Below, piece by piece: positions 1 through 64,000 of a DNA stretch of 64,000 nucleotides. Under the pieces are notes generated by a model. It was not told where the DNA came from and searched no databases. It worked only from the letters and a program-made list of their open reading frames with translations. Each line of letters starts with the position of its first letter. Positions within the stretch are counted from its first letter, which is position 1. The stretch lies in the NCBI RefSeq assembly GCF_000027125.1, contig NC_017626.1, one strand, 5' to 3'. The position numbers and the translations under genes were made by a program. Source of the stretch: Escherichia coli 042. Its GTDB lineage: Bacteria; Pseudomonadota; Gammaproteobacteria; Enterobacterales; Enterobacteriaceae.

Positions 1-708
1 GCGCTGCAGCAATTGCTGGTTGAGGTTGTAACTGCGCACCAACATACCGATTTCATCATCCTGATGCAGACGCGGTAATGCCAGTTGGTGACCAACAAGC
101 TCCTGGGCTGGGATGGCGTTAAGTTCGCGAGCAATATTGCGTAAAGGATGTAAAATCAGTCGATTAATACACCAGCTGATGGCGACGGTCAGGATAAGCG
201 ACAAAAGTAAGTAAATGGTCACTAACGTTGAGAGGGTGCTCATCACGAACTTATACATGCGGAAGGAATCCGCCTGTAGCACCAGATAGGCAATTGGCTG
301 CGGGTTTGCCGGACGTTCCAGCGAGTAAACGCCCAGCGAGATTTGCACCGGTAGCTCAAACAGGCGAGTAACCATTACCGGCACCGGACGCTCTGGAATA
401 AAACTTTTACGCAGTGCCTGGAACTGGTTGGGCAGCACCACATCGGCACGGCTGACCACGCCTGCCGGTTTAATGCTGGCAAGAATAGCTTCCGCTTCGG
501 GAATATCGCCTTTCAAAATAGCTGAAGATAAGGGTTCGCGGACAGAGCGAGCAATGCTTTCCAGTTGCGTAGCCGTGTTATAGCGATTCTGCTGGACCAG
601 ATGGAACAGCAAAACGGTGCAAAAAATAAAAACGAACACCAGGACAACGGCTGCCACCATTGCCATCTGCTTGATTGTTAACGAGCGACTTACGCGCAAA
701 TTGTCTCC
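1..708 (-). CDS. pdeK: c-di-GMP phosphodiesterase PdeK (YhjK), N-terminal part; gene continues beyond window start
   Basis: Hand translation of minus strand from TTG at 706-708 (GGAGA 5 nt upstream) gives [19 protein letters not shown]..., recognised as YhjK N-terminus; in-frame stop upstream at 766-768; frame stays open to position 1. Not in ORF track because it runs off the edge. Alternative ATG start at 673-675. Confidence 0.75.
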
Positions 709-780
709 CCCCGGAAATCCCAGATTGCCGCCCGAGTATACCCGATCGCAGCGGCATTAAGAGAGGCGCTATCTGAAAAC

Positions 781-3700
781 TTACCAGTCGGCGTAAGGTA
801 TCAGCGGCTGCGGCGGTAAATCCATGTCACCCTGCCATCCGGCGGCGGAATAACGTACGTAGAGCAGGAAATGGCTGGGTGCGTAATCTTTCGCCTGCTG
901 GATATCAATTGCCGTGCCGACAAACCAGTTGGAAGTAACACGTCGTTCAAGTAATGCCCGCGCCGTGTAGCCAAAGCCCTGACTGCTGCCGCCATCGTTC
1001 GATTGCCGCGCAGCTTCTTCCTGCCAGTCGGTCGGGATCAGATTCATCAGCGGATAACGCGGCATGGTTTTGGTGCGTGAATGCGACCACGAGCCAGACG
1101 CCCCCAGCTCCCACGACCAGTTTTCCGTCCGCTCCCGCCACATCACCGGTATGGCAAACGACAGGTATTCCTGCGGGCTGTAGTAACCGCCCTGACCAAG
1201 TGAGTAGCCACTCAGGTCTTTGTCGTAATGCCAGATCATGTTGTTCAGGCCGATGGTGACGCGGCGATTGTTCTGGTTAATGACCTTATAGTAATAGCCC
1301 GTCATCCAGCGCACGCGCCAGTTATCTTCGACATTTTTACCGGTTAACTGATCACCGCTAAGCGATGCCCAGACGCCGTTTGCTTCACCTTTATCGTAGC
1401 TCAGGCTTAGCCCCACGCCGTCGGCACGCACGCCGCCCCATTTTTTCCCGGTATTGCTCGGGGAGTCTTTTTGCCCGCCAAAGGCCAGCAAAGAACTGGA
1501 GATGGGCCGACGATGGGCGTTAACGGTGTAACCCAGCGGCCCGATATCATCGCTGTAACTGATGCCGCCGACCACATCCACCACATTGAAGCCCATCGGC
1601 GTAGTGCCGATATCCCAGCTCCAGACGTCATTTCGCCAGCCGACCGCCACGCTGGCACCGGAATCCGACTGGCTGCGGTTGCCGCTACAGTCTTGTAATG
1701 TACAGGTGCCCCAGTTGTCATCCCATTTGCCATCGGCATTAGTGGAAAAACTGCCGACGTTCATATTGACGAAATCACTACGAAAGAACATCCGCCCGTC
1801 AGAATACGGCGCATCCACCTGCAACATAGTGGTGTGCGCTTTCAGATCGGAGTAACCACCGGTGCCGCTCGAACCCCAGTAATCGTGCTCGAGGGTGACA
1901 TTAAGATCCTGCTGACGATAGAGGTCCGCCGCATCGCTGCGCACGCCGCGTTTCAGCCAGTCATCTTTCTCGTCATTGCGGGTCAGTCGGGTAAAGGTGT
2001 CGTTATCCTGTGGACGCATCGTGGTCACACCGGATGCAACCATGGCGTCTTTGTAGGTTTCCAGCGCCTGCGTTGGATCGCCCGCCTGCGCTTCAAACTT
2101 CGCACCGTCGCGCAGTACCATCGCGCTTTCCATCGACGGCGGCTGAGATTTTGCCTGCGGGATCAACTTATTAAACGTCTGCTGCGCCGCTGCGGTATCG
2201 CCAAGCTGCGCCTGTGCCAGCGCCACGCGCCGCTGTGTGTTCAGCGAGGCGTTATCGGTAGCGGGCAGTTTCGCCAGCTGGCTACGTGCCGCCGCTTTGT
2301 CACCGGCAGCAATATCCACTTCCGTCAGACCAAGAATGGCATCGGCGTTAGTTGGCTCCCGCGTCAGGACATTCTGATATGCAGCGCGAGCGGCGGTGTA
2401 ATCACGTCGTTGTTGCGCCCAGTCAGCCAGCGTGAGGTCTATGCGCGTGGAAGGTGGTTGCTGGCGCAGCATCGCTTCCGCTTCAGCTTCTTTGCCGCTT
2501 TCTCGCAGGCGATTAGCGGTTTCCAGTACCTGATTGCTTTGCAGTCGATTAACCAGCTCCTGAATATTGCTGCTCCACTGCGCGCGCGGCAGGCTGTTGA
2601 TATGCGCCAGCGCCGCTCTGTCCTGGTCATGACCAGAGAGATACAGCCCGTAAGCGTAAACCTGCTCCGGGTCGTTCGGCTTCTGCTGCGCCAGATTACG
2701 CATTAACGTATCGGCCTGGCTGCGTTGTCCGGCCTGCCAGAGATCCTGCGAAAGTCGGTAAGTAATCCATACGCTGCCGGGGTCCAGCGCCAGTCGTTGC
2801 CGCTGAAGTGCTGCCGCCTGCGCCCATTTGCCCTGGTTTTCCAGTGCCTCTGCCTGCTGTGCCAGACGGTCGTTTTGCAGGCTGCGTTCGATATCATCAA
2901 TGCTTCGCCGCTGACTGGCAGAGAGCGAGGCGATAAACGCTTCAGCTTTTTCTGGCGATTGCTGGCGGTATATATTCGCCAGCCCGCGCACGGCGTTAGT
3001 GTTGCCGCTGTCCATACGCAAGGTCTGCTGATAATAACGTTCGGCGGCGGGATAATCTTTTCGCGCCATCGCCACATCGCCCAGCCCCAGCACTGCATAG
3101 CTGTCGGTGTTATCGACATTACGCGCCTGCTGGAACAGGCGTTCTGCCCGGTCAGGATTATTGGCTTTCAGCGCAGCATCGCCCTGCTGGATCGCCAGCC
3201 AGTAGCGGTTTACTTTCAGGAGACTGTTCCATTTGTCGTTGTTGCTGCTGTGCGGATCCAGGGCGAGGGCTTTTTCCAGATTCGCCACCGCATTGGCGCG
3301 ATCGCCTTTCTGAGAATACGCCTGGCCCAGCGCCCCCAGAGCCTCACTGTCTTTCGGGTTCGCCCGCACTGCCTGTTGTAGTTCGGGAATGGCTTTACCC
3401 GCCATACCAGAGTCCACCGCCGCTAAACCTTGCGCACGAGCGCGGAAAGCAGGGTCGGCCAGCTGTTTTTGCTGTTCTGCCAGTTGCGATTGCGCCGCAG
3501 CTACGCTATCGCCATCACTAAAGATCGAGAGATATTTTTTCAGCGCCGACACACTGGCATCGCTGACGGGCATGTCTTTAATCTGCCCGTACCAGATTTT
3601 AGAGGCCCCTTCGCGCCCGGCGTTTGATTTCGCCATCTGTTCCAGGACGGCAAAACCTTCGTCACGGCGATCGCTACTAAACAGCAATAGCGCCAGATTG

Positions 3701-4254
3701 TTTTGTAGGCCCGTATTGCCCGGCGTATCCGCATTAATGCGTTTTAGCTGATTAATCGCTTCGCCACGGCGAGCCGGAATTTTCGCCACCGTACTCCAGT
3801 ACTCGACGGCAATGTCACCTTCCGGCGGCGCACCGTTGAACAGTTTGTTGTAACTCGCCACAGCTTCTTCTGCATGACCGGTCGTCGCCTGCAATCTTGC
3901 CTGTTGCAGTGCCTGACGACCATCCGGCGTGGAAAGCAACATTGTGGTCCGCGACGATTTATACGCATTTGAACTCGGCGCTAACTGCGACAGCCGATCG
4001 AGCTGTTTTTGCGCGCCATCAATATCGCCCTGACGTAACAGAGAACGGAAACGGGCGGCAACGACGTCCGGGTTATTCGGATCAATAAGTTCCAGACGAT
4101 ACAACGACTGTTGCACCAGGTCTTCACGATGGGTCGCTTCGCCTAACCGAACTTGCTCCAGCAACTGTTGCTGAGCGGTTGGTGCTGCCTCGACCATCGG
4201 CATGACGGCCAGACCGAGAGAAAGCGTGAATATGTTTAGTGTGAATTTGCGCAT
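781..4254 (-). CDS. bcsC: cellulose synthase operon protein C (TPR repeats + outer-membrane beta-barrel), 1157 aa
   Basis: ORF track 781..4254; length and sequence (signal peptide, TPR-rich region, C-terminal barrel) match BcsC. Confidence 0.95.
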
Positions 4255-5342
4255 TCCTGGCCCCAGTCAGGTAATAACTCACCTTTTGTCGAGAAGCGGA
4301 AACGGTGTTGATCCCAGCCTTGTCCAAACAGGGTCAGCACATAGTTGTAATAGGCATCGCTGCCGGGAAAGTTATCGGCCACGCGCTGGCGCTGAACGGC
4401 CTGCGCATCGCGGTTTTGTAAAAAGGGCAGCATGGCGGCAGAAAAACCGACCGGTCCTTTACCCTGCGCTTTCCCCGTAGCCACATCCACTTTTTCTGGC
4501 GGATAGCCGTTTTTCTCGGTGAATGTCGCCATCGGTTTAAACCGGTTGAGCATCCGCGCTTTTTGCGGATCGCTGTCAGGCATCATGCCTACCCACATGT
4601 AAACGCGGATCGCGTCGTAGCTGCTGATCAATGTTTTTTCGGCTTTTAGCTGCCAGCCTTTGTCTTTCTCATAGCGCACCCAGTCTGGCGAAAAGCCTTT
4701 CGGGGCGGTTTCCAGCAATAAACGTTGATTGGTTTCGCGCAGCGTAGTCCACGGCGCGCCAAAGCGGGTGAAATACTGCGCCAGCGTCGGCGGCAGGTAG
4801 CTGGGGTTAAAACGCCAGCTGTTATCCTCAGCAAAACCCACTTTGCCCGGTAACAACATGGAACCCAGCCCAGGCACCGTCACCACTTCCTCCCGCGCGA
4901 TACGTTTTAACAACGCGCTGCCGATGTCGGTATAACGCTGCTCTTTCCACAAACGCCCCGCCTCCAGCAACGACCAGGCCATCCAGACATCACCATCGGA
5001 GGCCGAATTGCTGTCCAGCACTTCCCACTTACTGTTCTCTTTCTTGCCCCACAGCCAGGCAGGCAAACGTTCTTTTAAAGAACCCTGAGCGAGATTGTTC
5101 TGCGTCCAGTCGAGAATATTATCGAAAGCTGCACGGTCGTTAGCCGCCAGGGCAAAGAACATGCCGTAACTTTGCCCTTCGGAGGTGGTGATTTTGCGCG
5201 CGTCGCTGGGGTCGATGACGCGCCCTTCCTGACTGATGTAATCCTTTTTAAACTGCTCCCAGGCAGGCCAGGTACAGGCTGCCTGAACACTAAAGGCAGC
5301 CAGCAGCAGCATCGTCACGAGTCCACTACGCAACACATTCAT
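4236..5342 (-). CDS. bcsZ: endoglucanase BcsZ (GH8 cellulase), 368 aa
   Basis: ORF track 4236..5348; start placed at ATG 5340-5342 giving MNVLRSG... (track ORF begins 2 codons earlier at a TTG); 19-bp overlap with bcsC start. Confidence 0.9.
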
Positions 5343-5348
5343 CTTCAA

Positions 5349-7688
5349 TTACTCGTTATCCGGGTTAAGACGACGACGGCTGATAATACGCAGCAGACGC
5401 CACAGTACCCATGCCAGCAGCACGACGCTGATTGCCGCCAGCACCGCCAGCAGAATCGGATGGTTTGCCAGCGCATACCATAAGCGTTCGAACCACGGCA
5501 GATGGCCAACGTAATAGACGTCGCCAACGCGTAGGCTATTGATACCGGACTCGCGGATCACCGCGACCGAACCGAACATGGTGGCGCGTTTGCCGCTATC
5601 GTTCACCGCATCGTTAAGCATTTCATAACCGCGTGGGCTATCTGCCAGCAGCGCAATCACGCTGCGCTGGTCGTTATACGGCGACTGGAAGCCAATCACC
5701 GCCGCCATCGCACCGGAAGAGGTCAGCGTTGACTGGGTTTCTGCCGCGCGATCGCTCTCGTCCGGAACAATGCCGGGGAACGGGGTCTGGCGCATCGGCG
5801 TTTTCACCCAGCTTTCGGTCGCCTGCACCAACAGGTCGATCTGCTTGTCGTCTTTCAGTTTGTCCGGGATACCACCGATGATCATGATGTCGGCATCTTT
5901 GCCCTGAATGGTGCTGCCATCATCGGTCACCGTCAGATTAATCGCCGGGAAGCCCGTCTGTGCGCCGATAAAACCAACAGTATTCAGCAAGGTTTCCATC
6001 TGTGCTTCGTTAGGCGTTTTCGGCATCACGGTGATGGTTTGCGACAGATCCGCCATCCGGCTGAACGGGAAGCCCGCGTTAGCAAAGGCGCGTAGATCCG
6101 GCATCGGGATGAAGTGGTAATACTTCGAGAAGTCGATGGTGGAGTCGTCACCAATCACCACATGATTCTGCACCGGCTGGAAGGTAATACAGTTATCCAC
6201 CGAACCGCCAGGCATCGGGTTCATATACTCAAAGTCAAAGCGCAGCTGGTTGGTCGCGCCCAGTTTCAGCGCCGGAATAGAGACATCCGTTTTGCCATCC
6301 AGCAAACCTTGTAATACCGGAATCCGCAGCAGCAGGCGGTTCGCCTCCTGTTTGCTGCTCAGATTGAATGATTGCAGGAACTGGTTATTCAGGCTGATAT
6401 CCATCCGCGAACTGTCTTTCACCGGCGGCATGGTGTAGCGATAGTTGATATCCATATCAATGCCGGTACTACGCATCAAGTAGAGATCTGGCGGCAGGTT
6501 TAGCGAAACATTAATCGCTGCTGGCTCAAGACCGCTGGATTGCAACTGTTCTTCATAGGTTTTCAGTTCACCAAAGGTGACCGGACGATCGGTACGCACC
6601 CAGTTCGGCGCATCGTACGGCTTACGCGGTAGCAGCGGTTTCACTTCATTCACTACCACGCTTTCACCACGGAACAGAATGTTACCCTGAGCGATACCTT
6701 TCGCTGCCTGCAACAGGTCTTTGTCGTCACGACCAAACACCACCAGCAGTTTGACGTAAGGATTCTGCGGATGGTTGATCATCTCAATCACCGGGGCTTT
6801 TACCGCCGGATGATCGCGCAGGAAGTCCGGCCGTTTGTCGTTGGTTGCAAAGACAATGGCATTGCGATCCGGCAGTTGGTTATAGAGCACCGGGAAGTTC
6901 TGCCCACGCCAGCCAGAACGCGAACCAAACCACGAGGCAACAATGGCAGATGCTTGTTGCAGCCCAACATCCGGCGCACCCGCAAAGACCATCGGCAAGG
7001 TGTTAGTACGGTTATCACGCGGGTCAAAGAATGGTACCGGGAAGTGTGACAGGTCATTCTTCACATTCAGGGTCTGATAGGTCAAATCCAGTCCACTGCT
7101 CCGCCCAACATCCAGCCAAAGCGTGGTGCTGGCCGGGTTTTCGCACACGTCCTGATAATGGCCGACAAACTCCAGCCGCACACGGTTGAAATCAGTAATA
7201 AACAGCGGGTTAATGGGCATTTGTGCCAGCGTTTTTTTACCCAACTGTTCTTTGGTCACTGGCAGCACGCCCATCAGTTCATCATTGAGATAAACCTTTA
7301 ACTGCGACTGGACAGGCAGTAACGATGGCGATGGCGTGTATTCGAGATTGAGCATCGCCTTCGTCACCACTTCATCGCTGCGCATACCAAACTCAATGCT
7401 GCCGTTCGGGTTAATGCCACGTAGCACCATGCTGCCCGGCGGCGGCGCAATTTGCGCAAAGGTCAGCTTCACATCACGCGAAGGACCGTTCTGCGCCACG
7501 ACTGGCGCATCAGCGCCCTGCACGCCTGGCATCACTTGTCCCACCTGCGGATTTTGTTCCGTCTGGGCGGCTACAGCTGGCTCAGCATTGATCAGTGGTT
7601 GCGTTGCTGGCGTCGCCTGCGTCATGAAAGAGGGGAACGCACTCATCCCCATAGCCACTGCACAAATCCAGAATAGTTTTCTTTTCAT
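5349..7688 (-). CDS. bcsB: cellulose synthase regulatory/periplasmic subunit BcsB, 779 aa
   Basis: ORF track 5349..7775; start placed at ATG 7686-7688 (MKRKLFWICAVAMG..., signal peptide) rather than the upstream in-frame extension. Confidence 0.9.
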   Translation of the reverse strand: MKRKLFWICAVAMGMSAFPSFMTQATPATQPLINAEPAVAAQTEQNPQVGQVMPGVQGADAPVVAQNGPSRDVKLTFAQIAPPPGSMVLRGINPNGSIEFGMRSDEVVTKAMLNLEYTPSPSLLPVQSQLKVYLNDELMGVLPVTKEQLGKKTLAQMPINPLFITDFNRVRLEFVGHYQDVCENPASTTLWLDVGRSSGLDLTYQTLNVKNDLSHFPVPFFDPRDNRTNTLPMVFAGAPDVGLQQASAIVASWFGSRSGWRGQNFPVLYNQLPDRNAIVFATNDKRPDFLRDHPAVKAPVIEMINHPQNPYVKLLVVFGRDDKDLLQAAKGIAQGNILFRGESVVVNEVKPLLPRKPYDAPNWVRTDRPVTFGELKTYEEQLQSSGLEPAAINVSLNLPPDLYLMRSTGIDMDINYRYTMPPVKDSSRMDISLNNQFLQSFNLSSKQEANRLLLRIPVLQGLLDGKTDVSIPALKLGATNQLRFDFEYMNPMPGGSVDNCITFQPVQNHVVIGDDSTIDFSKYYHFIPMPDLRAFANAGFPFSRMADLSQTITVMPKTPNEAQMETLLNTVGFIGAQTGFPAINLTVTDDGSTIQGKDADIMIIGGIPDKLKDDKQIDLLVQATESWVKTPMRQTPFPGIVPDESDRAAETQSTLTSSGAMAAVIGFQSPYNDQRSVIALLADSPRGYEMLNDAVNDSGKRATMFGSVAVIRESGINSLRVGDVYYVGHLPWFERLWYALANHPILLAVLAAISVVLLAWVLWRLLRIISRRRLNPDNE

Positions 7689-7698
7689 CGCGTTATCA

Positions 7699-10317
7699 TC
7701 ATTGTTGAGCCAAAGCCTGATCCGATGGTTGTGCCGTTTCGCTCCGCTCCGGGCGGCGCGGAATAAACGATACAACCCAGGAAACCAGAGAAGTCAGCAC
7801 ACGGAATATGCCCTTCACCGAAGAAGGCGCAAACTCCGCCAGATGGCGGTAGCCACGGAAGCCGAGCTTCAGAATATCCAGCAGACTTTCCAGCGGCTTA
7901 TCTTCCGGGTAGCTGTCCTGCCAGAGCGCCCATGTATCCGCACGGGCAAACGTACACTGCACAAAATCGATATGTTGCTGGGTGGTGAGCGGCATTAATT
8001 TCAGCCCAACTTCATTACCCATCACGCGCGCCACCTGGGTGGGGAAGACGTATTCCTGCTGACCGCGTTTAAGCAACAGATTCACTTTCTGCCCTTCCAG
8101 AATCTGCGCCTGACCGTTGATCTTGATCCCCAAACCACCGTCGGAGAAATCCTGAACGGTACACGAGAAGAGGTGACCATCTTCGCGGGCAATTGCCGCG
8201 GGCATCGTCATCTCCACGCGGTGCGATCGGCGTACCTGTTTGCTTTCTACCGATACCGCAACTGCGCCGCCAAGAACAATCAGGTTGTAGAATACCCACA
8301 CCATACTGACGACCACGGTGAGCATCTCGGTTGGCGGGCCATAGAAGTAGCGCCAGATGCCTACCGCAACGCCCACCAGGTTGAGCAGAACAAGGAAGAT
8401 GTAGGGCCGCGAGATCACCCAGTCGACGTACTCTTCTTCCACCAGTCCACCTTTGGCGGTAACGTTAAATTTGCCTTTGTGCGGGTTAATCAGCGCCACC
8501 AGCGTCGGTGGTGCGATATACCACGCCAGCACCGTTTCGTAGATTTCACTCCAGAAAGAGTGGCGATATTTGCCCTGGATCTTCGAGTTGGTCAGGCTGG
8601 CATGAATCATATGCGGCAGCACGAACAGGGCGATCATCAACGCTGGCGCATAGATGATGTAGGCATGAAGCAGTAGGAACGCCAGCGGCGCAGTCAGGAA
8701 GATCAGCCGTGGAATGCCCGACAAGAAGTGGAACATGGCGTTGACGTAACATAGCCGCTGAGCAAACTTCAGCCCTTTACCGGTGAGCGGGTTATCGAGA
8801 CGGAAGATTTGCACCATCCCGCGCGCCCAGCGAATACGCTGACCGATATGCGCCGACAGACTTTCGGTCGCCAGCCCCGCCGCCTGCGGAATACGCATAT
8901 ACGCGGAGGTATAGCCACGACGGTGCAAACGCAGAGAAGTATGCGCATCTTCAGTCACGGTTTCGACAGCAATGCCGCCAATTTCATCCAGCGGCTTACG
9001 GCGAATCACCGCACAGGAACCGCAGAAGAAAGTGGCGTCCCACATATCGTTGCCATCCTGCACCAGACCATAGAACAGCGTGCCTTCGTTCGGTGTTTTA
9101 CGGAAACGTCCCAGGTTGCGTTCAAACGGGTCCGGTGAGAAGAAGTGGTGCGGCGTCTGCATCATCGCCAGTTGTTTTTCTTTCAGGAACCAGCCCATGG
9201 TCATTTGCAGGAACGATCGCGTTGGTACGTGGTCGCAGTCGAAAATCGACACGAACTCGCCTTTGGCATATTTCAGCGCATTGTTGATGTTGCCCGCTTT
9301 CGCATGTTCATGAGTGGTACGGGCGATATATTTCACCCCCACGTTTTGCGCAAACTGGCGAAACTCTTCCCTGCCGCCGTCATCAAGGATCCAGATGTTC
9401 AGCTTGTCTTTCGGCCAGTCGATACCCAGCGAGGCGTAAATGGTATTTTTCACCACGTTGAGATCTTCGTTGTAAGTCGGGACAAAGATATCCACCGACG
9501 GCCACAACGACATATCTTTCGGCAATGGCACCGGCTGACGATTCAGCGGCCATACTACCTGGAAGTAGCCGAGCACCAGCACAATCCACGCGTACGTTTC
9601 GGCGAACAGCAGAATAAGCCCGCACACCAGGCTGACCGGATCGTCCCAGTTCAGCGTAGAGGTGTAGCGCCACCAGATATAACGGCAAGAAACGGTCAGC
9701 GACAGCACAATCAACATTAGCGCCGAGAAGCGCCCCGGCATCCGCCGTACGATCAGCGCTACCCCCCACAGCAGCATCAGGAAGATAAACTGCGCCAGCG
9801 GGTTAAACGGCTGAGTAACGCAGATTAACGCCAGAATCAGCGAGAAGGTGACGATGATACCGAGGATCAACCGCCGCGCCCCGGCACTCAAATGGCCGAG
9901 CTCTTTTTTCTCATCAAGATGCTGTGTTTTATGGCTAACGCGCTCAGGCAGCTCGTTCATCCATTGATGGTAACGTCCACGAATATTTTGCAGACCTGAA
10001 AATGCCCGCCTGCGCGGTTTCGGCGTTTCTTTGCGCGATGCACCGATCAGTAACCAGCATGTTTGAATGAGATAACGGACCGGATCCAGCGGACGCGGAC
10101 GCGAGGCGTTGATATGCGGATACAGGTTTTTATGTTCTGCGCGAATACGCTGCCAGCGCGGGTGCTCCAGCGGAATAAAAATCCAGGCCAGGATCAACCA
10201 AAAACAGCCGAGCGTCGCGCTGAAAGCCGACGCGCCATGACGACGATAATCGCGATAACGCCCGATAAGCCGCGCGTTGACCGGCGGGATAAGCAACCAC
10301 CGGGTCAGGATACTCAT
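7699..10317 (-). CDS. bcsA: cellulose synthase catalytic subunit BcsA (GT2 + PilZ), 872 aa
   Basis: ORF track 7699..10317; 872 aa membrane glycosyltransferase with C-terminal PilZ-type region. Confidence 0.95.
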   Translation of the reverse strand: MSILTRWLLIPPVNARLIGRYRDYRRHGASAFSATLGCFWLILAWIFIPLEHPRWQRIRAEHKNLYPHINASRPRPLDPVRYLIQTCWLLIGASRKETPKPRRRAFSGLQNIRGRYHQWMNELPERVSHKTQHLDEKKELGHLSAGARRLILGIIVTFSLILALICVTQPFNPLAQFIFLMLLWGVALIVRRMPGRFSALMLIVLSLTVSCRYIWWRYTSTLNWDDPVSLVCGLILLFAETYAWIVLVLGYFQVVWPLNRQPVPLPKDMSLWPSVDIFVPTYNEDLNVVKNTIYASLGIDWPKDKLNIWILDDGGREEFRQFAQNVGVKYIARTTHEHAKAGNINNALKYAKGEFVSIFDCDHVPTRSFLQMTMGWFLKEKQLAMMQTPHHFFSPDPFERNLGRFRKTPNEGTLFYGLVQDGNDMWDATFFCGSCAVIRRKPLDEIGGIAVETVTEDAHTSLRLHRRGYTSAYMRIPQAAGLATESLSAHIGQRIRWARGMVQIFRLDNPLTGKGLKFAQRLCYVNAMFHFLSGIPRLIFLTAPLAFLLLHAYIIYAPALMIALFVLPHMIHASLTNSKIQGKYRHSFWSEIYETVLAWYIAPPTLVALINPHKGKFNVTAKGGLVEEEYVDWVISRPYIFLVLLNLVGVAVGIWRYFYGPPTEMLTVVVSMVWVFYNLIVLGGAVAVSVESKQVRRSHRVEMTMPAAIAREDGHLFSCTVQDFSDGGLGIKINGQAQILEGQKVNLLLKRGQQEYVFPTQVARVMGNEVGLKLMPLTTQQHIDFVQCTFARADTWALWQDSYPEDKPLESLLDILKLGFRGYRHLAEFAPSSVKGIFRVLTSLVSWVVSFIPRRPERSETAQPSDQALAQQ

Positions 10318-11066
10318 GATTTACTCCCGACTGGCGTTTTCAGCCCGGAATAGTTCAACAGGCACCAGTTAGCCAGCGTCAGTATCTCTTCAGCGGCCAG
10401 CGCATCACTGCGATATTCACCGACTGGTTGCTTAGCCGCCAGGCATTCAGCCATCGCTTCATCACGATGAATGAGCATTGGCAGTAATCGGCGCTGGCTT
10501 TGCAACCAAAGCTGGTAAATATCGTCCTGAACTTGACTGCCGATACGGAAGTCATTAATCAAAATATGCGCGCCATCCGGCAGCGCCTGCTGATGCAGCC
10601 GGATATGGCAGTTGGCATCCACATTGACGATTGCCAGCGAGTGATCGCACAAACTCAGCAGCTGGTGGGTTATCTGCGAGGAATCACGCGGTAAGTCGAT
10701 TAAAATCCACTGGTAACGCCCGCTGGCTTTTAGTTGCTGTAAGCCGGAGCAAATATCGCTCAGCCGGGTTTGCCAGTGCTGTGGATTTTCTTGTTCTTCA
10801 ATGGATAACTGACCAAAAGGCAGCAAATCGAGCTGCGAGGTATAGCGCAACCCGGCGTCACGCCAGTCCTGGTCATCCAGCATAGCTCTGGCCCAGCCCT
10901 GACGGTGGGTAAAATCAACGTTAAATGACAGGCGCAACAAGTTGTCCGGGCAGGCATCGACCACCAGGACATTTTCTCCCAACATTTGTAATGACCAGGC
11001 TAATGCGGCGGTGATGGTTGTTGTCCCCACGCCTCCCCGCACCCCCTGCAATCCCAGTACGGCCAT
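10314..11066 (-). CDS. bcsQ: BcsQ (YhjQ), ParA/MinD-family ATPase of the cellulose secretion system, 250 aa, intact reading frame
   Basis: ORF track 10314..11066; translation MAVLGLQGVRGGVGTTTIT...; codon 6 is TTG (Leu) by hand translation, so the ORF is uninterrupted; ATGA overlap with bcsA start. Confidence 0.9.
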   Translation of the reverse strand: MAVLGLQGVRGGVGTTTITAALAWSLQMLGENVLVVDACPDNLLRLSFNVDFTHRQGWARAMLDDQDWRDAGLRYTSQLDLLPFGQLSIEEQENPQHWQTRLSDICSGLQQLKASGRYQWILIDLPRDSSQITHQLLSLCDHSLAIVNVDANCHIRLHQQALPDGAHILINDFRIGSQVQDDIYQLWLQSQRRLLPMLIHRDEAMAECLAAKQPVGEYRSDALAAEEILTLANWCLLNYSGLKTPVGSKS

Positions 11067-11077
11067 TCACCAATCCC

Positions 11078-11266
11078 CTACTTTTGTTGCGCAAACTCTG
11101 CCAGCAACGGCCAGCGTTTTAATGCCGCGGCCAACTGTTCGCGTTGGGAAATATCGGCATAATCAATATCAGGCAGTGAAAATGCCTGCTTTAACGCCAA
11201 AATATCATTCTGGAAGATATAGCCTATCGCGGGATCAGGCAGAGTATCTGGTTCATTGTTATTCAT
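11078..11266 (-). CDS. bcsR: BcsR (YhjR), small cellulose-biosynthesis protein, 62 aa
   Basis: ORF track 11078..11308; start placed at ATG 11264-11266 giving MNNNEPDTLPDPAIGYIF... Confidence 0.8.
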   Translation of the reverse strand: MNNNEPDTLPDPAIGYIFQNDILALKQAFSLPDIDYADISQREQLAAALKRWPLLAEFAQQK

Positions 11267-11537
11267 TTGCTTGATCCCTATGAAATAACCGTACCGTTCA
11301 TGAGACAATTCTAACCGTGAGCATTTCGCCGGTTTATTGTTTACGGCGAGACGGGAATTTGCTCACTTTTTGACTTTCCGTTACGCAACAAAAAAAGTTA
11401 AAAACGAAAAGACTAAAATCACACGTCTTGTGACCTGCTAAATTGATTCACATGCTAAATCTGATAAGTTTTAATTTCAATGGTAGGTTTATTTCTTAGC
11501 TTTCGCTAGTAAACTGATAATCAGACAAAATGATGAC

Positions 11538-13109
11538 ATGAGGGACATTGTGGACCCTGTATTCTCTATCGGTATCTCATCATTATGGGATGAGCTGCGA
11601 CATATGCCAGCAGGCGGCGTCTGGTGGTTTAACGTCGATCGCCATGAAGATGCTATCAGTCTGGCGAATCAAACAATTGCATCCCAGGCTGAAACCGCAC
11701 ACGTCGCGGTCATTAGCATGGACAGCGATCCGGCGAAAATCTTTCAATTAGATGATTCTCAAGGACCGGAAAAAATAAAATTATTTTCAATGCTAAATCA
11801 TGAAAAAGGTCTATACTATTTGGCCCGTGATTTGCAGTGTTCTATTGATCCCCATAATTACCTTTTTATTCTTGTTTGCGCAAATAACGCATGGCAAAAC
11901 ATTCCTGCCGAGCGGCTTCGCTCATGGTTGGATAAAATGAATAAATGGAGCAGGTTAAACCATTGTTCGCTTTTGGTAATTAATCCCGGAAATAATAACG
12001 ATAAACAATTTTCATTGTTGCTTGAGGAATACCGTTCACTTTTTGGTCTTGCCAGTTTGCGTTTTCAGGGCGACCAACATTTGCTGGATATTGCCTTCTG
12101 GTGCAACGAAAAAGGGGTTAGCGCCCGTCAGCAGCTTAGCGTTCAGCAACAAAATGGTATCTGGACATTAGTTCAAAGCGAAGAGGCGGAGATCCAACCA
12201 CGCAGCGACGAAAAACGCATTCTGAGTAATGTTGCTGTACTGGAAGGTGCGCCGCCGCTATCAGAACACTGGCAACTGTTCAACAATAACGAAGTCCTGT
12301 TCAATGAAGCCCGTACCGCTCAGGCGGCGACGGTGGTCTTTTCTTTACAACAAAATGCGCAAATCGAGCCACTGGCCCGCAGCATTCATACTCTGCGTCG
12401 CCAGCGCGGTAGTGCGATGAAAATCCTCGTACGGGAAAATACCGCTAGCCTGCGCGCCACCGATGAACGTTTGTTATTGGCCTGCGGTGCAAATATGGTT
12501 ATCCCATGGAATGCCCCACTCTCCCGCTGTCTGACGATGATCGAAAGCGTGCAAGGGCAGAAGTTTAGTCGCTATGTGCCGGAAGATATCACTACCTTGC
12601 TGTCAATGACCCAGCCGCTCAAACTGCGTGGTTTCCAGAAGTGGGATGTGTTCTGTAATGCCGTCAACAACATGATGAATAACCCTCTATTACCTGCCCA
12701 CGGTAAAGGCGTTCTGGTTGCCCTACGTCCGGTACCGGGTATCCGCGTTGAGCAAGCCCTGACGCTGTGTCGCCCTAACCGCACCGGCGATATCATGACT
12801 ATTGGCGGTAATCGGCTGGTGCTGTTTCTCTCATTCTGTCGGATTAACGATCTGGATACCGCGTTGAATCATATTTTCCCATTGCCGACTGGCGACATTT
12901 TCTCAAACCGTATGGTCTGGTTTGAAGATGATCAAATCAGTGCCGAGCTGGTGCAGATGCGCCTGCTTGCCCCAGAACAATGGGGCATGCCGCTGCCTTT
13001 AACGCAAAATTCTAAACCGGTCATTAATGCCGAGCACGATGGTCGCCACTGGCGACGAATACCAGAACCAATGCGACTGTTAGATGATGCTGTGGAGCGC
13101 TCATCATGA
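11538..13109 (+). CDS. bcsE: BcsE (YhjS), c-di-GMP-binding cellulose secretion regulator, 523 aa
   Basis: ORF track 11538..13109, divergent from bcsRQABZC. Confidence 0.9.
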
Positions 13110-13297
13110 TGACCATCAGCGATATCATTGAAATTATTGTCGTTTGCGCACTGATATTTTTCCCGCTGGGCTATCTGGCGCGGCACTCTTTGCGACGCAT
13201 TCGCGACACCTTACGTTTGTTCTTTGCTAAACCTCGTTATGTTAAACCGGCCGGGACGTTACGCCGCACGGAAAAAGCCAGGGCAACCAAAAAATGA
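13106..13297 (+). CDS. bcsF: BcsF (YhjT), small membrane protein, 63 aa
   Basis: ORF track 13106..13297; ATGA overlap with bcsE stop; hydrophobic N-terminus. Confidence 0.85.
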
Positions 13298-14973
13298 CTC
13301 AATTTACGCAAAATACCGCCATGCCTTCTTCCCTCTGGCAATACTGGCGCGGCCTTTCCGGCTGGAACTTCTATTTTCTGGTTAAGTTCGGCCTGTTGTG
13401 GGCGGGATATCTTAACTTCCATCCGCTCCTCAATCTGGTGTTTGCCGCGTTTCTGCTGATGCCCATTCCGCGCTACAGCCTGCATCGCTTACGCCACTGG
13501 ATTGCCCTGCCGATCGGCTTTGCTTTGTTCTGGCATGACACCTGGTTGCCTGGCCCGGAAAGCATAATGAGCCAGGGTTCGCAGGTGGCGGGGTTCAGTA
13601 CCGATTATTTAATCGACCTTGTCACACGCTTTATTAACTGGCAGATGATTGGGGCCATTTTTGTTTTATTAGTGGCCTGGTTATTCCTGTCACAATGGAT
13701 TCGCATTACCGTTTTTGTGGTTGCCATTCTGCTATGGCTGAACGTACTTACCCTGGCGGGACCAAGTTTCTCCTTGTGGCCAGCCGGTCAACCGACGACC
13801 ACTGTAACAACGACGGGTGGCAACGCAGCGGCAACCGTTGCGGCGACGGGTGGCGCACCGGTAGTGGGTGATATGCCCGCACAAACTGCACCGCCAACAA
13901 CGGCGAACCTTAACGCCTGGCTGAATAATTTCTATAACGCGGAGGCGAAACGTAAATCGACCTTCCCGTCTTCGCTGCCCGCTGATGCTCAACCATTTGA
14001 ACTACTGGTGATTAATATCTGTTCGCTTTCCTGGTCGGATATTGAAGCCGCCGGGTTGATGTCGCATCCGCTGTGGTCGCATTTCGATATTGAGTTCAAG
14101 AACTTTAACTCCGCCACCTCCTACAGTGGCCCGGCGGCGATCCGTTTACTGCGCGCCAGCTGCGGGCAGACTTCGCACACTAATCTGTATCAACCGGCAA
14201 ATAATGACTGCTATCTGTTTGATAACCTGTCGAAACTGGGCTTTACCCAGCACCTGATGATGGGACATAACGGCCAGTTCGGCGGTTTTTTGAAAGAAGT
14301 TCGCGAAAATGGCGGCATGCAGACCGAATTGATGGATCAAACAAATCTGCCGATTATTTTGCTGGGCTTTGATGGTTCGCCGGTTTATGACGATACCGCC
14401 GTGCTTAACCGCTGGCTGGACGTTACCGAAAAAGATAAAAACAGCCGTAGTGCCACGTTCTACAACACGCTTCCACTGCATGACGGCAACCATTATCCGG
14501 GCGTCAGCAAAACAGCGGATTACAAAGCGCGGGCGCAGAAATTCTTTGATGAACTGGACGCCTTCTTTACTGAACTGGAGAAATCGGGTCGTAAAGTGAT
14601 GGTGGTCGTGGTGCCGGAACACGGCGGCGCGCTGAAGGGCGACAGAATGCAGGTATCTGGCCTACGTGATATCCCTAGCCCGTCTATCACAGACGTCCCC
14701 GTTGGGGTGAAATTCTTCGGCATGAAGGCACCACATCAGGGGGCACCGATTGTCATCGACCAACCGAGCAGCTTCCTGGCTATCTCCGATCTGGTGGTTC
14801 GCGTTCTTGATGGCAAGATTTTCTCCGAAGACAATGTTGACTGGAAAAAACTCACCAGTGGGTTGCCACAAACAGCACCGGTCTCCGAGAACTCAAATGC
14901 AGTAGTTATTCAATACCAGGATAAACCGTACGTTCGCCTGAACGGCGGCGACTGGGTGCCTTACCCGCAATAA
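13294..14973 (+). CDS. bcsG: BcsG (YhjU), membrane phosphoethanolamine transferase for pEtN-cellulose, 559 aa
   Basis: ORF track 13294..14973; N-terminal TM segments, central Thr/Ala/Pro-rich linker, C-terminal sulfatase-like domain. Confidence 0.95.
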
Positions 14974-14978
14974 GAACG

Positions 14979-15010
14979 AAAAAGGCCGCAGAGTTTCACC
15001 CCTGCGGCCT
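14979..15010 (-). terminator. rho-independent terminator hairpin of first ldr copy (also downstream of bcsG)
   Basis: Inverted repeat ggccgcag...ctgcggcc followed on the minus strand by a T-run; same element repeats in every LDR unit. Confidence 0.5.
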
Positions 15011-15059
15011 GATCCGGGCGCAAATTGCCATTACGGCAGCCTGACGCCCGCATGACACG

Positions 15060-15167
15060 TTACTTCCGCTTATTCAGCGAGTTCACGATCAGACTGGCAA
15101 GAATGCCAGCAATGACCGGAGCCGCTAAATCATGCCAGAAGGCCATGCCCAGTTCTGCGAGCGTCAT
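15060..15167 (-). CDS. ldrD: Ldr type I toxin peptide, copy 1 (35 aa: MTLAELGMAFWHDLAAPVIAGILASLIVNSLNKRK)
   Basis: C-terminal 35 codons of ORF 15060..15302; ATG at 15165-15167; matches LdrD family small hydrophobic toxin. Confidence 0.85.
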   Translation of the reverse strand: MTLAELGMAFWHDLAAPVIAGILASLIVNSLNKRK

Positions 15168-15215
15168 ATAGCCGCCTCTGTTGTAATGACAACGTTTCGC
15201 GGCTATTCTTGAGTT

Positions 15216-15282
15216 GTTTGGGTTCAAGATTAGCCCCCGTGATGTTGTCAGGTGCATACCTGCAACGTGCGGGGGTTTTCTC
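15216..15282 (+). ncRNA. rdlD: Rdl antisense RNA (antitoxin), copy 1; coordinates approximate
   Basis: Plus-strand candidate promoter ttgtaa-N17-tattct at 15181-15209, transcript ending at hairpin cccccgt...acgtgcgggggttttct (~15271-15282); antisense to the ldr mRNA leader. Confidence 0.4.
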
Positions 15283-15542
15283 TCTCCAGCAACCAATGCC
15301 ACCAGGGATTAAGCCCCCGCAACATTGCGCCTCACCGGAACCCTTCCGGCTTGCCGCTGATTCTACGGCCATTTTTGTTCGTCGAAATCCATCACTTCTT
15401 CACTCTGTGCTGCGCATTCCGCAGAATATTATCCGCTTGCAGCCGTTGCATTTTTCTTACGAAAAAGGCCGCAGAGTTTCACCTCTGCGGCCTGGTCCGG
15501 GCGCAAATTGCCATTACGGCAGCCTGACGCCCGTCTGACACG

Positions 15543-15650
15543 TTACTTCCGCTTATTCAGCCAGTTCACGATCATGCTGGCAAGAATGCCAGCAATGACC
15601 GGAGCCGCTAAATCATGCCAGAAGGCCATGCCCAGCTCTGCGAGCGTCAT
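15543..15650 (-). CDS. ldrD: Ldr type I toxin peptide, copy 2 (35 aa, ...AGILASMIVNWLNKRK)
   Basis: Hand translation; ATG at 15648-15650, stop 15543-15545; absent from ORF track because the extended ORF is under 60 aa. Confidence 0.8.
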   Translation of the reverse strand: MTLAELGMAFWHDLAAPVIAGILASMIVNWLNKRK

Positions 15651-15698
15651 ATAGCCGCCAGTGTTGTAATGACAACGTTTCGCGGCTATTCTTGAGTT

Positions 15699-15765
15699 GT
15701 GTAGGTTCAAGAATGGCCCCCGTCATATTGTCAGGTGAATACCTGCAACGTGCGGGGGTTTTCTC
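15699..15765 (+). ncRNA. rdlD: Rdl antisense RNA, copy 2; placed by 483-bp periodicity
   Basis: Same offset from ldr stop as copy 1; homologous sequence with the same terminator hairpin. Confidence 0.35.
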
Positions 15766-16025
15766 TCTCCAGCAACCAATGCCACCAGGGATTAAGCCCC
15801 CGCAACATTGCGCCTCACCGGAACCCTTCCGGCTTGCCGCTGATTCTACGACTGTTTTTCTGTTCCGAAATCCATCACTTCTTCACTCTGTGCTGCGCAT
15901 TCCGCAGAATATTATCCGCTTGCAGCCGTTGCATTTTTCTTACGAAAAAGGCCGCAGAGTTTTATCCCTGCGGCCTGATCCGGGCGCAAATTGCCATTAC
16001 GGCAGCCTGACGCCCGTCTGACACG

Positions 16026-16133
16026 TTACTTCTGCTTGTTCAGCCAGTTCACGATCATGCTGGCAAGAATGCCAGCAATGACCGGAGCCGCTAAATCGTG
16101 CCAGAAGGCCATGCCCAGCTCTGCGAGCGTCAT
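16026..16133 (-). CDS. ldrD: Ldr type I toxin peptide, copy 3 (35 aa, ...MIVNWLNKQK)
   Basis: C-terminal 35 codons of ORF 16026..16268. Confidence 0.85.
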   Translation of the reverse strand: MTLAELGMAFWHDLAAPVIAGILASMIVNWLNKQK

Positions 16134-16181
16134 ATAGCCGCCTCTGTTGTAATGACAACGTTTCGCGGCTATTCTTGAGTT

Positions 16182-16248
16182 GTGTAGGTTCAAGAATGGC
16201 CCCCGTGATGTTGTCAGGTGCATACCTGCAACGTGCGGGGGTTTTCTC
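16182..16248 (+). ncRNA. rdlD: Rdl antisense RNA, copy 3; placed by periodicity
   Basis: Same offset as copy 1. Confidence 0.35.
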
Positions 16249-16508
16249 TCTCCAGCAACCAATGCCACCAGGGATTAAGCCCCCGCAACATTGCGCCTCA
16301 CCGGAACCCTTCCGGCTTGCCGCTGATTCTACGACTGTTTTTCTGTTCCGAAATCCATCACTTCTTCACTCTGTGCTGCGCATTCCGCAGAATATTATCC
16401 GCTTGCAGCCGTTGCATTTTTCTTACGAAAAAGGCCGCAGAGTTTCACCTCTGCGGCCTGGTCCGGGCGCAAATTGCCATTACGGCAGCCTGACGCCCGT
16501 CTGACACG

Positions 16509-16616
16509 TTACTTCCGCTTGTTCAGCCAGTTCACGATCATGCTGGCAAGAATGCCAGCAATGACCGGAGCCGCTAAATCATGCCAGAAGGCCATGCCCA
16601 GTTCTGCGAGCGTCAT
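16509..16616 (-). CDS. ldrD: Ldr type I toxin peptide, copy 4 (35 aa, ...MIVNWLNKRK)
   Basis: C-terminal 35 codons of ORF 16509..16751. Confidence 0.85.
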   Translation of the reverse strand: MTLAELGMAFWHDLAAPVIAGILASMIVNWLNKRK

Positions 16617-16664
16617 ATAGCCGCCTGAGTTGTAATGACAACGTTTCGCGGCTATTCTTGAATG

Positions 16665-16731
16665 GTCTAGATGCAAGAATGGCCCCCGTGGTGTTGTCAG
16701 GTGCATACCTGCAACGTGCGGGGGTTTTCTC
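16665..16731 (+). ncRNA. rdlD: Rdl antisense RNA, copy 4; placed by periodicity
   Basis: Same offset as copy 1. Confidence 0.35.
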
Positions 16732-16991
16732 TCTCCAGCAACCAATGCCACCAGGGATTAAGCCCCCGCAACATTGCGCCTCACCGGAACCCTTCCGGCT
16801 TGCCGCTGATTCTACGGCCATTTTTGTTCGTCGAAATCCATCACTTCTTCACTCTGTGCTGCGCATTCCGCAGAATATTATCCGCTTGCAGCCGTTGCAT
16901 TTTTCTTACGAAAAAGGCCGCAGAGTTTTATCCCTGCGGCCTGATCCGGGCGCAAATTGCCATTACGGCAGCCTGACGCCCGTCTGACACG

Positions 16992-17099
16992 TTACTTCTG
17001 CTTGTTCAGCCAGTTCACGATCATGCTGGCAAGAATGCCAGCAATGACCGGAGCCGCTAAATCGTGCCAGAAGGCCATGCCCAGCTCTGCGAGCGTCAT
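16992..17099 (-). CDS. ldrD: Ldr type I toxin peptide, copy 5 (35 aa, ...MIVNWLNKQK)
   Basis: C-terminal 35 codons of ORF 16992..17267. Confidence 0.85.
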   Translation of the reverse strand: MTLAELGMAFWHDLAAPVIAGILASMIVNWLNKQK

Positions 17100-17147
17100 A
17101 TAGCCGCCTCTGTTGTAATGACAACGTTTCGCGGCTATTCTTGAGTT

Positions 17148-17214
17148 GTGTAGGTTCAAGAATGGCCCCCGTGATGTTGTCAGGTGCATACCTGCAACGT
17201 GCGGGGGTTTTCTC
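17148..17214 (+). ncRNA. rdlD: Rdl antisense RNA, copy 5; placed by periodicity
   Basis: Same offset as copy 1. Confidence 0.35.
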
Positions 17215-17574
17215 TCTCCAGCAACCAATGCCACCAGGGATAAAGCCCCCGCAACATTGCGCCTCACCGGAACCTTTCCGGCTTGCCGCTGATTCTACGA
17301 TTGCTTTTTACCGTCAGCACCCGGCAATCTTCCTCATTGCGCGATGCCTTCCAGCTTAATTTCTTTATTTGCAATAGTTGCAGTTCATATCCGGGCTGAC
17401 TCCAGACTGGTAGTGAAATGCGCAATTTTGTAGAATTGCGCCTCCTCGCGACCTCCCCAGTGAATCTGTTGCCTCATTTTTTACATACTGCGTATTCGAC
17501 TTCTCCACCTGTTGCGCAAGAGAAACTGGGTTTATTCATTTTTGCGAGGCCGACTTCTTTCTGGACAGGACTTT

Positions 17575-18846
17575 ATGCAGCACAACACACTACCGAAACA
17601 CGATCAGAAATTGCCGTTTACACGCTACGACTTCGGCTGGGTTTTATTATGCATAGGCATGGCGATTGGTGCCGGAACCGTGCTGATGCCAGTACAAATT
17701 GGCTTGAAGGGAATTTGGGTATTTATTACCGCAGCGATCATTGCTTATCCTGCCACCTGGGTAGTGCAGGACATTTATTTAAAAACCCTTTCTGAAAGCG
17801 ATTCCTGTAATGACTACACCGATATTATCAGTCATTACCTGGGGAAGAACTGGGGAATTTTCCTCGGGGTTATCTACTTTTTGATGATTATCCACGGGAT
17901 TTTTATCTACTCTCTCTCCGTGGTTTTCGACAGCGCCTCGTACCTGAAAACCTTCGGTTTAACCGATGCCGATCTTTCACAATCTCTACTTTATAAAGTC
18001 GCCATTTTCGCCGTACTGGTGGCGATTGCGTCTGGTGGTGAACGATTACTGTTTAAGATTTCCGGGCCAATGGTGGTGGTCAAAGTAGGGATTATTGTCG
18101 TGTTCGGTTTTGCGATGATCCCGCACTGGAATTTCGCCAATATAACCGCCTTCCCGCAAGCCTCCGTCTTTTTCCGCGATGTCCTGCTTACCATTCCATT
18201 TTGCTTCTTTTCTGCAGTATTTATTCAGGTACTTAACCCAATGAATATTGCCTATCGTAAACGGGAAGCAGATAAAGTACTGGCAACCCGGCTCGCGCTG
18301 CGTACCCACCGAATTAGTTATATCACGCTCATCGCGGTGATCCTGTTTTTTGCCTTTTCGTTTACCTTCTCAATTAGCCACGAAGAAGCCGTTTCTGCCT
18401 TTGAACAAAATATCTCGGCACTGGCACTGGCCGCGCAGGTGATCCCTGGACATATCATTCATATCACCTCGACGGTGCTGAATATCTTTGCCGTACTGAC
18501 CGCATTCTTTGGCATTTATCTCGGTTTCCACGAGGCCATTAAAGGCATTATTCTCAATCTGTTAAGCCGAATCATTGATACCAAGAAAATTAACTCACGC
18601 GTGCTGACTCTGGCGATCTGCGCTTTTATCGTCATTACGTTGACGATTTGGGTTTCGTTTCGTGTATCGGTGCTGGTGTTCTTTCAGTTGGGAAGCCCGT
18701 TATATGGCATTGTGTCGTGCCTCATTCCATTTTTCCTGATCTATAAAGTCGCACAACTGGAAAAACTTCGCGGGTTTAAAACCTGGCTGATTCTGCTGTA
18801 CGGCATTTTGCTATGCTTGTCGCCACTGTTGAAGCTGATTGAGTAA
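17575..18846 (+). CDS. yhjV: YhjV, putative amino-acid permease (HAAAP family), 423 aa
   Basis: ORF track 17512..18846; start placed at ATG 17575 ([13 protein letters not shown]...); polytopic membrane protein. Confidence 0.85.
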
Positions 18847-18875
18847 ACCGGAGCGCACGGCCCCGGTTTTGTGAG

Positions 18876-19880
18876 TTAACGCTGCGGATTTTCATCCTGA
18901 TCAACAGCAAAACAAGCTACCAGTTGACCGCCGTAGTCTTTTAGCTGCGGCTGCAACTGGGTGCAGGGGCCGAAGCGCCGACGACAGCGGGCGTTAAACG
19001 CGCAGCCCGGCGGTGGATTGAGCGGGCTTGGCAGTTCACCGGTGAGCTTGATGCGCTCGCGGCGATCGTCCGGGTTCAGGCGCGGCGTCGCGGAGAGTAG
19101 CGCCTGAGTGTACGGATGACGCGGGTTATTGAAGATTTGGTCCTTCGTTCCCTTCTCCACGCAGCGGCCCAGGTACATCACCATCACTTCATCGGCAATG
19201 TGCTCAACCACTGACAGGTCGTGCGAGATAAAGACATAAGACAGCCCCAACTCCTGCTGCAAATCCATCATCAGATTCAGCACCTGCGCACGCACTGAAA
19301 CGTCCAGCGCGGAAACCGGTTCATCGGCAATCACCACATCCGGGTCGAGCATCAGACCACGGGCAATGGCGATACGCTGACGCTGACCGCCGGAGAACAT
19401 ATGCGGATAGCGGTCGTAATGCTCGGTTTTCAGGCCGACTTTCGCCATCATCGACAGGGCTTTTTCCCGACGCTGTTCTTTGCTTAAGCTGGTGTTGATC
19501 AGCAGCGGTTCTTCAAGAATTTGCCCGACTTTTTTACGCGGATTCAGCGAACCGTAGGGATTCTGGAAGACGATCTGGATTTTCTGCCGACGCAGCTTCT
19601 GCGCCTGCGGATCGTGCTTGAGCAGATCCTGCCCCTGGTAATACAGCTCACCGCCGGTGGGCGTTTCGATCATCGTAAGCAACCGACCGAGGGTAGATTT
19701 ACCGCAGCCGGATTCACCTACTACCGCCAGCGTTTTGCCACGTTCAAGGTTAAACGAAACGCCATCCAGCGCCTTCACCAGACGTTCCGGCGCGAACATA
19801 CCTTTCTTCACCGGATAATGTTTTTTCAGGTCGATAGCCTGCAACAGCGGTTGTTGCGAGGTGGCCTCATGCGTACTCAT
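18876..19880 (-). CDS. dppF: dipeptide ABC transporter ATP-binding protein DppF, 334 aa
   Basis: ORF track; Walker [10 protein letters not shown] and ABC signature present. Confidence 0.95.
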
Positions 19881-20860
19881 AGTGTCGGCCTCCCGGCATC
19901 ATCAAGTGGGTAATGGCATTTGGACTGACGCCCGTCAGAGAGCATATTCAGCGCCGGTTCTTCAGCGCGACATCTGTCAGTGGCATAGGGGCAGCGCGGG
20001 TTAAGCAGGCAGCCGTTCGGGCGGTCATACTTGCCGGGAACAACACCTGGCAACGACGCCAGACGTTCTTTGTCCTGAGCAAATTCCGGCAGCGCACGCA
20101 GCAATGCCTGAGTATATGGATGACGCGGCGCATGGAAGATGGCGTGGGCATCGCCCGTTTCCACCACCTGGCCTGCATACATCACGATGATTTTATGTGC
20201 CGCTTCCGCCACCAGTGCCAGGTCATGAGTGATCAACACCAGCGCCATGTTCTCTTTCTGCTGTAGCTCCAGCAGCAGTTCGATAATTTGCGCCTGAATG
20301 GTCACGTCCAGCGCAGTGGTTGGTTCATCGGCAATCAGCAGCTTTGGCCGACAGGCAATCGCCATGGCGATCATCACGCGCTGGCTCATGCCGCCGGAAA
20401 GCTGATGCGGGTAAACATCCAGACGCGATGCCGGATCGGGAATACCGACCTGATTCAGCAGGTCAATCGCCCGCTGACGGCGGGTACTTTTGTTGCCGCC
20501 CTGATGCACCTTAATCGCTTCCATAATCTGGAAACCCACGGTGTAGCACGGGTTAAGGCTGGTCATCGGGTCCTGGAAGATCATCGCCACTTCGGCACCC
20601 ACCAGGTTGCGGCGCTCTTTTTCTGAGATACGCTGTAAATCCTGACCGTTAAACTCCAGCTTTTCCGCCATTACGCGGCCCGGATAATCAATCAGCCCCA
20701 TAATCGCCAGCGAACTGACCGATTTACCAGAGCCGGACTCACCCACAATCCCGACCACTTCGCCCTGTTTTACGCTGTAGCTGATGCGGTCTACGGCGCG
20801 GAACGGTGCGCTTTCGTCGCCGAAATGCACCGATAATTTATCTACATTTAATAACGCCAT
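19877..20860 (-). CDS. dppD: dipeptide ABC transporter ATP-binding protein DppD, 327 aa
   Basis: ORF track; Walker A GESGSGKS; 4-bp overlap with dppF. Confidence 0.95.
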
Positions 20861-20870
20861 CTCGAACCTC

Positions 20871-21773
20871 TTACTGCTTCAGTTTGGGATCGAGCGCGTC
20901 ACGCAGACCGTCACCCATCAGGTTAAATGCCAGCACCGTCAGCAGGATCGCCAGACCCGGGAAGGTCACGACCCACCAGGCGCTTTGCGCGAACTGCAAC
21001 ACGTCGGAGAGCATGGTGCCCCACTCCGGCGTTGGCGGCTGCGCCCCCATGCCGAGGAAACCAAGAGCAGCCATATCGAGAATGGCGTTAGAGAAACCGA
21101 GCGACGCCTGAACAATCAGAGGCGCAAGGCAGTTCGGGAAGATGTTAATAAACATCTGACGCATCGCCCCGGCACCTGCCACGCGAGACGCGGTAACGTA
21201 ATCGCGATTCACCTCCACCAGCACGGCGGCGCGTGTTAAGCGCACATAGTGCGGCAAGGCAACGAAGGTCAGCGCCAGCGCGGCGTTACCAATCGACGGG
21301 CCGAAAATCGCCACCAGCACCAGTGCCAACAGCAGACTTGGTAGCGCCAGCATGATATCGACCACGCGCATGATGATGTTATCGACCAGGCCGCCGAAGT
21401 AACCGGCGATCAGGCCGAGAATAACGCCCATAATCAGCGATAACACAACTACCAGACAGCCAACCAGCAGTGACAATCGCGCACCGTACATCAGACGCGA
21501 CAGCACATCACGGCCTACGTCATCGGTGCCCAGCAAGTGCGCCATGCTGCCGCCTTCCTGCCAGGCTGGCGGGGCGAGCAGTGCATCGCGGAACTGTTCC
21601 GCCGGGTTATAGGGTGCAATCCAGTTGGCAAAGATCGCGATAAACAGCACGATGACGACGTAAACCAGCCCGACGACCGCGCCTTTGTTGCGTTTAAAAT
21701 AGTGCCAGAACTCCTGTAACGGGGTCATCGGCACCGGTGCGCTAATCACTTTATTTTCAGTAACCTGTGACAT
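20871..21773 (-). CDS. dppC: dipeptide ABC transporter permease DppC, 300 aa
   Basis: ORF track; multi-TM permease. Confidence 0.95.
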
Positions 21774-21782
21774 GATGTCCCC

Positions 21783-22802
21783 TTACTTCTTATGACGAAT
21801 ACGCGGGTTCACCACGCCGTACAGCAGATCGACCAGCAAGTTGACGAGGATAATCATCGTCGCCACCAGCAATACGCCGCCCTGCACTACCGGATAGTCG
21901 CGGCGTTGCAGTGCGTCAATCAACCAGCGCCCCAGACCGGGCCACGAGAAGATGGTTTCGGTCAGAATCGCCCCCGCCAGCAATGTTCCCACCTGGAGGC
22001 CGATAACGGTCACTACCGGCAGCATCGCGTTACGCAGCGCATGGACGATAATCACCCGCATGCGGGTCAGCCCTTTGGCGCGCGCGGTGCGGATATAATC
22101 TTCACCTAGCACTTCCAGCATCGAGGAGCGTGTCATACGCACAATGACCGCCAGCGGGATAGTACCCAGCACAATGGCGGGCAAGATCATATGGGCGACG
22201 GCATCGATAAAGTTACCGTCTTCACCCCAGATGGCGGTGTCGATCAGCATAAAACCGGTTAACGGATTGGAATCATCGAGGAACACCATGTCGCTCACGC
22301 GACCGGAGACGGGCGTCAGGTTCCAGTGCACCGAAACCAGCATGATCAGCATCATGCCCCACCAGAAGATAGGCATTGAATAACCTGTCAGCGCCAGGCC
22401 AACCGCCGTGTGATCGAAAATGGAACCGCGTTTAACCGCAGCCAGCACACCAACCGGAATACCGACTGCCGTAGCAAAAATCATCGCGCAGACGCCAAGT
22501 TCCAGCGTGGCCTGAAAGCGCGGCACGAACTCTTCCCATACCGGGATGCGGCTTTTCATCGAAATGCCTAAATCGCCGTGCATTACGCCCCAAATGTAAT
22601 GGAGATACTGCTGCCACATCGGTTTATCTAAGCCGAGTTCAGCCAGCAGCTGCGCGTGACGCTCTGGGGAGATCCCACGCTCGCCCGCCATGATCATCAC
22701 CGGATCGCCCGGGATCATGTGGACAAAGGCAAATGTGAGAAGGGTAATACCGATAAACGTGGGGATGACGAGTCCCAAACGTCGGAGAATAAACTGCAAC
22801 AT
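21783..22802 (-). CDS. dppB: dipeptide ABC transporter permease DppB, 339 aa
   Basis: ORF track 21783..22958; start placed at ATG 22800-22802 (MLQFILRRLGL...). Confidence 0.9.
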   Translation of the reverse strand: MLQFILRRLGLVIPTFIGITLLTFAFVHMIPGDPVMIMAGERGISPERHAQLLAELGLDKPMWQQYLHYIWGVMHGDLGISMKSRIPVWEEFVPRFQATLELGVCAMIFATAVGIPVGVLAAVKRGSIFDHTAVGLALTGYSMPIFWWGMMLIMLVSVHWNLTPVSGRVSDMVFLDDSNPLTGFMLIDTAIWGEDGNFIDAVAHMILPAIVLGTIPLAVIVRMTRSSMLEVLGEDYIRTARAKGLTRMRVIIVHALRNAMLPVVTVIGLQVGTLLAGAILTETIFSWPGLGRWLIDALQRRDYPVVQGGVLLVATMIILVNLLVDLLYGVVNPRIRHKK

Positions 22803-22974
22803 AACCCGGATTCTCTGTAGTGACCCGCAGCCTGGAACTGCGTGTCTGTATTGCTCACAAATCAATTCCCGCCCGTGCCGGACAGGGAATGAAGTATTGC
22901 TGCCGGATGGCGCTGCACGCAGAGATGCAGCGCCACCGGGTATGCAGATTGTTGACAAAGTGCGCTTTGTTCAT

Positions 22975-23072
<98 letters not shown>

Positions 23073-23108
23073 AGTTTTGCCTTTGCCATCAGTCTTGTAT
23101 GGCTTTAA

Positions 23109-24716
23109 TTATTCGATAGAGACGTTTTCGAAGTGATGTTTGCCTAATGGATCAACCACATAGCCTTTAACTTCTTTGCGTACCGGTTCAAACACGGTGG
23201 AGTGAGCGATGATCAGTGCCGGAGCCTGATCGTGCATCACCACCTGTGCTTGCTTATACAGCTCAATACGCTTGTTGTGGTCGTCAGTAGCACGTGCCGG
23301 TTGAATCAGATCTTCAAACGGCTTGTAGCACCATTTTGAGTAGTTGGAACCTTGTTCAGAAGCAGCGCAGCTGAACAGGGTGGCGAAGAAGTTATCCGGA
23401 TCCCCGTTGTCGCCAGTCCAGCCCATCATTACCGTCTGATGCTCGCCATCTTTCGCGCGCTTGAGGTACTCACCCCATTCGTAGGTGACGATTTTGGCCT
23501 GTACGCCCACTTTCGCCCAGTCTGCCTGAATCATCTCCGCCATGCGGCGAGCGTTCGGGTTATACGGACGTTGTACCGGCATCGCCCACAGGTCGATGGA
23601 GAAACCTTTTTCCAGACCCGCTTCTTTCAGCAAGGCTTTCGCTTTTTCGGGATCGTAGGTGTAGTCCTGAACGTCGTCGTTATAGCCCCACATGGTTGGC
23701 GGGATCAGGTTTTTCGCTGCCACGCCCGCGCCCTGATAAACCGCTTTGATGATCGCGTCTTTGTTCACCGCGTAGGTCAGAGCCTGGCGAACTTTCACAT
23801 CATCGAGTGGTTTTTTCTGCACGTTATATGAAAGATAGCCGACGTTCAGCCCCGGCATTTCCATCAGGTTGATGGATTTATCCTGCTTCATGCGAGCGAT
23901 GTCTGCCGGGTTCGGGTACGGCATCACCTGGCATTCATTCTTCTGCAATTTCGCGTAACGCACGGAAGCATCAGGGGTAATAGAGAAAACCAGCGTATCG
24001 ATCTGCGGTTTGGTGCCCCAGTAGCCATCAAACGCTTTGTAGCGGATACGGGAATCTTTTTGGTACTGCTGTAACTGGAACGGACCGGTGCCGATTGGGT
24101 TGAGGTCCAGTTTTTCCGGTGTACCGGCTTTCATCATCGCGTCAGCATATTCTTTTGACAGAATAGAGGCGAAGTCCATTGCCAGATCCGCGAGGAACGG
24201 CGCTTCCGGGCGAGTCAGCACGAACTGAACGGTGTTATCGTCCACCTTTTTCACTTCGCTGATCAGCTCCGGCAAGCCCATGCCTTCGAAGTATTCGTAG
24301 CTGCCGCCAGAAACTTTATGGTACGGGTTTTGCGCGTTTTTCTGACGATCGAACGAGAACACCACGTCATCGGCGTTCAGTTCGCGCGTCGGTTTGAATT
24401 CTTTATTGTCGTGCCACTTCACACCTTTACGCAGATGGAAGGTATAGGTTTTACCGTCTTCGCTGACTTCCCACTTTTCAGCGAGGCCCGGGATCACTTC
24501 GGTGGTGCCGATTTTAAATTCAACCAGGCGGTTATAAAGCGGCACGGAAGAGGCGTCATAGGTAGTACCGGAGGTAAACAACTGCGGGTTAAACCCTTCC
24601 GGAGATCCTTCTGAGCAATAAACCAGAGTTTTAGCCTGAACACTTGCTGCGACGGTCATAGCCACCAGGCTGAGACCAAGCTTCAGCATCCCTGACTTTT
24701 TCAAGGAAATACGCAT
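23109..24716 (-). CDS. dppA: periplasmic dipeptide-binding protein DppA, 535 aa
   Basis: ORF track 23109..24716; signal peptide MRISLKKSGMLKLGLSLVAMTVAASVQA. Confidence 0.95.
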   Translation of the reverse strand: MRISLKKSGMLKLGLSLVAMTVAASVQAKTLVYCSEGSPEGFNPQLFTSGTTYDASSVPLYNRLVEFKIGTTEVIPGLAEKWEVSEDGKTYTFHLRKGVKWHDNKEFKPTRELNADDVVFSFDRQKNAQNPYHKVSGGSYEYFEGMGLPELISEVKKVDDNTVQFVLTRPEAPFLADLAMDFASILSKEYADAMMKAGTPEKLDLNPIGTGPFQLQQYQKDSRIRYKAFDGYWGTKPQIDTLVFSITPDASVRYAKLQKNECQVMPYPNPADIARMKQDKSINLMEMPGLNVGYLSYNVQKKPLDDVKVRQALTYAVNKDAIIKAVYQGAGVAAKNLIPPTMWGYNDDVQDYTYDPEKAKALLKEAGLEKGFSIDLWAMPVQRPYNPNARRMAEMIQADWAKVGVQAKIVTYEWGEYLKRAKDGEHQTVMMGWTGDNGDPDNFFATLFSCAASEQGSNYSKWCYKPFEDLIQPARATDDHNKRIELYKQAQVVMHDQAPALIIAHSTVFEPVRKEVKGYVVDPLGKHHFENVSIE

Positions 24717-24723
24717 TATTCTG

Positions 24724-24748
24724 CTCCAATTGTGATGTTTGTTGTTTT
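24724..24748 (-). promoter_or_regulatory. CA-rich element in dppA 5' leader, likely GcvB sRNA target site
   Basis: mRNA-sense sequence aaaacaacaaacatcacaattggag immediately upstream of the dppA RBS/start; GcvB repression of dppA via a CA-rich leader site is established. Confidence 0.5.
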
Positions 24749-25267
24749 AACCCTTTGCAGTGGGTTGTCGCTGCCTGACCTTTTTTGTTTTTTGCCCGGT
24801 CGGGTCAACGTTATGAGGTGGGGATGCCGTACTAATTAACATCAGTGTAACAGTGCGGATCCTCCATAAAATGCCCCTCGTGACCTACAATCTGTCAACA
24901 GAATGTGAAAACGTCAATACAGCCAACCGGGATTTACACCAACGGTGAGAATCCACAAACAAAGATTAAAAAAACTTCAAACAGCTATTTGCAGCAGAGA
25001 AATTTGTGCTACTCCAACATGACCAGAACAATCAGCTTAATATTTAGCAACAATTGGTGATTAAGTTTTATGCATTTTGTGAAAAAAATCTGAGGAAAAG
25101 GTGGATATCTGAGCGATTAATACCATGAACGCTAAAACGCACAGCGGAAAATGCCAGCGCCAGCCATAAGTAACGCAAAAAAAAATTTAAGCAAATATAA
25201 AAAAAGACAATGGTTTCTGTCACAAATCCGTTAATGGATAGTGAGATATGGGCGCAAATTTGGCAGG

Positions 25268-25356
25268 AAAATGTGTGGTGTGTAGGTCGAATAAGGCGGT
25301 CGCGCCGCATCCGACAATGGGCCGGCACATTTGCCTGATGCGACGCTGGCGCGTCT
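25268..25356. repeat. REP/BIME element (two REP palindromes) upstream of the proK-proximal repeats
   Basis: ggtcgaataaggcggtcgcgccgcatccgaca and gcctgatgcgacgctggcgcgtcttatcaggcctac. Confidence 0.65.
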
Positions 25357-25794
25357 TATCAGGCCTACGTCGAATCGAACCTCCCTGCCCCCGGAAGTTC
25401 TCATCCTCTTCAGGCCGCAGAAAGCAAAAAACCAGCCCGTAGGCTGGTTTTTCTAAATTGGTCGGTGATAGAGGATTACTCGCCACTTCGTGGCTCGCCC
25501 TGCGGGCCGTTGCTGGCGCAACGTTCTCTCGCTTCGCTCGAGTCGAATCTCCCTGCCCCCGGAGGTTCTCATCCTCATAGGCTACAAATGCAAAAAAGCC
25601 TGCTCGCTGAGCAGGCTTTTCGAATTTGGTCGGTGCCAGAGGATTACTCGCCACTTCGTGGCTCGCCCTGCGGGCCGTTGCTGGCGCAACGTTCTCTCGC
25701 TTCGCTCGAGTCGAACCTCCCTGCCCCCGGAGGTTCTCATCCTCATGGGCTACAAATGCAAAAAAGCCTGCTCGCTGAGCAGGCTTTTCGAATT
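25357..25794. repeat. tandem degenerate repeats (~92 + 166 + 168 bp) downstream of proK, each with a terminator-like hairpin, a T-arm-like GGTTCGA motif and a copy of the last ~19 nt of tRNA-Pro
   Basis: tggtcggtg(a/c)(t/c)agaggatt occurs at ~25449, ~25617 and 25795 (the last is the real tRNA 3' end); the intervening sequence is about 97-98% identical between the two full units. Confidence 0.8.
25762..25790 (-). terminator. rho-independent terminator just downstream of proK
   Basis: Minus-strand gcctgctcagcgagcaggc followed by a T-run (tttttt), 5 bp after the tRNA 3' end. Confidence 0.6.
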
Positions 25795-25871
<77 letters not shown>

Positions 25872-25962
25872 AATGCGGGGCGCATCTTACTGCGCAGATA
25901 CGCCCTCGTCAATCCCTTAATAGCAAAATGCCTTTTGATCGGCGAGAAAGTCAGCAGGCCTC

Positions 25963-27654
25963 TTAGTTAGCCGCTGCCTCTTTTGCCTGCGGGATGTGAC
26001 ACCAGTTGTTGTTTTCGTTAATTCCACCATCAGGTGAAGTATAGCCAAGACACCCCATGATGGTGTCGTACAGCTCTACGTGACGGCGTGGCACTTTCAT
26101 GTCGGCTTCTTTTTTCAGCTGCGCAAATGCCTGCGCATTGGCCGGATTTTCCAGATATTTATCCGACATCCAGACCATCATCGGCACACGGAACTGTTCC
26201 GGCGGTGCCAGTTCACGCGGCGTGCCGTGCAGGTGCTCGCGTTCGTTAATTGACTCACCGTGGTCAGCTGCGTAGAACACAATCGCTTTCTTATCGCGAA
26301 CCTGATCAATCACGCTGGAGATAAAGTGATCCACATAGGTCACCGAGTTGTCATAGGAGTTGATCATCTGCGCTTTGGTACAGCCGCTATCAACACCAAT
26401 ACATTCCGGCTTCCACTGCGCAAAGCTGCGCGGGTAACGCTGGGTGTAGTTAAAGTGCGAACCTTTGGTATGCAAAATGATCAGATGCTTGCCATCCGGG
26501 TTGCGCCCCAGCGATTGCTGCATTTCGTCTACCAGCAACATATCATCTACCGGCTTGCCACGGTTACGTGGCTCCGCACCAATCTGCTCACGATAAGCAA
26601 TGTTGTCCGCCATCGTGTTGCTGTAGAACCACATTTCGCTCTGCATAGCGTAGAGGTCAGAACTGAATCCTAACTGCTTCAGCACCGCGAAAATGTTCTG
26701 TTCTTTTAATGTGCGCTGCGGATTATCTTCCGCTCCACCCTCTCGTACAAACATGCAACGCAGAGAAAGTTTGGTCGCCGTGTCACAAGAATAGCCACGG
26801 AACGCCGCCAGATTTTTCTCCTGGGCCAGCTTCGGCGTGGTATTACGCTCATAGCCGAAAATGCCCATATGGTCCCAACGCGTAGTTTCACCGATGATAA
26901 ACACGACATAAGTGTCATCAACGTTTTGCGGTGCCTGATAAGTGAATTTCTTCGCCGGATTAAGCAATGAATTGTTATCGGAAGATTCATCGACCCGCGC
27001 CCAGGCATACAGCCCCAATGCCGAAAGCCAGTTTGATGGCAGATAAGAGTTCGCTACGACGCCGCCATAGCTTGGCAAATCAACACCGGTCGCCCTCTCC
27101 ACTTTCTTCTGCTGGATATCCAGCAAACGAATCGGTGCCCAAACCATAATACCCGCTAGCACGACGACCGCCAGGCTGCGAATACGCTGTCCAGGGGTTC
27201 GCAGCTGTCGGAGCAAGGTGTAACGACAGCGGTTATTCCAGATAAGGATAAGAGGCAATGCACTTACGGCGATTAACCAGAGAATAAAGTTCAGACCAAC
27301 AACTTCTTTTGACAGGTCGATATCGGTGGTCATGACGGAAGCGATGATGCCATAACCAATGACCACATTAAGGAAGGTCATGTAATAGCTGGCACCTGCG
27401 GAAAAGAGCACCACCAGCGACGCCAGAATACGCCAACTGCGGCGGCCAAACAGCGAAAGAAGACGTAGTAAAAAGAAGGTCACCAGTACGGTGGCGGCCA
27501 GTTCAACAACAGCAGAAATGCCTTTCCAGACGGTAAAATCGTGCGCATAGCTGCCGAAGCGGCGGTAAAAAACCGCGCCATTCATAAAAAGGCCAATATA
27601 GATTGCAAGCAAAAAGCTCAGCTTCTGCTGTGTAATCGATTTGATGTATCTCAT
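25963..27654 (-). CDS. eptB: Kdo2-lipid A phosphoethanolamine transferase EptB (YhjW), 563 aa
   Basis: ORF track 25963..27687; start placed at ATG 27652-27654 ([14 protein letters not shown]...); N-terminal TM segments plus sulfatase-like domain. Confidence 0.9.
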
Positions 27655-27870
27655 GCAAACAAACCCTGGGCAAACAGGTGATAACACCCTGCTTAGTGGC
27701 TTTTCAGGCCAGGCAGGGGAAAAGTGCGGAGGTAGTCAGATAAGTAAAATCTACACGCGCGAATAAGTAGACCACAGCAAAGGGAAAAAGTGTGGGGAAA
27801 GAGTGTGCATGAAGCACAAATTTACAAAAATGCAAGTTTGAAAAGAGACTTTAGCGTTACAAAAAGCAGT

Positions 27871-27900
27871 AAAAAGGGCCAGTTAACTGGCCCAAATTTT
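27871..27900 (-). terminator. hairpin terminator downstream of yhjX
   Basis: gggccagttaactggccc palindrome flanked by A/T runs. Confidence 0.5.
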
Positions 27901-27977
27901 ACGCGTTATTGTTTATACATTTCGTTGATGCGTTTGATGCATACTGAAGCTGAAGCCCAGTAGCTCACGGCTGAGCA

Positions 27978-29186
27978 TTAAAGGGAGCCATGCGCCTCAC
28001 GCAACACTTTCTGCTCTGGCTGACGAATCGTCGTAGAGAGCGCCAGTGACAGAATCAGCAGGGCGAAAATCACGTAGAAGGTCACATAGAAGCCGCCAAA
28101 CAGTGAGGCGATAATCGACCCACAAATGCTGCCGATACCGAAACCGAGATAAATCACACCGTAGTTTTTCGCCAGGTTATTGAGGCCGAAGAACTCACTG
28201 ACCAGTGACGGGAACACCGTGATAGTGCCGCCAAAGTTAAACGCCACGCAGGCAATCGCTGCAAAGAACGTCACTGCATTCAATGGTGCAAACAGCAGGG
28301 CCGCCATACCCACCAGCGAAATCACCTGACCAATAGTGATAACACGGATACGGGCGATTTTGTCAGACAGTATCCCCAGAACCAGACGACCTGAAAGGTT
28401 GGCGATGGAAATAACAGTGACTGCATTAGCTGCGGAAACCACATCAAGGTGTGCCAGACTTTGGGCGATATCTTTCGCTACTCCAATCACGTACAGACCG
28501 CTCATGCAGGCAGTCAGGAACATTACCGCTAACATCCAGTACTGCGGTTTACGCATCGACTCTGCCAGCGTGTAATCTTTCTCCACCACACCATTGCTGG
28601 TTTTCACTTCCTGTTTTGGTGCGTCTTTCATTAACGTTGCGCCGAAAACAATCATCACCAGCGCAATCGCTCCCCAAATCACAAAGGTTTTTTCCAGACC
28701 CACCGTTTCGAGCAGCTGCGTGTCGATAAATTTGAAACCCAGGCTACCCAGACCATAAGAACCGATAGCGAACGCGGAGATCAGACCTTTACGCTCCGGG
28801 AACCACTTCACGCAGTTTGAGAGCGTCAGCAGGTAGCCCGCACCATCCGCCAAACCGACCAACACACCGGCGCTTAACCACAGCATCATCAGGTTGTCAG
28901 AATGCGCTGTCAGGAAGAAGCCTAATCCCAGCAAAATGCCGGAAGCCATAGTGACGCGTTTAACGCCAAAACGTTCCTGCAATTTGCCCGCAACAGAAGA
29001 TGAAATTGCCAGCCCCAGACTTAACAAGCCGAAAGAGAAAGCGACCTGGCTTACCGGCGCATCCAGCTTGGCAGAAAGCGCGCCGTTAAACAGGCTCCAG
29101 GTATAAACCGACCCAAGGGCAAACTGGGTAATGATAGTACCGATGAGTGTCAACCAGCGGGTACGCTGATAATTTGAAGGTGTCAT
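27978..29186 (-). CDS. yhjX: MFS transporter YhjX (oxalate/formate antiporter-like), 402 aa
   Basis: ORF track 27978..29231; start placed at ATG 29184-29186 (MTPSNYQRTRWLTL...). Confidence 0.85.
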   Translation of the reverse strand: MTPSNYQRTRWLTLIGTIITQFALGSVYTWSLFNGALSAKLDAPVSQVAFSFGLLSLGLAISSSVAGKLQERFGVKRVTMASGILLGLGFFLTAHSDNLMMLWLSAGVLVGLADGAGYLLTLSNCVKWFPERKGLISAFAIGSYGLGSLGFKFIDTQLLETVGLEKTFVIWGAIALVMIVFGATLMKDAPKQEVKTSNGVVEKDYTLAESMRKPQYWMLAVMFLTACMSGLYVIGVAKDIAQSLAHLDVVSAANAVTVISIANLSGRLVLGILSDKIARIRVITIGQVISLVGMAALLFAPLNAVTFFAAIACVAFNFGGTITVFPSLVSEFFGLNNLAKNYGVIYLGFGIGSICGSIIASLFGGFYVTFYVIFALLILSLALSTTIRQPEQKVLREAHGSL

Positions 29187-29414
29187 GGCAGTATTCCTGC
29201 AGTAATAAAAAGGAAAAATCTCTGCTGACAACCATAACGAAGTGCACTTTATGCCTGGGGAAAAACGGCATGAAATGCCATCAGAACGGAATGAAATGCC
29301 TTAGTTCAGGAATGAATGACGTGACAATTATTCACCAAATTTATTATTTGGTAAGTTAGCACCCACTATCGCCACAACTGCTGTTATTCAATGGTTTTAA
29401 TTGTGACTGTTACG

Positions 29415-30119
29415 TTAAAATCTGGCACTAACCCCCATCGTATACAGATAGTCGCTATTGTTAGTGGTATTTTCTGCCTGAGATAGCGCCGCATAGGCGG
29501 CAATATTTTGATTGAGCAACATATCAGCGCCTACGGTGACATCCAGCCAGTTGCCGTTCTGGTTTGTCGCCGTCATCCGGCTCAGGCCTGATTGCGCCTT
29601 CCAGATATTCTCGCCAAATTGCTGGTTATAGCTGATTTGCGCCCAGGGTCGGAGATCGCCAAGCCGGGAGTCAACACGCCAGCCTAAGGTACTCACGCTG
29701 GCATGCCATAACGGATCGGCCAGCGTGGTAGTACTGTCGCCAAACTCGTTATACATCGAGGTGGTTGTGCCATCGTAATGTAATGCCGCGACCGGGCCGG
29801 TTGTAACCTGCTCATATAAAGGAAAATTCCAGCCCATACTCATACTGCTGGTCACATCCACAGGGGTTTCTTCCGCCAGATTGACTTCCAGTCCCAGCGC
29901 CCTTTGGCTACTTTGAATACGTTGCGACAAAATATCGTTGTAATCAGGTTGATGATCGCTATCCCAGGTGTAACGCTCTGTGGAATGTCCGGGTTGCGTA
30001 TCAACGATATATTCTTGTTGCCAGGCGTAAGCTGTGTTGAGAAAAAAGGCACTGATTACCACGCTCACCAGCAGGCTTAGCTGCCAGCGACCACCGCTTT
30101 TTTTTATGATCATTAACAC
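29415..30119 (-). CDS. yhjY: YhjY, autotransporter beta-domain-like outer-membrane protein, ~232-234 aa
   Basis: ORF track 29415..30119; signal peptide and C-terminal ...YTMGVSARF; start may be 2 codons downstream. Confidence 0.8.
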   Translation of the reverse strand: MLMIIKKSGGRWQLSLLVSVVISAFFLNTAYAWQQEYIVDTQPGHSTERYTWDSDHQPDYNDILSQRIQSSQRALGLEVNLAEETPVDVTSSMSMGWNFPLYEQVTTGPVAALHYDGTTTSMYNEFGDSTTTLADPLWHASVSTLGWRVDSRLGDLRPWAQISYNQQFGENIWKAQSGLSRMTATNQNGNWLDVTVGADMLLNQNIAAYAALSQAENTTNNSDYLYTMGVSARF

Positions 30120-30270
30120 GACTCCAGGGAAGAGCCGAATTCGGCAATATTATTGTCATTGTATGAAGGATATCGGGCATAGTAGCCCTGTATTAAATAT
30201 TGACTTTTTCACCGATGCGTCAAGAAAAGCGGCTGAAATTTTTACGATCGGGTACATAGCGAGGGAAAGT

Positions 30271-30834
30271 ATGGAACGTTGCGGCTGGGTGAGTCAGGAC
30301 CCGCTTTATATTGCCTACCATGATAATGAATGGGGCGTGCCTGAAACTGACAGTAAAAAACTGTTCGAAATGATCTGCCTTGAAGGGCAGCAGGCTGGAT
30401 TATCGTGGATCACCGTCCTCAAAAAACGCGAAAACTATCGCGCCAGCTTTCATCAGTTCGATCCGGTGAAGGTGGCTGCAATGCAGGAAGAGGATGTCGA
30501 AAGACTGGTACAGGACGCCGGGATTATCCGCCATCGCGGGAAAATTCAGGCAATTATTGGTAATGCGCGGGCGTACCTGCAAATGGAACAGAACGGCGAA
30601 CCGTTTGCCGACTTTGTCTGGTCGTTTGTCAATCATCAACCACAGGTGACACAAGCCACAACGTTGAGCGAAATCCCTACATCTACGCCCGCCTCCGACG
30701 CTCTATCTAAAGCCCTGAAAAAGCGTGGTTTTAAGTTTGTTGGTACCACAATCTGTTACTCCTTTATGCAGGCATGTGGGCTGGTGAATGATCATGTGGT
30801 TGGCTGCTGTTGCTATCCGGGAAATAAACCATGA
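30271..30834 (+). CDS. tag: 3-methyladenine DNA glycosylase I (Tag), 187 aa
   Basis: ORF track 30034..30834; start placed at ATG 30271 (MERCGWVSQDPLYIAYHDNEWGVP...). Confidence 0.9.
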   Translation: MERCGWVSQDPLYIAYHDNEWGVPETDSKKLFEMICLEGQQAGLSWITVLKKRENYRASFHQFDPVKVAAMQEEDVERLVQDAGIIRHRGKIQAIIGNARAYLQMEQNGEPFADFVWSFVNHQPQVTQATTLSEIPTSTPASDALSKALKKRGFKFVGTTICYSFMQACGLVNDHVVGCCCYPGNKP

Positions 30835-31271
30835 TTCGGGAAGCGCAACGTTCAGAACTCCCCGCGATCCTCGAACTGTGGCTGGAAAGTACAACCTGGG
30901 GGCATCCCTTTATAAAAGCGAATTACTGGCGTGATTGCATTCCGCTGGTGCGGGATGCCTATCTTGCCAACGCGCAAAACTGGGTCTGGGAAGAAGACGG
31001 TAAGCTTCTCGGTTTTGTCAGCATTATGGAAGGCCGATTTCTGGCTGCAATGTTTGTCGCACCGAAGGCCGTCAGACGCGGTATTGGTAAGGCGCTAATG
31101 CAGTATGTGCAGCAGCGCCATCCCCATCTGATGCTGGAGGTTTATCAAAAAAATCAACCGGCGATAGATTTTTACCATGCGCAGGGTTTTCACATTGTCG
31201 ACTGCGCATGGCAGGATGAAACCCAACTACCCACCTGGATTATGAGCTGGCCGGTGGTTCAAACGCTGTAA
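30831..31271 (+). CDS. yiaC: GNAT-family N-acetyltransferase YiaC, 146 aa
   Basis: ORF track; ATGA overlap with tag stop. Confidence 0.85.
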
Positions 31272-33573
31272 GTGTCAGTTCCGGACCGTTGTATTTTTCT
31301 AGCCATGCCAAAGCCGTGTTGCCTGCACAACCATTCCCCAGCCGCGAGCTGGGGAGGTCTTTAGTCAATACATTCACTGCGCCGTTTTTACAAATGCCGT
31401 CAGCGGTTAAATCCAGATCCGGCCATGCCCCTTCGTGAATACAAATCACGCCAGGTTTAATTCCCTCGCTAATGACTGCCCCGGCAAGAATTTGCCCGCG
31501 TGCGTTCCACAGCCGAACAGTATCGCCATCTTGTATGCCGCGCGCCTGAGCATCGTCAGGATGAATGGTGACAGGCTCACGATTTGCCACCGCGTACAAT
31601 TCGCGCAGAGAACTGTAATTCAGCTGGCTGTGCAGACGATGTGCCGGATGAGCAGAAAGTACCTGCAACTGTTCCGGTTCGGCATTGCCCTGCCATTCGT
31701 CCGGCTCCAGCCACATTGGATGCCCAGGGCAATCCGGATAAGCGTAATCGGCAATACGCTGCGAGAAGATTTCAATCTTGCCGCTGGCGGTTTTTAATGG
31801 ATGCGCCTGCGGATCGCGGCGAAAATCGGCGAAGCGAATAAACCGCTCGCTGTCCGGGTTTTCCGGCATCTCAATTAACTGGTTGGCTTGCCAGAACTCA
31901 GCAAATGGCGGCAATTCAACCTGCTGGCTTGCCCCGCGCTGCCGGGCAACGTTATAAAACGTTTCCAGCCATTGCAGCTCACTTTTTCCTTCCGTAAACC
32001 GCGCATAGCCGCCCTTCTCCCAACGTTCACTCAACTCGGCAAAGACATCAAAATCATTACGCGCTTCATAACGTGGCGGCACCACTTGCTTCATCGGCAC
32101 CAGATGCTGATTACTGTAATCGCCGGTCATGGTGAGATCATTACGCTCAAACGAGGTGGTCGCAGGCAGAACGATATCCGCGTGTTTCGCCGCCGCCGTC
32201 CAGAAGCATTCAGAGATCACCACCAGCTCCGGTTTTTGCCAGGCACGGATCAGGCGATTGGTATCCTGATGATGAGTAAAGTTGGCACCGCCCGCCCACC
32301 AGATAAAACGAATATCCGGGAAATGTCGGTCCATACCGTTATGTTGATATGCGCCACCCGGGTTTTCCAGTGCTTCAACAATGCGGGCAACAGGGATTTT
32401 ATCCACCGCATCGGTGCCGCCAGGCAAGCTGCCCTGCATGGAAGAGAGCACCGCAGCGCGGCGCGTGGGGTTACCACCATTGGCAAAATGGTAAGAAAGT
32501 CCAAAACCGCCGCCGGGTGTGCCGATTTGCCCCAACATTGCCGCCAGCGTGACGATCATCCAGTGTTTTTGCTCACCAAACTGTTGGCGCTGCATTCCCC
32601 AGCCAGCCATCAGCATGGTAGTATTTTGATGGAAAAGAGCCGCCAGTTCGCGGATTTTCGCTGCGCCAACACCACAAATCTCTGCCGCCCATTCGGCGGT
32701 TTTCGCTATTCCGTCGCTCTCGCCCAGCAAATAAGAGGCGAAGACGGCATAACCTGTGGTGCAACGCGCCAGAAACGCTTCGTCGTGCCAACCATTTTCC
32801 ACCAGCGTATGGGCGATCCCCAGCATCAGCGCAACATCGGTGCCCATGTGCGGTGCCACCCACTCCATTTTATCGCCAAAGAAATCGACGGTTTCCGATC
32901 GCATTGGATCAATGCAGATCAGCTTTTTCCCGCTGTCACGCAGTGCGGAAAAGTAAGAAAGCCCCTGCTCATCGGATGCATTCCACGCAATTTTCAGCGT
33001 ATTGAGTGGGTTAGCACTCCATAGCACCACGACATCGCTATGTTCCAATACCAACGGCCAACTGGTTTGCTGTTGATAAACTTCGCTGCCCCCCACGACA
33101 TACGGCATGATCGCCTGTGCTGCACCGGTCGAATAATCCCCCAGATGCCCGGTATAACCGCCTGCAAGCGCCATATAGCGTTGTAATAATGTCGAGGCCT
33201 TATGCAGCACGCCGTTTGAACGCCAGCCGTAGGAACCAGCAAAAATCGATGCCGGACCATAAGCCTCACGAATGCGTTTATGTTGTTGGTGAATAAGCTC
33301 CAGCGCCTCATCCCAACTCACACGAACAAATGCATCCTGCCCGCGAATGCCTTGCGGGTTTTCCGGTGACGCGAGAAAGCCTTTGCGCACCATTGGAAAT
33401 CGTACCCGCGTATTGCTGTGAACCTGGTCGCGAACCGCGCTCTGCAAGGAGTTTTCCATTCCTGTGACTAACGCGCCACGCGAGCTAAACACGGTTTCGC
33501 CGTCGGTTTCAACCAGCATGGGCCCCCAGTGGGCGGCAGTCAGAACGGAATATCGTGAGGATGAGTTGGCCAA
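31240..33573 (-). CDS. bisC: biotin sulfoxide reductase BisC (molybdopterin oxidoreductase), 777 aa
   Basis: ORF track 31240..33573. Confidence 0.9.
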
Positions 33574-33725
33574 ACCGAAGACTCCTGAAAGGTTAGATGT
33601 ATTGAGCAGTTAAATATTACTTACAAATTTCCGAGTATTCCCAGGAATAATCTTCATGTTCACGCGGCATAATCTCCCGCCACGGAACCCGTGGCAAAGA
33701 ATAAAAAGTTTATTAAGGATTAACA

Positions 33726-34385
33726 ATGAAGAAACGTGTTTATCTTATTGCCGCCGTAGTGAGTGGCGCTCTGGCGGTATCTGGCTGCACAACTAACCCT
33801 TACACTGGCGAACGCGAAGCAGGTAAATCTGCTATCGGCGCAGGTCTGGGCTCTCTCGTTGGCGCGGGTATTGGTGCGCTCTCTTCTTCGAAGAAAGATC
33901 GCGGTAAAGGCGCGCTGATTGGCGCAGCAGCGGGTGCAGCTCTGGGCGGCGGCGTTGGTTATTACATGGATGTACAGGAAGCGAAGCTGCGTGACAAAAT
34001 GCGCGGCACTGGTGTTAGCGTAACCCGCAGCGGGGATAACATTATCCTCAATATGCCGAACAATGTGACCTTCGACAGCAGCAGCGCGACCCTGAAACCG
34101 GCGGGCGCTAACACCCTGACCGGCGTGGCAATGGTGCTGAAAGAGTATCCGAAAACGGCGGTTAACGTGATTGGTTATACCGACAGCACGGGTGGTCACG
34201 ACCTGAACATGCGTCTCTCCCAGCAGCGTGCGGATTCCGTTGCCAGCGCGTTGATCACCCAGGGCGTGGACGCCAGCCGCATCCGTACTCAGGGCCTTGG
34301 CCCGGCTAACCCAATCGCCAGCAACAGCACCGCAGAAGGTAAGGCGCAAAACCGCCGTGTAGAAATTACCTTAAGCCCGCTGTAA
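33726..34385 (+). CDS. yiaD: OmpA-family lipoprotein YiaD, 219 aa
   Basis: ORF track; lipobox LAVSGC, glycine-zipper region, C-terminal OmpA-like domain. Confidence 0.9.
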   Translation: MKKRVYLIAAVVSGALAVSGCTTNPYTGEREAGKSAIGAGLGSLVGAGIGALSSSKKDRGKGALIGAAAGAALGGGVGYYMDVQEAKLRDKMRGTGVSVTRSGDNIILNMPNNVTFDSSSATLKPAGANTLTGVAMVLKEYPKTAVNVIGYTDSTGGHDLNMRLSQQRADSVASALITQGVDASRIRTQGLGPANPIASNSTAEGKAQNRRVEITLSPL

Positions 34386-34488
34386 TCCCTTTCATGCCAG
34401 GTGATGCAGAAATCACCTGGCATTCTTCAGTTTTCCTTCATCATATTTCAGGCTAAGGTGATCGCCTTATCAGTGAATGGAGAGAAGC

Positions 34489-35463
34489 ATGAAGCCGTCC
34501 GTTATCCTCTACAAAGCCTTACCTGATGATTTACTGCAACGCCTGCAAGAGCATTTCACCGTTCACCAGGTGGCAAACCTCAGCCCACAAACCATCGAAC
34601 AAAATGCAGCAATTTTTGCCGAAGCTGAAGGTTTACTGGGTTCAAACGAGAATGTTGATGCCGCATTGCTGGGAAAAATGCCGAAACTGCGTGCCACATC
34701 AACGATCTCCGTCGGCTATGACAATTTTGATGTCGATGCGCTTACCGCCCGAAAAATTCTGCTGATGCACACGCCAACCGTATTAACAGAAACCGTCGCC
34801 GATACGCTGATGGCGCTGGTGTTGTCTACCGCTCGTCGGGTTGTGGAGGTAGCAGAACGGGTAAAAGCAGGCGAATGGACCGCGAGCATAGGCCCGGACT
34901 GGTACGGCACTGACGTTCACCATAAAACACTGGGCATTGTCGGGATGGGACGGATCGGCATGGCGCTGGCACAACGTGCGCACTTTGGCTTCAATATGCC
35001 CATCCTCTATAACGCGCGCCGCCACCATAAAGAAGCAGAAGAACGCTTCAACGCCCGCTACTGCGATTTGGATACACTGTTACAAGAGTCAGATTTCGTT
35101 TGCCTGATCCTGCCGTTAACTGATGAGACGTATCATCTATTTGGCGCAGAACAATTCGGCAAAATGAAATCCTCCGCCATTTTCATTAATGCCGGACGTG
35201 GCCCGGTGGTTGATGAAAATGCACTGATTGCTGCATTGCAGAAAGGCGAAATTCACGCCGCCGGGCTGGATGTCTTCGAACAAGAGCCACTGTCTGTAGA
35301 TTCGCCGTTGCTCTCAATGGCCAACGTCGTCGCGGTACCGCATATTGGTTCAGCCACTCATGAGACGCGTTATGGCATGGCTGCCTGTGCCGTGGATAAC
35401 TTGATTGATGCGTTACAAGGAAAGGTTGAGAAGAACTGTGTAAATCCGCACGTCGCGGACTAA
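34489..35463 (+). CDS. ghrB: glyoxylate/hydroxypyruvate reductase B (GhrB/TkrA), 324 aa
   Basis: ORF track 34477..35463; start placed at ATG 34489 ([14 protein letters not shown]...); NAD-binding motif GIVGMGRIG. Confidence 0.9.
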
Positions 35464-35512
35464 GCCGCGACTGCGTGGAGTAAAGCCCGATAATCGCTCG
35501 GGCTTTTACTCT

Positions 35513-36223
35513 TTATTGGGTTGCAGTAACTGCTGTAGTCCAGGCCTGATTAAACGCCTGATGCTGTGCCGGTAATGGCGCAATCAGTTTGTTATATTCA
35601 CTTGCCTGCTGCGAAGTCGGGAACTGGATGCCATTTGCGACAAAGCTCACCTGAGTACCTTGCTGAGCAATGTAGTCTCCAACCATCACCAGTTGTTGCG
35701 TGAAAGTTTGTGCCGCCGGAATCAACGGTTGCAACGCATCAGCTGGCGTCGTTACCACTTTGGTGAATGCCTGATCGAAGACCGGTTTCAGGTCATCGCT
35801 CTGTTTTAGCGCAGAGTGCGCAGCATCGGCCTGCAACTTCGCATTTTGCAGCTGTTGCGCCAGTACACCCAGAGAACCGTTCATTTCACGCAGTGGGCCG
35901 CTTTGCGTAACGTAATCCTGCGGTACGCGAATTGCGTTAACGCTGTCTACAACCGGGCGCAGACCGGAATCCATCGCCTGATTCACCTGCTGTGAATAAC
36001 CATACAGAATCGCGTAATCAGAGACAAAAGGACCAAATTGTTTTTTCTGATCGGCAGTCAGGGTAGGTAGACGTTCACCGCTACGCATCACTGTATTCTG
36101 CAGGAAGTCGATAAACGCTTTACGCTGATCGCCTTCTTTATCAAAACACCCACTCAGGCTAACTACCATTAATAACGCCGCAAGAGGCGCAAACCAGCGA
36201 GAGCAGGACTTTCCTGTCGCCAT
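35513..36223 (-). CDS. yiaF: lipoprotein YiaF, 236 aa
   Basis: ORF track 35513..36343; start placed at ATG 36221-36223 (MATGKSCSRWFAPLAALLMVVSLSGC, lipobox). Confidence 0.8.
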   Translation of the reverse strand: MATGKSCSRWFAPLAALLMVVSLSGCFDKEGDQRKAFIDFLQNTVMRSGERLPTLTADQKKQFGPFVSDYAILYGYSQQVNQAMDSGLRPVVDSVNAIRVPQDYVTQSGPLREMNGSLGVLAQQLQNAKLQADAAHSALKQSDDLKPVFDQAFTKVVTTPADALQPLIPAAQTFTQQLVMVGDYIAQQGTQVSFVANGIQFPTSQQASEYNKLIAPLPAQHQAFNQAWTTAVTATQ

Positions 36224-36656
36224 TTTCTTACTCCTTTCACCCAAAAAAAGCGCACAACGACACACGCGTGTCTGACGTGACAAGGATAGTCCAGGACAAG
36301 CTTGCAGGATACCCTTTCTACGTAATCTTCCTGGTAAAATCATGGAGAAAATGAAACAAGGTTAATTTGTTGTTTCATTGTTAAAAAATGATAGTGCCGT
36401 TGCTTTTTTTGTTGCCAGAGATTAACGCCTTCTCAGAACGTTAGATTTTCGAAATCTTTACAAACCGGGAGTGGTAAGAGATATATCGGCATTTATCAGA
36501 TCGTTAGGTGGCTATAAGTCACGCTAAATGACTGGCTGAATCGAATCATAGCCAGAGCATGCCCTGACTACACCCCGCTGTGTCTGTTTTTCCCGACTAT
36601 TCTTAATGAGCTTCGATGCAATTCACGATCCCGCAGTGTGATTTGAGGAGTTTTCA

Positions 36657-36947
36657 ATGGAATATAAAGATCCAATGCATGAGCTGTTGAGCAGCCTGGA
36701 ACAGATTGTTTTTAAAGATGAAACGCAGAAAATTACCCTGACGCACAGAACAACGTCCTGTACCGAAATTGAGCAGTTACGAAAAGGGACAGGGTTAAAA
36801 ATCGATGATTTCGCCCGGGTTTTGGGCGTATCAGTCGCCATGGTAAAGGAATGGGAATCCAGACGCGTGAAGCCTTCAAGTGCCGAACTAAAATTGATGC
36901 GTTTGATTCAAGCCAACCCGGCATTAAGTAAGCAGTTGATGGAATAG
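36657..36947 (+). CDS. yiaG: XRE-family HTH transcriptional regulator YiaG, 96 aa
   Basis: ORF track. Confidence 0.85.
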   Translation: MEYKDPMHELLSSLEQIVFKDETQKITLTHRTTSCTEIEQLRKGTGLKIDDFARVLGVSVAMVKEWESRRVKPSSAELKLMRLIQANPALSKQLME

Positions 36948-37029
36948 ACTTTTATCCACTTTATTGCTGTTTACGGTCCTGATGACAGGACCGTTTTCCA
37001 ACCGATTAATCATAAATATGAAAAATAAT

Positions 37030-37227
37030 TGTTGCATCACCCGCCAATGCGTGGCTTAATGCACATCAACGGTTTGACGTACAGACCATTAAAGCAGTGT
37101 AGTAAGGCAAGTCCCTTCAAGAGTTATCGTTGATACCCCTCGTAGTGCACATTCCTTTAACGCTTCAAAATCTGTAAAGCACGCCATATCGCCGAAAGGC
37201 ACACTTAATTATTAAAGGTAATACACT
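37030..37227 (+). promoter_or_regulatory. cspA promoter (AT-rich UP element, -35 ttgcat, -10 cttaat) and long 5' UTR with cold-box region
   Basis: ttgcatcacccgccaatgcgtggcttaatgcacatcaacggtttgacgtacagacc... about 160 nt upstream of the cspA ATG, consistent with the known long cspA leader. Confidence 0.6.
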
Positions 37228-37440
37228 ATGTCCGGTAAAATGACTGGTATCGTAAAATGGTTCAACGCTGACAAAGGCTTCGGCTTCATCACTCCTGACG
37301 ATGGCTCTAAAGACGTGTTCGTACACTTCTCTGCTATCCAGAACGATGGTTACAAATCTCTGGACGAAGGTCAGAAAGTGTCCTTCACCATCGAAAGCGG
37401 CGCTAAAGGCCCGGCAGCTGGCAACGTAACCAGCCTGTAA
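37228..37440 (+). CDS. cspA: major cold-shock protein CspA, 70 aa
   Basis: ORF track; [23 protein letters not shown]... with RNP motifs. Confidence 0.97.
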
Positions 37441-37465
37441 TCTCTGCTTAAAAGCACAGAATCTA

Positions 37466-37497
37466 AGATCCCTGCCATTTGGCGGGGATTTTTTTAT
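37466..37497 (+). terminator. cspA rho-independent terminator
   Basis: ccctgccatttggcgggg hairpin followed by ttttttt. Confidence 0.6.
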
Positions 37498-37627
37498 TTG
37501 TTTTTCAGGAAATAAATAATCGATCGCGTAATAGAATCTAGTGTTATTTTTGTGAAGAATAAATTTGGGTGCAATGAGAATGCGCAACACCGTAAGAAAG
37601 GCGGGAATAATTTCCCGCCGAAGACGC

Positions 37628-37780
37628 TTACTCTTTCAATTTGCAGGCTAAAAACGCCGCCAGCTCATAACTCTCCTGTTTAATATGCAATTCACACAGT
37701 GAATCTCTTATCATCCAGGTGAAAAATAAAAGCGTGAAACAAATCACTATTAAAGAAAGTAATCTATATTTCTGCGGCAT
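37628..37780 (-). CDS. hokA: HokA type I toxin (Hok/Gef family), 50 aa, intact
   Basis: C-terminal 50 codons of ORF 37628..37840: MPQKYRLLSLIVICFTLLFFTWMIRDSLCELHIKQESYELAAFLACKLKE. Confidence 0.85.
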   Translation of the reverse strand: MPQKYRLLSLIVICFTLLFFTWMIRDSLCELHIKQESYELAAFLACKLKE

Positions 37781-37840
37781 TCCCAGCCCCCTGTGTTGAT
37801 TTCCAACGAGTAAGAGGCTAACCTTATGGTGTCTATGCAT
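37628..37840 (-). CDS. mokA: MokA, overlapping reading frame that translationally couples hokA, 70 aa
   Basis: ORF track 37628..37840, co-terminal with hokA as in hok/mok/sok loci. Confidence 0.6.
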   Translation of the reverse strand: MHRHHKVSLLLVGNQHRGLGMPQKYRLLSLIVICFTLLFFTWMIRDSLCELHIKQESYELAAFLACKLKE

Positions 37841-37886
37841 AGAGGGGCCTCACTTTGATTTATAGTCAGGTGGGGCTTTTCTCTGT
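37822..37886 (+). ncRNA. sokA: putative SokA antisense RNA (antitoxin); coordinates approximate
   Basis: Plus-strand region antisense to the mokA start/leader, ending at hairpin gcctcac...gtggggc followed by ttttctct. Confidence 0.3.
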
Positions 37887-38060
37887 CTGCCTTTCGGTGA
37901 ATACCTGAGACAAACAGTCTCAAGCACCCGCAGCTATTCTAGCTTAATAAGTTCGTTTCTTCTCCTTGATATAATCCTAAAAAAATCTCATAAAATTAAT
38001 ATATGAGACAATCTTTATTCAGCAGAAGATTATTAAAGGTTGCTCTATTATTTAGCGATA

Positions 38061-38090
38061 AAAAAGCCTGCCAGATGGCAGGCTTTTTAA
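38061..38090 (-). terminator. glyQS rho-independent terminator
   Basis: gcctgccatctggcaggc hairpin followed by a T-run, directly downstream of the glyS stop. Confidence 0.6.
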
Positions 38091-38101
38091 TAATGGCGTT
38101 A

Positions 38102-40171
38102 TTACTGTAACAGCGAAATATCCGCAACGCGCAGGAACAGTTCGCGCAGTTTCTCCAGCATGGTCAAACGGTTGATACGCAATTCTTTGTCATCAACCAT
38201 GACCATCACTTTATCGAAGAAGGCATCAACCGGTTCACGCAGCTCTGCCAGTTCGACCAGCGCATCCTGGTAACGACCTTCCGCAAAGTACGGCTCCAGC
38301 TTGTCACGTAGCACCACAACCTGCATCGCCAGTTTAATTTCTTCCGGCTCTTTCAGAGTAGAGGCATTCACGCGGTCGCTCAGCACTTCGTCAGATTTCG
38401 CCAGAATGTTAGATACACGCTTGTTCGCCGCCGCCAGTGCTGCAGCTGCATCCAGGGTACGGAAGTGCGATACCGCTTTCATTCGGGCATCGAAATCAGC
38501 CGGACGAGTCGGACGACGCGCCAGTACCGCCTGGATGGTGTCAACAGTGTAACCTTCGTCCTGATACCAGGCGCGGAAGCGACCGAGCATAAAGTCGATA
38601 ACATCATCAACCACGTTGGCATTTGTCAGCTTATCGCCATACAAACGCACCGCTTCTTCGGTCAGGGTTTGCAGGTCAAGATTGAGGTTCTTCTCAACGA
38701 TAATACGCAGCACGCCAAGTGCGGCACGACGCAGCGCAAACGGGTCTTTGTCGCCTTTCGGATGCTGACCGATACCGAAGATACCCGCCAGAGTATCCAT
38801 CTTGTCAGCAATCGCCAGCGCACAGGCTACCGGGTTAGACGGCAGGTCATCACCGGCAAAGCGCGGCTGATACTGCTCGTTCAGCGCCACTGCAACATCT
38901 TCCGCTTCGCCATCGTGACGCGCGTAGTGCATCCCCATAACGCCCTGGGTGTCGGTGAACTCGAAGACCATGTTGGTCATCAGGTCGCACTTGGACAGCA
39001 GGCCCGCACGGGTTGCGTGGTTAACGTCAGCGCCAATCTGTTCAGCAATCCAGCCAGCCAGCGCCTGGATGCGGTCAGTTTTGTCACGCAGTGTGCCAAG
39101 CTGTTGCTGGAACAGCACGGTTTGCAGACGCGGCAGATTATCTTCCAGACGTTTTTTACGGTCGGTGTTGAAGAAGAACTCGGCATCCGCCAGACGTGGA
39201 CGAACGACTTTCTCGTTACCAGAGATAATTTGCTGCGGATCTTTCGATTCGATGTTGGCAACGAAGATAAAGTTCGGCAGCAGTTTGCCGTCGTTCGCAT
39301 ACACCGGGAAGTACTTCTGGTCACCTTTCATGGTGTAAACCAGCGCTTCAGACGGCACCGCGAGGAATTTCTCTTCGAATTTTGCGGTCAGCACAACCGG
39401 CCATTCCACCAGCGAAGCGACTTCTTCCAACAGGCTTTCGCTTAAGTCAGCGTTACCGCCAATCTTACGCGCCGCTTCTTCGGCATCGGCTTTAATCTTC
39501 GCCTTACGTTCTTCGTAATCGGCGATGACTTTCCCGCGCTCACGCAGAATTTCCGGGTATTGATCGGCATTGTCGATAGTGAATTCCGGCTCGCCCATAA
39601 AGCGGTGGCCGCGAATCACGCGATCGGACTGAATGCCCAGAATGGTAGCCGGAATAACTTTGTCGCCCAGCAGCAGGGTCACGGTGTGCACCGGACGCAC
39701 GAAGTGCACGTCGCTTGCACCCCAGCGCATCAGTTTCGGGATCGGCAGTTTCGCCAGCGAAGTCGCAACCATATTCGGCAGCAGTGCTTCGGTGCTTTCG
39801 CCCTTCACGTGGGCGCGATACAGCAGCCATTCACCTTTATCGGTAGTCAGACGCTCAGCCTGGTCAACGGTAATACCGCAACCACGCGCCCAGCCTTCTG
39901 CCGCTTTGCTCGGTTTGCCTTCAGCGTCGAACGCCTGGGCAATCGCCGGGCCGCGTTTTTCGATTTCACGATCCGGTTGCGCTTCCGCCAGGTTAGCTAC
40001 TTTCAGCGCCAGACGACGCGGAGCAGCAAACCATTGAACGGTGCCGTGTGCGAGGCCAGCGTTATCCAGCTCCGCAGTAAAGTTCGCAGCAAAGGACTCA
40101 GCCAGGCTGCGCAGTGCTTTTGGTGGCAGCTCTTCAGTGCCGATTTCCACCAGAAAAGTTTTCTCAGACAT
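38102..40171 (-). CDS. glyS: glycine-tRNA ligase beta subunit, 689 aa
   Basis: ORF track. Confidence 0.97.
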
Positions 40172-40180
40172 AGCCGCCTC

Positions 40181-41092
40181 TTACTTATCTTTGTTGCACA
40201 TCGGGAAGCCGAGGGCTTCACGGGAAGCGTAGTATGCTTCTGCCACTGCTTTGGTCAGGGTGCGAATGCGCAGAATATAGCGCTGACGCTCGGTGACGGA
40301 GATGGCTTTACGCGCATCCAGCAGGTTGAAGCTGTGGGCGGCTTTCAGAATACGTTCGTAGGCTGGCAACGGCAGCGGATTTTCCAGCGCCAGCAGCTGC
40401 TGCGCTTCTTTCTCGTACTGCTCAAAGCAGGTGAACAGGAAGTCCACATCCGCGTATTCGAAGTTGTAAGTGGACTGCTCCACTTCGTTCTGATGGAACA
40501 CGTCGCCGTAGGTGGTTTTACCCAGCGGGCCGTCGCTCCAGACCAGGTCGTAAACGCTGTCTACGCCCTGAATGTACATTGCCAGACGTTCCAGACCGTA
40601 GGTGATCTCGCCGGTAACCGGTTTACACTCCAGACCACCAACCTGCTGGAAGTAAGTGAACTGCGTCACTTCCATGCCGTTCAGCCACACTTCCCAGCCC
40701 AGCCCCCAGGCACCCAGCGTCGGGTTTTCCCAGTTATCTTCCACGAAACGGATGTCGTGGATGGTCGGGTCCATGCCCAGCTCTTTCAGAGAACCAAGGT
40801 ACAGCTCCTGAATATTGTCCGGCGATGGCTTAATGACCACCTGGAACTGATAGTAGTGCTGTAAACGGTTGGGGTTTTCGCCGTAGCGACCATCGGTCGG
40901 GCGACGAGAAGGCTGGACATAAGCAGCCGCCATCGGTTCTGGCCCCAGCGCGCGCAGACAGGTCATTGGGTGAGAGGTTCCCGCGCCGACTTCCATGTCC
41001 AATGGTTGAACAATGGTGCAGCCCTGGCGAGCCCAGTAATCCTGTAAGGTCAGGATCAAGCCCTGGAAGGTCCTGGTATCAAACTTTTGCAT
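40181..41092 (-). CDS. glyQ: glycine-tRNA ligase alpha subunit, 303 aa
   Basis: ORF track. Confidence 0.97.
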
Positions 41093-41186
41093 ATTATTTC
41101 GTGCTGGATACGTGTGGATTTAAAGGAAGGGATCAGTATACCCGCTGGATGGAAGATATACAGTACGAAACGGGAAAAAGCAGGGC

Positions 41187-41495
41187 TTAACGCATGGAAA
41201 GATGCAAAAAATGGCCATCTGCGTCAAAAGAACAGACAAACTGCTCTTTACGGAAGGTATAACCGCGCATTTCGTAGCTCCCCTGGAACTGTTCAAATGC
41301 GGTGACGTCGATTTTTTGCGCACCTGTATTATAGCGTTTTGCCGCCTGATCTTTGCATAGCCCTTCCATATTCAACGAACGCAGAGGATCAACCTTTACC
41401 CGTTGTGCTTTCTGCACGGGTGGCGGTGTAGAACAACCCACTAGCGCCATAAGCACCATAAGCGCCATTGCCGGAAAGAAAGAGTTCATCATCAT
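41187..41495 (-). CDS. ysaB: lipoprotein YsaB, ~99-102 aa
   Basis: ORF track 41187..41495; signal/lipobox ...MALVGC; three consecutive ATGs make the start ambiguous. Confidence 0.75.
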   Translation of the reverse strand: MMMNSFFPAMALMVLMALVGCSTPPPVQKAQRVKVDPLRSLNMEGLCKDQAAKRYNTGAQKIDVTAFEQFQGSYEMRGYTFRKEQFVCSFDADGHFLHLSMR

Positions 41496-41669
41496 TAAAT
41501 TACCGTCTGGTTTGCAGGTGAGTCTTATTATTTATATCGGTATAGTGGCTGATATCTTACGAATTTCCTTAAGCCTCTATAAGCTGTAGTGATAAAACTC
41601 AGATTATTCCAGTGCGCCAACCGAATGATTTATCGGTCAGACTTTTTTTAACCAGATACAGAGACACAG

Positions 41670-42665
41670 ATGCAGCCCAAAATTTACTGGATTGATAACC
41701 TGCGAGGGATAGCGTGTTTAATGGTGGTGATGATTCACACCACTACCTGGTATGTGACCAATGCTCATAGTGTTAGCCCCGTCACATGGGATATCGCCAA
41801 TGTTCTGAATTCTGCCTCTCGTGTCAGCGTGCCGCTATTTTTCATGATTTCCGGCTATCTCTTTTTTGGCGAACGCAGCGCCCAGCCGCGCCATTTCTTG
41901 CGTATCGGCTTATGTCTGCTTTTTTATAGCGCAATCGCACTGCTCTACATTGCGCTGTTTACCTCCATCAATATGGAGTTAGCGCTGAAAAACCTGCTGC
42001 AAAAGCCAGTGTTTTACCACTTGTGGTTTTTCTTCGCGATTGCGGTGATTTATCTGGTTTCACCGCTGATTCAGGTGAAGAACGTCGGCGGAAAAATGTT
42101 GCTGGTGCTAATGGTGGTGATTGGCATTATCGCTAACCCAAACACAGTGCCGCAGAAAATTGACGGTTTTGAATGGCTGCCAATTAACTTATATATCAAT
42201 GGCGATACTTTTTACTACATCCTGTATGGCATGTTGGGCCGCGCTATAGGGATGATGGACACACAGCATAAAGCACTGTCGTGGGTGTGCGCCGCACTGT
42301 TTGCGACGGGGGTTTTTATTATCTCTCGCGGGACATTATATGAATTGCAGTGGCGCGGAAATTTTGCCGATACCTGGTATCTTTACTGTGGGCCGATGGT
42401 TTTTATCTGCGCAACCACGCTATTGACTCTGGTTAAAAACACGCTTGATACGCGTACTGTTCGCGGACTTGGCTTAATCTCCCGCCATTCGTTGGGTATA
42501 TACGGATTCCACGCCTTGATTATCCATGCACTGCGCACCCGGGGGATTGAGCTTAAAAACTGGCCAATACTCGATATTATTTGGATCTTTTGCGCGACGT
42601 TGGCAGCGAGTTTGTTACTTTCTATGCTGGTACAACGAATCGACAGAAACAGACTAGTGAGTTAA
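41670..42665 (+). CDS. wecH: membrane O-acetyltransferase WecH (YiaH), 331 aa
   Basis: ORF track; acyltransferase-3 family polytopic membrane protein. Confidence 0.85.
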
Positions 42666-42706
42666 ATAAAAGCCCGGTCACATTGGACTGACCGGGCTTA
42701 TGTGAA

Positions 42707-43147
42707 TTATTCGCTGTATTCTTCCTGGGTAATCAGTGTTTCTTTTGGTGGGTTTATTCCGGCATCACGAATATTCTTCTGCACCGCTACTGCACCAAAC
42801 AAGCTTAAGAAGAAAGCCAGTCCATAAAAACCTTTCTCGCTGAGTAATAACGTCGCATTCCACAGACCTACCATCAGTAACGCAACAGAGATAATAAAGA
42901 CAGTCAGGCAGGTCATATAATAAATGGAGGTGGTCGGTATGCCTTCATACTTGTCCCGAACGGTCTTTTGATAAGACGCCGCAGAAAACAGTCCTAATAC
43001 CAGTACGGCAAAATAATATCCTTTTTCATTTAACTGCATCTCTGCATTCCATAGCCCTAACAGATAGGTAACGATACCACCAACGAGAGCTATCCATGAC
43101 ACAATACTGAATGCCGGAGAATAGGTTGATATTTTGTTGTCCATCAC
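42707..43147 (-). CDS. yiaA: inner-membrane protein YiaA, ~145 aa
   Basis: ORF track; internally duplicated YiaAB two-helix module; start may be at the second ATG. Confidence 0.8.
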
Positions 43148-43189
43148 AGTATTCCTTTCATTCCTGAATGTGTAAGAGCTTTATGTTGC

Positions 43190-43531
43190 TCATGCCGGGC
43201 GAAACAAACGCATTTGACCAAACAAGCAGACAAAAAAGGCGATAGGGTAGATCACCATTTCATAAGCATTGATAGGTGCGTTTAAAACACCGATAAACAA
43301 GAGACCGATAGTGATTAACGCAACTAACTGGCAGATGTGGGTAAAAAAATCATCCAGTTGCCCGAGTTTTTCTGCGCGAAGATATGCATAGTTGCCAAAA
43401 GTTGCCGTCATTAACACGCCAAGAAAATAGCCTTTTCCACTTAACAATGGGCATGAGATCCATAGCCCAAGCAGATAAACCAGCGCCCCGACAACAAATA
43501 ATATTTTTGCCACAGTCTTTGAGGTTTTCAT
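43190..43531 (-). CDS. yiaB: inner-membrane protein YiaB, 113 aa
   Basis: ORF track 43190..43573; start placed at ATG 43529-43531 (MKTSKTVAKILFVVG...). Confidence 0.8.
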   Translation of the reverse strand: MKTSKTVAKILFVVGALVYLLGLWISCPLLSGKGYFLGVLMTATFGNYAYLRAEKLGQLDDFFTHICQLVALITIGLLFIGVLNAPINAYEMVIYPIAFFVCLFGQMRLFRPA

Positions 43532-43698
43532 AACGATCTCCATATCTACCAGCGATACATTACGAGTAACCAACGAAAGACAAAACTGAAAAATGCCATT
43601 AACAAATGATTTCAGAATAAATTCATACTAAATATTAATTAATTACTGATATATATAGATGTGAATTATCCCCCACCCGGTCAGGCAGGGGATAACGT

Positions 43699-45153
43699 TT
43701 ACGCCATTAATGGCAGAAGTTGCTGATAGAGGCGACGGAACGTTTCACGTCGTGGCTGATAAGCGGCATAACGCTGCGCATCTGGTAGATGCGACTGTTC
43801 TAACGGCAGTTGCGGCAACAACTCAATGAGCGATTTCTCTGGATTCGCCGCAATCTGCGCCAGCCTTGCTGCGCCCAGAGCTGGCCCCACATCCCCCCCC
43901 GTGCGGTAATCGAGTTGCTGACCGCTGATATCCGCCAGCATCTGACGCCAGTACTCACTACGCGCCCCGCCACCAATCAACGTAACACTTTGCGGTTTAA
44001 TGCCGCAGCCATGCACGACATCCATGCCATCTGCCAGCGCATAACCCACACCTTCCAGCACTGCTCGCGCCAATTCATTGGGGCCATGTTGATGAGTCAA
44101 ACCAAAGAACCCCCCCTTCGCCTGGGGATTATTGTGTGGTGTACGCTCGCCGGAAAGATAAGGCAGAAACCAAACTGGCTCGGCACTTTCATCAGCCTGT
44201 TGAGCAGCCGCGATTAAAGCTGGGACATTGTTCAGGCCCGTTAATTTCGCAGCCCAATCCAGACACGACGCTGCACTCAGCATCACAGACATTAAATGCC
44301 AACGCTGCGGTAGCGCATGGCAAAAGCTGTGTACGGCGCTTTCTGGCTTGCTTAAGAACCCTTCGCTGACAGCAAAATAGACTCCCGACGTCCCCAGCGA
44401 TAACATTGCCTGATTAGCATCAACCATTCCTACACCAACCGCACCAGCTGCATTATCACCACCGCCTGCGACAACTGGCACCGCCGCCATACCCCACGCT
44501 TTCGCAACTTCAGGTAGCAAAGCACCAGTAATTTCGCTGCCTTCGTATAATGCGGGCATCTGGTCACGAGATAAGTGGCAAGCCTGCAGCATGTCGTCAC
44601 TCCAGTCACGCTTTGCGACATCCAGCCACATGGTGCCAGCTGCGTCAGACATATCGCTGGCAAACTCCCCCGTCATACGCAGACGCAAGTAATCTTTCGG
44701 TAACAATACTTTGTCGATTTGACGGAATATCTCCGGCTCATGCCGCTGCACCCATAGCAATTTAGGCGCAGTAAATCCGGGCATCATCAGGTTACCGGTA
44801 ATCACCCGCGATTGCGGAACTCGCGCTTCCAGCAAAGCGCACTCTTGCGCACAGCGCCCGTCGTTCCACAAAATGGCAGGGCGTAATAACCGTTGCTGGG
44901 CATCCAGTAAGGTTGCACCGTGCATCTGGCCGGCAATACCCAATGCTTTAACGTCCTGCAGAGAATGCTGATCGCCCAGGGCTTTCATTGCGCGATCAGT
45001 TGCCTGCCACCACTGTTCCGGGTCTTGTTCCGACCAGAGTGGATGCGGGCGCGAAACGGTCAGCTTTTCCGTTTGCGAAGCAACCACCTCACCCTGCTCG
45101 TTGAGCAAAATAACTTTTACGCCCGAGGTGCCAAGATCTATCCCGATATACAT
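43699..45153 (-). CDS. xylB: xylulokinase XylB, 484 aa
   Basis: ORF track; FGGY kinase N-terminus MYIGIDLGTSGVK. Confidence 0.95.
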   Translation of the reverse strand: MYIGIDLGTSGVKVILLNEQGEVVASQTEKLTVSRPHPLWSEQDPEQWWQATDRAMKALGDQHSLQDVKALGIAGQMHGATLLDAQQRLLRPAILWNDGRCAQECALLEARVPQSRVITGNLMMPGFTAPKLLWVQRHEPEIFRQIDKVLLPKDYLRLRMTGEFASDMSDAAGTMWLDVAKRDWSDDMLQACHLSRDQMPALYEGSEITGALLPEVAKAWGMAAVPVVAGGGDNAAGAVGVGMVDANQAMLSLGTSGVYFAVSEGFLSKPESAVHSFCHALPQRWHLMSVMLSAASCLDWAAKLTGLNNVPALIAAAQQADESAEPVWFLPYLSGERTPHNNPQAKGGFFGLTHQHGPNELARAVLEGVGYALADGMDVVHGCGIKPQSVTLIGGGARSEYWRQMLADISGQQLDYRTGGDVGPALGAARLAQIAANPEKSLIELLPQLPLEQSHLPDAQRYAAYQPRRETFRRLYQQLLPLMA

Positions 45154-45224
45154 ATCGATCGTTCCTTAAAAAAATGCCCGGTATCGCTACCGATAACCGG
45201 GCCAACGGACTGCACAGTTAGCCG

Positions 45225-46547
45225 TTATTTGTCGAACAGATAATGATTTACCAGATTTTCCAGTTGCTCCTGGCGACCACTCTGATGCACCGGAGACAAA
45301 TTGTGTTCCTGAGCATATTTGGCTAAATCTGCCAGTGACATTTGGCCTTTCAGGATTTGCTGGCCTAATTCGCTATTCCAGCCGGAATAACGCTGCGCGA
45401 TGCGTTTATCCAGCTCGCCATCTTCAATCATGCGTGCTGCAATTTTCAGCGCCAACGCCATCGTATCCATCGCGCCGATATGACCGTAAAACAGATCATA
45501 TTTATCAGTACTTTGACGACGTACTTTGGCATCGAAGTTCAGACCGCCGGTGGTGAAACCGCCTGCTTTGAGAATTTCATACATCACCAACGCATTCTCT
45601 TCCACACTGTTCGGGAACTGGTCGGTGTCCCAGCCCAGTTGTGCATCGCCACGGTTAGCGTCGACAGAACCGAACAGGCCAAGCGCAATGGCGGTGGCTA
45701 TTTCATGATGGAAAGAGTGACCTGCCAGCGTCGCGTGGTTAGCTTCAATGTTCAGTTTAATCTCTTTTTCCAGACCAAACTGTTTCAGGAAGCCATACAC
45801 CGTCGCAGCATCGTAATCATATTGATGTTTAGTCGGTTCTTGCGGTTTCGGTTCGATAAGCAACGTACCCTGGAAGCCGATTTTATGTTTATGCTCAACC
45901 ACCATTTGCATAAAGCGGCCCAGCTGTTCACGCTCCTGACGCAAGTCGGTATTTAACAACGTTTCGTAACCTTCACGACCGCCCCACAGGACATAGTTTT
46001 CACCGCCCAATTTATGGGTTGCTTCCATCGCTGTAACAACTTGCGTTGCCGCCCAGCTGAAGACTTCTGGATCTGGGTTCGTCGCCGCACCCGCGCCGTA
46101 GCGAGGGTTTGTAAAGCAGTTAGCGGTTCCCCACAGCAGCTTCACGCCGCTCTCTTCTTGCTTGCCTGCCAGGACATCAACCATTTGCGCAAAATTATTG
46201 ATGTACTCTTTTAACGACGCGCCCTCAGGGGAAACATCCACATCGTGGAAGCAATAAAATGGCACATGTAACTTGTGGAAAAACTCAAATGCGACATCTG
46301 CTTTACGCTTCGCCAACGCCAGTGCCTCACCAGGCTGCTGCCACGGACGATTAAACGCCCCCACACCAAACATGTCCGCCCCGTTCCAGCAGAAGGTGTG
46401 CCAGTAGCAGGCGGCAAAACGCAAGTGCTCTTCCATACGCTTGCCCAACACCAGTTCGTCGGGATTATAGTGATGGAATGCTAACGGGTTAGAGGATTTT
46501 GAGCCTTCATAACGAACGCGATCGAGCTGGTCAAAATAGGCTTGCAT
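45225..46547 (-). CDS. xylA: xylose isomerase XylA, 440 aa
   Basis: ORF track 45225..46559; start placed at ATG 46545-46547 ([16 protein letters not shown]...). Confidence 0.95.
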
Positions 46548-46912
46548 ATTGAACTCCATAATCAGGTAATGCCGCGGGTGATGGATGATGTCGTAATATT
46601 GGGCACTCCCTTTCAGTTGCTCAATTATGTTATTTCACACTGCTATTGAGATAATTCACAAGTGTGCGCTCGCTCGCAAAATAAAATGGAATGATGAAAC
46701 TGGGTAATTCCTCGAAGAGAAAAATGCAATAAGTACAATTGCGCAACAAAAGTAAGATCTCTGTCATAAATCAAGAAATAAACCAAAAATCGTAATCGAA
46801 AGATAAAAATCTGTAATTGTTTTCCCCTGTTTAGTTGCTAAAAATTGGTTACGTTTATCGCGGTGATTGTTACTTATTAAAGCTGTCCTCTACCTACAGA
46901 AGGCCCTACACC
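46548..46912. promoter_or_regulatory. divergent xylAB / xylFGH promoter region (expected XylR and CRP operator sites)
   Basis: 365-bp AT-rich intergenic region between divergent xylA and xylF; individual sites not resolved by eye. Confidence 0.55.
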
Positions 46913-47905
46913 ATGAAAATAAAGAACATTCTACTCACCCTTTGCACCTCACTTCTGCTTACCAACGTTGCGGCACACGCCAAAGAAGTCAAAATAGGTA
47001 TGGCGATTGATGATCTCCGTCTTGAACGCTGGCAAAAAGATCGAGATATTTTTGTGAAAAAGGCAGAATCTCTCGGCGCGAAAGTATTTGTACAGTCTGC
47101 AAATGGCAATGAAGAAACACAAATGTCGCAGATTGAAAACATGATTAACCGGGGCGTCGATGTTCTTGTCATTATTCCGTATAACGGTCAGGTATTAAGT
47201 AACGTTGTAAAAGAAGCCAAACAAGAAGGTATTAAAGTATTAGCTTACGACCGTATGATTAACGATGCGGATATCGATTTTTATATTTCTTTCGATAACG
47301 AAAAAGTCGGTGAACTGCAGGCAAAAGCCCTGGTCGATATTGTTCCGCAAGGTAATTACTTCCTGATGGGCGGCTCGCCGGTAGATAACAACGCCAAGCT
47401 GTTCCGCGCCGGGCAAATGAAAGTGTTAAAACCTTACGTTGATTCCGGAAAAATTAAAGTCGTTGGTGACCAATGGGTTGATGGCTGGTTACCGGAAAAC
47501 GCATTGAAAATTATGGAAAACGCGCTAACCGCCAATAATAACAAAATTGATGCTGTAGTTGCCTCAAACGATGCCACCGCAGGTGGGGCAATTCAGGCAT
47601 TAAGTGCGCAAGGTTTATCAGGGAAAGTAGCAATTTCCGGCCAGGATGCGGATCTCGCAGGTATTAAACGTATTGCTGCCGGTACGCAAACTATGACGGT
47701 GTATAAACCTATTACATTGTTGGCAAATACTGCCGCAGAAATTGCCGTTGAGTTGGGCAATGGTCAGGAACCAAAAGCAGATACCACTCTGAATAATGGT
47801 CTGAAAGATGTTCCCTCCCGCCTGCTGACACCGATCGATGTGAATAAAAACAACATCAAAGAAACGGTAGTTAAAGACGGATTCCACAAAGAGAGCGAGC
47901 TGTAA
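46913..47905 (+). CDS. xylF: D-xylose ABC transporter periplasmic binding protein XylF, 330 aa
   Basis: ORF track 46835..47905; start placed at ATG 46913 (MKIKNILLTLCTSLLLTNVAAHA signal peptide). Confidence 0.95.
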   Translation: MKIKNILLTLCTSLLLTNVAAHAKEVKIGMAIDDLRLERWQKDRDIFVKKAESLGAKVFVQSANGNEETQMSQIENMINRGVDVLVIIPYNGQVLSNVVKEAKQEGIKVLAYDRMINDADIDFYISFDNEKVGELQAKALVDIVPQGNYFLMGGSPVDNNAKLFRAGQMKVLKPYVDSGKIKVVGDQWVDGWLPENALKIMENALTANNNKIDAVVASNDATAGGAIQALSAQGLSGKVAISGQDADLAGIKRIAAGTQTMTVYKPITLLANTAAEIAVELGNGQEPKADTTLNNGLKDVPSRLLTPIDVNKNNIKETVVKDGFHKESEL

Positions 47906-47982
47906 GCGTTACGCCCCGGCGAGGAGCGGGGGCGTGATTTCTCTCCATGCCGCGTGAATGAATTGGCTTAGGTGGAGTCGTT

Positions 47983-49524
47983 ATGCCTTATCTACTTGAA
48001 ATGAAGAACATTACCAAAACCTTCGGCAGTGTGAAGGCGATTGATAACGTCAGCTTGCGGTTGAATGCTGGCGAAATCGTCTCACTCTGTGGGGAAAATG
48101 GGTCTGGTAAATCAACGCTGATGAAAGTGCTGTGTGGTATTTATCCCCATGGTTCCTACGAAGGCGAAATTATTTTTGCGGGAGAAGAGATTCAGGCGAG
48201 TCACATCCGCGATACCGAACGCAAAGGTATCGCCATTATTCACCAGGAATTGGCCCTGGTGAAAGAATTGACTGTGCTGGAAAATATCTTCCTGGGTAAC
48301 GAAATAACCCACAATGGCATTATGGATTATGACCTGATGACACTACGCTGTCAGAAGCTGCTCGCACAGGTCAGTTTATCCATTTCACCCGATACCCGCG
48401 TTGGCGATTTAGGGCTTGGGCAACAACAACTGGTTGAAATTGCCAAGGCACTTAATAAACAGGTGCGTTTGTTAATTCTCGATGAACCGACAGCCTCATT
48501 AACTGAGCAGGAAACGTCGGTTTTACTGGATATTATTCGCGATCTACAACAGCACGGTATCGCCTGTATTTATATTTCGCACAAACTCAACGAAGTCAAA
48601 GCGATTTCCGATACGATTTGCGTTATTCGCGACGGTCAGCACATTGGTACGCGTGATGCTGCCGGAATGAGTGAAGACGATATTATCACCATGATGGTCG
48701 GGCGAGAGTTAACCGCGCTTTACCCTAATGAACCACATACCACCGGAGATGAAATATTACGTATTGAACATCTGACGGCATGGCATCCGGTTAATCGTCA
48801 TATTAAACGAGTTAATGATGTCTCGTTTTCCCTGAAACGTGGCGAAATACTGGGTATTGCCGGACTCGTTGGTGCCGGACGTACCGAGACCATTCAGTGC
48901 CTGTTTGGCGTGTGGCCCGGACAATGGGAAGGAAAAATTTATATTGATGGCAAACAGGTAGATATTCGTAACTGTCAGCAAGCCATCGCCCAGGGGATTG
49001 CGATGGTCCCCGAAGACAGAAAGCGCGACGGCATCGTTCCGGTAATGGCGGTTGGTAAAAATATTACCCTCGCCGCACTCAATAAATTTACCGGCGGTAT
49101 TAGCCAGCTTGATGACGCGGCAGAGCAAAAATGTATTCTGGAATCAATCCAGCAACTCAAAGTTAAAACGTCGTCCCCCGACCTTGCTATTGGACGTTTG
49201 AGCGGCGGTAATCAGCAAAAAGCGATCCTCGCTCGCTGCCTGTTACTCAACCCGCGCATTCTCATTCTTGATGAGCCTACCAGGGGTATCGATATTGGCG
49301 CGAAATACGAGATCTACAAATTAATTAACCAACTCGTCCAGCAGGGTATTGCCGTTATTGTCATCTCTTCCGAATTACCTGAAGTGCTCGGCCTTAGCGA
49401 TCGTGTACTGGTGATGCATGAAGGGAAACTAAAAGCCAACCTGATAAATCATAACCTGACTCAGGAGCAGGTGATGGAAGCCGCATTGAGGAGCGAACAT
49501 CATGTCGAAAAGCAATCCGTCTGA
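47983..49524 (+). CDS. xylG: D-xylose ABC transporter ATP-binding protein XylG, 513 aa
   Basis: ORF track; duplicated ABC ATPase domains. Confidence 0.95.
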
Positions 49525-50683
49525 AGTGAAATTGGCCGTACCGACATCCGGTGGCTTTTCCGGGCTGAAGTCACTGAATTTGCAGGTCTTCGTGATGATT
49601 GCAGCTATCATCGCAATCATGCTGTTCTTTACCTGGACCACCGATGGTGCCTACTTAAGCGCCCGTAACGTCTCCAACCTGTTACGCCAGACAGCGATTA
49701 CCGGCATCCTCGCAGTAGGAATGGTGTTCGTCATAATTTCTGCTGAAATCGACCTTTCCGTCGGCTCAATGATGGGGCTGTTAGGTGGCGTCGCGGCGAT
49801 TTGTGACGTCTGGTTAGGCTGGCCTTTGCCACTGACCATCATTGTAACGCTGGTTCTGGGACTGCTTCTCGGTGCCTGGAACGGATGGTGGGTAGCGTAC
49901 CGCAAAGTCCCTTCATTTATTGTCACCCTCGCGGGCATGTTGGCATTTCGCGGCATACTCATTGGCATCACCAACGGCACGACTGTATCTCCCACCAGCG
50001 CCGCGATGTCACAAATTGGGCAAAGCTATCTACCCGCCAGCACCGGCTTCATCATTGGCGCGCTTGGCTTAATGGCTTTTGTTGGCTGGCAATGGCGCGG
50101 AAGAATGCGCCGTCAGGCTTTGGGTTTGCAGTCTCCGGCCTCTACCGCAGTTGTCGGTCGCCAGTCATTAACGGCGATTATCGTCTTAGGCGCAATCTGG
50201 CTGTTGAACGATTACCGTGGCGTTCCCACTCCCGTTCTGCTGCTGACGTTGCTGTTACTCGGCGGAATGTTTATGGCAACGCGGACGGCATTTGGACGAC
50301 GCATTTATGCCATCGGCGGCAATCTGGAAGCAGCACGTCTCTCCGGGATTAACGTTGAACGCACCAAACTTGCCGTATTCGCTATTAACGGATTAATGGT
50401 CGCTATCGCCGGATTAATCCTCAGTTCTCGACTTGGCGCTGGTTCACCTTCTGCGGGAAATATCGCCGAACTGGACGCAATTGCAGCATGCGTGATTGGC
50501 GGCACCAGTCTGGCAGGCGGCGTCGGGAGCGTGGCTGGAGCGGTAATGGGGGCATTCATCATGGCTTCACTGGATAACGGTATGAGTATGATGGATGTAC
50601 CGACCTTCTGGCAGTATATCGTTAAAGGTGCGATTCTGTTGCTGGCAGTATGGATGGACTCCGCAACCAAACGCCGTTCTTGA
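49502..50683 (+). CDS. xylH: D-xylose ABC transporter permease XylH, 393 aa
   Basis: ORF track; 23-bp overlap with xylG. Confidence 0.95.
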
Positions 50684-50760
50684 TTTTGATAAAAATTTTC
50701 TCAAAGCCGGTAACGTATTACCGGTTTTGAGTTTTTGCATGATTCAGCAGGAAAAGAACC

Positions 50761-51940
50761 ATGTTTACTAAACGTCACCGCATCACATTACTGTTCAATG
50801 CCAATAAAGCCTATGACCGGCAGGTAGTAGAAGGCGTAGGGGAATATTTACAGGCGTCACAATCGGAATGGGATATTTTCATTGAAGAATGATTTCCGCG
50901 CCCGCATTGATAAAATCAAGGACTGGTTGGGAGATGGCGTCATTGCCGACTTCGACGACAAACAGATCGAGCAAGCTCTGGCTGATGTCCACGTCCCTAT
51001 TGTTGGGGTTGGCGGCTCGTATCACCTTGCAGAAAGTTACCCACCCGTTCATTACATTGCCACCGATAACTATGCGCTGGTTGAAAGCGCATTTTTGCAT
51101 TTAAAAGAGAAAGGCGTTAACCGCTTTGCTTTTTATGGTCTTCCGGAATCAAGCGGCAAACGTTGGGCCACTGAACGCGAATATGCATTTCGTCAGCTTG
51201 TCGCCGAAGAAAAGTATCGCGGAGTGGTTTATCAGGGGTTAGAAACCGCGCCAGAGAACTGGCAACACGCGCAAAATCGGCTGGCAGACTGGCTACAAAC
51301 GCTGCCACCGCAAACCGGGATTATTGCCGTTACTGACGCCCGGGCGCGGCATATTCTGCAAGTATGTGAACATCTACACATTCCCGTACCGGAAAAATTA
51401 TGCGTGATTGGCATCGATAACGAAGAACTGACCCGCTATCTGTCGCGTGTCGCCCTTTCTTCGGTCGCTCAGGGCGCACGGCAAATGGGCTATCAGGCGG
51501 CAAAACTGTTGCATCGATTATTAGATAAAGAAGAAATGCCGCTACAGCGGATTTTGGTCCCACCAGTTCGCGTCATTGAACGGCGCTCAACAGATTACCG
51601 CTCGCTGACCGATCCCGCCGTTATTCAGGCCATGCATTACATTCGTAATCACGCCTGTAAAGGGATTAAAGTGGATCAGGTACTGGATGCGGTGGGCATA
51701 TCACGCTCCAATCTTGAGAAGCGTTTTAAAGAAGAGGTGGGTGAAACCATCCATGCCATGATTCATGCCGAGAAGCTGGAGAAAGCGCGCAGTCTGCTGA
51801 TTTCAACCACCTTGTCGATCAATGAGATATCGCAAATGTGCGGTTATCCATCGCTGCAATATTTCTACTCTGTTTTTAAAAAAGCATATGACACGACGCC
51901 AAAAGAGTATCGCGATGTAAATAGCGAGGTCATGTTGTAG
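50761..51940 (+). pseudogene. xylR: xylR (AraC-family xylose activator) disrupted by a +1 frameshift near 50890: N-terminal 43 codons end at TGA 50890-50892, remainder continues in the +1 frame to 51940
   Basis: ATG 50761 frame reads MFTKRHRITLLFNANKAYDRQVVEGVGEYLQASQSEWDIFIEE then stop; ORF track 50882..51940 (352 aa) continues DFRARIDKIKDW... through a C-terminal AraC-type HTH; removing one T at ~50890 restores a single 392-codon frame. Confidence 0.8.
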
Positions 51941-51991
51941 CGATGATGAGAATTGTCGGCGTCACATCAGGTAACCCAGCACAACCACCTG

Positions 51992-52028
51992 ATACGAGCA
52001 AAAGCCTTATCCGACTGACAAGTCGGAT
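51992..52028. terminator. palindromic hairpin between convergent xylR and bax (probable bidirectional terminator)
   Basis: gccttatccgactgacaagtcggataaggc, a perfect 13-bp inverted repeat with a 4-nt loop. Confidence 0.4.
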
Positions 52029-52047
52029 AAGGCTCGAGGAAATGCAA

Positions 52048-52872
52048 TTACATATGTGCCGCGATTAACCGTTGGTTATCCTGGTACATTGCGAACAGGT
52101 AGTTGTTATAACTCTTCCCTTTGGTCGAGTAGCCCTTCAGCTTGTGAATCATCGCTGTGGCAGTCACTTCCTGATCCGCTTTACGCAGCTGCGCACGCGA
52201 TTTACGGAACGAAGAGTAAGCCGGATGCGTATTCAGGTTAGTGACATAGGCGCTCACCGATTCTTTGACAGAACTAAACTGTGAGTACCCCTTCACTTTA
52301 CCCGGCGCATTAGTACAACGTCCTTTCATGCATTTCATGCCGAACAGATTGTTGTTGTTGCGCGCCAGCTTCGACGTTCCCCAACCGCTTTCTGCTGCAG
52401 CCATCGTCGCTACCATACTGGTGGGGATAATGTCTACGCGTTCAAGCAAGGTATTCCACGGGATTTTTCGCGTATTACCAGACCACTTCACCTTGTAGCG
52501 TTTGGCGATGTCTTTCAGACGCGCACGCTCAGCAGGTGACCATTGGCCCTGATACTGTTTTGAAATCAGCCAGTTACGTTCCGCAGTAATGGCCGCATTT
52601 TGGCTGGTAATGTAAGGCATTACAGTCCGGAGAAACGCCTTTTTCCTTGGTGTTCCGGAAGGGTATTTTCGCAAATCAGGAAGTGAACTACTCTTTGCAC
52701 TATTGCGAGAATACTCTTGTTTACTGCTTACCTGTTTATTACTAGCTTTAGTTAAGTGGGACTTTTGACTCGCTGTTGTTGTGTGCGTCTTCGCTAACAC
52801 CTCACTCGAAAACACCAGAGTGAGTAACATAAGAATCATCGCCCCATATCGTCGTATGGGAGTCAAAATCAT
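52048..52872 (-). CDS. bax: Bax, putative N-acetylglucosaminidase-like protein, 274 aa
   Basis: ORF track; signal peptide and Ser/Lys-rich N-terminal region. Confidence 0.85.
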   Translation of the reverse strand: MILTPIRRYGAMILMLLTLVFSSEVLAKTHTTTASQKSHLTKASNKQVSSKQEYSRNSAKSSSLPDLRKYPSGTPRKKAFLRTVMPYITSQNAAITAERNWLISKQYQGQWSPAERARLKDIAKRYKVKWSGNTRKIPWNTLLERVDIIPTSMVATMAAAESGWGTSKLARNNNNLFGMKCMKGRCTNAPGKVKGYSQFSSVKESVSAYVTNLNTHPAYSSFRKSRAQLRKADQEVTATAMIHKLKGYSTKGKSYNNYLFAMYQDNQRLIAAHM

Positions 52873-53089
52873 CAGGTCTCCTGGTCGGATTTAATCATTC
52901 CAACACCTTATATTTTTTACAAATTTGAGAGTTGAATCTCAAATCATATCAAAAATAGCTGTCAAGAGCACCCCAAGGAATAGTCCAAATCTGAAACTAT
53001 GTCACGAGTTAACGATTCAGATTGGCGCTAAATCGCAGAAAATGTGGGGTTTATCGCAAAATTCAGCCGTTTTTTGCGCGCGATCGCTC

Positions 53090-53191
53090 ACCCTTGCTTC
53101 TCATCCTGTGGACTTAACGCTCAGGGATGAGTTTTGTCTGGCTTATCGCTGGCAAACTGTCTGAAATCGCAGCAATAAGGACTCATCCGCC
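53090..53191 (+). promoter_or_regulatory. malS promoter region with MalT-box-like GGATGA motifs
   Basis: ctcatcctgtggac, cagggatgag and ggactcatcc motifs within ~100 bp upstream of malS; malS is a known MalT regulon member. Confidence 0.4.
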
Positions 53192-55222
53192 ATGAAACTC
53201 GCCGCCTGTTTTCTGACACTCCTTCCTGGCTTCGCCGTTGCCGCCAGCTGGACTTCTCCGGGGTTTCCCGCCTTTAGCGAACAGGGGACGGGAACATTTG
53301 TCAGCCACGCACAGTTGCCCAAAGGTACGCGTCCACTAACGCTAAATTTTGACCAACAGTGCTGGCAGCCTGCGGATGCGATAAAACTCAATCAGATGCT
53401 TTCCCTGCAACCTTGTAGCAACACGCCACCTCAATGGCGATTGTTCAGGGACGGCGAATATACGCTGCAACTAGACACCCGCTCCGGTACACCAACATTG
53501 ATGATATCCATCCAGAACGCCGTCGAACCGGTAGCAAGCCTGGTCCGTGAATGCCCGAAATGGGATGGATTACCGCTCACACTGGATGTCAGCGCCACTT
53601 TTCCGGAGGGAGCCGCAGTCCGGGATTATTACAGCCAGCAAATTGCGATAGTGAAGAACGGTCAAATAACGTTACAACCCGCTGCCACCAGCAACGGTTT
53701 ACTCCTGCTGGAACGGGCAGAAACTGACACATCCGCCCCTTTCGACTGGCATAACGCCACGGTTTACTTTGTGCTGACAGATCGTTTCGAAAACGGCGAT
53801 CCCAGTAATGACCAGAGTTACGGACGTCATAAAGACGGTATGGCAGAAATTGGCACTTTTCACGGCGGCGATTTACGCGGCCTGACCAACAAATTGGATT
53901 ACCTCCAGCAGCTGGGCGTCAATGCTTTATGGATAAGTGCCCCATTTGAGCAAATTCACGGCTGGGTCGGCGGCGGTACAAAAGGCGATTTCCCGCATTA
54001 TGCCTACCACGGTTATTACACACAGGACTGGACGAATCTTGATGCCAATATGGGCAGTGAAGCCGATCTACGGACACTGGTTGATAGCGCGCATCAGCGC
54101 GGTATTCGTATTCTCTTTGATGTCGTGATGAACCACACCGGCTATGCCACACTGGCGGATATGCAGGAGTATCAGTTTGGCGCGTTATATCTTTCTGGTG
54201 ACGAAGTGAAAAAAACGTTGGGTGAACGCTGGAGCGACTGGAAACCTGCCGCCGGGCAAACCTGGCATAGCTTTAACGATTACATTAATTTCAGCGACAA
54301 AACAGGCTGGGATAAATGGTGGGGAAAAAACTGGATCAGAACCGATATCGGCGATTACGACAATCCTGGATTCGACGATCTCACTATGTCGCTGGCCTTT
54401 TTGCCGGATATCAAAACCGAATCAACGACCGCTTCTGGTCTGCCGGTGTTCTATAAAAACAAAACGGATACCCACGCTAAAGTCATCGACGGCTTTACCC
54501 CTCGCGATTACTTAACCCACTGGTTAAGTCAGTGGGTCCGCGACTATGGGATTGATGGTTTTCGGGTCGACACCGTCAAACATGTTGAGTTGCCCGCCTG
54601 GCAGCAACTGAAAACCGAAGCCAGCGCCGCGCTTCGCGAATGGAAAAAAGCTAACCCCGACAAAGCATTAGATGACAAACCTTTCTGGATGACCGGTGAA
54701 GCCTGGGGCCACGGCGTGATGCAAAGTGACTACTATCGCCACGGCTTCGATGCGATGATCAATTTCGATTATCAGGAGCAGGCGGCTAAAGCAGTCGATT
54801 GTCTGGCGCAGATGGATACGACCTGGCAGCAAATGGCGGAGAAATTGCAGGATTTCAACGTGTTGAGCTACCTCTCGTCGCATGATACCCGCCTGTTCCG
54901 TGAAGGGGGCGACAAAGCAGCAGAGTTATTATTATTAGCGCCAGGCGCGGTACAAATCTTTTATGGTGATGAATCCTCGCGTCCGTTCGGCCCCACCGGT
55001 TCGGATCCGCTGCAAGGTACACGTTCGGATATGAACTGGCAGGATGTTAGCGGTAAATCTGCCGCCAGCGTCGCGCACTGGCAGAAAATCAGCCAGTTCC
55101 GCGCCCGCCATCCCGCAATTGGCGCGGGCAAACAAACGACACTTTCGCTGAAGCAGGGCTACGGCTTTGTTCGTGAGCATGGCGACGATAAAGTGCTGGT
55201 CATCTGGGCTGGGCAACAGTGA
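53192..55222 (+). CDS. malS: periplasmic alpha-amylase MalS, 676 aa
   Basis: ORF track; signal peptide, GH13 motifs. Confidence 0.95.
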   Translation: MKLAACFLTLLPGFAVAASWTSPGFPAFSEQGTGTFVSHAQLPKGTRPLTLNFDQQCWQPADAIKLNQMLSLQPCSNTPPQWRLFRDGEYTLQLDTRSGTPTLMISIQNAVEPVASLVRECPKWDGLPLTLDVSATFPEGAAVRDYYSQQIAIVKNGQITLQPAATSNGLLLLERAETDTSAPFDWHNATVYFVLTDRFENGDPSNDQSYGRHKDGMAEIGTFHGGDLRGLTNKLDYLQQLGVNALWISAPFEQIHGWVGGGTKGDFPHYAYHGYYTQDWTNLDANMGSEADLRTLVDSAHQRGIRILFDVVMNHTGYATLADMQEYQFGALYLSGDEVKKTLGERWSDWKPAAGQTWHSFNDYINFSDKTGWDKWWGKNWIRTDIGDYDNPGFDDLTMSLAFLPDIKTESTTASGLPVFYKNKTDTHAKVIDGFTPRDYLTHWLSQWVRDYGIDGFRVDTVKHVELPAWQQLKTEASAALREWKKANPDKALDDKPFWMTGEAWGHGVMQSDYYRHGFDAMINFDYQEQAAKAVDCLAQMDTTWQQMAEKLQDFNVLSYLSSHDTRLFREGGDKAAELLLLAPGAVQIFYGDESSRPFGPTGSDPLQGTRSDMNWQDVSGKSAASVAHWQKISQFRARHPAIGAGKQTTLSLKQGYGFVREHGDDKVLVIWAGQQ

Positions 55223-55399
55223 CTTTTCCGGCTTCCCGTTCGTCAGTACCTCGGGAAGCCGCCAACCAGGATAAAATGTCAGCCCTAATCAGCGTTGCAG
55301 GATAAAGCACCGCTCACTCTTCAACAGACCGATTTGCACCCCAGCAAATGTAGCGTTATTGTTACCTTCCTTGCTACAGAGTTCGACAGATATCCCGCT

Positions 55400-56653
55400 A
55401 TGACATTCTCCCTTTTTGGTGACAAATTTACCCGCCACTCCGGCATTACGCTGCTGATGGAAGATCTGAACGACGGTTTACGCACGCCTGGCGCGATTAT
55501 GCTCGGCGGCGGTAATCCGGCGCAGATCCCGGAAATGCAGGACTACTTCCAGACGCTACTGACCGACATGCTGGAAAGTGGCAAAGCGACTGATGCACTG
55601 TGCAATTACGACGGTCCACAGGGGAAAACGGAGCTACTCACACTGCTTGCCGGAATGCTGCGCGAGAAGTTGGGTTGGGATATCGAACCACAGAATATTG
55701 CACTAACAAACGGCAGCCAGAGCGCGTTTTTCTACTTATTTAATCTGTTTGCCGGACGCCGTGCCGATGGTCGGGTCAAAAAAGTGCTGTTCCCGCTGGC
55801 ACCGGAATACATTGGCTACGCTGACGCCGGACTGGAAGAAGATCTGTTTGTCTCTGCGCGTCCGAATATTGAACTGCTGCCGGAAGGCCAGTTTAAATAC
55901 CACGTCGATTTTGAGCATCTGCATATTGGCGAAGAAACCGGGATGATTTGCGTCTCCCGGCCGACGAATCCAACAGGCAATGTGATTACTGACGAAGAGT
56001 TGCTGAAGCTTGACGCGCTGGCGAATCAACATGGCATTCCGCTGGTGATTGATAACGCTTATGGCGTCCCGTTCCCGGGTATCATCTTCAGCGAAGCGCG
56101 CCCGCTGTGGAATCCGAATATCGTACTGTGCATGAGTCTTTCCAAGCTGGGGCTACCTGGCTCCCGCTGCGGCATTATCATCGCCAATGAAAAAATCATC
56201 ACCGCCATCACCAATATGAACGGCATTATCAGCCTGGCACCTGGCGGTATTGGTCCGGCGATGATGTGTGAAATGATTAAGCGTAACGATCTGCTGCGCC
56301 TGTCTGAAACAGTCATCAAACCGTTTTACTACCAGCGTGTTCAGGAAACTATCGCTATCATTCGCCGCTATTTACCGGAAGATCGCTGCCTGATTCATAA
56401 ACCCGAAGGAGCCATTTTCCTCTGGCTATGGTTTAAGGATTTGCCAATTACGACCGAGCAGCTCTACCAGCGCCTGAAAGCACGGGGCGTGCTGATGGTG
56501 CCGGGGCACAACTTCTTCCCAGGGCTGGATAAACCGTGGCCACATACACATCAATGTATGCGCATGAACTACGTGCCGGAGCCGGAGAAAATTGAGGCGG
56601 GTGTGAAGATTCTGGCAGAAGAGATAGAAAGAGCCTGGGCTGAAAGTCACTAA
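55400..56653 (+). CDS. avtA: valine-pyruvate aminotransferase AvtA, 417 aa
   Basis: ORF track 55295..56653; start placed at ATG 55400 (MTFSLFGDKFTRHSGITLLMEDL...). Confidence 0.9.
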   Translation: MTFSLFGDKFTRHSGITLLMEDLNDGLRTPGAIMLGGGNPAQIPEMQDYFQTLLTDMLESGKATDALCNYDGPQGKTELLTLLAGMLREKLGWDIEPQNIALTNGSQSAFFYLFNLFAGRRADGRVKKVLFPLAPEYIGYADAGLEEDLFVSARPNIELLPEGQFKYHVDFEHLHIGEETGMICVSRPTNPTGNVITDEELLKLDALANQHGIPLVIDNAYGVPFPGIIFSEARPLWNPNIVLCMSLSKLGLPGSRCGIIIANEKIITAITNMNGIISLAPGGIGPAMMCEMIKRNDLLRLSETVIKPFYYQRVQETIAIIRRYLPEDRCLIHKPEGAIFLWLWFKDLPITTEQLYQRLKARGVLMVPGHNFFPGLDKPWPHTHQCMRMNYVPEPEKIEAGVKILAEEIERAWAESH

Positions 56654-56658
56654 AAATT

Positions 56659-56756
56659 GCCTGATGCGCTACGCTTATCAGGCCTACATGATTTCTGCAA
56701 TATATTGAATTTGGTAGAATTTGTAGGCCGGATAAGGCGTTTTAGCCGCATCCGGC
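56659..56756. repeat. REP/BIME element between avtA and ysaA
   Basis: gcctgatgcgctacgcttatcaggcctac and gtaggccggataaggcgttttagccgcatccggc. Confidence 0.7.
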
Positions 56757-56804
56757 ATAAACAAAGCGCACTATCCCTGCGTTGAGAAACGCCGGAAAAA
56801 CGTT

Positions 56805-57278
56805 TCAAACAGGCTGCTGCCGTAGCCGATGTCGCTGCACTTTCTCGACATCCATGCACTGCAACGCCTTTGTCGGGCAGGCTTCAACACAGGCCGGTCC
56901 CGTCGCCCGATGCCAGCACAGATCGCACTTAATCGCCCTCGCCTTTTTGCGCGAAGAAACGACCTCCATCGCACCAAACGGGCAAGCCAGCATACAGCTT
57001 TTACAGCCAATGCAACGTGATTGTTCAACGAAAATATGCCCATGTTCGCGGCTTATCGCGTCAACAGGGCAGACATTCGCGCACGGTGCATCTTCACACT
57101 GATGGCAGGCTACTGCCGTGGTCCAGCTGTGGTCTTTAATAACACGAATACGGGAAATAAACTCGTCTGGTGACAACGCAGCGCAATCCTGATTTTCCTG
57201 ATGCGACACTGCGCAAGCCACTTCACAGGTACGGCAACCGATACATTTCGTCGCATCTGCAATAATAAACCGGTTCAT
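56805..57278 (-). CDS. ysaA: YsaA, 4Fe-4S ferredoxin-type electron transport protein, 157 aa
   Basis: ORF track 56805..57284; start placed at ATG 57276-57278; multiple CxxCxxCxxxCP motifs. Confidence 0.85.
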   Translation of the reverse strand: MNRFIIADATKCIGCRTCEVACAVSHQENQDCAALSPDEFISRIRVIKDHSWTTAVACHQCEDAPCANVCPVDAISREHGHIFVEQSRCIGCKSCMLACPFGAMEVVSSRKKARAIKCDLCWHRATGPACVEACPTKALQCMDVEKVQRHRLRQQPV

Positions 57279-57379
57279 GATCACTCCTTTGCACTAAAAC
57301 AGCAGAGTGCCAGAGAGCGCGTCTCTACTGCTTTGATCCAACGAAGGAAATGTTAAAGTTTTGGCACTTGTCCAAAGGG

Positions 57380-58228
57380 TTATGTGATCGCGCCCTGGTC
57401 GTCCCTGACAGTAAATCCCAGTTCATTAGAAATAGCCTGCGCGGTTTCACGCAGTGGTTTCAGGAGATTTTTCTCCCCCACCTGTTTCAGACGTGATGTC
57501 GAAAGAGAAATCGACACGGCGTACGGCACCCGCCCATGAATATCAAACACCGGAACAGCAATACAGGAGACGCCGAGTTCGTTTTCTTCTCTGTCCATCG
57601 CCGCTCCGCTTTCACGAATGTGCGCCAGTTCGTCGAACATCGCGGGGAGCTCGGTAATGGTATTGCGGGTTAACGGCTGGATCTCATGCTGATGGCTTTC
57701 CCAGTATGACTTCACGTAGTCCGGGTGACCAAACGCCATGTAGATCTTGCCCATTGCGGAACAGTAGAGCGGCATATGCTGGCCTATATAGGCACGGGTT
57801 CGCAGCATCCCGGTTGTGGGTTCCAGCTTATAAATCAAAATAGCGTGATCGTCTTCGCGGCTCGAGAAGTTAATGGTTTCACCAGTGGCGATGTTCAGTG
57901 CCTCAAGATGCGGAGCGGCGATATGAATGATATTCAGCGAAGACAGCGCCTTCTGCCCGACGGCAATAAATTTGGTAGTCAGGCGGTAACTCCCTGCGGC
58001 GGGCGCGGTGGTCACATAGCCGCAGGATTGTAATCCCTGCAATAAGCGATGGACGGTACTCTTATTTAAACCAGCCAGCTCCGAAAGATGCGCCAACGGA
58101 CAACCGTTTGGATAGTTGCTCAAAATCTCAATCAGCATCAACCCGCGAAACAGACTCTGGCTTCCGGCTGGACGCTCTTTTTCCTGCGCCATCTCGTTCT
58201 CTTTTTTTCCCATCACTTCTTTCCCCAT
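57380..58228 (-). CDS. yiaJ: IclR-family transcriptional repressor YiaJ, 282 aa
   Basis: ORF track; N-terminal HTH, divergent from yiaK. Confidence 0.85.
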   Translation of the reverse strand: MGKEVMGKKENEMAQEKERPAGSQSLFRGLMLIEILSNYPNGCPLAHLSELAGLNKSTVHRLLQGLQSCGYVTTAPAAGSYRLTTKFIAVGQKALSSLNIIHIAAPHLEALNIATGETINFSSREDDHAILIYKLEPTTGMLRTRAYIGQHMPLYCSAMGKIYMAFGHPDYVKSYWESHQHEIQPLTRNTITELPAMFDELAHIRESGAAMDREENELGVSCIAVPVFDIHGRVPYAVSISLSTSRLKQVGEKNLLKPLRETAQAISNELGFTVRDDQGAIT

Positions 58229-58430
58229 TTTGTCGCGTCCTGATGGTAGCGCAAAGTGTGTCGTAGTTCACGATCTCGACAGATAATTTATAACCACTTG
58301 ATTTTTAAGTTTTTTGAAATTCATCAATCAGATTGCTTTGTTAAAAAGCGATCGATATATTTGAAATCAGATTTCGCATATTGAAATTTTATGCCAAAAA
58401 AGCGATCAAAAAAAAACAAGGAAGCCAGGG

Positions 58431-59429
58431 ATGAAAGTGACATTTGAGCAGTTAAAAGCAGCCTTTAATCGAGTCTTAATTTCACGCGGCGTTGACAGCG
58501 AAACGGCTGATGCCTGTGCCGAGATGTTCGCCCGCACCACCGAATCCGGCGTTTATTCTCACGGCGTCAACCGTTTCCCTCGTTTCATTCAACAACTGGA
58601 AAACGGCGATATCATTCCCAATGCCCAACCCAAACGTATAACCAGCCTCGGCGCAATTGAACAGTGGGACGCCCAGCGTTCGATCGGTAACCTGACAGCG
58701 AAAAAGATGATGGATCGCGCCATTGAACTGGCTGCCGATCACGGTATTGGTCTGGTGGCACTACGTAATGCCAACCACTGGATGCGCGGCGGCAGCTACG
58801 GCTGGCAGGCGGCGGAAAAAGGCTATATTGGCATTTGCTGGACCAACTCCATCGCCGTAATGCCGCCGTGGGGCGCAAAAGAGTGTCGTATCGGCACCAA
58901 CCCGCTGATCGTCGCCATTCCTTCTACCCCAATCACCATGGTCGATATGTCGATGTCGATGTTCTCTTACGGCATGTTAGAAGTTAACCGTCTGGCAGGC
59001 CGTCAGCTCCCGGTCGATGGTGGCTTTGATGATGAGGGCAATTTGACCAAAGAACCTGGCGTTATCGAGAAGAATCGCCGCATTTTGCCGATGGGCTACT
59101 GGAAAGGTTCTGGCATGTCGATTGTGCTGGATATGATCGCCACTCTCCTTTCTGACGGCGCATCGGTTGCCGAAGTCACCCAGGACAACAGCGACGAATA
59201 CGGCATTTCACAAATTTTTATTGCCATTGAAGTAGATAAGCTTATCGACGGCCCCACCCGCGATGCCAAGCTGCAACGCATCATGGATTACGTTACTACC
59301 GCTGAACGCGCTGACGAAAACCAGGCCATCCGCTTACCCGGCCACGAATTTACTACCCTGCTGGCCGAAAACCGCCGTAACGGCATCACCGTTGATGACA
59401 GCGTGTGGGCCAAAATCCAGGCGTTATGA
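58431..59429 (+). CDS. yiaK: 2,3-diketo-L-gulonate reductase YiaK, 332 aa
   Basis: ORF track. Confidence 0.9.
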
Positions 59430-59437
59430 GGAGATAA

Positions 59438-59908
<471 letters not shown>

Positions 59909-60025
59909 TCGAATAATCGTCTACGCCAGAACGCCTGGGTAATGTTATTGCTCTAACTATATTAATAATTTAGGTTGCTGCACATGCAACTTGAATTATG
60001 ACAGACATAGCCTCAAGGAATAGCT

Positions 60026-60499
60026 ATGAAAAAAATACTTGAAGCAATACTGGCGATTAATCTCGCCGTACTTTCCTGTATTGTGTTTATAAACATTATT
60101 TTAAGATATGGTTTTCAGACAAGCATTTTATCTGTAGATGAATTGTCACGTTATTTATTTGTCTGGTTAACATTTATTGGCGCGATTGTGGCTTTTATGG
60201 ATAACGCCCACGTTCAGGTCACCTTTCTGGTGGAGAAACTCTCCCCCGCATGGCAGCGACGAGTCGCTCTGGTTACCCATTCCTTAATCTTATTTATTTG
60301 TGGCGCACTGGCCTGGGGCGCAACGCTAAAAACAATTCAGGACTGGAGCGATTATTCACCGATCCTCGGTTTGCCCATCGGCCTGATGTATGCCGCTTGT
60401 CTGCCCACCAGCCTCGTTATCGCATTCTTTGAACTGCGTCATTTATATCAACTCATCACGCGTAGCAATTCTCTAACGTCGCCACCGCAAGGAGCTTAA
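60026..60499 (+). CDS. yiaM: TRAP transporter small permease YiaM, 157 aa
   Basis: ORF track; 4-TM small membrane protein. Confidence 0.9.
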
Positions 60500-60501
60500 T
60501 C

Positions 60502-61779
60502 ATGGCTGTGCTGATTTTTCTGGGCTGTCTGTTGGGTGGTATTGCTATCGGTTTGCCTATTGCCTGGGCACTGTTGTTGTGCGGAGCGGCGTTAATGTTC
60601 TGGCTGGAGATGTTTGATGTCCAGATCATGGCACAAACGCTGGTGAACGGAGCCGACAGCTTCTCCCTGCTGGCGATCCCGTTCTTTGTGCTGGCGGGTG
60701 AAATCATGAATGCGGGCGGCTTGTCGAAACGCATTGTTGACCTGCCGATGAAACTGGTGGGGCATAAGCCTGGTGGGCTTGGCTACGTCGGCGTGCTGGC
60801 GGCAATGATTATGGCGAGCCTTTCCGGTTCTGCCGTTGCAGATACCGCCGCCGTTGCCGCACTACTGGTGCCGATGATGCGCAGCGCCAACTACCCGGTC
60901 AACCGGGCTGCGGGGCTGATTGCCTCTGGCGGCATTATCGCGCCAATTATTCCCCCTTCCATTCCGTTTATTATCTTCGGCGTTTCCAGCGGATTATCCA
61001 TCAGTAAGCTGTTTATGGCGGGCATTGCCCCAGGCATTATGATGGGCGCAACGCTGATGCTTACCTGGTGGTGGCAGGCCAGTCGTCTTAACTTACCCCG
61101 CCAGCAAAAAGCGACGATGCAGGAAATCTGGCACTCTTTTGTCTCCGGTATCTGGGCGCTGTTTCTTCCGGTCATCATTATTGGGGGTTTTCGCTCCGGT
61201 CTGTTTACCCCTACCGAAGCCGGGGCCGTTGCTGCTTTCTATGCGCTGTTTGTCGCCACAGTTATTTACCGTGAAATGACCTTCGCCACACTTTGGCATG
61301 TGCTCATTGGCGCAGCGAAAACGACCTCAGTGGTGATGTTTCTGGTGGCCTCGGCACAAGTTTCCGCCTGGCTGATCACCATTGCTGAACTGCCGATGAT
61401 GGTTTCTGATTTACTGCAACCGCTGGTCGATTCACCGCGTCTGCTGTTTATCATCATTATGGTGGCTATCCTGATTGTCGGCATGGTCATGGATTTAACG
61501 CCGACGGTATTAATTCTTACCCCGGTATTAATGCCTTTAGTTAAAGAGGCAGGAATCGATCCGATTTATTTCGGTGTCATGTTTATCATTAACTGCTCAA
61601 TCGGCTTAATTACACCGCCTATCGGTAATGTGCTTAACGTTATTTCAGGGGTGGCAAAACTCAAATTCGATGATGCAGTCAGAGGCGTTTTCCCTTACGT
61701 CCTGGTTTTATATTCATTATTAGTCGTATTTGTTTTTATTCCCGATCTCATCATCCTCCCTTTGAAATGGATTAATTAA
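60502..61779 (+). CDS. yiaN: TRAP transporter large permease YiaN, 425 aa
   Basis: ORF track. Confidence 0.9.
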   Translation: MAVLIFLGCLLGGIAIGLPIAWALLLCGAALMFWLEMFDVQIMAQTLVNGADSFSLLAIPFFVLAGEIMNAGGLSKRIVDLPMKLVGHKPGGLGYVGVLAAMIMASLSGSAVADTAAVAALLVPMMRSANYPVNRAAGLIASGGIIAPIIPPSIPFIIFGVSSGLSISKLFMAGIAPGIMMGATLMLTWWWQASRLNLPRQQKATMQEIWHSFVSGIWALFLPVIIIGGFRSGLFTPTEAGAVAAFYALFVATVIYREMTFATLWHVLIGAAKTTSVVMFLVASAQVSAWLITIAELPMMVSDLLQPLVDSPRLLFIIIMVAILIVGMVMDLTPTVLILTPVLMPLVKEAGIDPIYFGVMFIINCSIGLITPPIGNVLNVISGVAKLKFDDAVRGVFPYVLVLYSLLVVFVFIPDLIILPLKWIN

Positions 61780-61791
61780 AAGGAAAATATT

Positions 61792-62778
61792 ATGAAATTA
61801 CGCTCTGTAACCTACGCATTATTCATTGCTGGCCTGACTGCATTCAGCACATCTTCTCTGGCGGCACAATCTTTACGTTTCGGTTATGAAACATCACAAA
61901 CCGACTCGCAACATATTGCGGCGAAAAAATCCAATGAATTATTACAGGAAAAAACCAAAGGCGAACTGAAATTAAAATTGTTTCCGGATAGCACCCTCGG
62001 TAATGCGCAGGCGATGATCAGCGGCGTGCGTGGCGGCACTATTGATATGGAGATGTCTGGCTCTAACAACTTTACGGGGCTCTCGCCCGTCATCAACCTG
62101 CTCGACGTCCCTTTCCTGTTCCGCGATACCGCTCACGCGCATAAAACGCTCGACGGCAAAGTCGGTGATGATCTGAAAGCCTCACTTGAAGGTAAGGGAC
62201 TGAAAGTACTGGCCTACTGGGAAAACGGCTGGCGCGATGTCACCAACTCGCGCGCACCGGTTAAAACCCCCGCCGACCTGAAAGGGCTGAAAATTCGCAC
62301 CAACAATAGCCCGATGAATATCGCCGCATTCAAAGTCTTTGGCGCTAACCCGATCCCGATGCCGTTTGCCGAAGTCTATACCGGGCTGGAAACGCGCACT
62401 ATCGACGCTCAGGAACACCCGATCAACGTCGTCTGGTCAGCAAAATTTTTCGAAGTACAGAAGTACCTTTCTCTGACGCACCACGCCTATTCGCCACTTC
62501 TGGTGGTGATCAACAAAGCGAAGTTTGACGGCTTAACCCCGGAGTTCCAGCAGGCGCTGATCTCATCTGCGCAGGAAGCGGGTAACTACCAGCGCAAACT
62601 GGTTGCCGAAGATCAGCAAAAAATCATCGACGGCATGAAAGAAGCGGGCGTGGAAGTCATCACCGATCTCGACCGCAAAGCCTTTAGCGACGCACTGGGG
62701 AATCAGGTTCGCGACATGTTTGTTAAAGATGTGCCGCAGGGAGCTGATCTGCTGAAAGCCGTGGATGAGGTGCAATAA
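61792..62778 (+). CDS. yiaO: TRAP transporter periplasmic solute-binding protein YiaO, 328 aa
   Basis: ORF track; signal peptide. Confidence 0.9.
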   Translation: MKLRSVTYALFIAGLTAFSTSSLAAQSLRFGYETSQTDSQHIAAKKSNELLQEKTKGELKLKLFPDSTLGNAQAMISGVRGGTIDMEMSGSNNFTGLSPVINLLDVPFLFRDTAHAHKTLDGKVGDDLKASLEGKGLKVLAYWENGWRDVTNSRAPVKTPADLKGLKIRTNNSPMNIAAFKVFGANPIPMPFAEVYTGLETRTIDAQEHPINVVWSAKFFEVQKYLSLTHHAYSPLLVVINKAKFDGLTPEFQQALISSAQEAGNYQRKLVAEDQQKIIDGMKEAGVEVITDLDRKAFSDALGNQVRDMFVKDVPQGADLLKAVDEVQ

Positions 62779-62781
62779 ACC

Positions 62782-64000
62782 ATGACGCAATACTGGCTGG
62801 GGTTAGATTGTGGCGGTAGCTGGCTGAAAGCCGGGCTGTATGACCGCGAAGGCCGGGAGGCAGGCGTACAACGCCTGCCGCTGTGCGCATTAAGCCCGCA
62901 GCCAGGCTGGGCAGAGCGCGATATGGCAGAACTGTGGCAATGCTGCATGGCTGTCATTCGCCCCCTGCTTACTCATTCTGGTGTTAGCGGGGAACAAATA
63001 GTCGGTATCGGCATCTCCGCACAGGGAAAGGGCTTGTTTTTGCTGGATAAAAACGACAAGCCGCTCGGTAACGCCATTTTGTCCTCGGATCGCCGGGCGA
63101 TGGAAATCGTTCGTCGCTGGCAGGAAGATGGCATCCCGGAAAAACTCTACCCGCTGACGCGACAAACCTTGTGGACCGGGCATCCGGTGTCGCTGTTACG
63201 CTGGCTGAAAGAGCACGAACCGGAACGCTACGCGCAAATTGGCTGCGTGATGATGACGCACGACTACCTGCGCTGGTGTTTAACCGGCGTCAAAGGTTGC
63301 GAAGAGAGCAATATTTCTGAGTCCAATCTCTACAACATGAGTCTTGGGGAATATGACCCGTGCCTCACCGACTGGCTGGGGATCGCTGAAATCAACCACG
63401 CCCTGCCGCCTGTTGTCGGATCTGCCGAAATCTGCGGGGAGATCACCGCTCAGACAGCCGCACTGACCGGTCTGAAAGCGGGTACGCCCATTGTCGGCGG
63501 CCTGTTTGATGTGGTTTCCACCGCACTCTGTGCCGGGATCGAAGACGAATTTACCCTTAATGCGGTGATGGGCACCTGGGCGGTGACCAGCGGCATAACC
63601 CGTGGTTTACGTGACGGTGAAGCGCATCCGTATGTCTATGGTCGCTACGTTAACGATGGTCAATTTATCGTTCACGAAGCCAGCCCTACCTCTTCCGGCA
63701 ACCTCGAATGGTTTACCGCACAGTGGGGAGAAATCTCGTTTGATGAGATTAACCAGGCCGTTGCCAGCTTGCCGAAGGCCGGGGGCGATCTCTTTTTCCT
63801 GCCGTTCCTGTACGGCAGCAACGCCGGACTCGAGATGACTAGCGGTTTCTACGGGATGCAGGCCATTCACACCCGCGCACACCTGTTGCAGGCCATTTAT
63901 GAAGGCGTAGTGTTCAGCCATATGACCCATCTCAACCGGATGCGCGAACGTTTTACTGATGTGCACACCCTGCGCGTCACTGGCGGCCCGGCGCATTCCG
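62782..64000 (+). CDS. lyxK: L-xylulose kinase LyxK (SgbK/YiaP), N-terminal ~406 codons; continues past window end
   Basis: Hand translation from ATG ~62782: MTQYWLGLDCGGSWLKAGLYDREGREAGV...; FGGY kinase; not in ORF track because it runs off the edge. Confidence 0.8.
   Translation, partial: MTQYWLGLDCGGSWLKAGLYDREGREAGVQRLPLCALSPQPGWAERDMAELWQCCMAVIRPLLTHSGVSGEQIVGIGISAQGKGLFLLDKNDKPLGNAILSSDRRAMEIVRRWQEDGIPEKLYPLTRQTLWTGHPVSLLRWLKEHEPERYAQIGCVMMTHDYLRWCLTGVKGCEESNISESNLYNMSLGEYDPCLTDWLGIAEINHALPPVVGSAEICGEITAQTAALTGLKAGTPIVGGLFDVVSTALCAGIEDEFTLNAVMGTWAVTSGITRGLRDGEAHPYVYGRYVNDGQFIVHEASPTSSGNLEWFTAQWGEISFDEINQAVASLPKAGGDLFFLPFLYGSNAGLEMTSGFYGMQAIHTRAHLLQAIYEGVVFSHMTHLNRMRERFTDVHTLRVTGGPAHS

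Follow-up and report, generated by a model that had tools for sequence, protein, structure and literature searches.

A full-length set of bcs genes with an uninterrupted bcsQ in Escherichia coli 042

The divergent bcs operons

The window analysed here, a stretch of 64,000 nucleotides from the Escherichia coli 042 chromosome (NCBI RefSeq assembly GCF_000027125.1, contig NC_017626.1), is colinear with positions 3684920-3748302 of E. coli K-12 and carries nine bcs genes in a divergent layout (Table 1). The minus-strand genes of the bcsRQABZC operon occupy positions 781-11266 and the plus-strand genes of the bcsEFG operon positions 11538-14973, with a 271-base gap between them. All nine genes have the lengths of their K-12 counterparts, contain no internal stop codons and are 97.3-100% identical to them in DNA sequence. 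The nine proteins score above the curated NCBIfam cut-offs, eight of them over approximately the whole model and BcsR over a 42-residue core model, and at the level of sequence the family assignments are unambiguous. The core of a type II (E. coli-like) system, bcsA, bcsB, bcsZ and bcsC, is present at full length, and BcsE and BcsG, the subunits that distinguish type II Bcs systems (PMC8892547), as well as BcsR, BcsQ and BcsF, are all recognized above cut-off (NF011619, TIGR03368, NF040717, NF007460 and TIGR03493, respectively). Thus, the original prediction that every gene of bcsRQABZC and bcsEFG is full length is borne out by both the reference lengths and the family-model matches, and the disruption of bcsA, bcsB, bcsC or bcsG that it allowed might have been overlooked was sought in the reading frames and model alignments and was not found there.

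Table 1. Features of the bcs locus, in window coordinates.
Feature	Position	Strand	Description
pdeK (hmsP in the NCBI pipeline annotation)	1..699	-	N-terminal 233 of 662 codons in the window
bcsC	781..4254	-	TPR-containing outer-membrane channel, 1157 aa, intact
bcsZ	4236..5342	-	Periplasmic endoglucanase, 368 aa, intact
bcsB	5349..7688	-	Periplasmic synthase subunit, 779 aa, intact
bcsA	7699..10317	-	Catalytic cellulose synthase with PilZ domain, 872 aa, intact
bcsQ	10314..11066	-	MinD/SIMIBI-type ATPase of the cellulose machinery, 250 aa, intact
bcsQ codon 6	11049..11051	-	TTG (Leu), CAA on the plus strand; TAG in K-12
bcsR (yhjR)	11078..11266	-	62 aa, intact
bcsR-bcsE divergent intergenic (promoter) region	11267..11537		271 bases
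bcsE	11538..13109	+	c-di-GMP-binding protein, 523 aa, intact
bcsF	13106..13297	+	63 aa, intact; TIGR03493 match 116.4 bits
bcsG	13294..14973	+	Phosphoethanolamine transferase, 559 aa, intact

Divergence of the individual products from K-12 is slight. BcsA differs by a single substitution, M41L, matches NF008558 over residues 1-872 (1793 bits) and retains DCD at 360, FFCGS at 430, TED at 455, QRIRW at 493, RRSHR at 696 and DFSDGG at 723, which correspond to the motifs of the glycosyltransferase and to the RxxxR and D/NxSxxG motifs by which PilZ domains bind c-di-GMP. Seven substitutions each were found in BcsB (NF008325, 1387.6 bits, residues 1-779) and in BcsC, which is of K-12 length, free of stops and aligned to NF008520 over residues 1-1157 of 1157 (2201 bits). 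BcsZ carries two (NF008305, 595.5 bits) and keeps E55 and D243; BcsE likewise carries two (NF011619, 1189.9 bits, residues 1-523) and keeps RTGD at 415. BcsR has one, V23L, is identical to its counterpart in strain UTI89 and matches all 42 positions of NF040717 with residues 20-61 (75.8 bits), and the bcsF DNA is identical to that of K-12. The five substitutions in BcsG (TIGR03368, 817 bits) are conservative and spare Ser278, the catalytic nucleophile (PMC11379886). Public contigs with the exact sequence number from approximately 955 to more than 1000 for each Bcs protein, for instance 955 for BcsC and at least 1000 each for BcsZ, BcsB, BcsQ and BcsE.

The adjacency of pdeK, also put forward in the original prediction, stands in part: a colinear pdeK does lie beside bcsC, although only codons 1-233 of 662 fall within the window. 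Since the gene is cut by the left window edge, the reading concerns these codons and not the integrity of the whole gene, EAL domain included; they are colinear with K-12 b3529, start with the same TTG and contain no stop and one substitution, K199Q. Strain 300444 has the gene annotated in the corresponding position.

Codon 6 of bcsQ

The bcsQ gene is an open frame of 250 codons, from ATG to TGA, of which the sense strand begins ATG GCC GTA CTG GGA TTG CAG. In K-12 MG1655, the homologous start reads ATG GCC GTA CTG GGA TAG, and the gene (b3534, of the same position and length in MG1655 and W3110 and 97.5% identical in DNA to bcsQ of the window) is annotated as a pseudogene in RefSeq. Accordingly, alignment with the K-12 allele, the check proposed with the original prediction, confirms that codon 6 is TTG in the window where MG1655 and W3110 have TAG; the K-12-type null allele, a change of Leu6 to stop, is not the one carried here. 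The link between this stop and the cellulose-negative phenotype of K-12 also holds, as repair of the TAG at bcsQ codon 6 to TTG in W3110, which yielded strain AR3110, made the strain cellulose-proficient (PMC7397504; PMC5944007).

That bcsQ is intact, as had been claimed, is supported by the open frame and by a full-length match to the BcsQ equivalog NF007460 (538.6 bits, E = 1.9e-162, residues 1-249 of 250). The protein is also approximately 99% identical, over 250 of 250 residues, to BcsQ in the solved BcsRQ and BcsERQ structures (PDB 6YBU, 6YAR, 6YB3, 6YBB, 9FNN and others; E = 1.4e-167 for 6YBU), from which it differs by three substitutions, G65D, A129S and N172D. The idea that the frame is a chance one, or an artefact of a wrongly chosen strand or phase, can hardly be entertained in the face of this E value and structural identity, to which the synteny with K-12, UTI89 and strain 300444 can be added; we consider it refuted. 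The deviant Walker A motif GVRGGVGTTT (residues 8-17) is retained together with C39, N152, R156 and N171; this motif and the ATP-sandwich residues N152, R156 and N171 have been defined, along with the function of BcsRQ and its essential residues, in earlier work (PMC8892547).

The distribution of the two alleles shows which of them is unusual. Of the 5246 complete genomes matched by the 56 bases around codon 6, 3568 have the TTG version exactly; because queries of this length were seeded outside the polymorphism and matched nearly all genomes, only the band at 100% identity is informative. By contrast, a 41-mer centred on the polymorphism, so that every 28-base seed contains it, retrieved the TAG allele from 349 of the 5426 complete genomes of E. 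coli. Sixty of these 349 were sampled at even spacing, and every one resembles a K-12 derivative in its name, its O16:H48 serotype or its size of 4.5-4.7 Mb; a few natural carriers may be present among the 289 genomes outside the sample. A few of the sampled TAG genomes bear host labels, namely mouse gut, chicken and coffee plant. Truncated bcsQ has been reported in isolates of the ST10 complex, in a table that is given without the position of the truncation (PMC10881479); we considered whether this might be the K-12 allele circulating in nature and set the idea aside, given the K-12-like appearance of all sampled TAG genomes. Taken together, it is the TAG of K-12 that is exceptional, and TTG (Leu) is the ancestral, wild-type codon. 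An intact bcsQ is, consequently, plain wild type and not a distinguishing feature of this strain.

Variation relative to other strains

A close known counterpart is provided by strain AR3110, which produces curli and phosphoethanolamine (pEtN)-cellulose (PMC7397504) and shares with the window the nine genes, their order and lengths and the TTG at codon 6. The two differ by 0-7 substitutions per protein, as measured against the K-12 alleles that form the AR3110 background, by DNA identity of 97.3-100% and by one base fewer ahead of the bcsR start in the window; downstream of bcsG, the window has five Ldr/RdlD units and K-12 only one. The locus of UTI89 also has the gene order and lengths of the window, with identical BcsR and BcsF, and differs by 2-15 substitutions in each of the other Bcs proteins, by several intergenic substitutions and by having three Ldr units beside bcsG rather than five. 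UTI89 is reportedly the strain in which Thongsomboon and co-workers first characterized pEtN-cellulose in 2018. None of the complete RefSeq genomes compared is an exact match to the window; the nearest, that of strain 300444, shows 13 differences over the first 15 kb and lacks one of the Ldr units.

Several substitutions in the window are found in neither K-12 nor UTI89: G65D, A129S and A249K in BcsQ (K249 is also found in the crystallized protein, PDB 6YBU), N561S, D574N and T746M in BcsC, I756V in BcsB, M41L in BcsA, S491N in BcsE, and S344T and V354I in BcsG. These are common alleles. The bcsR-bcsE intergenic region differs from that of K-12 by three substitutions and by the lack of one T beside the bcsR ATG, which makes it 271 bases long rather than the 272 of K-12 and UTI89 and leaves 8 bases, instead of 9, between the ATG and the likely ribosome-binding site (AGGGA). 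Among the 5426 complete genomes, 674 have the shorter leader; one of them is IAI39, a match that hints at a placement of the strain on the phylogroup D/F side of the species.

These differences raise the question of whether a missense change or the shortened bcsR spacer disables the machinery despite the open frames, as the authors of PMC5944007 have suggested, with regard to missense changes, for strains BL21 and H10407. We regard such concealed loss of function as very improbable, because no substitution falls at a residue known or cited as functional, every exact protein occurs on hundreds to thousands of contigs and the short spacer recurs in the 674 genomes. Such a spread would be unexpected for a recent private defect, though a lineage-wide defect would spread too.

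Predicted function and expected phenotype

The gene set allows the following pathway to be proposed, in which the individual steps are taken from published work. BcsA, together with BcsB, would polymerize UDP-glucose upon binding of c-di-GMP to the PilZ domain, and BcsR and BcsQ, in a complex with bound ATP, would assemble a cytosolic vestibule around BcsA together with BcsE and BcsF. BcsG would transfer phosphoethanolamine from phosphatidylethanolamine to the nascent glucan via Ser278, and BcsZ and BcsC would act in the periplasm and at the outer membrane. Given a readable bcsQ, the stop codon of which overlaps the start of bcsA as ATGA, the block of the K-12 type is presumably absent here, whether that block stems from missing BcsQ or from a polar effect on bcsA. 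The locus should then be competent for pEtN-cellulose, given functional regulators encoded outside the window. Hence, we conclude that this is very probably a canonical wild-type type II cellulose secretion locus, free of the K-12-type block and capable of supporting pEtN-cellulose production if the outside regulatory inputs work.

Whether these inputs do work is a separate matter. The CsgD input named in the original prediction is not required by all strains: a CsgD-independent cellulose pathway is reported for strain 1094, in work by Da Re and Ghigo (2006) cited in PMC5944007. More generally, cellulose synthase needs a specific cyclase, DgcC, under the control of the RpoS/MlrA/CsgD cascade (PMC7397504), and none of csgD, mlrA, rpoS and dgcC lies within the window. 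All bcs genes of BL21 and H10407 are free of nonsense mutations, and yet both strains are calcofluor-negative (PMC5944007), so that the phenotype is not deducible from the locus. It is accordingly possible, if on the unlikely side, that the locus is intact but silent, with RpoS, MlrA, CsgD, DgcC or another cyclase defective or differently wired and PdeK acting as a local sink. No sign of a regulatory defect was seen within the window, however, and, in the bcsR-bcsE intergenic region, the variants checked among the four positions that differ from K-12 are common to many natural genomes. Silence of this kind would affect only the predicted phenotype and does not contradict the genotype call.

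A broader version of the same concern is that the lineage as a whole is cellulose-negative or differently regulated, through lineage variants (BcsQ G65D and A129S, BcsC T746M and others, or the short bcsR leader in 674 genomes) or through regulator defects outside the window. We consider this rather unlikely; if true, phenotype could be predicted only poorly from an intact bcs locus across a whole branch of E. coli.

The preferred reading remains that of a wild-type locus, the state of which is ordinary and already well described: the chromosome is wild type at a locus where it is the laboratory lineage of K-12 that deviates, which in itself matters little and opens no new question. Nevertheless, in many E. 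coli sequence types the bcs genes are often inactivated by mutation, and such losses have been associated with higher invasiveness (PMC10881479). With all nine frames open, the strain therefore belongs to the cellulose-capable genotype class, an assignment that is of some practical use.

Codon 6 of bcsQ and its distribution in E. coli

In the ORF list of the window, bcsQ is an ATG-initiated frame of 250 codons, the sense strand of which begins ATG GCC GTA CTG GGA TTG, placing TTG at codon 6 (11049–11051, where the plus strand reads CAA); the translated N-terminus is MAVLGLQGVRGGVGTTT. Residues 1–249 of 250 match NF007460, the NCBIfam equivalog model for BcsQ (538.6 bits against a cut-off of 399, E = 1.9e-162), and the whole 250-residue protein is ~99% identical to the E. 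coli BcsQ of solved structures such as 6YBU and 6YAR. Frame, translation, family match and structural homologue uphold the original observation of an intact bcsQ with TTG at codon 6, the last two ruling out a chance ORF. BcsQ also keeps the deviant Walker A motif GVRGGVGTTT, C39, N152, R156 and N171, residues required for ATP binding and cellulose secretion (PMC8892547).

By contrast, bcsQ of K-12 MG1655 (b3534; segment compared, 3682000–3708000) begins ATG GCC GTA CTG GGA TAG and is a pseudogene in the RefSeq annotation. The premature stop at codon 6 that was originally cited is thus borne out by the MG1655 sequence and by two papers (PMC7397504 and PMC5944007). The latter gives the change as 17 T>A and considers that the stop may act on BcsQ directly or through polarity on adjacent genes. 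Of 5426 complete E. coli genomes, 349 contain a match to a 41-base query with the K-12 TAG at its centre, in which every 28-base seed necessarily spans the SNP. Sixty of these, sampled at even spacing, were without exception K-12 laboratory strains and derivatives, as judged from name, O16:H48 serotype or genome size. Of the 5246 genomes matched by the TTG 56-mer of the window, 3568 carry it exactly and most others differ at one other base; bcsQ is found at ≥80% coverage in 5247/5426 genomes. Taken together, these counts identify TTG as the ancestral, majority state and K-12 as the exception; an intact bcsQ is not unusual.

Integrity of the nine-gene cellulose locus

Cellulose genes of E. coli 042 in window coordinates
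Gene	Coordinates	Strand	Product (aa)
bcsC	781–4254	−	1157
bcsZ	4236–5342	−	368
bcsB	5349–7688	−	779
bcsA	7699–10317	−	872
bcsQ	10314–11066	−	250
bcsR	11078–11266	−	62
bcsE	11538–13109	+	523
bcsF	13106–13297	+	63
bcsG	13294–14973	+	559

As had been noted, bcsRQABZC and bcsEFG are full length: base-for-base comparison with K-12 revealed identical gene lengths, correct initiation and termination codons and frames free of internal stops, with 97.3–100% DNA identity and 0–7 substitutions per protein. All nine products score above the curated NCBIfam cut-offs, eight across essentially the whole model, and residues 20–61 of BcsR cover all 42 positions of the BcsR core model. The adjacency of pdeK to the locus, though not the integrity of its EAL domain, was likewise confirmed; only codons 1–233 of 662 fall within the window (1–699, minus strand). 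The bcsQ stop and bcsA start overlap as ATGA, an arrangement that would fit translational coupling of the two genes.

Functional residues remain in place in BcsA (DCD 360, FFCGS 430, TED 455, QRIRW 493 and the PilZ motifs RRSHR 696 and DFSDGG 723), BcsZ (E55 and D243) and BcsE (RTGD 415). The motif definitions for these three proteins, and for additional BcsG residues, follow general background on the families. BcsG keeps Ser278, its catalytic nucleophile (PMC11379886).

Variation among relatives and elsewhere in the window

Every one of the nine exact Bcs proteins occurs in the public collection, with contig counts running from 955 for BcsC up to at least 1000. Compared with UTI89, the Bcs proteins show 0–15 substitutions. 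Among complete genomes, the closest is that of strain 300444 (stool, Mozambique), in which all nine bcs genes are annotated as intact; it differs from the first 15 kb of the window at 13 bases, 12 of them within bcsE. The bcsE differences cluster at 11613–12911, cause three amino-acid changes and look like a short recombination patch; the BcsE allele of the window is itself common (at least 1000 contigs).

The one structural oddity within the locus is the bcsR leader (11266/11267), where the spacer from the probable ribosome-binding site to the ATG is one T shorter than in K-12 and UTI89 (8 bases versus 9). IAI39 and other complete genomes, 674 of 5426 in all, share the shorter leader, which makes it a lineage polymorphism. 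In the blood isolate E. coli GN02461 (NZ_CP095533.1, 301–1095), bcsQ is 100% identical to the window over aligned bases and carries a 42-base in-frame tandem duplication, absent from the window, which repeats residues 150–163 (DANCHIRLHQQALP), including the ATP-contacting N152 and R156; the 264-aa product is still annotated as intact BcsQ.

Directly downstream of bcsG lies an ldr/rdlD array (14976–17309), in which a 483-base unit is repeated 4.8 times in tandem (95% matches). Its minus strand encodes five intact ldr toxin ORFs of 35 codons each (15060, 15543, 16026, 16509 and 16992), and its plus strand gives five matches to the Rfam rdlD antitoxin RNA. Sampled complete genomes carry one to five units here; the number is one in K-12, three in UTI89, four in strain 300444 and five in the window. 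The hokA/sok locus (37778–37929 and surroundings) is uninterrupted, with an Rfam sok match over the full length (120 bits) and HokA identical to that of K-12, whereas K-12 has an IS150 insertion at this site (3720633–3722075). Two adjacent minus-strand RtT-family repeats (25459–25592 and 25627–25762) adjoin a tRNA (25798–25871); the window is ~168 bases longer than K-12 at these repeats (25459–25871), consistent with one extra repeat unit. Between xylR and bax (51975–52000), the K-12 alignment breaks, with ~25 bases versus ~113 in K-12 (3736192–3736305), probably reflecting a small intergenic repeat element in K-12 only.

Implications for cellulose production

The mechanism combines open frames, family membership and catalytic and ligand-binding residues from this analysis with protein roles from the E. 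coli literature. BcsA and BcsB polymerise glucose once c-di-GMP binds the PilZ domain, DgcC and PdeK, both docked on BcsB, being the local source and sink of c-di-GMP, respectively (PMC7397504). BcsR and BcsQ form a mutually stabilising, ATP-bound heterotetramer that binds BcsE and, with membrane recruitment via BcsF, forms a vestibule surrounding the PilZ domain (PMC8892547), and BcsG transfers phosphoethanolamine via Ser278 (PMC11379886). Given a readable bcsQ, we infer that the K-12 type block is absent and that the locus is competent. Neither csgD, mlrA, rpoS nor dgcC lies within the window, which is colinear with K-12 3684920–3748302; these genes are encoded elsewhere in the genome.

An intact bcs locus does not guarantee a cellulose phenotype, since BL21 and H10407 are calcofluor-negative despite having no nonsense mutations; calcofluor fluorescence was detected in only one of six phylogroup A strains, 1094 (PMC5944007). 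Loss-of-function bcs mutations are commonplace in nature: they affect 55.3% of 613 ST95 genomes, and 74 of the 76 common sequence types include at least some strains that carry them (PMC10881479). A fully open nine-gene locus is therefore informative rather than remarkable. The finding is real and was correctly interpreted; what it describes is a well-studied locus in its usual wild-type form, which is already known.

Follow-up and report, generated by a model that had tools for sequence, protein, structure and literature searches.

The window analysed here, a stretch of 64,000 nucleotides from Escherichia coli 042 (NC_017626.1), carries a five-unit allele of the LDR-D toxin-antitoxin element (ldrD/rdlD) between bcsG (yhjU) and yhjV. 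We consider it very likely that this allele is an old mosaic, drawn from a polymorphic locus that has been reshaped by unequal recombination. Tandem Repeats Finder reported a single array at 14976-17309 with a period of 483, 4.8 copies, 95% matches and zero indels. A repeat search of the window placed five copies head to tail with start-to-start distances of 483, 483, 483 and 483, confirming the five units and the exact 483-bp period described in an earlier sequence-only reading. The ldr genes lie on the minus strand throughout. The array consists of four full 483-bp units (u1, 14976-15458; u2, 15459-15941; u3, 15942-16424; u4, 16425-16907) and a terminal 402-bp unit (u5, 16908-17309), in which homology stops at 17309, immediately upstream of the ldr -10 box. 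The right-hand end falls at the same point of the unit in every array examined. The flanking ORFs, bcsG on the left (13294-14973, plus strand) and yhjV on the right (17575-18846, plus strand), together with alignment to K-12, B, O157 and other strains, identify this position as the LDR-D locus. The bcsG stop and the yhjV start are separated by 2,601 bp here, compared with 669 bp in K-12. Each unit has the composition of an LDR unit, a repeat of about 0.5 kb (483 bp here) with both genes and two terminators.

An intact 35-amino-acid Ldr ORF was found in five of five units. The u1 ORF (15060-15167) encodes MTLAELGMAFWHDLAAPVIAGILASLIVNSLNKRK, a variant with the changes M26L and W30S that is identical to RefSeq WP_000170736.1 and is also present in strains A10, R32 and CUVET17. 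The u2 product (15543-15650) is of the WP_001295224.1 type and ends in ASMIVNWLNKRK, as does that of u4 (16509-16616), while the u3 product (16026-16133) is of the WP_000170743.1 type and ends in ASMIVNWLNKQK, as does that of u5 (16992-17099). The Pfam family PF13940 (Ldr_toxin) covers residues 1-35 of 35 in the most divergent copy, u1 (E=1.2e-23). We relied on Pfam for the family assignment because an NCBIfam HMM scan of three Ldr variants returned nothing at E<=0.001 and, at E<=10, only a sub-threshold Fst match (13.8 bits, with the cut-off at 26). RefSeq labels the identical proteins as Ldr family and annotates the same genes at the bcsG-yhjV locus in other strains. Toxicity of Ldr on over-production, relieved by the cognate Rdl, has been demonstrated for K-12 LdrD/RdlD only (PMC4147584). 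A conserved tryptophan is a signature of the Ldr/Fst superfamily (PMC2887945), and the W30S change leaves the u1 protein without it, so the toxicity of u1 is uncertain. In the Shine-Dalgarno region, CTGG replaces GAGG in u2 and the u4 sequence is CAGG. Judging from these substitutions, some copies (u1, u2 and u4) may be attenuated.

Five full-length matches to the Rfam family RF01813 (rdlD) were detected on the plus strand, scoring 78-90 bits where the gathering score is 50. They are located at 15216-15281 in u1 (90.4 bits), 15699-15764 in u2 (78.3 bits, with three changes in the hairpin), 16182-16247 in u3 (83.8 bits), 16665-16730 in u4 (81.8 bits) and 17148-17213 in u5 (83.8 bits, identical to the u3 rdl). 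Classified by the 5' tail of the RNA, the five rdl genes are of types A, B, B, C and B, respectively. Each match lies on the strand opposite its own ldr gene, 49-114 nt upstream of the ldr ATG and opposite the ldr 5' UTR. The u1 Rdl is predicted to fold (-31.7 kcal/mol, z=-5.0) into a single-stranded 5' tail of about 11-16 nt followed by a long terminator hairpin, and all five RNAs have a predicted fold in which a long hairpin follows a 5' tail (z from -3.9 to -5.0). The array contains ten terminator-like hairpins, one ldr and one rdl hairpin per unit, compared with 3.1 expected from shuffled sequences. The ldr intrinsic terminator of u1 (14983-15010, minus strand) has an 11-bp stem followed by TTTTCG, and its counterparts in u2-u5 lie on the same strand at 15466-15493, 15949-15976, 16432-16459 and 16915-16942. 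The five Rfam matches and the two hairpins per unit bear out the claim that every unit has its own Rdl and terminator, and Pfam, Rfam and the locus agree on the identity of the element as LDR-D, a toxin-antitoxin system of type I.

A generic sigma-70 consensus scan at a threshold of 9-of-12 returned no promoter in the array, so the ldr and rdl promoters were assigned by eye from invariant hexamers. The putative rdl promoter of u1 (15181-15209, plus strand; TTGTAA-17 nt-TATTCT) stops 7 nt before the Rfam rdl start and overlaps the ldr ribosome-binding region of the opposite strand; it is invariant in five of five units, displaced by 483 in each. The putative ldr -10 box, TAGAAT, is likewise unchanged in all five units (minus strand; 15360-15365 in u1, then 15843-15848, 16326-16331, 16809-16814 and 17292-17297 in u2-u5), and the ldr -35 region of u5 is supplied by unique flank sequence. 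With an intact ORF, a -10 box, an rdl promoter and both terminators each, all five units look functional.

By analogy with K-12 ldrD/rdlD, each 483-bp unit would work by itself as a type I toxin-antitoxin module, with a stable ldr mRNA and an unstable Rdl. The 35-amino-acid membrane toxin Ldr would be encoded by a minus-strand mRNA whose 5' UTR is long, and Rdl, a plus-strand antisense RNA of about 66 nt, would be transcribed from inside the ldr 5' UTR and pair with it, keeping the toxin untranslated. The proposed logic resembles that of hok/sok in the long 5' UTR, in an antisense RNA leaving the toxin ribosome-binding site uncovered, in a proposed leader ORF (mok in hok/sok, ldrX here) and in the antisense RNA's single-stranded 5' tail (PMC4147584, PMC8167048). 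It differs in that the toxins belong to another family and the coupling through ldrX is a proposed model. We searched the units for ldrX as an out-of-frame ORF running from the overlap of the 5' UTR and Rdl across the ldr start, and no such ORF was conserved with a plausible ribosome-binding site. The only common candidate is a 20-amino-acid ORF with a TTG start and without a Shine-Dalgarno sequence, which reaches 53 amino acids in u3 and u5. A conserved 25-amino-acid ORF, MLRGLNPWWHWLLERENPRTLQVCT, spans 15248-15325 in u1 and recurs at +483 in each of the others; it stops 81 nt before the ldr ATG and therefore does not match the published description of ldrX.

The LDR-D element of K-12 was described by Kawano et al. 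(2002, Mol Microbiol 45:333; cited in PMC4147584 and PMC5435950). The window shares with it the locus, the unit architecture and the Rfam and Pfam families, and differs from it by 1-3 residues of the peptide (K-12 has F3, the window L3), by having five units instead of one and by the absence from the window array of the K-12 Rdl-tail type, F. The statement of the sequence-only reading that K-12 has a single unit between bcsG and yhjV agrees with our alignment and with PMC5435950, and its placement of the K-12 three-unit set at a different locus agrees with PMC4147584. That set (LDR-A/B/C) belongs to the LdrB group (PMC2887945). It resembles the window array, as do Ibs/Sib and Zor/Orz, in that tandem type I toxin-antitoxin modules share one intergenic region (PMC4147584; PMC2943612; PMC8167048). 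Strain BL21(DE3) has three ldrD/rdlD pairs against the one in K-12 (PMC5435950), and the array of E. coli B and BL21(DE3) has the same locus and 483-bp period as that of the window, with three units of types F-D-A where the window has five of types A-B-B-C-B. More generally, Fozo et al. (2010) noted that Ldr loci are tandemly duplicated in a lineage-specific way (PMC2887945).

To determine copy number we used a split-flank BLAST search over 5,421 complete E. coli genomes and took copy-number shares from a systematic sample of them. In this sample, one unit was present in 21 genomes, two in 8, three in 20 and four in 8 (approximately 36%, 14%, 34% and 14%), making multi-unit arrays the majority state at about 64%, percentages that describe a clinically biased database and not natural populations. 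Strains with a single unit here include K-12 and O157:H7, and O104:H4 has a frameshift in one of its ldr copies. The flanks are joined within 2.2 kb, corresponding to at most four units, in 5,274 of the 5,421 genomes and within 2.7 kb in another 50, which have either five units or four together with a small insertion sequence. The distance between the flanks exceeds 2.7 kb in no more than 24 records, IS and HipA-type insertions included. By our estimate, five units are present in 20-50 genomes (0.4-0.9%), including at least 20 complete RefSeq genomes listed by name. Five units is thus not the common state that the sequence-only reading had allowed for; it is rare yet not unique. For instance, R32_14_1F (NZ_CP074749.1), CUVET17-1418, 2017-02-2CC, AF3 and MFDS1022581 all have five Ldr genes annotated at this locus in RefSeq, with a period of 483-484 bp and a last unit that differs from that of the window. 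The exact five-unit allele of the window was found in none of 5,426 genomes, the best five-unit match being 97.6% identical. E. coli therefore has a standing polymorphism at the LDR-D locus, with copy numbers from one to five, and the window array is a rare but ordinary allele of a well-known element.

The sequence-only reading regarded the copy number as uncertain, since tandem repeats of 483 bp are difficult for short-read assembly, and the longest exact repeat inside this array is 410 nt. The true number could then differ from five, through collapse or expansion of the repeat or through chimeric reads from a mixed culture. We regard such an artefact as highly improbable. Unit-specific variants bracket every unit, so the copies can be told apart, and a false expansion would give identical copies, whereas the units here match units of other strains, in some cases exactly. 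Furthermore, five-unit arrays with the same period are present in at least 20 independently finished genomes.

A comparison of array haplotypes directly shows unequal homologous recombination changing the copy number. In eight records, strain A10 being one of them, 4.4 kb of flanking sequence is 100% identical to the window, and all eight carry two units. The A10 array equals the window array minus exactly 1,449 bp, or three units. Coming from the left, A10 matches the window without a difference as far as 15479, and coming from the right as far back as 16692, which puts the junction inside a 237-nt stretch common to u1 and u4 (15243-15479, identical to 16692-16928). The single unit of K-12, in the same manner, differs from the three-unit array of strain B by the loss of exactly 966 bp, or two units, across a junction interval of 126 nt. 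Both cases uphold the suggestion that unequal recombination changes the copy number, and the change would be brought about by RecA-type homologous recombination between units. From these alignments, the K-12 single unit reads as a contraction of a strain-B-like three-unit array, and the nearest local relatives of the window array look like its deletion derivatives rather than its precursors. A10 was also considered as a near-isogenic relative of the source strain and rejected as such, as it is only 98.8-99.3% identical over the 64-kb window; the identical 4.4-kb flanks therefore represent a local haplotype.

That all eight of these records have only two units could also be taken as a sign of recent, strain-specific amplification, in which unequal sister-chromatid exchange took a one- or two-unit ancestor to five units and raised the dosage. 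This was in essence the proposal of the sequence-only reading, and part of the array does have a recent history: 334 nt of u3 and u5 show no difference, and the array has a 410-nt exact repeat at an offset of 966, so at least one recent internal duplication or conversion is real. However, a recent amplification would leave near-identical copies throughout, and the units differ from one another at 12-23 of 402 sites (about 2.5-5.7%), with only the u3/u5 pair, at 5 sites, nearly identical. Duplication of an A-B two-unit array cannot yield u2 and u4, which are separated from u1 and u5 by 17-23 sites, and tail type C of u4 and the Shine-Dalgarno variants of u2 and u4 also occur in unrelated strains. 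We therefore consider recent amplification very unlikely, and the claim of a recent local expansion does not hold for the array as a whole. Units of the window recur singly elsewhere, u1 being identical to u1 of A10 and u5 to u3 of TUM1226, and the order of Rdl-tail types, A-B-B-C-B, shares its first four positions with the five-unit strain R32_14_1F (A-B-B-C-D). The divergence between units and this common order indicate an old mosaic allele and not a fresh amplification, and within this old mosaic the near-identity of u3 and u5 appears to be the product of one recent internal event. Since all eight identical-flank records have two units, u2-u4 may have been gained by recombination with DNA of another strain instead of being ancestral. 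As to dosage, toxin and antitoxin genes multiply together, so net toxicity need not change.

Sequence diversity among units has two hot spots, one in the ldr -35 region and one in the 5' tail of Rdl, where pi is 0.22-0.25, compared with a mean of 0.045. The tails, with their target in the ldr 5' UTR, sort into discrete types, no fewer than 10 in number, and an array usually mixes types; tails A, B and C differ from one another at 3-6 of 19 nt. Related antisense RNAs in tandem type I systems can tell cognate targets apart (PMC4147584; PMC2943612; PMC8167048); the toxins of Ibs/Sib and Zor/Orz are unrelated to Ldr, and discrimination of this kind in LdrD-type units would be by analogy. It is possible, and we suggest it tentatively, that LDR-D arrays are assembled from a limited set of specificity cassettes in which the tail type makes each Rdl prefer its own ldr mRNA. 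If so, recombination would shuffle cassettes, strains would vary in dosage as well as in their set of independently controlled toxins, and the A-B-B-C-B array would form three independent control circuits. The locus would then be a natural system for studying how cross-talk is avoided among duplicated antisense-regulated toxins.

A related question is whether multi-unit arrays are kept by selection for several non-cross-reacting toxin-antitoxin pairs, with benefits such as stress or persistence responses or stabilisation of the bcs-dpp region, or are a neutral by-product of recombination. The hot spots and the discrete, mostly mixed tail types are in line with selection, as are the cognate-only repression documented for the tandem Ibs/Sib family (PMC2943612) and the suggestion of Fozo et al. 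that purifying selection may retain duplications. On the other hand, the single-unit state of about 36% of genomes, K-12 and O157:H7 included, the threefold occurrence of tail type B in the window array and the frameshifted copy in O104:H4 argue against it, and the hot spots might be mere unconstrained spacer. On balance, we find maintenance by selection rather doubtful.

For annotation, these results mean that the one-unit K-12 reference represents a contracted state and that carrying several LDR-D units is normal for E. coli. As a marker, the copy number of this locus changes fast, identical-flank strains differing by three units, and it needs careful handling in short-read assemblies and pangenome tools. 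In a scan of one genome per species with a 22-mer of the conserved Rdl hairpin, only four loci were recovered, each with 1-2 ldr genes. One of these loci is a 503-nt contig labelled Bacillus.

Tandem Repeats Finder resolved a single array at 14976-17309 between bcsG (13294-14973) and yhjV (17575-18846), with 4.8 copies, a period of 483, 95% matches and zero indels, and a repeat search of the window placed the five copies exactly 483 bp apart. This confirms the five tandem units of exact 483-bp period described by the sequence-only reading, and its naming of the element as LDR (ldr/rdl) agrees with Pfam and Rfam matches. We refer to the units as u1 to u5 from the bcsG side to the yhjV side, u5 being the 402-nt terminal unit. 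Every unit encodes a 35-aa ORF on the minus strand, MTLAELGMAFWHDLAAPVIAGILAS(L/M)IVN(S/W)LNK(R/Q)K, and Pfam Ldr_toxin (PF13940) spans the most divergent Ldr copy end to end (E=1.2e-23). Rfam rdlD matches each unit at full length on the plus strand with 78-90 bits (gathering score 50), 49-114 nt upstream of the respective ldr start. The predicted fold of all five Rdl sequences is a short single-stranded 5' tail and then a long hairpin ending in UUUUCU (z-scores -3.9 to -5.0), and every unit has a strong ldr terminator whose stem is 11 bp long. Two invariant motifs were read from the sequence: TAGAAT upstream of each 5' UTR, and TTGTAA-17-TATTCT, whose end lies 7 nt ahead of each rdl start. 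We infer that these are the ldr and rdl promoters, and they are termed putative because a generic promoter scan of the array returned none at its threshold. The ldr 5' UTR of every unit also contains a conserved minus-strand 25-aa ORF preceded by GAGG, MLRGLNPWWHWLLERENPRTLQVCT (15248-15325, and at +483 per further unit), which ends inside the Rdl-complementary region.

K-12 LdrD is toxic on over-production and its toxicity is relieved by RdlD co-expression; RdlD overlaps the long 5' UTR of ldrD, not the ribosome-binding site, and a hok/sok-like model with a leader ORF (ldrX) is proposed but unconfirmed (PMC4147584; PMC8167048). In vivo, ldrD and rdlD form duplexes processed by RNase III (PMC7373196). 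The sequence prerequisites of the K-12-type mechanism are present in the window units, which are predicted to be expressed and toxic, and a leader-ORF search of these units identified no convincing ldrX, the 25-aa ORF being an uncertain candidate. Some copies may differ in strength. The Shine-Dalgarno GAGG is replaced by CTGG in u2 and CAGG in u4, and the bcsG-proximal u1 ldr (15060-15167) carries M26L and W30S, the latter removing what Fozo et al. describe as a signature tryptophan of the Ldr/Fst superfamily (PMC2887945). Of the 18 strains examined, 9 have an S30 Ldr at the first array position, and in eight of these it is the exact u1 protein.

Over the 402 nt common to u1-u5, pairs of units differ at 12-23 sites, except u3 and u5, which differ at five sites, all at the distal edge; the longest exact repeat inside the array is 410 nt. 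Counterparts of single units exist in other strains. The first unit of A10 has exactly the sequence of u1, the last unit of TUM1226 has that of u5, and the fourth unit of R32_14_1F departs from u4 by seven differences. Typing of Rdl 5' ends gave A-B-B-C-B for the window and A-B-B-C-D for the five-unit array of R32_14_1F. The divergence of the units, their recurrence in other strains and this similar type order make it highly improbable that one or two units were amplified recently. An assembly artefact is likewise very unlikely, as the units are distinguishable and have matches in other strains in a similar order.

In eight records the 4.4 kb of flanking sequence is 100% identical to that of the window, but the array in every one of them has two units. 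Taking exactly 1,449 bp out of the window array yields the two-unit array of A10, which matches the window fully on the left side as far as 15479 and, apart from one mismatch, on the right side back to 16692. The junction therefore falls within a 237-nt stretch common to u1 and u4 (15243-15479 = 16692-16928). Over the 64-kb window A10 and the source strain share 98.8-99.3% identity and are not isogenic, and so the identical flanks represent a shared local haplotype. As u2 and u4 have their own variants, the simplest reading is that the two-unit allele derived from a five-unit allele by unequal homologous recombination; acquisition of u2-u4 from a different strain is a possible alternative. The single K-12 unit corresponds to the three-unit array of strain B with exactly 966 bp removed, and the junction falls in a 126-nt interval of shared sequence. 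The K-12 reference state, against which the window array looked unusual, is thus a contraction as well. The local expansion proposed from sequence alone was thus not borne out, as the units are diverged and individually matched elsewhere, and the two-unit relatives read as contractions. In all likelihood the array is an old and uncommon allele at a locus whose copy-number polymorphism is known, and unequal recombination has shaped it.

Copy-number polymorphism of the LDR-D locus, of which the array is an instance, is already known. BL21(DE3) has three ldrD/rdlD pairs between bcsG and yhjV versus one in K-12 (PMC5435950), and our strain B array of three units agrees with this count. Fozo et al. 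(2010) reported that Ldr loci are tandemly duplicated in a lineage-specific manner, with counts reaching 10 Ldr/Fst-family genes in one genome (PMC2887945). A BLAST search with the locus found matches in 5,425 of 5,426 complete E. coli genomes, and annotated arrays of 1, 2, 3, 4 and 5 Ldr genes were found between bcsG and yhjV. To count units, the two flanks were fused into an artificial query, whose pieces are merged only if their separation is no more than 500 bp above half the query length. The flanks merged in 5,274 of 5,421 genomes with a query of 3.4 kb (limit 2.2 kb, four units or fewer) and in 5,324 with one of 4.4 kb (limit 2.7 kb, five units or fewer). The number of five-unit genomes is therefore no higher than 50, and this bin also takes in other configurations, for example four units together with IS200C (GPEC673); five units are annotated in at least 20 genomes. 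No more than 24 records could contain either a large insertion or an array of six or more units. A systematic sample contained one unit in 21 genomes, two in 8, three in 20 and four in 8. Decayed or interrupted forms of the locus occur in other strains: O104:H4 has a frameshift in its fourth ldr (3234-3340 of the comparison locus, L017), IS200C lies between bcsG and the array in GPEC673 (7813-8271 of L004), and in AVS0456 the locus holds an inserted type II toxin-antitoxin module of the HipA family. An LdrD-type peptide and Rdl hairpin were also found on a 503-nt contig (NZ_JABWSY010000055.1) of an assembly labelled Bacillus sp.; the contig probably entered this assembly as E. coli contamination.

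In an alignment of 63 units from 18 strains (loci L001-L019), mean pi across the unit was 0.045, with two diversity hot spots. The ldr -35/upstream region, just upstream of the -10 box (u1 15366-15392, alignment columns 67-93), had a pi of about 0.25, and in the terminal unit the -35/spacer region comes from unique flank sequence. This diversity suggests that units may differ in ldr promoter strength. The single-stranded Rdl 5' tail (u1 15216-15234, same offset in u2-u5) had a pi of about 0.22 and at least 10 discrete types, and arrays are mostly mixed in type. Within the window, Rdl types have 3-6 differences in the first 19 nt versus only 0-4 in the remaining 47 nt. Cognate specificity set by the tail, as in Ibs/Sib, would produce this pattern, and an unconstrained spacer could do so equally.

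Elsewhere in the window, tRNA-Pro(CGG) (25795-25871, minus strand) is followed by two RtT-like repeats (25459-25592 and 25627-25762) and an naRNA4 match (25285-25365). IS1397 lies beside this tRNA gene in A10 and is absent from the window, where the alignment has a gap at 25350-25706. An Rfam sok match (120 bits, 37778-37929, minus strand), corresponding in position to the annotated hokA of A10, points to a second type I toxin-antitoxin system within the window. It adjoins a match to a cspA-type thermoregulator (498 bits, 37068-37495, plus strand).

Follow-up and report, generated by a model that had tools for sequence, protein, structure and literature searches.

The five ldr copies between bcsG and yhjV in Escherichia coli 042 probably represent a five-unit tandem expansion of the ldrD/rdlD type I toxin–antitoxin locus, in which natural alleles are carried by a recombining array and the unit at one edge escapes homogenisation. 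The window refers here to the whole stretch of 64,000 nucleotides that was analysed (contig NC_017626.1). The variants are all common natural alleles, catalogued previously, of the known Ldr/Rdl system, and the finding is real and ordinary. In the proposed mechanism, each 483-bp unit would be expressed as a complete module, with a minus-strand long-leader mRNA coding for a 35-aa membrane toxin and a 66-nt plus-strand Rdl RNA, which is complementary to the leader 49–114 nt upstream of the start codon and would repress toxin synthesis. The differences between units would be standing natural alleles arising from point mutation, shuffled and partly homogenised as the units exchange sequence by unequal crossing-over and gene conversion.

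Anatomy of the LDR-D array

Tandem Repeats Finder reported a single array with a period of 483, 95% matches and zero indels (Table 1). The bcsG–yhjV interval in which it lies is the K-12 ldrD/rdlD locus, the LDR-D type I toxin–antitoxin locus of Kawano et al. 2002, as cited in PMC4147584. The array resembles that locus in chromosomal site, toxin family, unit ends and an antisense RNA of 64–66 nt that faces the 5′ leader, but K-12 has one unit there and the window has five in tandem. Every unit holds one minus-strand 35-aa Ldr ORF, one plus-strand rdlD RNA and two terminator hairpins, and the array thus consists of LDR elements, that is, direct repeats of about 500 bp with one ldr and one rdl in each. 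It is a textbook type I toxin–antitoxin repeat, and all of its peptide alleles have named RefSeq entries. Duplications of ldr loci that are specific to particular lineages have been reported (PMC2887945), and the K-12 LDR-A/B/C modules are likewise complete ldr/rdl units in tandem, which share a single intergenic region and differ slightly from copy to copy (PMC4147584). However, the latter occupy another locus and belong to another subgroup (the LdrB group, as opposed to the LdrD group of the window; PMC2887945), and their peptides end in ...AAIV(S/G)WWRNRK and have about 21 of 35 residues in common with window copy 2.

Table 1. Features of the LDR-D array and its surroundings in the window.
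Feature	Position	Strand	Description	Evidence
bcsG	13294..14973	+	flanking gene	
LDR-D tandem array	14976..17309	.	4.8 units x 483 bp	Tandem Repeats Finder
ldr terminator, unit 1	14983..15010	-	intrinsic terminator hairpin of ldr mRNA	terminator scan
ldr terminators, units 2-5	15466..15493, 15949..15976, 16432..16459, 16915..16942	-	equivalent hairpins	terminator scan
ldr copy 1, bcsG-proximal	15060..15167	-	ends ...ASLIVNSLNKRK (L26, S30, R34)	WP_000170736.1; Pfam PF13940 83.4 bits
ldr copy 2	15543..15650	-	ends ...ASMIVNWLNKRK	WP_001295224.1; PF13940 93.2 bits
ldr copy 3	16026..16133	-	ends ...ASMIVNWLNKQK	WP_000170743.1; PF13940 89.7 bits
ldr copy 4	16509..16616	-	ends ...ASMIVNWLNKRK	ORF and peptide
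ldr copy 5, yhjV-proximal	16992..17099	-	ends ...ASMIVNWLNKQK	ORF and peptide
rdl 1	15216..15281	+	5′ tail class A (GTTTGGGTTCAAGATTAG)	Rfam RF01813 90.4 bits, model positions 1-66 of 66
rdl 2	15699..15764	+	tail class B (GTGTAGGTTCAAGAATGG); three changes in upper stem/loop	Rfam 78.3 bits
rdl 3	16182..16247	+	tail class B; identical to rdl 5	Rfam 83.8 bits
rdl 4	16665..16730	+	tail class C (GTCTAGATGCAAGAATGG)	Rfam 81.8 bits
rdl 5	17148..17213	+	tail class B; identical to rdl 3	Rfam 83.8 bits
Leader ORF, unit 1	15248..15325	-	25 codons, MLRGLNPWWHWLLERENPRTLQVCT	preceded by GGTGAGG; 3′ third under Rdl
Leader ORF, further copies	15731..15808, 16214..16291, 16697..16774, 17180..17257	-	one in each remaining unit	
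Putative -10 hexamer TAGAAT	15362..15367	-	unit 1 ldr promoter	read from the unit alignment
yhjV	17575..18846	+	flanking gene	

Ten terminators were found against 3.0 ± 1.8 in shuffled sequences, and the ldr and rdl terminators are intact in every unit. No sigma-70-like promoter was detected by a consensus scan of 14950–17450. Next to the putative −10 hexamer of unit 1, the presumed spacer and −35 side (15368–15382) varies by unit, being shared by units 1 and 4, by units 2 and 3, and by unit 5 and K-12; the promoter side of copy 5 is unique flank, in common with the K-12 unit. The Shine–Dalgarno sequence also varies, from GAGGCGG in unit 1, which is the best, to CTGGCGG in copy 2, which is the weakest, and in predicted folds of the full ldr mRNA the GGCGG part of the ribosome-binding site is paired in every unit, and the units do not clearly differ in this respect. 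A link between Rdl tail class and Shine–Dalgarno type, considered as a sign of an intramolecular ldr mRNA helix, was dropped, as tail B occurs with two Shine–Dalgarno types.

Toxin alleles and the bcsG-proximal copy

The translated ORFs bear out the original prediction that the five Ldr peptides are not identical, that copy 1 has a distinct C-terminus and that copies 2–5 carry Trp30 with Arg or Gln at position 34. The full peptide of copy 1 is MTLAELGMAFWHDLAAPVIAGILASLIVNSLNKRK. Residues 1–25 are invariant across all five, and the seven variable nucleotide sites of the ldr coding sequence comprise three non-synonymous (M26L, W30S and R34Q) and four synonymous ones. The three distinct peptides matched the Ldr_toxin profile PF13940 over positions 1–35 of 35, with 83.4–93.2 bits against a cutoff of 27, and all five contain the PXXXG motif (P17-V-I-A-G21), which has been described within the transmembrane segment of the Ldr/Fst superfamily (PMC7472228). 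A basic C-terminal cluster is present as NKRK in copies 1, 2 and 4 and as NKQK in copies 3 and 5; R34Q, which had been passed over earlier, takes away one of the three C-terminal positive charges. Compared with K-12 LdrD, 32–34 of 35 residues are identical; K-12 LdrD has Phe3 where all five window peptides have Leu3, Gln34 distinguishes copies 3 and 5, and three residues differ from copy 1 (L3F, L26M and S30W; K-12 structure PDB 5LBJ). Toxicity upon overproduction, seen as growth arrest, nucleoid condensation or ATP loss, has been shown only for K-12 LdrD and LdrA (PMC8309996, PMC12643268). An 80-aa in-frame extension of the ORF over copy 1 (15060–15302) is rejected as a gene; a stop codon breaks its frame in unit 2.

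All of these alleles recur widely. Each of the three exact peptides is present on about 1000 public contigs (at least 1000 for the copy-1 peptide), and unit 1 has matches of 100% identity over 483 bp in other genomes and of at least 99% in 173 records. Among 5,426 complete E. coli genomes, the L26/S30 (L/S) haplotype, followed by means of a 32-mer of copy 1, occurs in 336, at one place each. The M/W type of window units 2–5 occurs in 661 genomes at 930 places, the L/W haplotype in 566 genomes at 787 places and the K-12-type M/W in 4,662 genomes at 9,352 places. The L/S allele was the bcsG-proximal unit in all ten loci inspected, with arrays of 2–5 units, in a sample that was picked through the L/S 32-mer and is neither random nor phylogenetically independent. 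It adjoins six different BcsG protein alleles in these ten loci and is therefore not a recent clonal accident.

The signature of the Ldr/Fst superfamily is a conserved Trp, placed after the transmembrane helix and before the charged C-terminus (PMC2887945, PMC7472228), and position 30 is Trp in 40 of 42 distinct representatives of the Ldr family. Copies 2–5 carry this signature residue and copy 1, with Ser30, does not, but it is still classed as an Ldr because it matches the Pfam profile. The signature is not absolute, since Fst of pAD1 has Val at the Trp position and is yet toxic (PMC7472228). It had been suggested that both the Met-to-Leu and the Trp-to-Ser changes of copy 1 could alter toxicity. 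Judged from family conservation, W30S is a plausible functional change, as it loses the conserved Trp, and it probably weakens interfacial anchoring. On the Wimley–White interfacial scale, replacement of Trp by Ser makes partitioning into the interface about 2 kcal/mol less favourable. A functional effect of M26L, on the other hand, is not supported, as position 26 is freely variable within the family (M, L, A, I or V among the 42 representatives) and alleles that combine L26 with W30 are common in their own right.

It is possible, although we consider it unlikely, that the toxin of copy 1 is attenuated or in decay and that W30S is a loss of function drifting neutrally at the edge, beyond repair by conversion. 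The loss of the signature Trp and its interface cost would fit such a decay, as would the Pfam score of copy 1, the lowest of the three alleles (83.4 vs 93.2 bits), and the status of L/S as a minority allele, found in 6% of genomes and never amplified. However, each of the 11 arrays inspected has an intact L/S ORF, and unit 1 has the best Shine–Dalgarno sequence, an intact terminator and the highest-scoring Rdl. The toxicity of Fst with Val moreover argues that the Trp is non-essential, and the six neighbouring BcsG alleles argue against an accident of one clone. The bcsG-proximal copy represents a widespread natural Ser substitution at the residue that defines the Ldr/Fst superfamily, and it offers a ready-made test of the role of this Trp, because the published work on LdrD includes no mutagenesis, which PMC8309996 asks for.

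Rdl antisense RNAs and their pairing

Five full-length matches to RF01813 were found 49 nt upstream of the ldr starts, with 78.3–90.4 bits against a gathering score of 50. In the predicted folds (minimum free energy −28.8 to −32.3 kcal/mol), nucleotides 1–11 are unpaired in all five, and in every Rdl a terminator-like hairpin likewise precedes a run of T. The five units carry four distinct Rdl RNAs with three tail classes, and the differences between units sit mostly in the unpaired 5′ tail; the tail of K-12 RdlD, GTCTAGAGTCAAGATTAG, differs from all five. The original prediction reported a difference in the flanking Rdl regions, gtttgggttcaagattag (15216–15233) versus gtgtaggttcaagaatgg (15699–15716), and this difference is real, but it lies in nucleotides 1–18 of Rdl itself and not in flanking sequence.

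Within a unit, polymorphism is greatest in the 5′ tail. In a MAFFT alignment of 39 units, 8 of 18 tail sites were variable compared with 53 of 367 elsewhere (Fisher p = 0.003); this alignment replaced an ungapped comparison of the 39 units, which gave p = 0.19 and was distorted by 1-nt indels. This concentration of variable sites in the tail is not what neutral drift alone would readily lead one to expect, and it hints at selection on pairing; most of these sites are high-frequency polymorphisms. Predicted duplexes of each Rdl with its cognate leader reach −139 to −144 kcal/mol, compared with −108 to −130 kcal/mol for non-cognate pairs, which have 3–7 mismatches per 66 nt. For the tail duplex alone, cognate pairs have predicted energies of −35 to −38 kcal/mol and pairs across tail classes −16 to −26 kcal/mol, and the tail class may influence which Rdl is the quickest to pair. 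Being so polymorphic, the tail is a concrete place to seek cognate discrimination.

These observations could be taken to mean functional diversification, in which toxins of unequal potency would each be preferentially controlled by their own Rdl via the variable 5′ tail and loop. The enrichment of polymorphic sites in the tail and the stronger cognate tail duplexes are in line with such an arrangement, and W30S at the signature residue and the altered C-terminal charge of R34Q would provide the unequal toxins. The Sib/Ibs pairs are a further point in its favour: they are likewise multiple cis-encoded antisense RNA–toxin pairs per genome, in which, according to PMC2943612, short recognition domains limit repression by Sib RNAs to cognate ibs targets. 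By analogy, they could serve as a model for what Rdl tail classes do, but toxin and RNA are unrelated to Ldr/Rdl, Sib spans the whole ibs ORF and Rdl only the leader, and cognate discrimination is demonstrated for Sib and is an analogy for Rdl. Diversification nevertheless appears doubtful. Rdl3 is identical to Rdl5 and Rdl2 has the same 5′ tail, which leaves at most three to four classes for five units, and full non-cognate duplexes are predicted to stay very stable. Tail types and toxin alleles are also shuffled independently between strains; for example, at locus L003 tail A accompanies the L/W toxin in unit 2 and the L/S toxin of unit 1 has another tail. Furthermore, repression of the cognate ldr is known for K-12 RdlD/ldrD only (PMC4147584, PMC8309996). 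The earlier suggestion that toxin–antitoxin pairing may be unit-specific is thus not upheld, because Rdl3 equals Rdl5 and Rdl2 shares their tail.

A stronger proposal, that the array consists of distinct modules with an attenuated or altered Trp-less toxin at the edge and a hypervariable Rdl 5′ tail that would determine specificity and define three classes without cross-repression, seems improbable. If it were true, array composition would tune the amount of toxin escaping repression, and a Trp-less edge toxin would be maintained in about 6% of E. coli.

In addition, a 25-codon ORF is located in the leader of all five units. It is a candidate for the leader ORF ldrX that has been hypothesized for Ldr/Rdl, as quoted in PMC4147584, where a hok/sok-like action through this ORF is proposed. 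The hok/sok system with mok likewise has a long structured toxin mRNA and an antisense RNA whose site of action lies upstream of the ribosome-binding site for the toxin, but it has no sequence relationship to ldr/rdl, and translational coupling for ldr is hypothetical. Of the 39 units examined, 6 have a leader ORF that is either disrupted or fused with ldr.

Proposed allele exchange and array length

Alignment of the units confirmed real differences between them, with the qualification that units 3 and 5 are identical over the first 334 nt, so that only four of the units and three of the peptides are distinct. Segments are shared in a mosaic manner, units 3 and 5 being alike on the left, and units 2 and 3 as well as units 1 and 4 on the right, while the K-12 unit combines the promoter side of unit 5 with the 3′ side of unit 1. 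Such a pattern is consistent with the recombining array proposed above, in which the bcsG-proximal edge unit would take part in exchange least and would therefore have kept its private L26/S30 haplotype, which would not have spread to the inner units. This escape from homogenisation is suggested by the position of the unit; alternatively, the L/S allele could have been kept by selection.

At the bcsG–yhjV locus, 1–5 units are found per array, and five-unit arrays are common. The exact five-unit arrangement of the window was not found in the 5,426 complete genomes; with a 3,001-base query (window 14700–17700), no full-length match exceeded 97.5%, as arrays of three units are split into two pieces in the alignment. 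Through the unique flank, BEC1-S17-ESBL-09 was identified as the closest strain; it has four units, base-for-base identical to the shared window units. The window array becomes the array of this strain after removal of one 483-nt unit, with a breakpoint anywhere in a 225-nt identical tract.

That the differences, or the presence of a fifth copy, reflect read or assembly errors in the repeat, as the absence of the exact arrangement, the four units of the closest strain and the repetition of unit 5 by unit 3 over 334 nt might suggest, is very improbable, as all alleles and the entire unit 1 recur exactly in independent complete genomes, the four units common to BEC1-S17-ESBL-09 match base for base, unit 3 is a clean mosaic of neighbouring-unit segments as recombination would produce, and arrays of five units are common at the locus. 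The original prediction had named such errors as what would refute it; recurrence in hundreds of complete genomes rules them out for the alleles, though not for the copy number of five. One unit has been gained or lost between near-identical strains, indicating that array length changes easily, which matters when toxin–antitoxin genes are counted from short-read assemblies.

Array anatomy and toxin alleles

With its standing allelic variation, the LDR tandem array of the window is an expanded ldrD/rdlD type I toxin-antitoxin locus of an ordinary kind that is already catalogued. The bcsG-yhjV intergenic region of K-12 holds one ldrD/rdlD pair, and lineage-specific duplication of ldr loci has already been reported (PMC2887945). 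Every one of the five units (units 1 to 5, numbered from bcsG towards yhjV) carries a 35-codon minus-strand ORF, ldr, with a full-length match to Pfam PF13940 (Ldr_toxin; 83-93 bits, cutoff 27), and a full-length plus-strand match to the rdlD antitoxin family, Rfam RF01813 (78-90 bits, gathering score 50), located 49 nt past the ldr start codon. Terminators are also present in every unit, namely a strong hairpin for the ldr mRNA and one for Rdl, the antisense antitoxin RNA. No base differs between units 3 and 5 in the first 334 nt of each, and the array therefore comprises four distinct units, three peptides and four Rdl RNAs.

Features of the LDR array and other RNA elements in the window
Feature	Position	Strand	Remarks
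LDR tandem array	14976-17309		period 483 bp, 4.8 copies, 95% matches, indels 0
bcsG	13294-14973	plus	3' end adjoins array
yhjV	17575-18846	plus	other array neighbour
ldr Shine-Dalgarno region	15168-15180		equivalents in units 2-5
First 18 nt of Rdl	15216-15233, 15699-15716
25-codon leader ORF (MLRGLNPWWHWLLERENPRTLQVCT)	15248-15325	minus	equivalents in units 2-5; good ribosome-binding site, GGTGAGG
Segments upstream of inferred -10	15368-15382, 15851-15865, 16334-16348, 16817-16831, 17300-17314
Copies of 225-nt tract	15739-15963, 16222-16446		one unit apart
ES036 small-RNA matches	23009-23051, 56680-56722
Two RtT RNA repeats	25285-25871		beside tRNA gene; naRNA4 match nearby
cspA thermoregulator (RF01766)	37068-37495	plus
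sok, type I antitoxin RNA (Rfam RF01794, 120 bits)	37778-37929	minus	adjoins cspA thermoregulator

The original prediction held that the five Ldr peptides differ and that toxin-antitoxin pairing may be unit-specific; its observation was correct, while the interpretation is supported in part only. The ORF translations gave exactly the stated differences, as copy 1 ends in ...ASLIVNSLNKRK, copies 2 and 4 in ...ASMIVNWLNKRK and copies 3 and 5 in ...ASMIVNWLNKQK, with residues 1-25 invariant. The ldr coding sequence varies at seven sites, of which four are synonymous and three change the residue (ATG/CTG at codon 26, TGG/TCG at codon 30 and CGG/CAG at codon 34). The last of these, R34Q in copies 3 and 5, which had been left unweighed, leaves the C-terminus with two positive charges instead of three.

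As for the alleles, read error, which had been named as a possible refutation, is excluded by their exact recurrence among 5,426 complete E. coli genomes. In counts made with 32-nt queries and a 28-nt exact-word search, where a match requires agreement at the diagnostic bases, the L26/S30 haplotype of copy 1 was found in 336 genomes at 336 places, always one per genome, and the M26/W30 haplotype of window copies 2-5 in 661 genomes (930 places). The L26/W30 haplotype was present in 566 genomes (787 places) and the K-12-type M26/W30 haplotype in 4,662 (9,352 places). Moreover, all three peptides are exact public protein entries named Ldr family toxin, each on at least 1000 contigs, and several further complete genomes match all 483 bp of unit 1 at 100% identity (173 records at 99% or more).

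The Ldr/Fst superfamily is defined by a highly conserved Trp between the transmembrane helix and a charged-residue cluster (PMC2887945; PMC7472228), which is W30 in Ldr. In a family alignment of matches from a representative library of 1.84 billion proteins, 42 distinct sequences cover position 30, with W in 40 and R in two, so that W30S departs from the signature site of the family. At position 26 the aligned relatives carry M, L, A, I or V, and M26L is thus unremarkable. The commonness of L26/W30 suggests a path from M/W through L/W to L/S at positions 26/30. Fst of pAD1 has Val in place of Trp, yet is toxic (PMC7472228), and therefore the Trp is not essential; no mutagenesis of LdrD has been published (PMC8309996). 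Unit 1 otherwise looks fully functional; its ORF is unbroken in every array seen, its Shine-Dalgarno sequence (GAGGCGG) is the best of the variants, its terminator is intact and its Rdl scores highest of the five.

Edge position of the L/S allele and array dynamics

The L/S allele is the bcsG-proximal copy in 10 of 10 other genomes inspected, in arrays of 2, 3, 4 or 5 units and beside six different BcsG protein alleles, and this edge position fits its never occurring twice per genome. The units are mosaic, since unit 3 equals unit 5 on the terminator/CDS/rdl side, while on the promoter side unit 2 equals unit 3 and unit 1 equals unit 4; the K-12 single unit combines the promoter side of unit 5 with the 3' side of unit 1. 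Such a pattern would be expected from unequal crossing-over and gene conversion in a tandem array, and we infer that the terminal unit is the least homogenised.

Over the unique flank at 9000-14970, the window and E. coli strain BEC1-S17-ESBL-09 show 100% identity, and the window array minus one 483-nt unit equals the array of that strain base for base; a single homologous unequal-exchange event therefore separates two loci that are identical in all else. The breakpoint lies anywhere within an exactly repeated 225-nt tract (possible deletion starts 15739-15963), and recombination between the two tract copies would yield the four-unit array of BEC1-S17-ESBL-09.

Rdl variation and predicted pairing

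The two strings that had been quoted as flanking Rdl do differ between units, but they belong to Rdl and form its first 18 nt. Each Rdl, being encoded in cis, is fully complementary to its own leader, so that the mismatches it makes with the leader of another unit are simply the positions at which the two Rdl sequences differ (0 for Rdl3 vs Rdl5, otherwise 3, 4 or 7 of 66). Six of the ten variable sites among the five RNAs fall in these 18 nt, the 5' tail, of which nucleotides 1-11 are predicted to stay unpaired; the remaining four are distributed over a bulge, the loop and a single stem pair.

The tails form three classes (unit 1; units 2, 3 and 5; unit 4), and energies were predicted for tail-only duplexes (-35 to -38 kcal/mol for cognate or same-class pairs vs -16 to -26 for non-cognate or different-class pairs) and for full-length duplexes (-139 to -144 vs -108 to -130 kcal/mol). 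Full-length non-cognate duplexes are thus still predicted to be very stable, so that any discrimination would have to be kinetic. Since the cis-encoded Sib antitoxin RNAs of the Sib/Ibs systems are described (PMC2943612) as able to distinguish near-identical targets, class-specific repression by Rdl is possible by analogy.

Across 27 distinct units from 12 loci, a small and phylogenetically non-independent sample picked via the L/S allele, the tail is enriched in variable sites (8/18 vs 53/367 elsewhere; Fisher p=0.003), most of them high-frequency polymorphisms. Different strains combine toxin alleles and tail types differently, as tail A, the class of rdl 1, also accompanies an L/W toxin and another tail is found beside the L/S toxin, which argues against tight co-evolution of toxin and own antisense RNA. 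Two points go a little further than the textbook account, and neither would probably cause much surprise. They are this concentration of polymorphism in the tail, and the Ser in place of the signature Trp, which never exceeds one copy per genome and lies at the array edge in all ten loci inspected.

Expression signals and other RNA elements

The ldr Shine-Dalgarno region reads GAGGCGG in units 1, 3 and 5, CAGGCGG in unit 4 and K-12, and CTGGCGG in unit 2, and the copies may therefore be translated with different efficiency irrespective of the peptide that they encode. The segment immediately preceding the inferred ldr -10 hexamer (TAGAAT) exists in three versions (units 1 and 4; units 2 and 3; unit 5 and K-12), so that the five inferred promoters are not equivalent; the unit 5 version is unique flank outside the repeat.

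RdlD has been proposed to act through a leader ORF, ldrX, to which ldr would be translationally coupled (PMC4147584; PMC8309996). The 25-codon ORF, which lies in the ldr leader and ends within the Rdl-complementary region, may be the ldrX proposed by Gerdes and Wagner; all five units have it, as do 33 of the 39 units compared from 12 loci. In 484-bp-period units of related E. coli loci (unit 2 of L003, units 2 and 3 of L004, unit 2 of L010), a 1-nt insertion joins the reading frames of the leader ORF and ldr into an uninterrupted 88-codon ORF that terminates in the Ldr peptide; it could possibly be an N-terminally extended toxin or a means of inactivating the coupling.

Elsewhere in the window, the sok match is presumably the chromosomal hokA/sokA locus, and the second ES036 match barely exceeds the gathering score.

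Follow-up and report, generated by a model that had tools for sequence, protein, structure and literature searches.

tRNA-linked repeats (TLRs) were first reported as 178-bp repeats at tyrT (Egan and Landy, 1978), and E. coli K-12 carries 22 copies at ten loci (Rudd, 1999), as cited in a later article (PMC8144298). That article gives their hallmark, a 3′-end of 18–19 bp that is identical to the upstream tRNA or rRNA, and puts the number of copies at a locus at one to five. It reports no known function for TLRs; a role in the stringent response was claimed by Bosl and Kersten in 1991 and withdrawn in 1994, according to the same article. The TLRs of the rrn operons, rrA, rrB and rrF, follow 5S rRNA, are set between the terminators T1 and T2, are made by read-through, and bind Hfq and CsrA in vitro (PMC8144298). 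TLRs of tRNA operons were scored below 0.01 for CsrA binding by the predictor used in that article. Another RNA from the region 3′ of a tRNA, 3′ETS-leuZ, is freed by tRNA processing enzymes (PMC8144298); it is a short unique trailer acting as an sRNA sponge, whereas RtT, the RNA family to which TLRs of the tyrT type belong, is repeated and structured, has a tail derived from the tRNA and has no known targets. In the tyrT region of K-12 the order is tyrT, one RtT, tyrV and three further RtT copies, every one of which ends in the tRNA-Tyr 3′-end.

The repeat units that follow proK in the window, that is, the whole 64-kb stretch of DNA analysed here, are in our estimate TLRs of this RtT family (RF00391), old and vertically inherited passengers in an array whose length changes by recombination or slippage (probability about 0.88). 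The proK repeats are thus a described and routinely annotated element that is already known: Rfam and PGAP name them, and they are neither a degraded island nor something new. The TLR/RtT family itself is an old curiosity without known function, for which the survey below offers a cleaner start for functional tests: a core found at no fewer than six tRNA species, agreement of the tail, arm and T-stem copy with the local tRNA, six covarying helices, vertical inheritance locus by locus, and a terminator before most copies at tRNAs other than tRNA-Tyr.

The repeat array downstream of proK

proK is the sole tRNA gene in the window (ARAGORN; Rfam RF00005), and its locus is flanked by eptB and dppA, as judged from the annotation of homologous E. 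coli records. The features of the locus are as follows.

25884–25912, minus strand: sigma-70-like promoter upstream of proK, TTGACG, 17-nt spacer, TAAGAT (consensus scan, pattern match only)
25795–25871, minus strand: proK, tRNA-Pro(CGG), whose 3′-terminal 19 nt are the template of the tails (ARAGORN; Rfam tRNA, 60.7 bits)
25627–25794, minus strand: unit 1
25761–25789, minus strand: predicted intrinsic terminator 1, GCCTGCT-CAGCG-AGCAGGC and a T-run, directly 3′ of proK (fold −19.6 kcal/mol, z −4.25)
25627–25762, minus strand: RtT copy 1, full length (RF00391, 100.2 bits)
25627–25645, minus strand: tail 1, 17 of 19 positions of proK nt 58–76, with TAT changed to TGG
25459–25626, minus strand: unit 2
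25593–25621, minus strand: predicted intrinsic terminator 2, the same as terminator 1 (fold and unit alignment)
25459–25592, minus strand: RtT copy 2, full length (RF00391, 96.8 bits)
25459–25477, minus strand: tail 2, identical to the 3′-terminal 19 nt of proK (AATCCTCTATCACCGACCA), 0 mismatches
25370–25458, minus strand: third, incomplete unit, a terminator and the first ~50 nt of an RtT element
25426–25453, minus strand: predicted intrinsic terminator 3, CCAGCC-TACG-GGCTGG and a T-run (fold −19.8 kcal/mol, z −5.69)
25370–25425, minus strand: third RtT, incomplete, with the 5′ arm, the GATGAGAA box, helix P2 and GGAGGTTCGA kept, and the core and tail absent
25285–25365: REP pair (BIME) abutting the third unit, outside the RtT family (Rfam naRNA4, 70.5 bits)

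Tandem Repeats Finder (TRF) delimits an array at 25370–25813 with a period of 168, 2.6 copies and 91% matches. Units 1 and 2 differ at 4 of 168 positions (97.6% identity), and the third unit breaks off at GGAGGTTCGATTCGA, where the REP pair starts. Each unit consists of the proK 3′ trailer, a hairpin followed by a U-run, and then an RtT element of ~135 nt that can be divided into four parts. The first is a 5′ arm complementary to proK nt ~59–65. The second comprises the GATGAGAA box and GAACCTCC, the latter pairing with GGAGGTTCGA, which is a direct copy of the 5′ strand of the proK T-stem and half of the T-loop; this motif begins at 25720 and 25384, and at 25552 it has the form GGAGATTCGA. 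The third is a conserved core of ~66 nt with four small hairpins, standing where the T-loop would go on after A58, with a junction that is ambiguous by one A. The fourth is a direct copy of proK nt 58–76, the CCA end.

All three spacers fold into G+C-rich hairpins (−19.6 to −19.8 kcal/mol, z −4.3 to −5.7) standing directly before T6, the arrangement of a Rho-independent terminator. A simple scanner reported no terminator in 25100–26100, which is likely a false negative, the flanking A- and T-runs probably having been absorbed into the stem. In this strain the hairpin of terminator 3 (CCAGCC/GGCTGG) is unlike that of terminators 1 and 2 (GCCTGCT/AGCAGGC); in K-12-type and zero-copy alleles a GCCTGCT-type terminator stands before the incomplete unit.

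This layout confirms what the original prediction described, two units of ~166–168 bp and a degenerate third, each with a terminator-like hairpin and T-run, a T-arm-like motif and a copy of the last ~19 nt of proK. TRF and the unit alignment agree with the former count, the folds and motif positions given above bear out the hairpins and the T-arm motif, and the 19-nt copies are present in units 1 and 2, whereas the third unit has no tail. A short tRNA match no better than chance would have told against that prediction; no comparable match to the proK 19 nt arose in 100 shuffles of the window. The fragments had also been held not to be functional tRNAs, and indeed no tRNA is recognised within the units by either ARAGORN or the Rfam tRNA model, so that they are not tRNA genes. 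Where about 65 nt of unrelated sequence had been described, the units have the conserved RtT core of ~66 nt.

Identity of the units and comparison with tyrT

Both complete units match RF00391 over its full length (model positions 1–130 of 130), scoring 100.2 and 96.8 bits where the gathering score is 45, and RefSeq/PGAP calls the matching positions in other E. coli genomes "RtT sRNA". The signal does not come from the tRNA-derived 19 nt alone, as a pattern confined to the core recovers the elements. The tails agree with the upstream tRNA at 19 of 19 positions in unit 2 and 17 of 19 in unit 1, and two full copies and one incomplete copy lie directly 3′ of proK on the same (minus) strand, as is typical of TLRs.

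A close described relative is the tyrT–tyrV RtT of K-12, including rttR. The two loci belong to one covariance-model family, matched full length, and have the same order of tRNA, spacer and an element carrying the last ~19 nt of the tRNA, in tandem copies. Alignment of the proK and tyrT units gives a common, homologous core from GATGAGAA to TAATCC. The remaining segments are locus-specific: the tail (tRNA nt 58/59–76), the copy of the T-stem 5′ strand with TTCGA (GGAGGTTCGA at proK, AAGGTTCGA at tyrT), the complement of that copy (GAACCTCC and GAACCTT, respectively), and the 5′ arm complementary to the start of the tail (GAGGAT and GGGGAAGGAT, respectively). At proK the tail, T-stem copy and 5′ arm are thus of the tRNA-Pro(CGG) type and not of the tRNA-Tyr type. 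In addition, the unit is 168 bp long instead of 178 bp, the loop of helix P2 is 5 nt longer, and the spacer is a predicted intrinsic terminator before every unit; the tyrT spacer has none, and a hairpin with a T-run precedes the first RtT at 0 of 34 tRNA-Tyr loci among the matches listed.

With the K-12 TLRs in general, as PMC8144298 describes them, the proK units share the 18–19-bp 3′ identity to the upstream stable-RNA gene, the small number of copies per locus and the absence of a known function. Read-through, by which the rrn copies are made, would also be the way in which the proK copies are transcribed.

Array length in E. coli

The eptB–proK–dppA segment was matched in 5425 of 5426 complete E. 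coli genomes. In a rank-ordered systematic sample of 40 records (39 chromosomal), which is neither random nor a census, the matched span is ~800, ~633 or ~465 bp, corresponding to two, one or no full units, respectively, plus the third-unit stub. The two-, one- and zero-unit alleles were found in roughly 3, 16 and 20 of the 39 chromosomal records, respectively. A K-12-derived O16:H48 record is an example of the one-unit allele. When the three alleles are aligned, their lengths differ by exact whole units of 168 bp, and the same stub is present in the zero- and one-copy alleles. Because the alleles differ in exact 168-bp steps, the array changes length via unequal homologous recombination or replication slippage between near-identical tandem units. 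Since about half of the sampled genomes keep the stub alone, the RtT element is dispensable at proK, which argues against an important function there.

Three E. coli genomes with a differing proK–dppA interval were inspected, one with an IS1397-family transposase gene, one with an IS621-family transposase gene beside a rearrangement, and one with two RtT copies and no insertion. In NZ_CM144243.1 and NZ_CP074717.1, the stretch from the RtT array or stub to the following gene contains a transposase gene of the IS1397 or the IS621 family; in the IS621-family allele the downstream neighbour is gldA and not dppA, suggesting rearrangement. Both the IS1397 and IS621 families target REP sequences. The region under study matches only 13 of 5445 records at 99% identity or more, and the window therefore stems from a sparsely sampled lineage.

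Distribution and inheritance of RtT elements

A pattern confined to the core, AGCGAGANANCGTNGCN{7,12}CGNCCCG, which contains no tRNA-derived bases, was scanned over 100,044 species genomes. It gave at least 120 loci, and 100 of the 120 listed carry an RtT (nhmmer). Among the matches listed, the elements lie 13–50 nt behind at least six tRNA species, namely tRNA-Tyr(GUA), Pro(CGG), Pro(UGG), Lys(UUU), Arg(ACG) and Arg(CCG), in many genera of Enterobacterales as well as in Gilliamella, Marinobacterium and Amphritea. The association with the tRNA of proK, tRNA-Pro(CGG), is found in at least 10 genera, and a Salmonella record has 89% identity over the whole 168-nt unit. Again among the matches listed, 96 of 119 copies have an 18-nt tail that agrees with the upstream tRNA at every position, and 109 of 119 have one mismatch or none; against other tRNA classes the tails have 4–7 mismatches, or 1–2 between the two related tRNA-Pro classes. 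The match between tail and local tRNA in this wider sample reproduces the published TLR hallmark. A hairpin and T-run between the tRNA and the first RtT were found, among the matches listed, at 17 of 17 Pro(CGG), 24 of 31 Pro(UGG), 8 of 14 Lys and 2 of 3 Arg(ACG) loci, to be set beside the tRNA-Tyr count given above.

Outside Enterobacterales, the elements were seen in the marine genera Marinobacterium (L017, L072 and L099) and Amphritea (L028). The Marinobacterium copies have tails of the tRNA-Arg(CCG) type, with the tRNA visible upstream in L017 only, and the Amphritea copy sits behind tRNA-Lys(UUU). Both tails of the array in Marinobacterium lutimaris (L017) have drifted from the tRNA sequence.

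When the tRNA-derived parts are excluded, 119 of 130 copies have their nearest core in another genome behind a tRNA of their own class. Between genomes, cores of one class average 0.80 identity and cores of different classes 0.69; different classes within one genome average 0.72. Because the cores cluster by tRNA class and not by genome, we infer that RtT elements are old, vertically inherited residents of each tRNA locus and have not been recently mobile.

RNA structure and covariation

Six helices were tested on an alignment of 130 distinct RtTs: P1, formed by the 5′ arm with the tail; P2, formed by GAACCnnn with nnnGGTTC; and four core hairpins. This set is partly unlike the Rfam consensus, P2 being the case in point. 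The six helices have 89.1% standard pairs, compared with 35–43% when the 3′ partners are slid by 1–3 columns, and 398 cells are changed on both sides, a count that stays at or below 122 when partners are slid. The observed pairing and covariation scores were reached by 0 of 500 shuffles, although such controls fall short of true probabilities when the sequences are related, and the structure under test was taken from a single member of the alignment. Changes on both sides were found in 16 pairs. P1 and P2 vary along with the tRNA class. Among the core hairpins, H3, which is unrelated to the tRNA, has compensatory changes in 5 of 5 pairs and H1 in 2 of 5; H2 (CGTTGC...GCAACG), in which 99.7% of cells are paired, is nearly invariant, and the CCCGnAGGG hairpin is essentially invariant in three of its four pairs.

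In unit 1 of the window, P1 joins 25739–25747 of the arm to 25631–25644 of the tail. P1 or its immediate surroundings hold three of the four positions at which units 1 and 2 differ, namely C/T at 25747 in the arm and GG/AT at 25637–25636 in the tail, and, as read from the sequence, they turn a C-G pair into a U-A pair if a one-base bulge is allowed.

The covariation suggests that the RtT element is under selection for RNA secondary structure. The matching in P1 and P2 could also persist at the DNA level, through template switching at quasi-palindromes or gene conversion from the tRNA gene, and the covariation of these two helices alone cannot separate RNA-level from DNA-level upkeep; H1 and H3 covary outside the tRNA-derived parts. 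H3, in the region of alignment columns 114–131, is deleted (~17 nt) in many Pro(UGG)-linked RtTs, and most of it is missing in three Erwinia copies linked to tRNA-Lys; L069, L122, L052, L045 and L104 are examples of such losses. This hairpin is dispensable, yet it covaries strongly where it is present.

Alternative explanations

The alternative that survives best, although we regard it as quite improbable, is that the proK 3′ flank was duplicated locally in tandem, has no function and persists only through chance and homogenisation at the DNA level. It would account for the polymorphic copy number (0, 1 or 2), with about half of the sampled strains lacking a complete unit, and it sits well with the predicted terminator before each unit and with the lack of a reported function for TLRs (PMC8144298). 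Against a duplication of this kind, a member of the same family is conserved at the tRNA of proK in at least 10 genera, and other tRNAs carry RtTs in hosts as distant as Gilliamella, Marinobacterium and Amphritea. It is likewise hard to reconcile with the compensatory substitutions outside the tRNA-derived parts (all five pairs of H3 and two of five in H1), with the essential invariance of H2 and of three of the four CCCGnAGGG pairs, and with conservation across orders. The original prediction had held a simple tandem duplication in reserve; this was right as to copy number, given the exact 168-bp alleles, but the unit exceeds a mere proK flank in that it holds an element of the RtT family.

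The reading favoured by the original prediction, in which the repeats are a scar of integration and excision by a tyrosine integrase, with every copied tRNA 3′-end a former attL or attR, is very unlikely. Integrases do leave duplicated tRNA 3′-ends, and the T-loop is a known sublocation of crossover. As at such att duplications, a copied tRNA 3′-end lies downstream of an intact tRNA gene at proK, and the break in tRNA similarity falls within the T-loop. An att site, however, is contiguous, whereas the T-arm copy in each unit is split, the T-stem 5′ strand and TTCGA standing apart from ATCC...CCA by the conserved core of ~66 nt. The array also differs from such duplications in its tandem copies at 168 bp and in having neither integrase nor cargo: the 168-bp units alone lie between the copies, a point on which the original prediction was correct. 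The RtT core follows at least six tRNA species with matching flanks, and its clustering by tRNA class across genera marks it as old and vertically inherited. No integrase was found at the three E. coli genomes with a differing proK–dppA interval. The original prediction had named, as evidence against a scar, an arrangement conserved in E. coli with an island never present at the site, and this is essentially what the E. coli sample contains.

Phage and viral sequences lend the scar no further weight. A search of a phage collection with one unit gave no confirmed phage attP, its matches being Salmonella chromosomal contigs and one unannotated 7.4-kb record. When 2.9 million viral contigs (IMG/VR) were scanned with the core pattern, four matches resulted, three of them RtTs, and no confirmed viral copy. 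All three RtTs are near contig ends; in one (L130) the neighbours with family matches are of host type, such as edd, and in another (L131) the neighbouring ORFs have no family match. The RtT hits in both collections are most likely host flank and not viral sequence.

Less credible still is a miniature mobile element, currently active, that targets the T-loops of tRNAs for insertion and makes a copy of the target sequence. The presence of the core at six or more tRNA species with both flanks matching the local tRNA, and a 5′ part that resembles an inverted copy of the local T-arm, are what such an element might leave. Against it, the nearest cores share their tRNA class in 119 of 130 cases, identity between classes is barely higher within a genome (0.72) than between genomes (0.69), no target-site duplication is visible at the core junctions, and real tRNA genes are never interrupted among the matches listed. 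Neither near-identical cores at different tRNA loci of one genome nor sister strains with occupied and empty T-loops were seen. Recent mobility is rejected because the cores cluster with tRNA class.

That the units encode a small basic protein like tpr of the tyrT locus has a negligible probability: arginine-rich ORFs of 54 and 41 aa do begin at a conserved GGATGAGAA and share an RxQRPxGR stretch with K-12 Tpr, but three different frames follow that ATG across tRNA classes, some copies have GTG, no start codon or internal stops, and the indels are not multiples of three, and H3 (~17 nt) is deleted in many copies, so that the inconsistent reading frame among tRNA classes rules out a conserved protein.

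Possible expression and function

RNA polymerase reading through the terminator after proK would be the sole source of RNA from the proK units, because a predicted terminator lies between proK and the first element. With a terminator before every unit, this RNA may be made only rarely. The RtT RNA would then be cut out by the route of tRNA 3′-end maturation, since its tail reproduces the tRNA 3′-end processing site: an endonuclease would cut in the A/U-rich trailer after the CCA, exonucleases would trim back to the CCA, and helix P1, formed by the 5′ arm with the tail, would close the molecule. At tyrT, the support for such read-through and tRNA-like processing consists of the annotation coordinates of K-12 rttR, which begins 8 nt downstream of tyrV and extends to the first tail's CCA, ending exactly at ...ACCA. 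Equivalent processing has been proposed for RrB and RNase E (PMC8144298), and release by tRNA processing enzymes would be a feature shared with 3′ETS-leuZ.

The 5′ third of the RtT element approximates the reverse complement of host tRNA nt ~49–69, with ATTCGAA changed to ATGAGAA, and does so at six tRNA species. In five copies (L024, L085, L035, L075 and L015) the usual GGATGAGAACC is replaced by GG(G/A)(T/G)TCGAACC or TTGAACC. These TCG and TTG variants are near-exact reverse complements of the tRNA T-loop and stem, and suggest that the 5′ part originated from an inverted T-arm copy or is occasionally re-templated as one. It is conceivable, though unlikely, that RtTs or TLRs are tRNA-specific mimics in two parts, the 5′ third being an inverted copy of the T-arm and the acceptor 3′ strand and the 3′-end a direct copy. 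The 5′ arm of such a mimic could have two alternative partners, the tail of the element itself and, in precursors arising by terminator read-through, the 3′ half of the upstream tRNA; the mimic would then act in cis on the folding, processing or decay of the precursor, or titrate a factor recognising the tRNA 3′ half. No description of the inverted T-arm architecture was found in the available literature, which did not extend to Rudd (1999).

Other features of the window

Five tandem matches to the Rfam rdlD antitoxin lie on the plus strand at 15216–17213, beginning at 15216, 15699, 16182, 16665 and 17148 with a period of 483 nt, and make up a five-copy ldr/rdl long-direct-repeat array; at this position K-12 presumably has a single copy, LDR-D. 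The cspA thermoregulator leader (37068–37495, plus strand) is followed by a sok antitoxin match (37778–37929, minus strand), presumably the hokA/sokA locus. Two matches to the ES036 (CssrF) sRNA are present at 23009–23051 on the plus strand and 56680–56722 on the minus strand, at 52.4 and 38.9 bits, respectively, against a threshold of 37.6.

Follow-up and report, generated by a model that had tools for sequence, protein, structure and literature searches.

Coding sequences of convergent genes overlap at 58–75 pairs in E. coli (PMC2174442, PMC4161906), and among the convergent overlaps of at least 5 nt, phase 123:132 is the most frequent, accounting for 49% (PMC2174442). In this phase, codon position 1 lies opposite position 1, position 2 opposite position 3 and position 3 opposite position 2. 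Other described systems bear on how such a junction may work. Bidirectional intrinsic terminators of convergent genes would normally occupy the position at which the tail-to-tail genes yiaC and bisC meet, Rho is known to terminate antisense RNA, and excludons are neighbouring genes on opposite strands whose transcription overlaps, with mutually exclusive expression as the defining outcome.

Here, we analysed the junction of yiaC and bisC within a window of 64,000 nucleotides from E. coli 042. Compared with the known prokaryotic convergent overlaps, it shows no essential difference: here, too, genuine coding sequences read from opposite strands have common 3′ ends that are kept between species. 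Its 32 bp exceed the very common 4-bp class. Both genes are real, their 3′ ends are shared across strands and both frames impose constraint. Low novelty and probable conservation had been anticipated from the sequence, and indeed the overlap is found in all sampled complete loci of Enterobacteriaceae and is already annotated, thus ordinary rather than new. The reading that we favour, at a probability of roughly 85%, is that of an old, frozen dual-coding overlap of two genuine genes, in which each transcript ends inside the partner gene and RNase III-cut double-stranded RNA (dsRNA) is a by-product. As a convergent overlap with dual coding, the pair is clean, well conserved and of textbook type, and its significance beyond bookkeeping is small.

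Geometry of the overlap and identity of the genes

The features of the junction are as follows, with coordinates referring to the window.

30271–30834, + strand: tag coding sequence, DNA-3-methyladenine glycosylase I (NCBIfam PRK10353: score 432.6 bits, cutoff 349; RefSeq)
30831–31271, + strand: yiaC coding sequence, 146 aa, GNAT-family peptidyl-lysine N-acetyltransferase (ORF list, PRK10562, RefSeq/K-12)
31240–33573, − strand: bisC coding sequence, 777 aa, TTG start, biotin sulfoxide reductase (ORF list, TIGR00509, RefSeq)
31240–31271, both strands: 32-bp convergent overlap of coding sequences, phase 123:132 (coordinates, ORF list, raw sequence)
31269–31271, + strand: yiaC stop, TAA (TGA in Enterobacter), inside the BisC L768–T769 codons (CTT ACA; CTC ACG in Enterobacter)
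31240–31242, − strand: bisC stop, TAA, read as TTA on the + strand (TGA in three genera), inside the YiaC I137–M138 codons (ATT ATG or ATC ATG)

The original prediction of a convergent overlap of about 32 bp at 31240–31271 proved exact. According to the raw sequence and the ORF list, yiaC (30831–31271, +) and bisC (31240–33573, −) share precisely these 32 bp at their 3′ ends, and both predicted stops, at 31269–31271 (+) and 31240–31242 (−), read TAA in the raw sequence. The suggested comparison with reference annotations gave the same overlap in RefSeq, both for strain 2017-02-2CC and for K-12 MG1655 (yiaC at 3713652..3714092 and bisC at complement 3714061..3716394). Within the overlap, each gene contributes its stop, the nine complete codons before it and 2 nt of a further codon, encoding YiaC I137 (in part) to L146 on one strand and BisC L768 (in part) to S777 on the other; the phase was derived from the coordinates. 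Upstream of yiaC lies the co-oriented tag gene, whose TGA overlaps the yiaC ATG (ATGA, 30831–30834), and yiaC is the last gene of this tag–yiaC pair, which stands tail-to-tail with bisC. The region was found in 5421 of 5426 complete E. coli genomes. The best match to window positions 30600–31900 among these 5,426 genomes has 98.7% identity over 1.3 kb, and the YiaC nearest to that of the window (99%) comes from 'Escherichia sp. MOD1-EC7003'. The window thus probably belongs to a lineage for which this collection contains no nearly identical complete E. coli genome.

Homologues of yiaC and bisC occur in many genera, and both proteins were compared with their families. YiaC scored 268.4 bits against the NCBIfam equivalog PRK10562 (cutoff 125), its residues 1–145 aligning with positions 1–145 of the 146-position profile. 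BisC, which belongs to the molybdopterin guanine dinucleotide S/N-oxide reductases, scored 1097.8 bits against TIGR00509 (cutoff 1017.55), with residues 13–775 matching positions 1–768 of 772, and its alignment with solved DMSO and TMAO reductases reaches to 2–5 residues from their C-termini. When YiaC was aligned with YjaB (2kcw), a similar remainder of 11–12 residues was left beyond the aligned block in both proteins. In comparison with distant GNATs, M138 and W140 of YiaC are nearly invariant, and the length variation is confined to the 3–15 residues after W140. Since both proteins are full length with respect to their families, neither stop is misplaced and neither gene is artificially extended. 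No evidence was found that the true stop of either gene lies elsewhere, the observation that the original prediction had named as speaking against it.

An annotation artefact, in which one true stop would lie elsewhere as a result of, for example, a sequencing error or recoding, could draw on the frameshift and stop-loss variants of YiaC in public data. These rare E. coli variants (P0002, P0004 and P0006), which may be real mutants or assembly errors, measure 193–202 aa. P0002, with a single member, has lost the stop by a change of TAA to AAA, while P0004 (11 members) and P0006 (41 members) carry frameshifts inside the overlap, and the DNA changes in all three would alter the BisC C-terminus as well. 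However, such variant clusters comprise 1–41 members against 2472 in the main cluster of 146 aa. Furthermore, the stops were taken straight from the sequence, their recomputation at 13 independent complete loci gave the overlap each time, the family matches of YiaC and BisC extend to the final residues, and purified recombinant YiaC is an active lysine acetyltransferase (PMC10891134). The artefact reading is effectively refuted by these observations, and we assign it a next to negligible probability.

The length of the overlap calls for no special explanation. In phase 123:132, antisense stops occur once per 41–48 codons, and the chance that an ORF runs at least 10 codons into the partner gene is about 80%. 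At 32 bp, the overlap is shorter than the typical run-in of about 41–48 codons in this stop-poor phase, and its length is within chance expectation. What stands above chance is the cross-genus conservation of the yiaC–bisC overlap and its dual-coding signature.

A further reading frame lies antisense to bisC, namely a 378-aa ORF at window positions 31888–33024 (+) in the directly opposite phase 123:321, according to the ORF list and the coordinates. It looks like the usual stop-poor 'shadow' ORF and not like a gene.

Conservation and dual-coding signature

A scan of genome contigs for YiaC provided five Escherichia loci, and wider taxa were reached by protein search and exact-protein look-ups. 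With both stops recomputed from the raw DNA, the overlap was present in all 13 complete loci (window included) from nine genera, with a length of either 32 or 38 bp. Twelve of the 14 loci compared have the 32-bp form. Within Escherichia, these are the window and five other lineages, including E. albertii and E. whittamii, and beyond this genus the same length was found in Salmonella, Citrobacter amalonaticus, a Raoultella-like organism, Enterobacter ludwigii and Pseudescherichia. The 38-bp form occurs in Kosakonia and Lelliottia. Here, BisC Leu768 is encoded by CTG, a synonymous change that removes the yiaC stop; the stop is shifted by 6 nt (two codons) into the preceding BisC Leu-Thr pair, and YiaC measures 148 aa. 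The longer overlap in these two genera is thus due to a synonymous leucine change in bisC that relocates the stop of yiaC. The position of the bisC stop is the same at every locus; it reads TAA where the YiaC I137 codon is ATT, and TGA where this codon is ATC.

The alignment of 14 taxa shows that both reading frames constrain the bases they have in common. Invariant columns make up 72% of the overlap, compared with 42% of the flank that encodes only YiaC and 53% of the flank that encodes only BisC. For yiaC, 9 of 11 third codon positions (82%) are invariant inside the overlap against 3 of 50 (6%) outside (Fisher p = 6e-7), and for bisC the corresponding figures are 5 of 11 (45%) and 1 of 39 (3%; Fisher p = 1e-3). 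The variable tail of YiaC (residues 141–146) lies opposite the conserved BisC segment LTAF(E/D)PPA, the variable BisC residues 776–777 lie opposite the conserved I-M-x-W of YiaC, and each stop codon is embedded in conserved codons of the partner gene. Combined, these features form a clear dual-coding signature. The locus may also be useful for genome-recoding projects, which are bound to respect both frames.

During this comparison, a record named Escherichia coli SCPM-O-B-8794 was found to encode a YiaC only 89% identical to that of the window, and its overlap sequence groups with those of E. whittamii and Escherichia sp. E1V33. The species label of this record looks doubtful.

The upstream junction between tag and yiaC varies between lineages. 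In Escherichia, tag encodes 187 aa and the two genes share the 4-bp ATGA. In Salmonella, Citrobacter, Enterobacter, Kosakonia, Lelliottia and Pseudescherichia, tag encodes 192–193 aa and overlaps yiaC by 20–23 bp (loci L008–L014, 3442–4023 against 4001). A single-nucleotide indel immediately ahead of the yiaC start codon appears to account for this difference. Dickeya again shows a 4-bp tag–yiaC overlap, there with a GTG start.

Origin of the arrangement

The closest outgroups found were Dickeya, with 44% YiaC identity, and a second relative with 41%. In both, tag–yiaC sits beside glyQS and is followed by a spacer of about 470–550 bp (about 550 bp in Dickeya), with no adjacent bisC. Because these outgroups keep tag–yiaC without a neighbouring bisC, the overlap appears, among the sampled taxa, only in Enterobacteriaceae. 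In an ancestor of this family, bisC would have come to sit directly downstream of yiaC and thereby created the overlap. With Dickeya and one relative representing the outside of the family, the overlap presumably dates from this juxtaposition, and the event may have been a gain or a loss of bisC. Two intermediate relatives of YiaC were also considered, but neither was informative, since the assembly behind P0163 is riddled with frameshifts and the contig that carries P0141 measures just 1.2 kb. Therefore, the joining of bisC can be placed no more closely than between Dickeya and the Enterobacteriaceae that were sampled. Once formed, the overlap may well have been frozen, as yiaC and bisC could be separated only by a duplication and most point changes would harm one protein or the other.

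Hairpins near the junction and intrinsic termination

Two potential RNA structures flank the overlap, each lying inside the coding sequence of the partner gene.

31334–31356, + strand: 9-bp GC-rich hairpin in the bisC coding sequence, 63 nt beyond the yiaC stop, with a weak U-tract, GUCUUUAG (pattern scan)
31174–31212, − strand: inverted repeat inside yiaC with arms 31174–31184 and 31202–31212, 28 nt past the bisC stop (fold)

It had been predicted that the overlap leaves no room for a terminator between the genes, and this holds: there is no intergenic DNA, a pattern scan found no intrinsic terminator between yiaC and bisC, and no convincing one is embedded nearby. A bidirectional intrinsic terminator of the kind expected between convergent genes is absent, as there is no spacer and the hairpins come without A- or U-tracts and without covariation. 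A GC-rich hairpin with a direct U-tract was found on neither strand. The overlap itself does not fold better than shuffled sequences on either strand (z = +0.2 and +0.6). An Rfam scan of positions 29000–35500 (E ≤ 1) returned as its sole match a spurious archaeal snoRNA at 34425–34474, with 22 bits against a gathering threshold of 50. Elsewhere in the window, a strong terminator-like hairpin with a 12-bp stem and 6 GC pairs lies at 34394–34423 (+) between yiaD (33726–34385) and ghrB (34477–35463); this is a conventional intergenic terminator, unlike anything at the yiaC–bisC junction.

Conceivably, the intrinsic terminator or a 3′-protecting stem-loop of each gene could sit in the coding sequence of its partner, at 31334–31356 and 31174–31212, respectively. 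The hairpins lie 28–63 nt downstream of the relevant stops, and the one on the + strand was a hit of the terminator scan, with a fold more stable than those of shuffled sequences (−18.3 kcal/mol, z = −2.3). Moreover, about 20% of the E. coli genes in convergent overlaps have predicted rho-independent terminators inside the partner (PMC2174442). However, the U-tract is weak in the first hairpin (GUCUUUAG) and absent in the second, whose tail on the − strand transcript is A-rich and not U-rich (UAAAAAUC). Across 14 taxa, pairing reached 89.7% against 88.3% in shuffles for 31334–31356, with no excess covariation, and 86.0% against 84.3% for 31174–31212. The observed number of paired cells was attained by 58 and 82 of 500 shuffles for the two hairpins, and the covariation score by 138 and 37 of 500. 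Compared with these column-shuffled controls, no selection on the structure of either flanking hairpin is evident, and the conservation at both is explained by the encoded protein motifs. In addition, bicyclomycin (BCM) data point to Rho-dependent and not intrinsic termination on the + strand, and no curated Term-seq 3′ end lies here. The two hairpins were thus rejected as embedded terminators, neither exceeding its shuffled controls in the 14-taxon alignments, and we consider such a role improbable.

Rho-dependent termination of the tag–yiaC transcript

As the junction offers neither a spacer nor a convincing intrinsic terminator, the transcripts of yiaC and bisC must each run into the partner gene before they end. 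On the + strand, published data indicate where this occurs.

31272–31523, + strand: untranslated tag–yiaC read-through, antisense to bisC, ending in a published Rho-dependent region

Adams et al. (2021) reported a termination region that responds to bicyclomycin and lies antisense to bisC, with its peak position at MG1655 3714344 (+) (PMC7815308). Reads upstream and downstream of this position numbered 90 and 23 in untreated cells and 60 and 112 in the presence of BCM (PMC7815308, Supplementary file 2), which corresponds to a Rho score of 7.30 (p = 5.5e-14) at a coarse resolution of ±800-nt windows (PMC7815308). The position maps to about 31523 in the window, 252 nt beyond the yiaC stop. Over 31272–31523, the C/G ratio is 1.38, and the best 78-nt window, at 31410, reaches 1.93, which is a moderate enrichment in C over G. 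No curated Term-seq 3′ ends are present at MG1655 3713600–3714199 (Adams et al.), and the SMRT-Cappable-seq supplements mention neither yiaC nor bisC.

The tag–yiaC transcript thus resembles known Rho-terminated antisense RNAs, as it is likewise untranslated past the yiaC stop, moderately rich in C over G, and reads through within bisC in a BCM-dependent manner. In contrast to other Rho termination systems, it is known at the level of a coarse region, and on the + strand only. According to the published BCM data, the tag–yiaC transcript ends in a Rho-dependent manner a few hundred nt into the antisense strand of bisC. By analogy, the bisC transcript might likewise end Rho-dependently on the yiaC side. 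The locus could accordingly serve as a test case for Rho-dependent 3′-end formation.

Antisense RNA and the excludon question

The original prediction further held that the arrangement implies transcriptional interference or antisense transcripts. Published E. coli data bear out the antisense or overlapping transcripts, through the Rho region antisense to bisC, a duplex captured by p19 and a list of excludons.

31237–31259, both strands: p19-captured, RNase III-generated 21-nt dsRNA duplex, listed as 'bisC yiaC' (Table S3, PMC7373196)

The strands of this duplex, AUUAUGAGCUGGCCGGUGGUU (184 reads, 2.16 RPM) and CCACCGGCCAGCUCAUAAUCC (90 reads, 1.06 RPM; PMC7373196), are perfectly paired with 2-nt overhangs, and their abundance is near the inclusion threshold of 1 RPM (Huang et al. 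2020, PMC7373196). Both strands match the window exactly and at one site only, and all but 3 nt fall within the overlap. Such dsRNAs have been reported at most genes, with thousands listed, and 3′ overlaps are far poorer in them than 5′ overlaps (PMC7373196). Antisense transcripts at yiaC–bisC therefore exist at a low level. The complementary 3′ ends of the yiaC and bisC transcripts pair at this low level and are cut by RNase III, and the resulting dsRNA is regarded as a by-product of the architecture and not as a dedicated switch.

The yiaC–bisC pair is also one of 165 convergent excludons of MG1655 according to ExcludonFinder 2025, a list drawn from 58 transcriptomes with a share of at least 50%. 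For genes with overlapping coding sequences, such a listing follows automatically whenever both are expressed. The locus therefore shares with excludons its place on the published list and a captured RNase III duplex from the overlap, but with regard to their mutually exclusive expression, the likeness lies solely in a trivial, CDS-driven overlap of transcripts, and the dsRNA is marginal.

A functional excludon would involve reciprocal repression of the two genes, brought about by colliding RNA polymerases and by RNase III cutting the paired 3′ ends, with the overlap conserved by selection. Its place in the RNA-seq-derived 'excludome' of MG1655, an RNase III-type duplex almost wholly within the overlap, the strict conservation across genera and the lack of a terminator insulating yiaC from bisC are all consistent with this view. 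However, listing is trivial for overlapping coding sequences, the duplex is near the 1 RPM threshold and one of thousands in a class of overlaps that is poor in dsRNA, the dual-coding constraint suffices to explain the conservation, and literature searches gave no reciprocal expression data. To our knowledge, no functional link connects DNA repair and lysine acetylation with the reduction of biotin or methionine sulfoxide. We therefore consider a functional excludon unlikely, and any transcriptional interference with a regulatory consequence at this locus is putative.

Conservation of the exact overlap is nevertheless also predicted by selected regulatory coupling, and its neutrality is presumed. 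That antisense coupling under selection keeps the overlap exact, dual-coding inertia not being the sole cause, seems to us very unlikely. If it were true, read-through limited by Rho in both directions (from tag–yiaC into bisC, and from bisC into both yiaC and tag), combined with cutting of the paired 3′ ends by RNase III, would under some stress set expression of the DNA-repair/acetyltransferase pair and that of the sulfoxide reductase against each other. A noncontiguous operon of bisC … yhjY with tag–yiaC nested opposite was also considered and set aside, as the three operons of this kind that have been described in MG1655 do not include it. Under the preferred reading of a frozen dual-coding overlap, the yiaC–bisC pair may be useful for asking whether excludon calls that arise trivially from overlapping coding sequences mean regulation.

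Additional p19 duplexes have been reported within bisC (PMC7373196), for example UAUGCGCCACCAGGGUUUUCC at MG1655 ~3715169, the exact 21-mer of which is absent from the window. This site lies about 1.1 kb beyond the yiaC stop and well past the Rho region, which suggests further antisense transcription inside bisC.

Follow-up and report, generated by a model that had tools for sequence, protein, structure and literature searches.

The window analysed here, a 64,000-nucleotide stretch of Escherichia coli 042 (contig NC_017626.1), carries the xyl genes in the order xylBA / xylFGH-xylR-bax, as in the reference. XylR with bound xylose, together with CRP, is required to turn on the divergent xylAB and xylFGH promoters. 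In the window xylR is split between two reading frames, while the catabolic and transport genes are intact, as the first-pass annotation of this DNA had held. The features of the locus are given below, with Ecol_316 (NZ_CP018957), the nearest complete genome, as the main reference.

43699 to 46547, minus strand: xylB (43699-45153) and xylA (45225-46547), full length and 100% identical to the Ecol_316 proteins.
46548 to 46912, no strand: divergent xylA-xylF control region, the site of XylR and CRP action, with no difference from Ecol_316, which itself has an intact xylR.
46913 to 50683, plus strand: xylF, xylG and xylH, intact, upstream of xylR and on the same strand; full length, gap-free and 99.7-100% identical to the Ecol_316 proteins.
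50761 to 50892, plus strand: xylR 5' fragment, codons 1-43 followed by a premature TGA (from the open reading frames and a PF22177 hit in public contigs).
50879 to 50892, no strand: TCATT-GAAG-AATGA, a perfect 5-bp inverted repeat and candidate quasi-palindrome template (from folds of mutant and wild type).
50882 to 51940, plus strand: xylR 3' fragment in the +1 frame, as the open reading frame from TTG 50882 (from the open reading frames, Pfam and the K-12 comparison).
50889 to 51104, plus strand: a 71-residue third-frame, out-of-frame open reading frame from an ATG made by the inserted T, which overlaps the new TGA (ATGA) (from the list of open reading frames).
50890, plus strand: the inserted T (from comparison with Ecol_316 and complete E. 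coli genomes).

Translation from ATG 50761 on the plus strand proceeds for 43 codons, giving the product MFTKRHRITLLFNANKAYDRQVVEGVGEYLQASQSEWDIFIEE, and stops at TGA 50890-50892. The remainder of XylR, residues 44-392 (349 residues, from DFRARIDK to NSEVML), begins at 50891 in the +1 frame and ends at 51940; this frame is open from 50831, and the reading frame that starts within it at TTG 50882 encodes 352 amino acids. At the break the window has GAAGAATGATTTCC, with 50873-50898 reading by codon ATT TTC ATT GAA GAA TGA TTT CCG, and the same site in Ecol_316 has GAAGAAGATTTCC. The lesion is one additional T, base 50890, which sits between A50889 and G50891 outside any homopolymer. It is the sole difference between the window and Ecol_316 over 6,131 bases, including 1,301 bases around xylR. 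A 71-mer with this site at its centre was matched in 5,409 complete E. coli genomes, 5,406 of which lack the T. A functional XylR would be expected to have an uninterrupted frame of about 392 codons; here a stop follows codon 43. When the T is removed in silico, the protein equals K-12 XylR (PDB 4FE4) except for D77H, and the repaired translation contains all of the expected domains: PBP1_XylR (PF22177, residues 7-104), Peripla_BP_3 (113-277), HTH_18 (309-384) and an AraC-type HTH (294-384). The first-pass annotation had described this arrangement, with 43 residues of XylR ending at the TGA, the rest of the protein in the +1 frame up to 51940 and one extra T between them, and had called for alignment to a reference xylR; the reading frames, their translations and both comparisons bear it out.

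The allele is also found well beyond strain 042. In a search of public contigs drawn from sources including NCBI, ENA, JGI and Logan, the exact 352-residue product was present on 71 contigs (118 index blocks) and the 43-residue stub on 320 contigs (552 blocks). Gene calls in public contigs include the stub, which gives a PF22177 hit, and entries for it in S. boydii 4444-74 and E. coli KTE51 are named 'xylose operon regulatory protein'. The identical insertion occurs in three RefSeq complete genomes, the CSF isolates N10 and N25 and the Ecuadorian 23CRST038, where PGAP annotates xylR as a 'frameshifted' pseudogene; these three share one haplotype, with the same adjoining IS150 and IS3-family insertions. 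Closer to strain 042, an ENA metagenome scaffold and the NCTC chromosome LR134238 (L012) carry the T and show 0 substitutions relative to the window over 6.1 kb, and the loci L007 and L012 equal the window over this distance with the T included, as expected of an inherited pseudogene. The +T allele is heritable, is circulating and is already flagged by standard annotation. The xylR locus of L012 (3122-4179) has in addition a second 1-nt deletion that leaves fragments of 292 and 60 amino acids; this may represent either further decay or a long-read error.

In the N10, N25 and 23CRST038 carriers the xylR allele is a different one: it has 16 coding SNPs, and its flanks diverge from the window by about 2%. 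When the loci encoding the stub were collected, they fell into six distinct xyl haplotypes that differ pairwise by 54-143 substitutions per 6.1 kb (1-2%). We sought the closest wild-type relative of each T haplotype in the complete-genome set, with the following results over about 6.1 kb, the T itself set aside.

Window: wild-type twin Ecol_316, 0 differences.
N10: wild-type twin EcE.CRE.COL, 0 differences.
L010: wild-type twin Combat2C1, 0 differences.
L008: wild-type twin 13TMH22, 0 differences.
L013: wild-type twin 50579417, 1 difference.
L009 (CP026827): wild-type twin O103 ML775, 4 differences.

Because each haplotype has its own wild-type twin, the T arose, or was introduced, separately at least six times. 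The near identity of these twins, at a site that is not a homopolymer, points to recurrent mutation. The presence of the identical +T on at least six xyl haplotypes is the new point of this analysis; it had been missed by the first-pass annotation, as had the existing database labels of frameshifted or truncated xylR.

Recurrence of one allele need not imply a raised mutation rate at the site, as positive selection could favour the allele itself, either as the earliest clean null or through an activity of the fragment that lacks residues 1-40. Consistent with this, xylR has been listed, on the basis of 60,472 E. coli genomes, with the transcription factors in which deleterious polymorphisms are in excess (PMC10401003), xylose use has been lost convergently in Shigella (PMC8767353, PMC12795559), and the +T allele is as abundant as the homopolymer frameshift alleles of the gene. 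However, selection for loss should fix a variety of nulls and not a single non-repeat insertion in particular. Other truncations of xylR are indeed numerous, and we see no sign of any activity of the fragment. We thus consider selection an unlikely source of the recurrence, though one that keeps some force. Since xylR loss costs little in host-associated niches, fixed +T alleles are probably tolerated or mildly favoured.

Alternatively, the T could have arisen once and spread between lineages in very short gene-conversion patches. The 216 bp around the T, from 50713 to 50928, are invariant among all haplotypes, so a patch under 217 bp would be traceless, and for a single event the probability of leaving no trace is 0.53 at a mean tract of 50 bp. 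Repeated mutation is nevertheless favoured, because traceless conversion requires patches shorter than 216 bp and this is improbable five times over: tracts of 50 bp give five such events a probability of 0.04, and tracts of 542 bp one of about 3e-9. In addition, no carrier has an imported flanking SNP, four of the twins are identical over 6.1 kb, and donors are rare, at about 0.06% of complete genomes. Spread by conversion from a single origin is therefore quite improbable.

If the same T was gained independently on at least six E. coli/Shigella xyl haplotypes, then the site behaves as a non-homopolymer mutational hotspot. How might it arise? Simple slippage cannot make a T at 50890, because the base is flanked by A and G. 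Nor does the site resemble a simple-sequence contingency locus, as the inserted base has A and G for neighbours and GAAGAAGA is the one repeat in the vicinity. The insertion does, however, turn TCATT-GAAG-AAGA into the perfect 5-bp inverted repeat TCATT-GAAG-AATGA, which exists only after the insertion. The event has the form of a quasi-palindrome correction by a test that we set after the mutation had been seen, in that complementarity is raised and the opposite arm specifies the added base. Of 3,535 +1 insertions in xylR, 43 (1.2%) complete an inverted repeat of 5 bp or longer, the T among them. In the proposed mechanism, a nascent strand ending ...TCATTGAAGAA would fold back with its AA pairing with TT, use its own TCA as the template to add T-G-A, and realign afterwards on GA; quasi-palindrome template switching of this kind is established at E. 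coli hotspots (PMC7202029). Its hallmarks in that work are stimulation by loss of ExoI/ExoVII, by AZT and by fluoroquinolones, and abolition by disruption of an arm.

Several observations temper this proposal. In DNA folds of mutant and wild type, the 5-bp hairpin is no stabler than shuffled sequence (z about 0). The predicted truncated products of four stronger quasi-palindrome-completing xylR insertions, with 7-8 bp stems, were not found in a 15-billion-protein collection, whereas all six of the homopolymer frameshift products of xylR that we tested were present. Hotspot strength thus fails to track quasi-palindrome strength, which alone is no predictor of a hotspot, and we dropped it as one. 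A larger 10-bp quasi-palindrome seen in the wild-type fold, GGATATTTTC/GAAGATTTCC, was rejected as the template because the T does not improve its pairing. An upstream direct quasi-repeat, GGAATG (50865-70), could serve as an equally good template, and is computationally indistinguishable from the quasi-palindrome. Overall, the evidence points weakly to a short template switch as the most likely, and the best available, source of the T. We can therefore propose only tentatively that wild E. coli have a natural insertion hotspot, outside any homopolymer, at xylR position 129/130, active in at least six backgrounds and probably through a 5-bp template switch. If so, templated frameshifts at minimal quasi-palindromes would shape natural pseudogene formation, and the site would provide a ready-made chromosomal reporter for such events, scored by xylose phenotype.

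Public assemblies often show xylR frameshifted in its T5 and A5 runs. Loss of a T from the T5 run at CDS position 331 (window about 51092) gives a 113-residue product found on 111 contigs. For the T5 run at CDS 369 (window about 51130), the queried sequence with one T lost is on 8 contigs, and its cluster holds about 15 other 159-residue sequences, one of them on 535 contigs in S. flexneri. Loss of an A from the A5 run at CDS 632 (window about 51393) is represented on 29 contigs.

What the T does to the protein can be judged from the crystal structures of XylR, in which residues 1-274 make up the N-terminal domain, responsible for sensing xylose and for dimerisation (PMC3561964). Within this domain beta1, alpha1 and beta2 touch the partner subunit's DNA-binding domain via Phe2, Glu28, Tyr29, Ala32 and Glu36; the main dimer interface, which is antiparallel, also draws on alpha1 and beta2; and the change induced by xylose is passed on to the HTH motifs through slight movements of alpha1 (PMC3561964). 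Codon 43, where the frame breaks, lies within PF22177 (residues 7-104), and residues 1-43 of the stub comprise exactly beta1, alpha1 and beta2. A product lacking residues 1-40 would miss parts needed for dimerisation and signalling. Based upon the truncation of PF22177 and the interface elements held in the stub, the loss of activator function that the first-pass annotation had predicted is well founded, and XylR is very probably null in strain 042.

Two routes might still give a functional XylR from this gene: translation could restart at TTG 50882, or ribosomes could shift into the +1 frame at GAA-UGA in the manner of prfB. In their favour, the downstream frame is already open before the break, the TTG, which precedes the stop by 8 nt, is served by a weak SD-like element (pairing of -4.6 kcal/mol, vs -4.3 kcal/mol for the native start), and the stop codon coincides with the shift site, again like prfB. 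Some 352-residue product may indeed be made from the TTG. The first-pass annotation had allowed for such a product and was right about the start, but wrong in taking it to lack 43 residues: it lacks residues 1-40, and MKN replaces IEE at 41-43. With these residues beta1, alpha1 and beta2 would be gone, and so would the dimer interface and the signalling contacts, and PF22177 would be truncated. The AUG made by the T (50889-91), which has upstream SD-like pairing of -4.0 kcal/mol, overlaps the UGA in a classic coupling arrangement, yet it opens a junk frame; it would compete for reinitiating or coupled ribosomes and send them into this 71-residue frame. As for recoding, tRNA-Glu on GAA cannot re-pair on AAU, there is no strong SD 3 nt upstream, only the weak SD-like pairing, and the shift is not a conserved recoding signal, because 5,406 of 5,409 genomes lack the frameshift. 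We therefore reject prfB-like recoding, and we regard any route to a functional XylR from this gene as very improbable.

A set of 55 annotated Ecol_316 proteins was compared with the translated window; all of them align full length and gap-free, including bcs, dpp, glyQS, xylBA, xylFGH, malS and yiaJ-O, and only xylR is split in two frames, so the window assembly is not indel-ridden. That the T is a sequencing or assembly error in a strain whose xylR is intact, as might be supposed when a single-base indel is the commonest assembly artefact and the T is present in just 3 of 5,409 complete genomes, is extremely unlikely and was rejected, because none of the other genes in the 64 kb is broken, the site lies outside any homopolymer, many independent assemblies have this allele on this haplotype (the ENA metagenome scaffold and NCTC chromosome, and 71 contigs altogether), and the T is inherited by descent in the N10/N25/23CRST038/KTE lineage, with twins that have identical flanks and lack it. 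This also answers the doubt over a base-call error that accompanied the original observation. We conclude, with good but not complete confidence, that the locus is best explained as a genuine, vertically inherited xylR pseudogene created by the +T, with loss of the activator, and that the T is recurrent on at least six haplotypes.

The age of the insertion can be placed relative to its surroundings. Among 5,426 RefSeq complete E. coli genomes, the best match to the window is 99.4% over 25 kb, to a small group that includes Ecol_316. Between about 36500 and 54000 (17.5 kb) only 11 SNPs and the T separate the window from Ecol_316, and the flanks are 1.5-2% divergent; this block, from glyQS to bax, looks like a recombination mosaic. 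Because the block is near-identical and Ecol_316 lacks the T, the T is younger than the block that the two share.

Elsewhere in the window, a gene for an Ldr type I toxin is repeated in tandem at 15063-17099, with five copies spaced 483 bp apart; the Ecol_316 annotation has four, so the array varies in copy number. The yiaA gene (42710-43144) is intact in the window and is annotated as a pseudogene in Ecol_316, with an internal stop from a single SNP at 43049. The REP-like xylR-bax intergenic stretch at 51976-52036 shows an 89-bp indel and clustered substitutions relative to K-12-like haplotypes. The plus-strand GC skew of the whole window is -0.03, which places xylFGH-xylR on the lagging strand, transcribed head-on to replication.

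The expected consequence for the strain follows from the established role of XylR in xyl induction (PMC3561964; RefSeq product note). The T after codon 43 shifts the frame, and translation from the native ATG halts at once at the TGA. The premature TGA should leave a 43-residue stub and no D-xylose-responsive activator, and xylAB and xylFGH, with genes and promoters intact, would yet stay silent without XylR. Since XylR is very probably null while xylAB, xylFGH and their control region are intact, we predict that strain 042 is xylose-negative or non-inducible, or at best very slow on xylose. Such a diagnostic phenotype, predicted despite intact catabolic and transport genes, bears on biotyping, on metabolic models and on pentose-feedstock use.

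Taken by itself, the xylR lesion is an ordinary loss-of-function pseudogene that is already labelled in public records, and its class is not novel; losses of xylR have been recorded before in both E. coli and Shigella. A literature search for the specific +T allele or for xylose-negative E. coli lineages returned nothing specific. The locus adds a further case to the tendency of E. coli/Shigella lineages to lose sugar regulators. It also supplies a small natural data set on sequence-directed frameshift mutagenesis, in which the same non-repeat insertion has occurred at least six times, and it carries a caution, that shared pseudogene alleles need not imply common descent.

How does this locus compare with known systems? 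The intact counterpart is K-12 XylR (b3569; PDB 4FE4/4FE7), the activator of xylAB and xylFGH. The gene of strain 042 is like it in its place after xylFGH and in its Pfam domains, but its frame is broken after codon 43, so that no full-length protein is possible. The nearest equivalents of the broken gene are the pseudogenes of N10, N25 and 23CRST038 and the stubs of S. boydii 4444-74 and KTE51, which have the identical +T at the same position and the same 43-residue stub. The xyl haplotype of the N10-type carriers, however, differs from the window by about 2% (126 substitutions per 6.1 kb), and because of this the two alleles are independent in origin.

Shigella offers a broader parallel, in that the xylose regulon has likewise been inactivated in host-associated lineages of the E. 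coli complex. Its convergent losses of xylose use include a xylH frameshift or xylR truncation in S. flexneri 6 and a deletion of xylFGH-xylR in S. sonnei (PMC8767353, PMC12795559). Unlike Shigella, the window shows neither the typical IS expansion nor wider gene decay, and every other gene in it is intact. A Shigella-type origin of the window was rejected, because IS elements and decay outside xylR are both absent and the full 64 kb runs collinear with E. coli Ecol_316.

At the level of mutation, the recurrent xylR homopolymer slippage alleles (T5 at 331 and 369, A5 at 632) resemble the +T in being found on many public contigs, but they sit in runs of five identical bases, whereas T 50890 is flanked by A and G. 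The quasi-palindrome hotspots of E. coli thyA and the lacZ QP5/QP6 reporters differ from xylR in strength: the xylR arms are 5 bp vs about 17-18 bp, its fold energy is ordinary, and stronger quasi-palindromes in xylR are not hot. The form of the event is nonetheless the same as in those systems, with an imperfect repeat made perfect, a base templated by the opposite arm, and recurrence.
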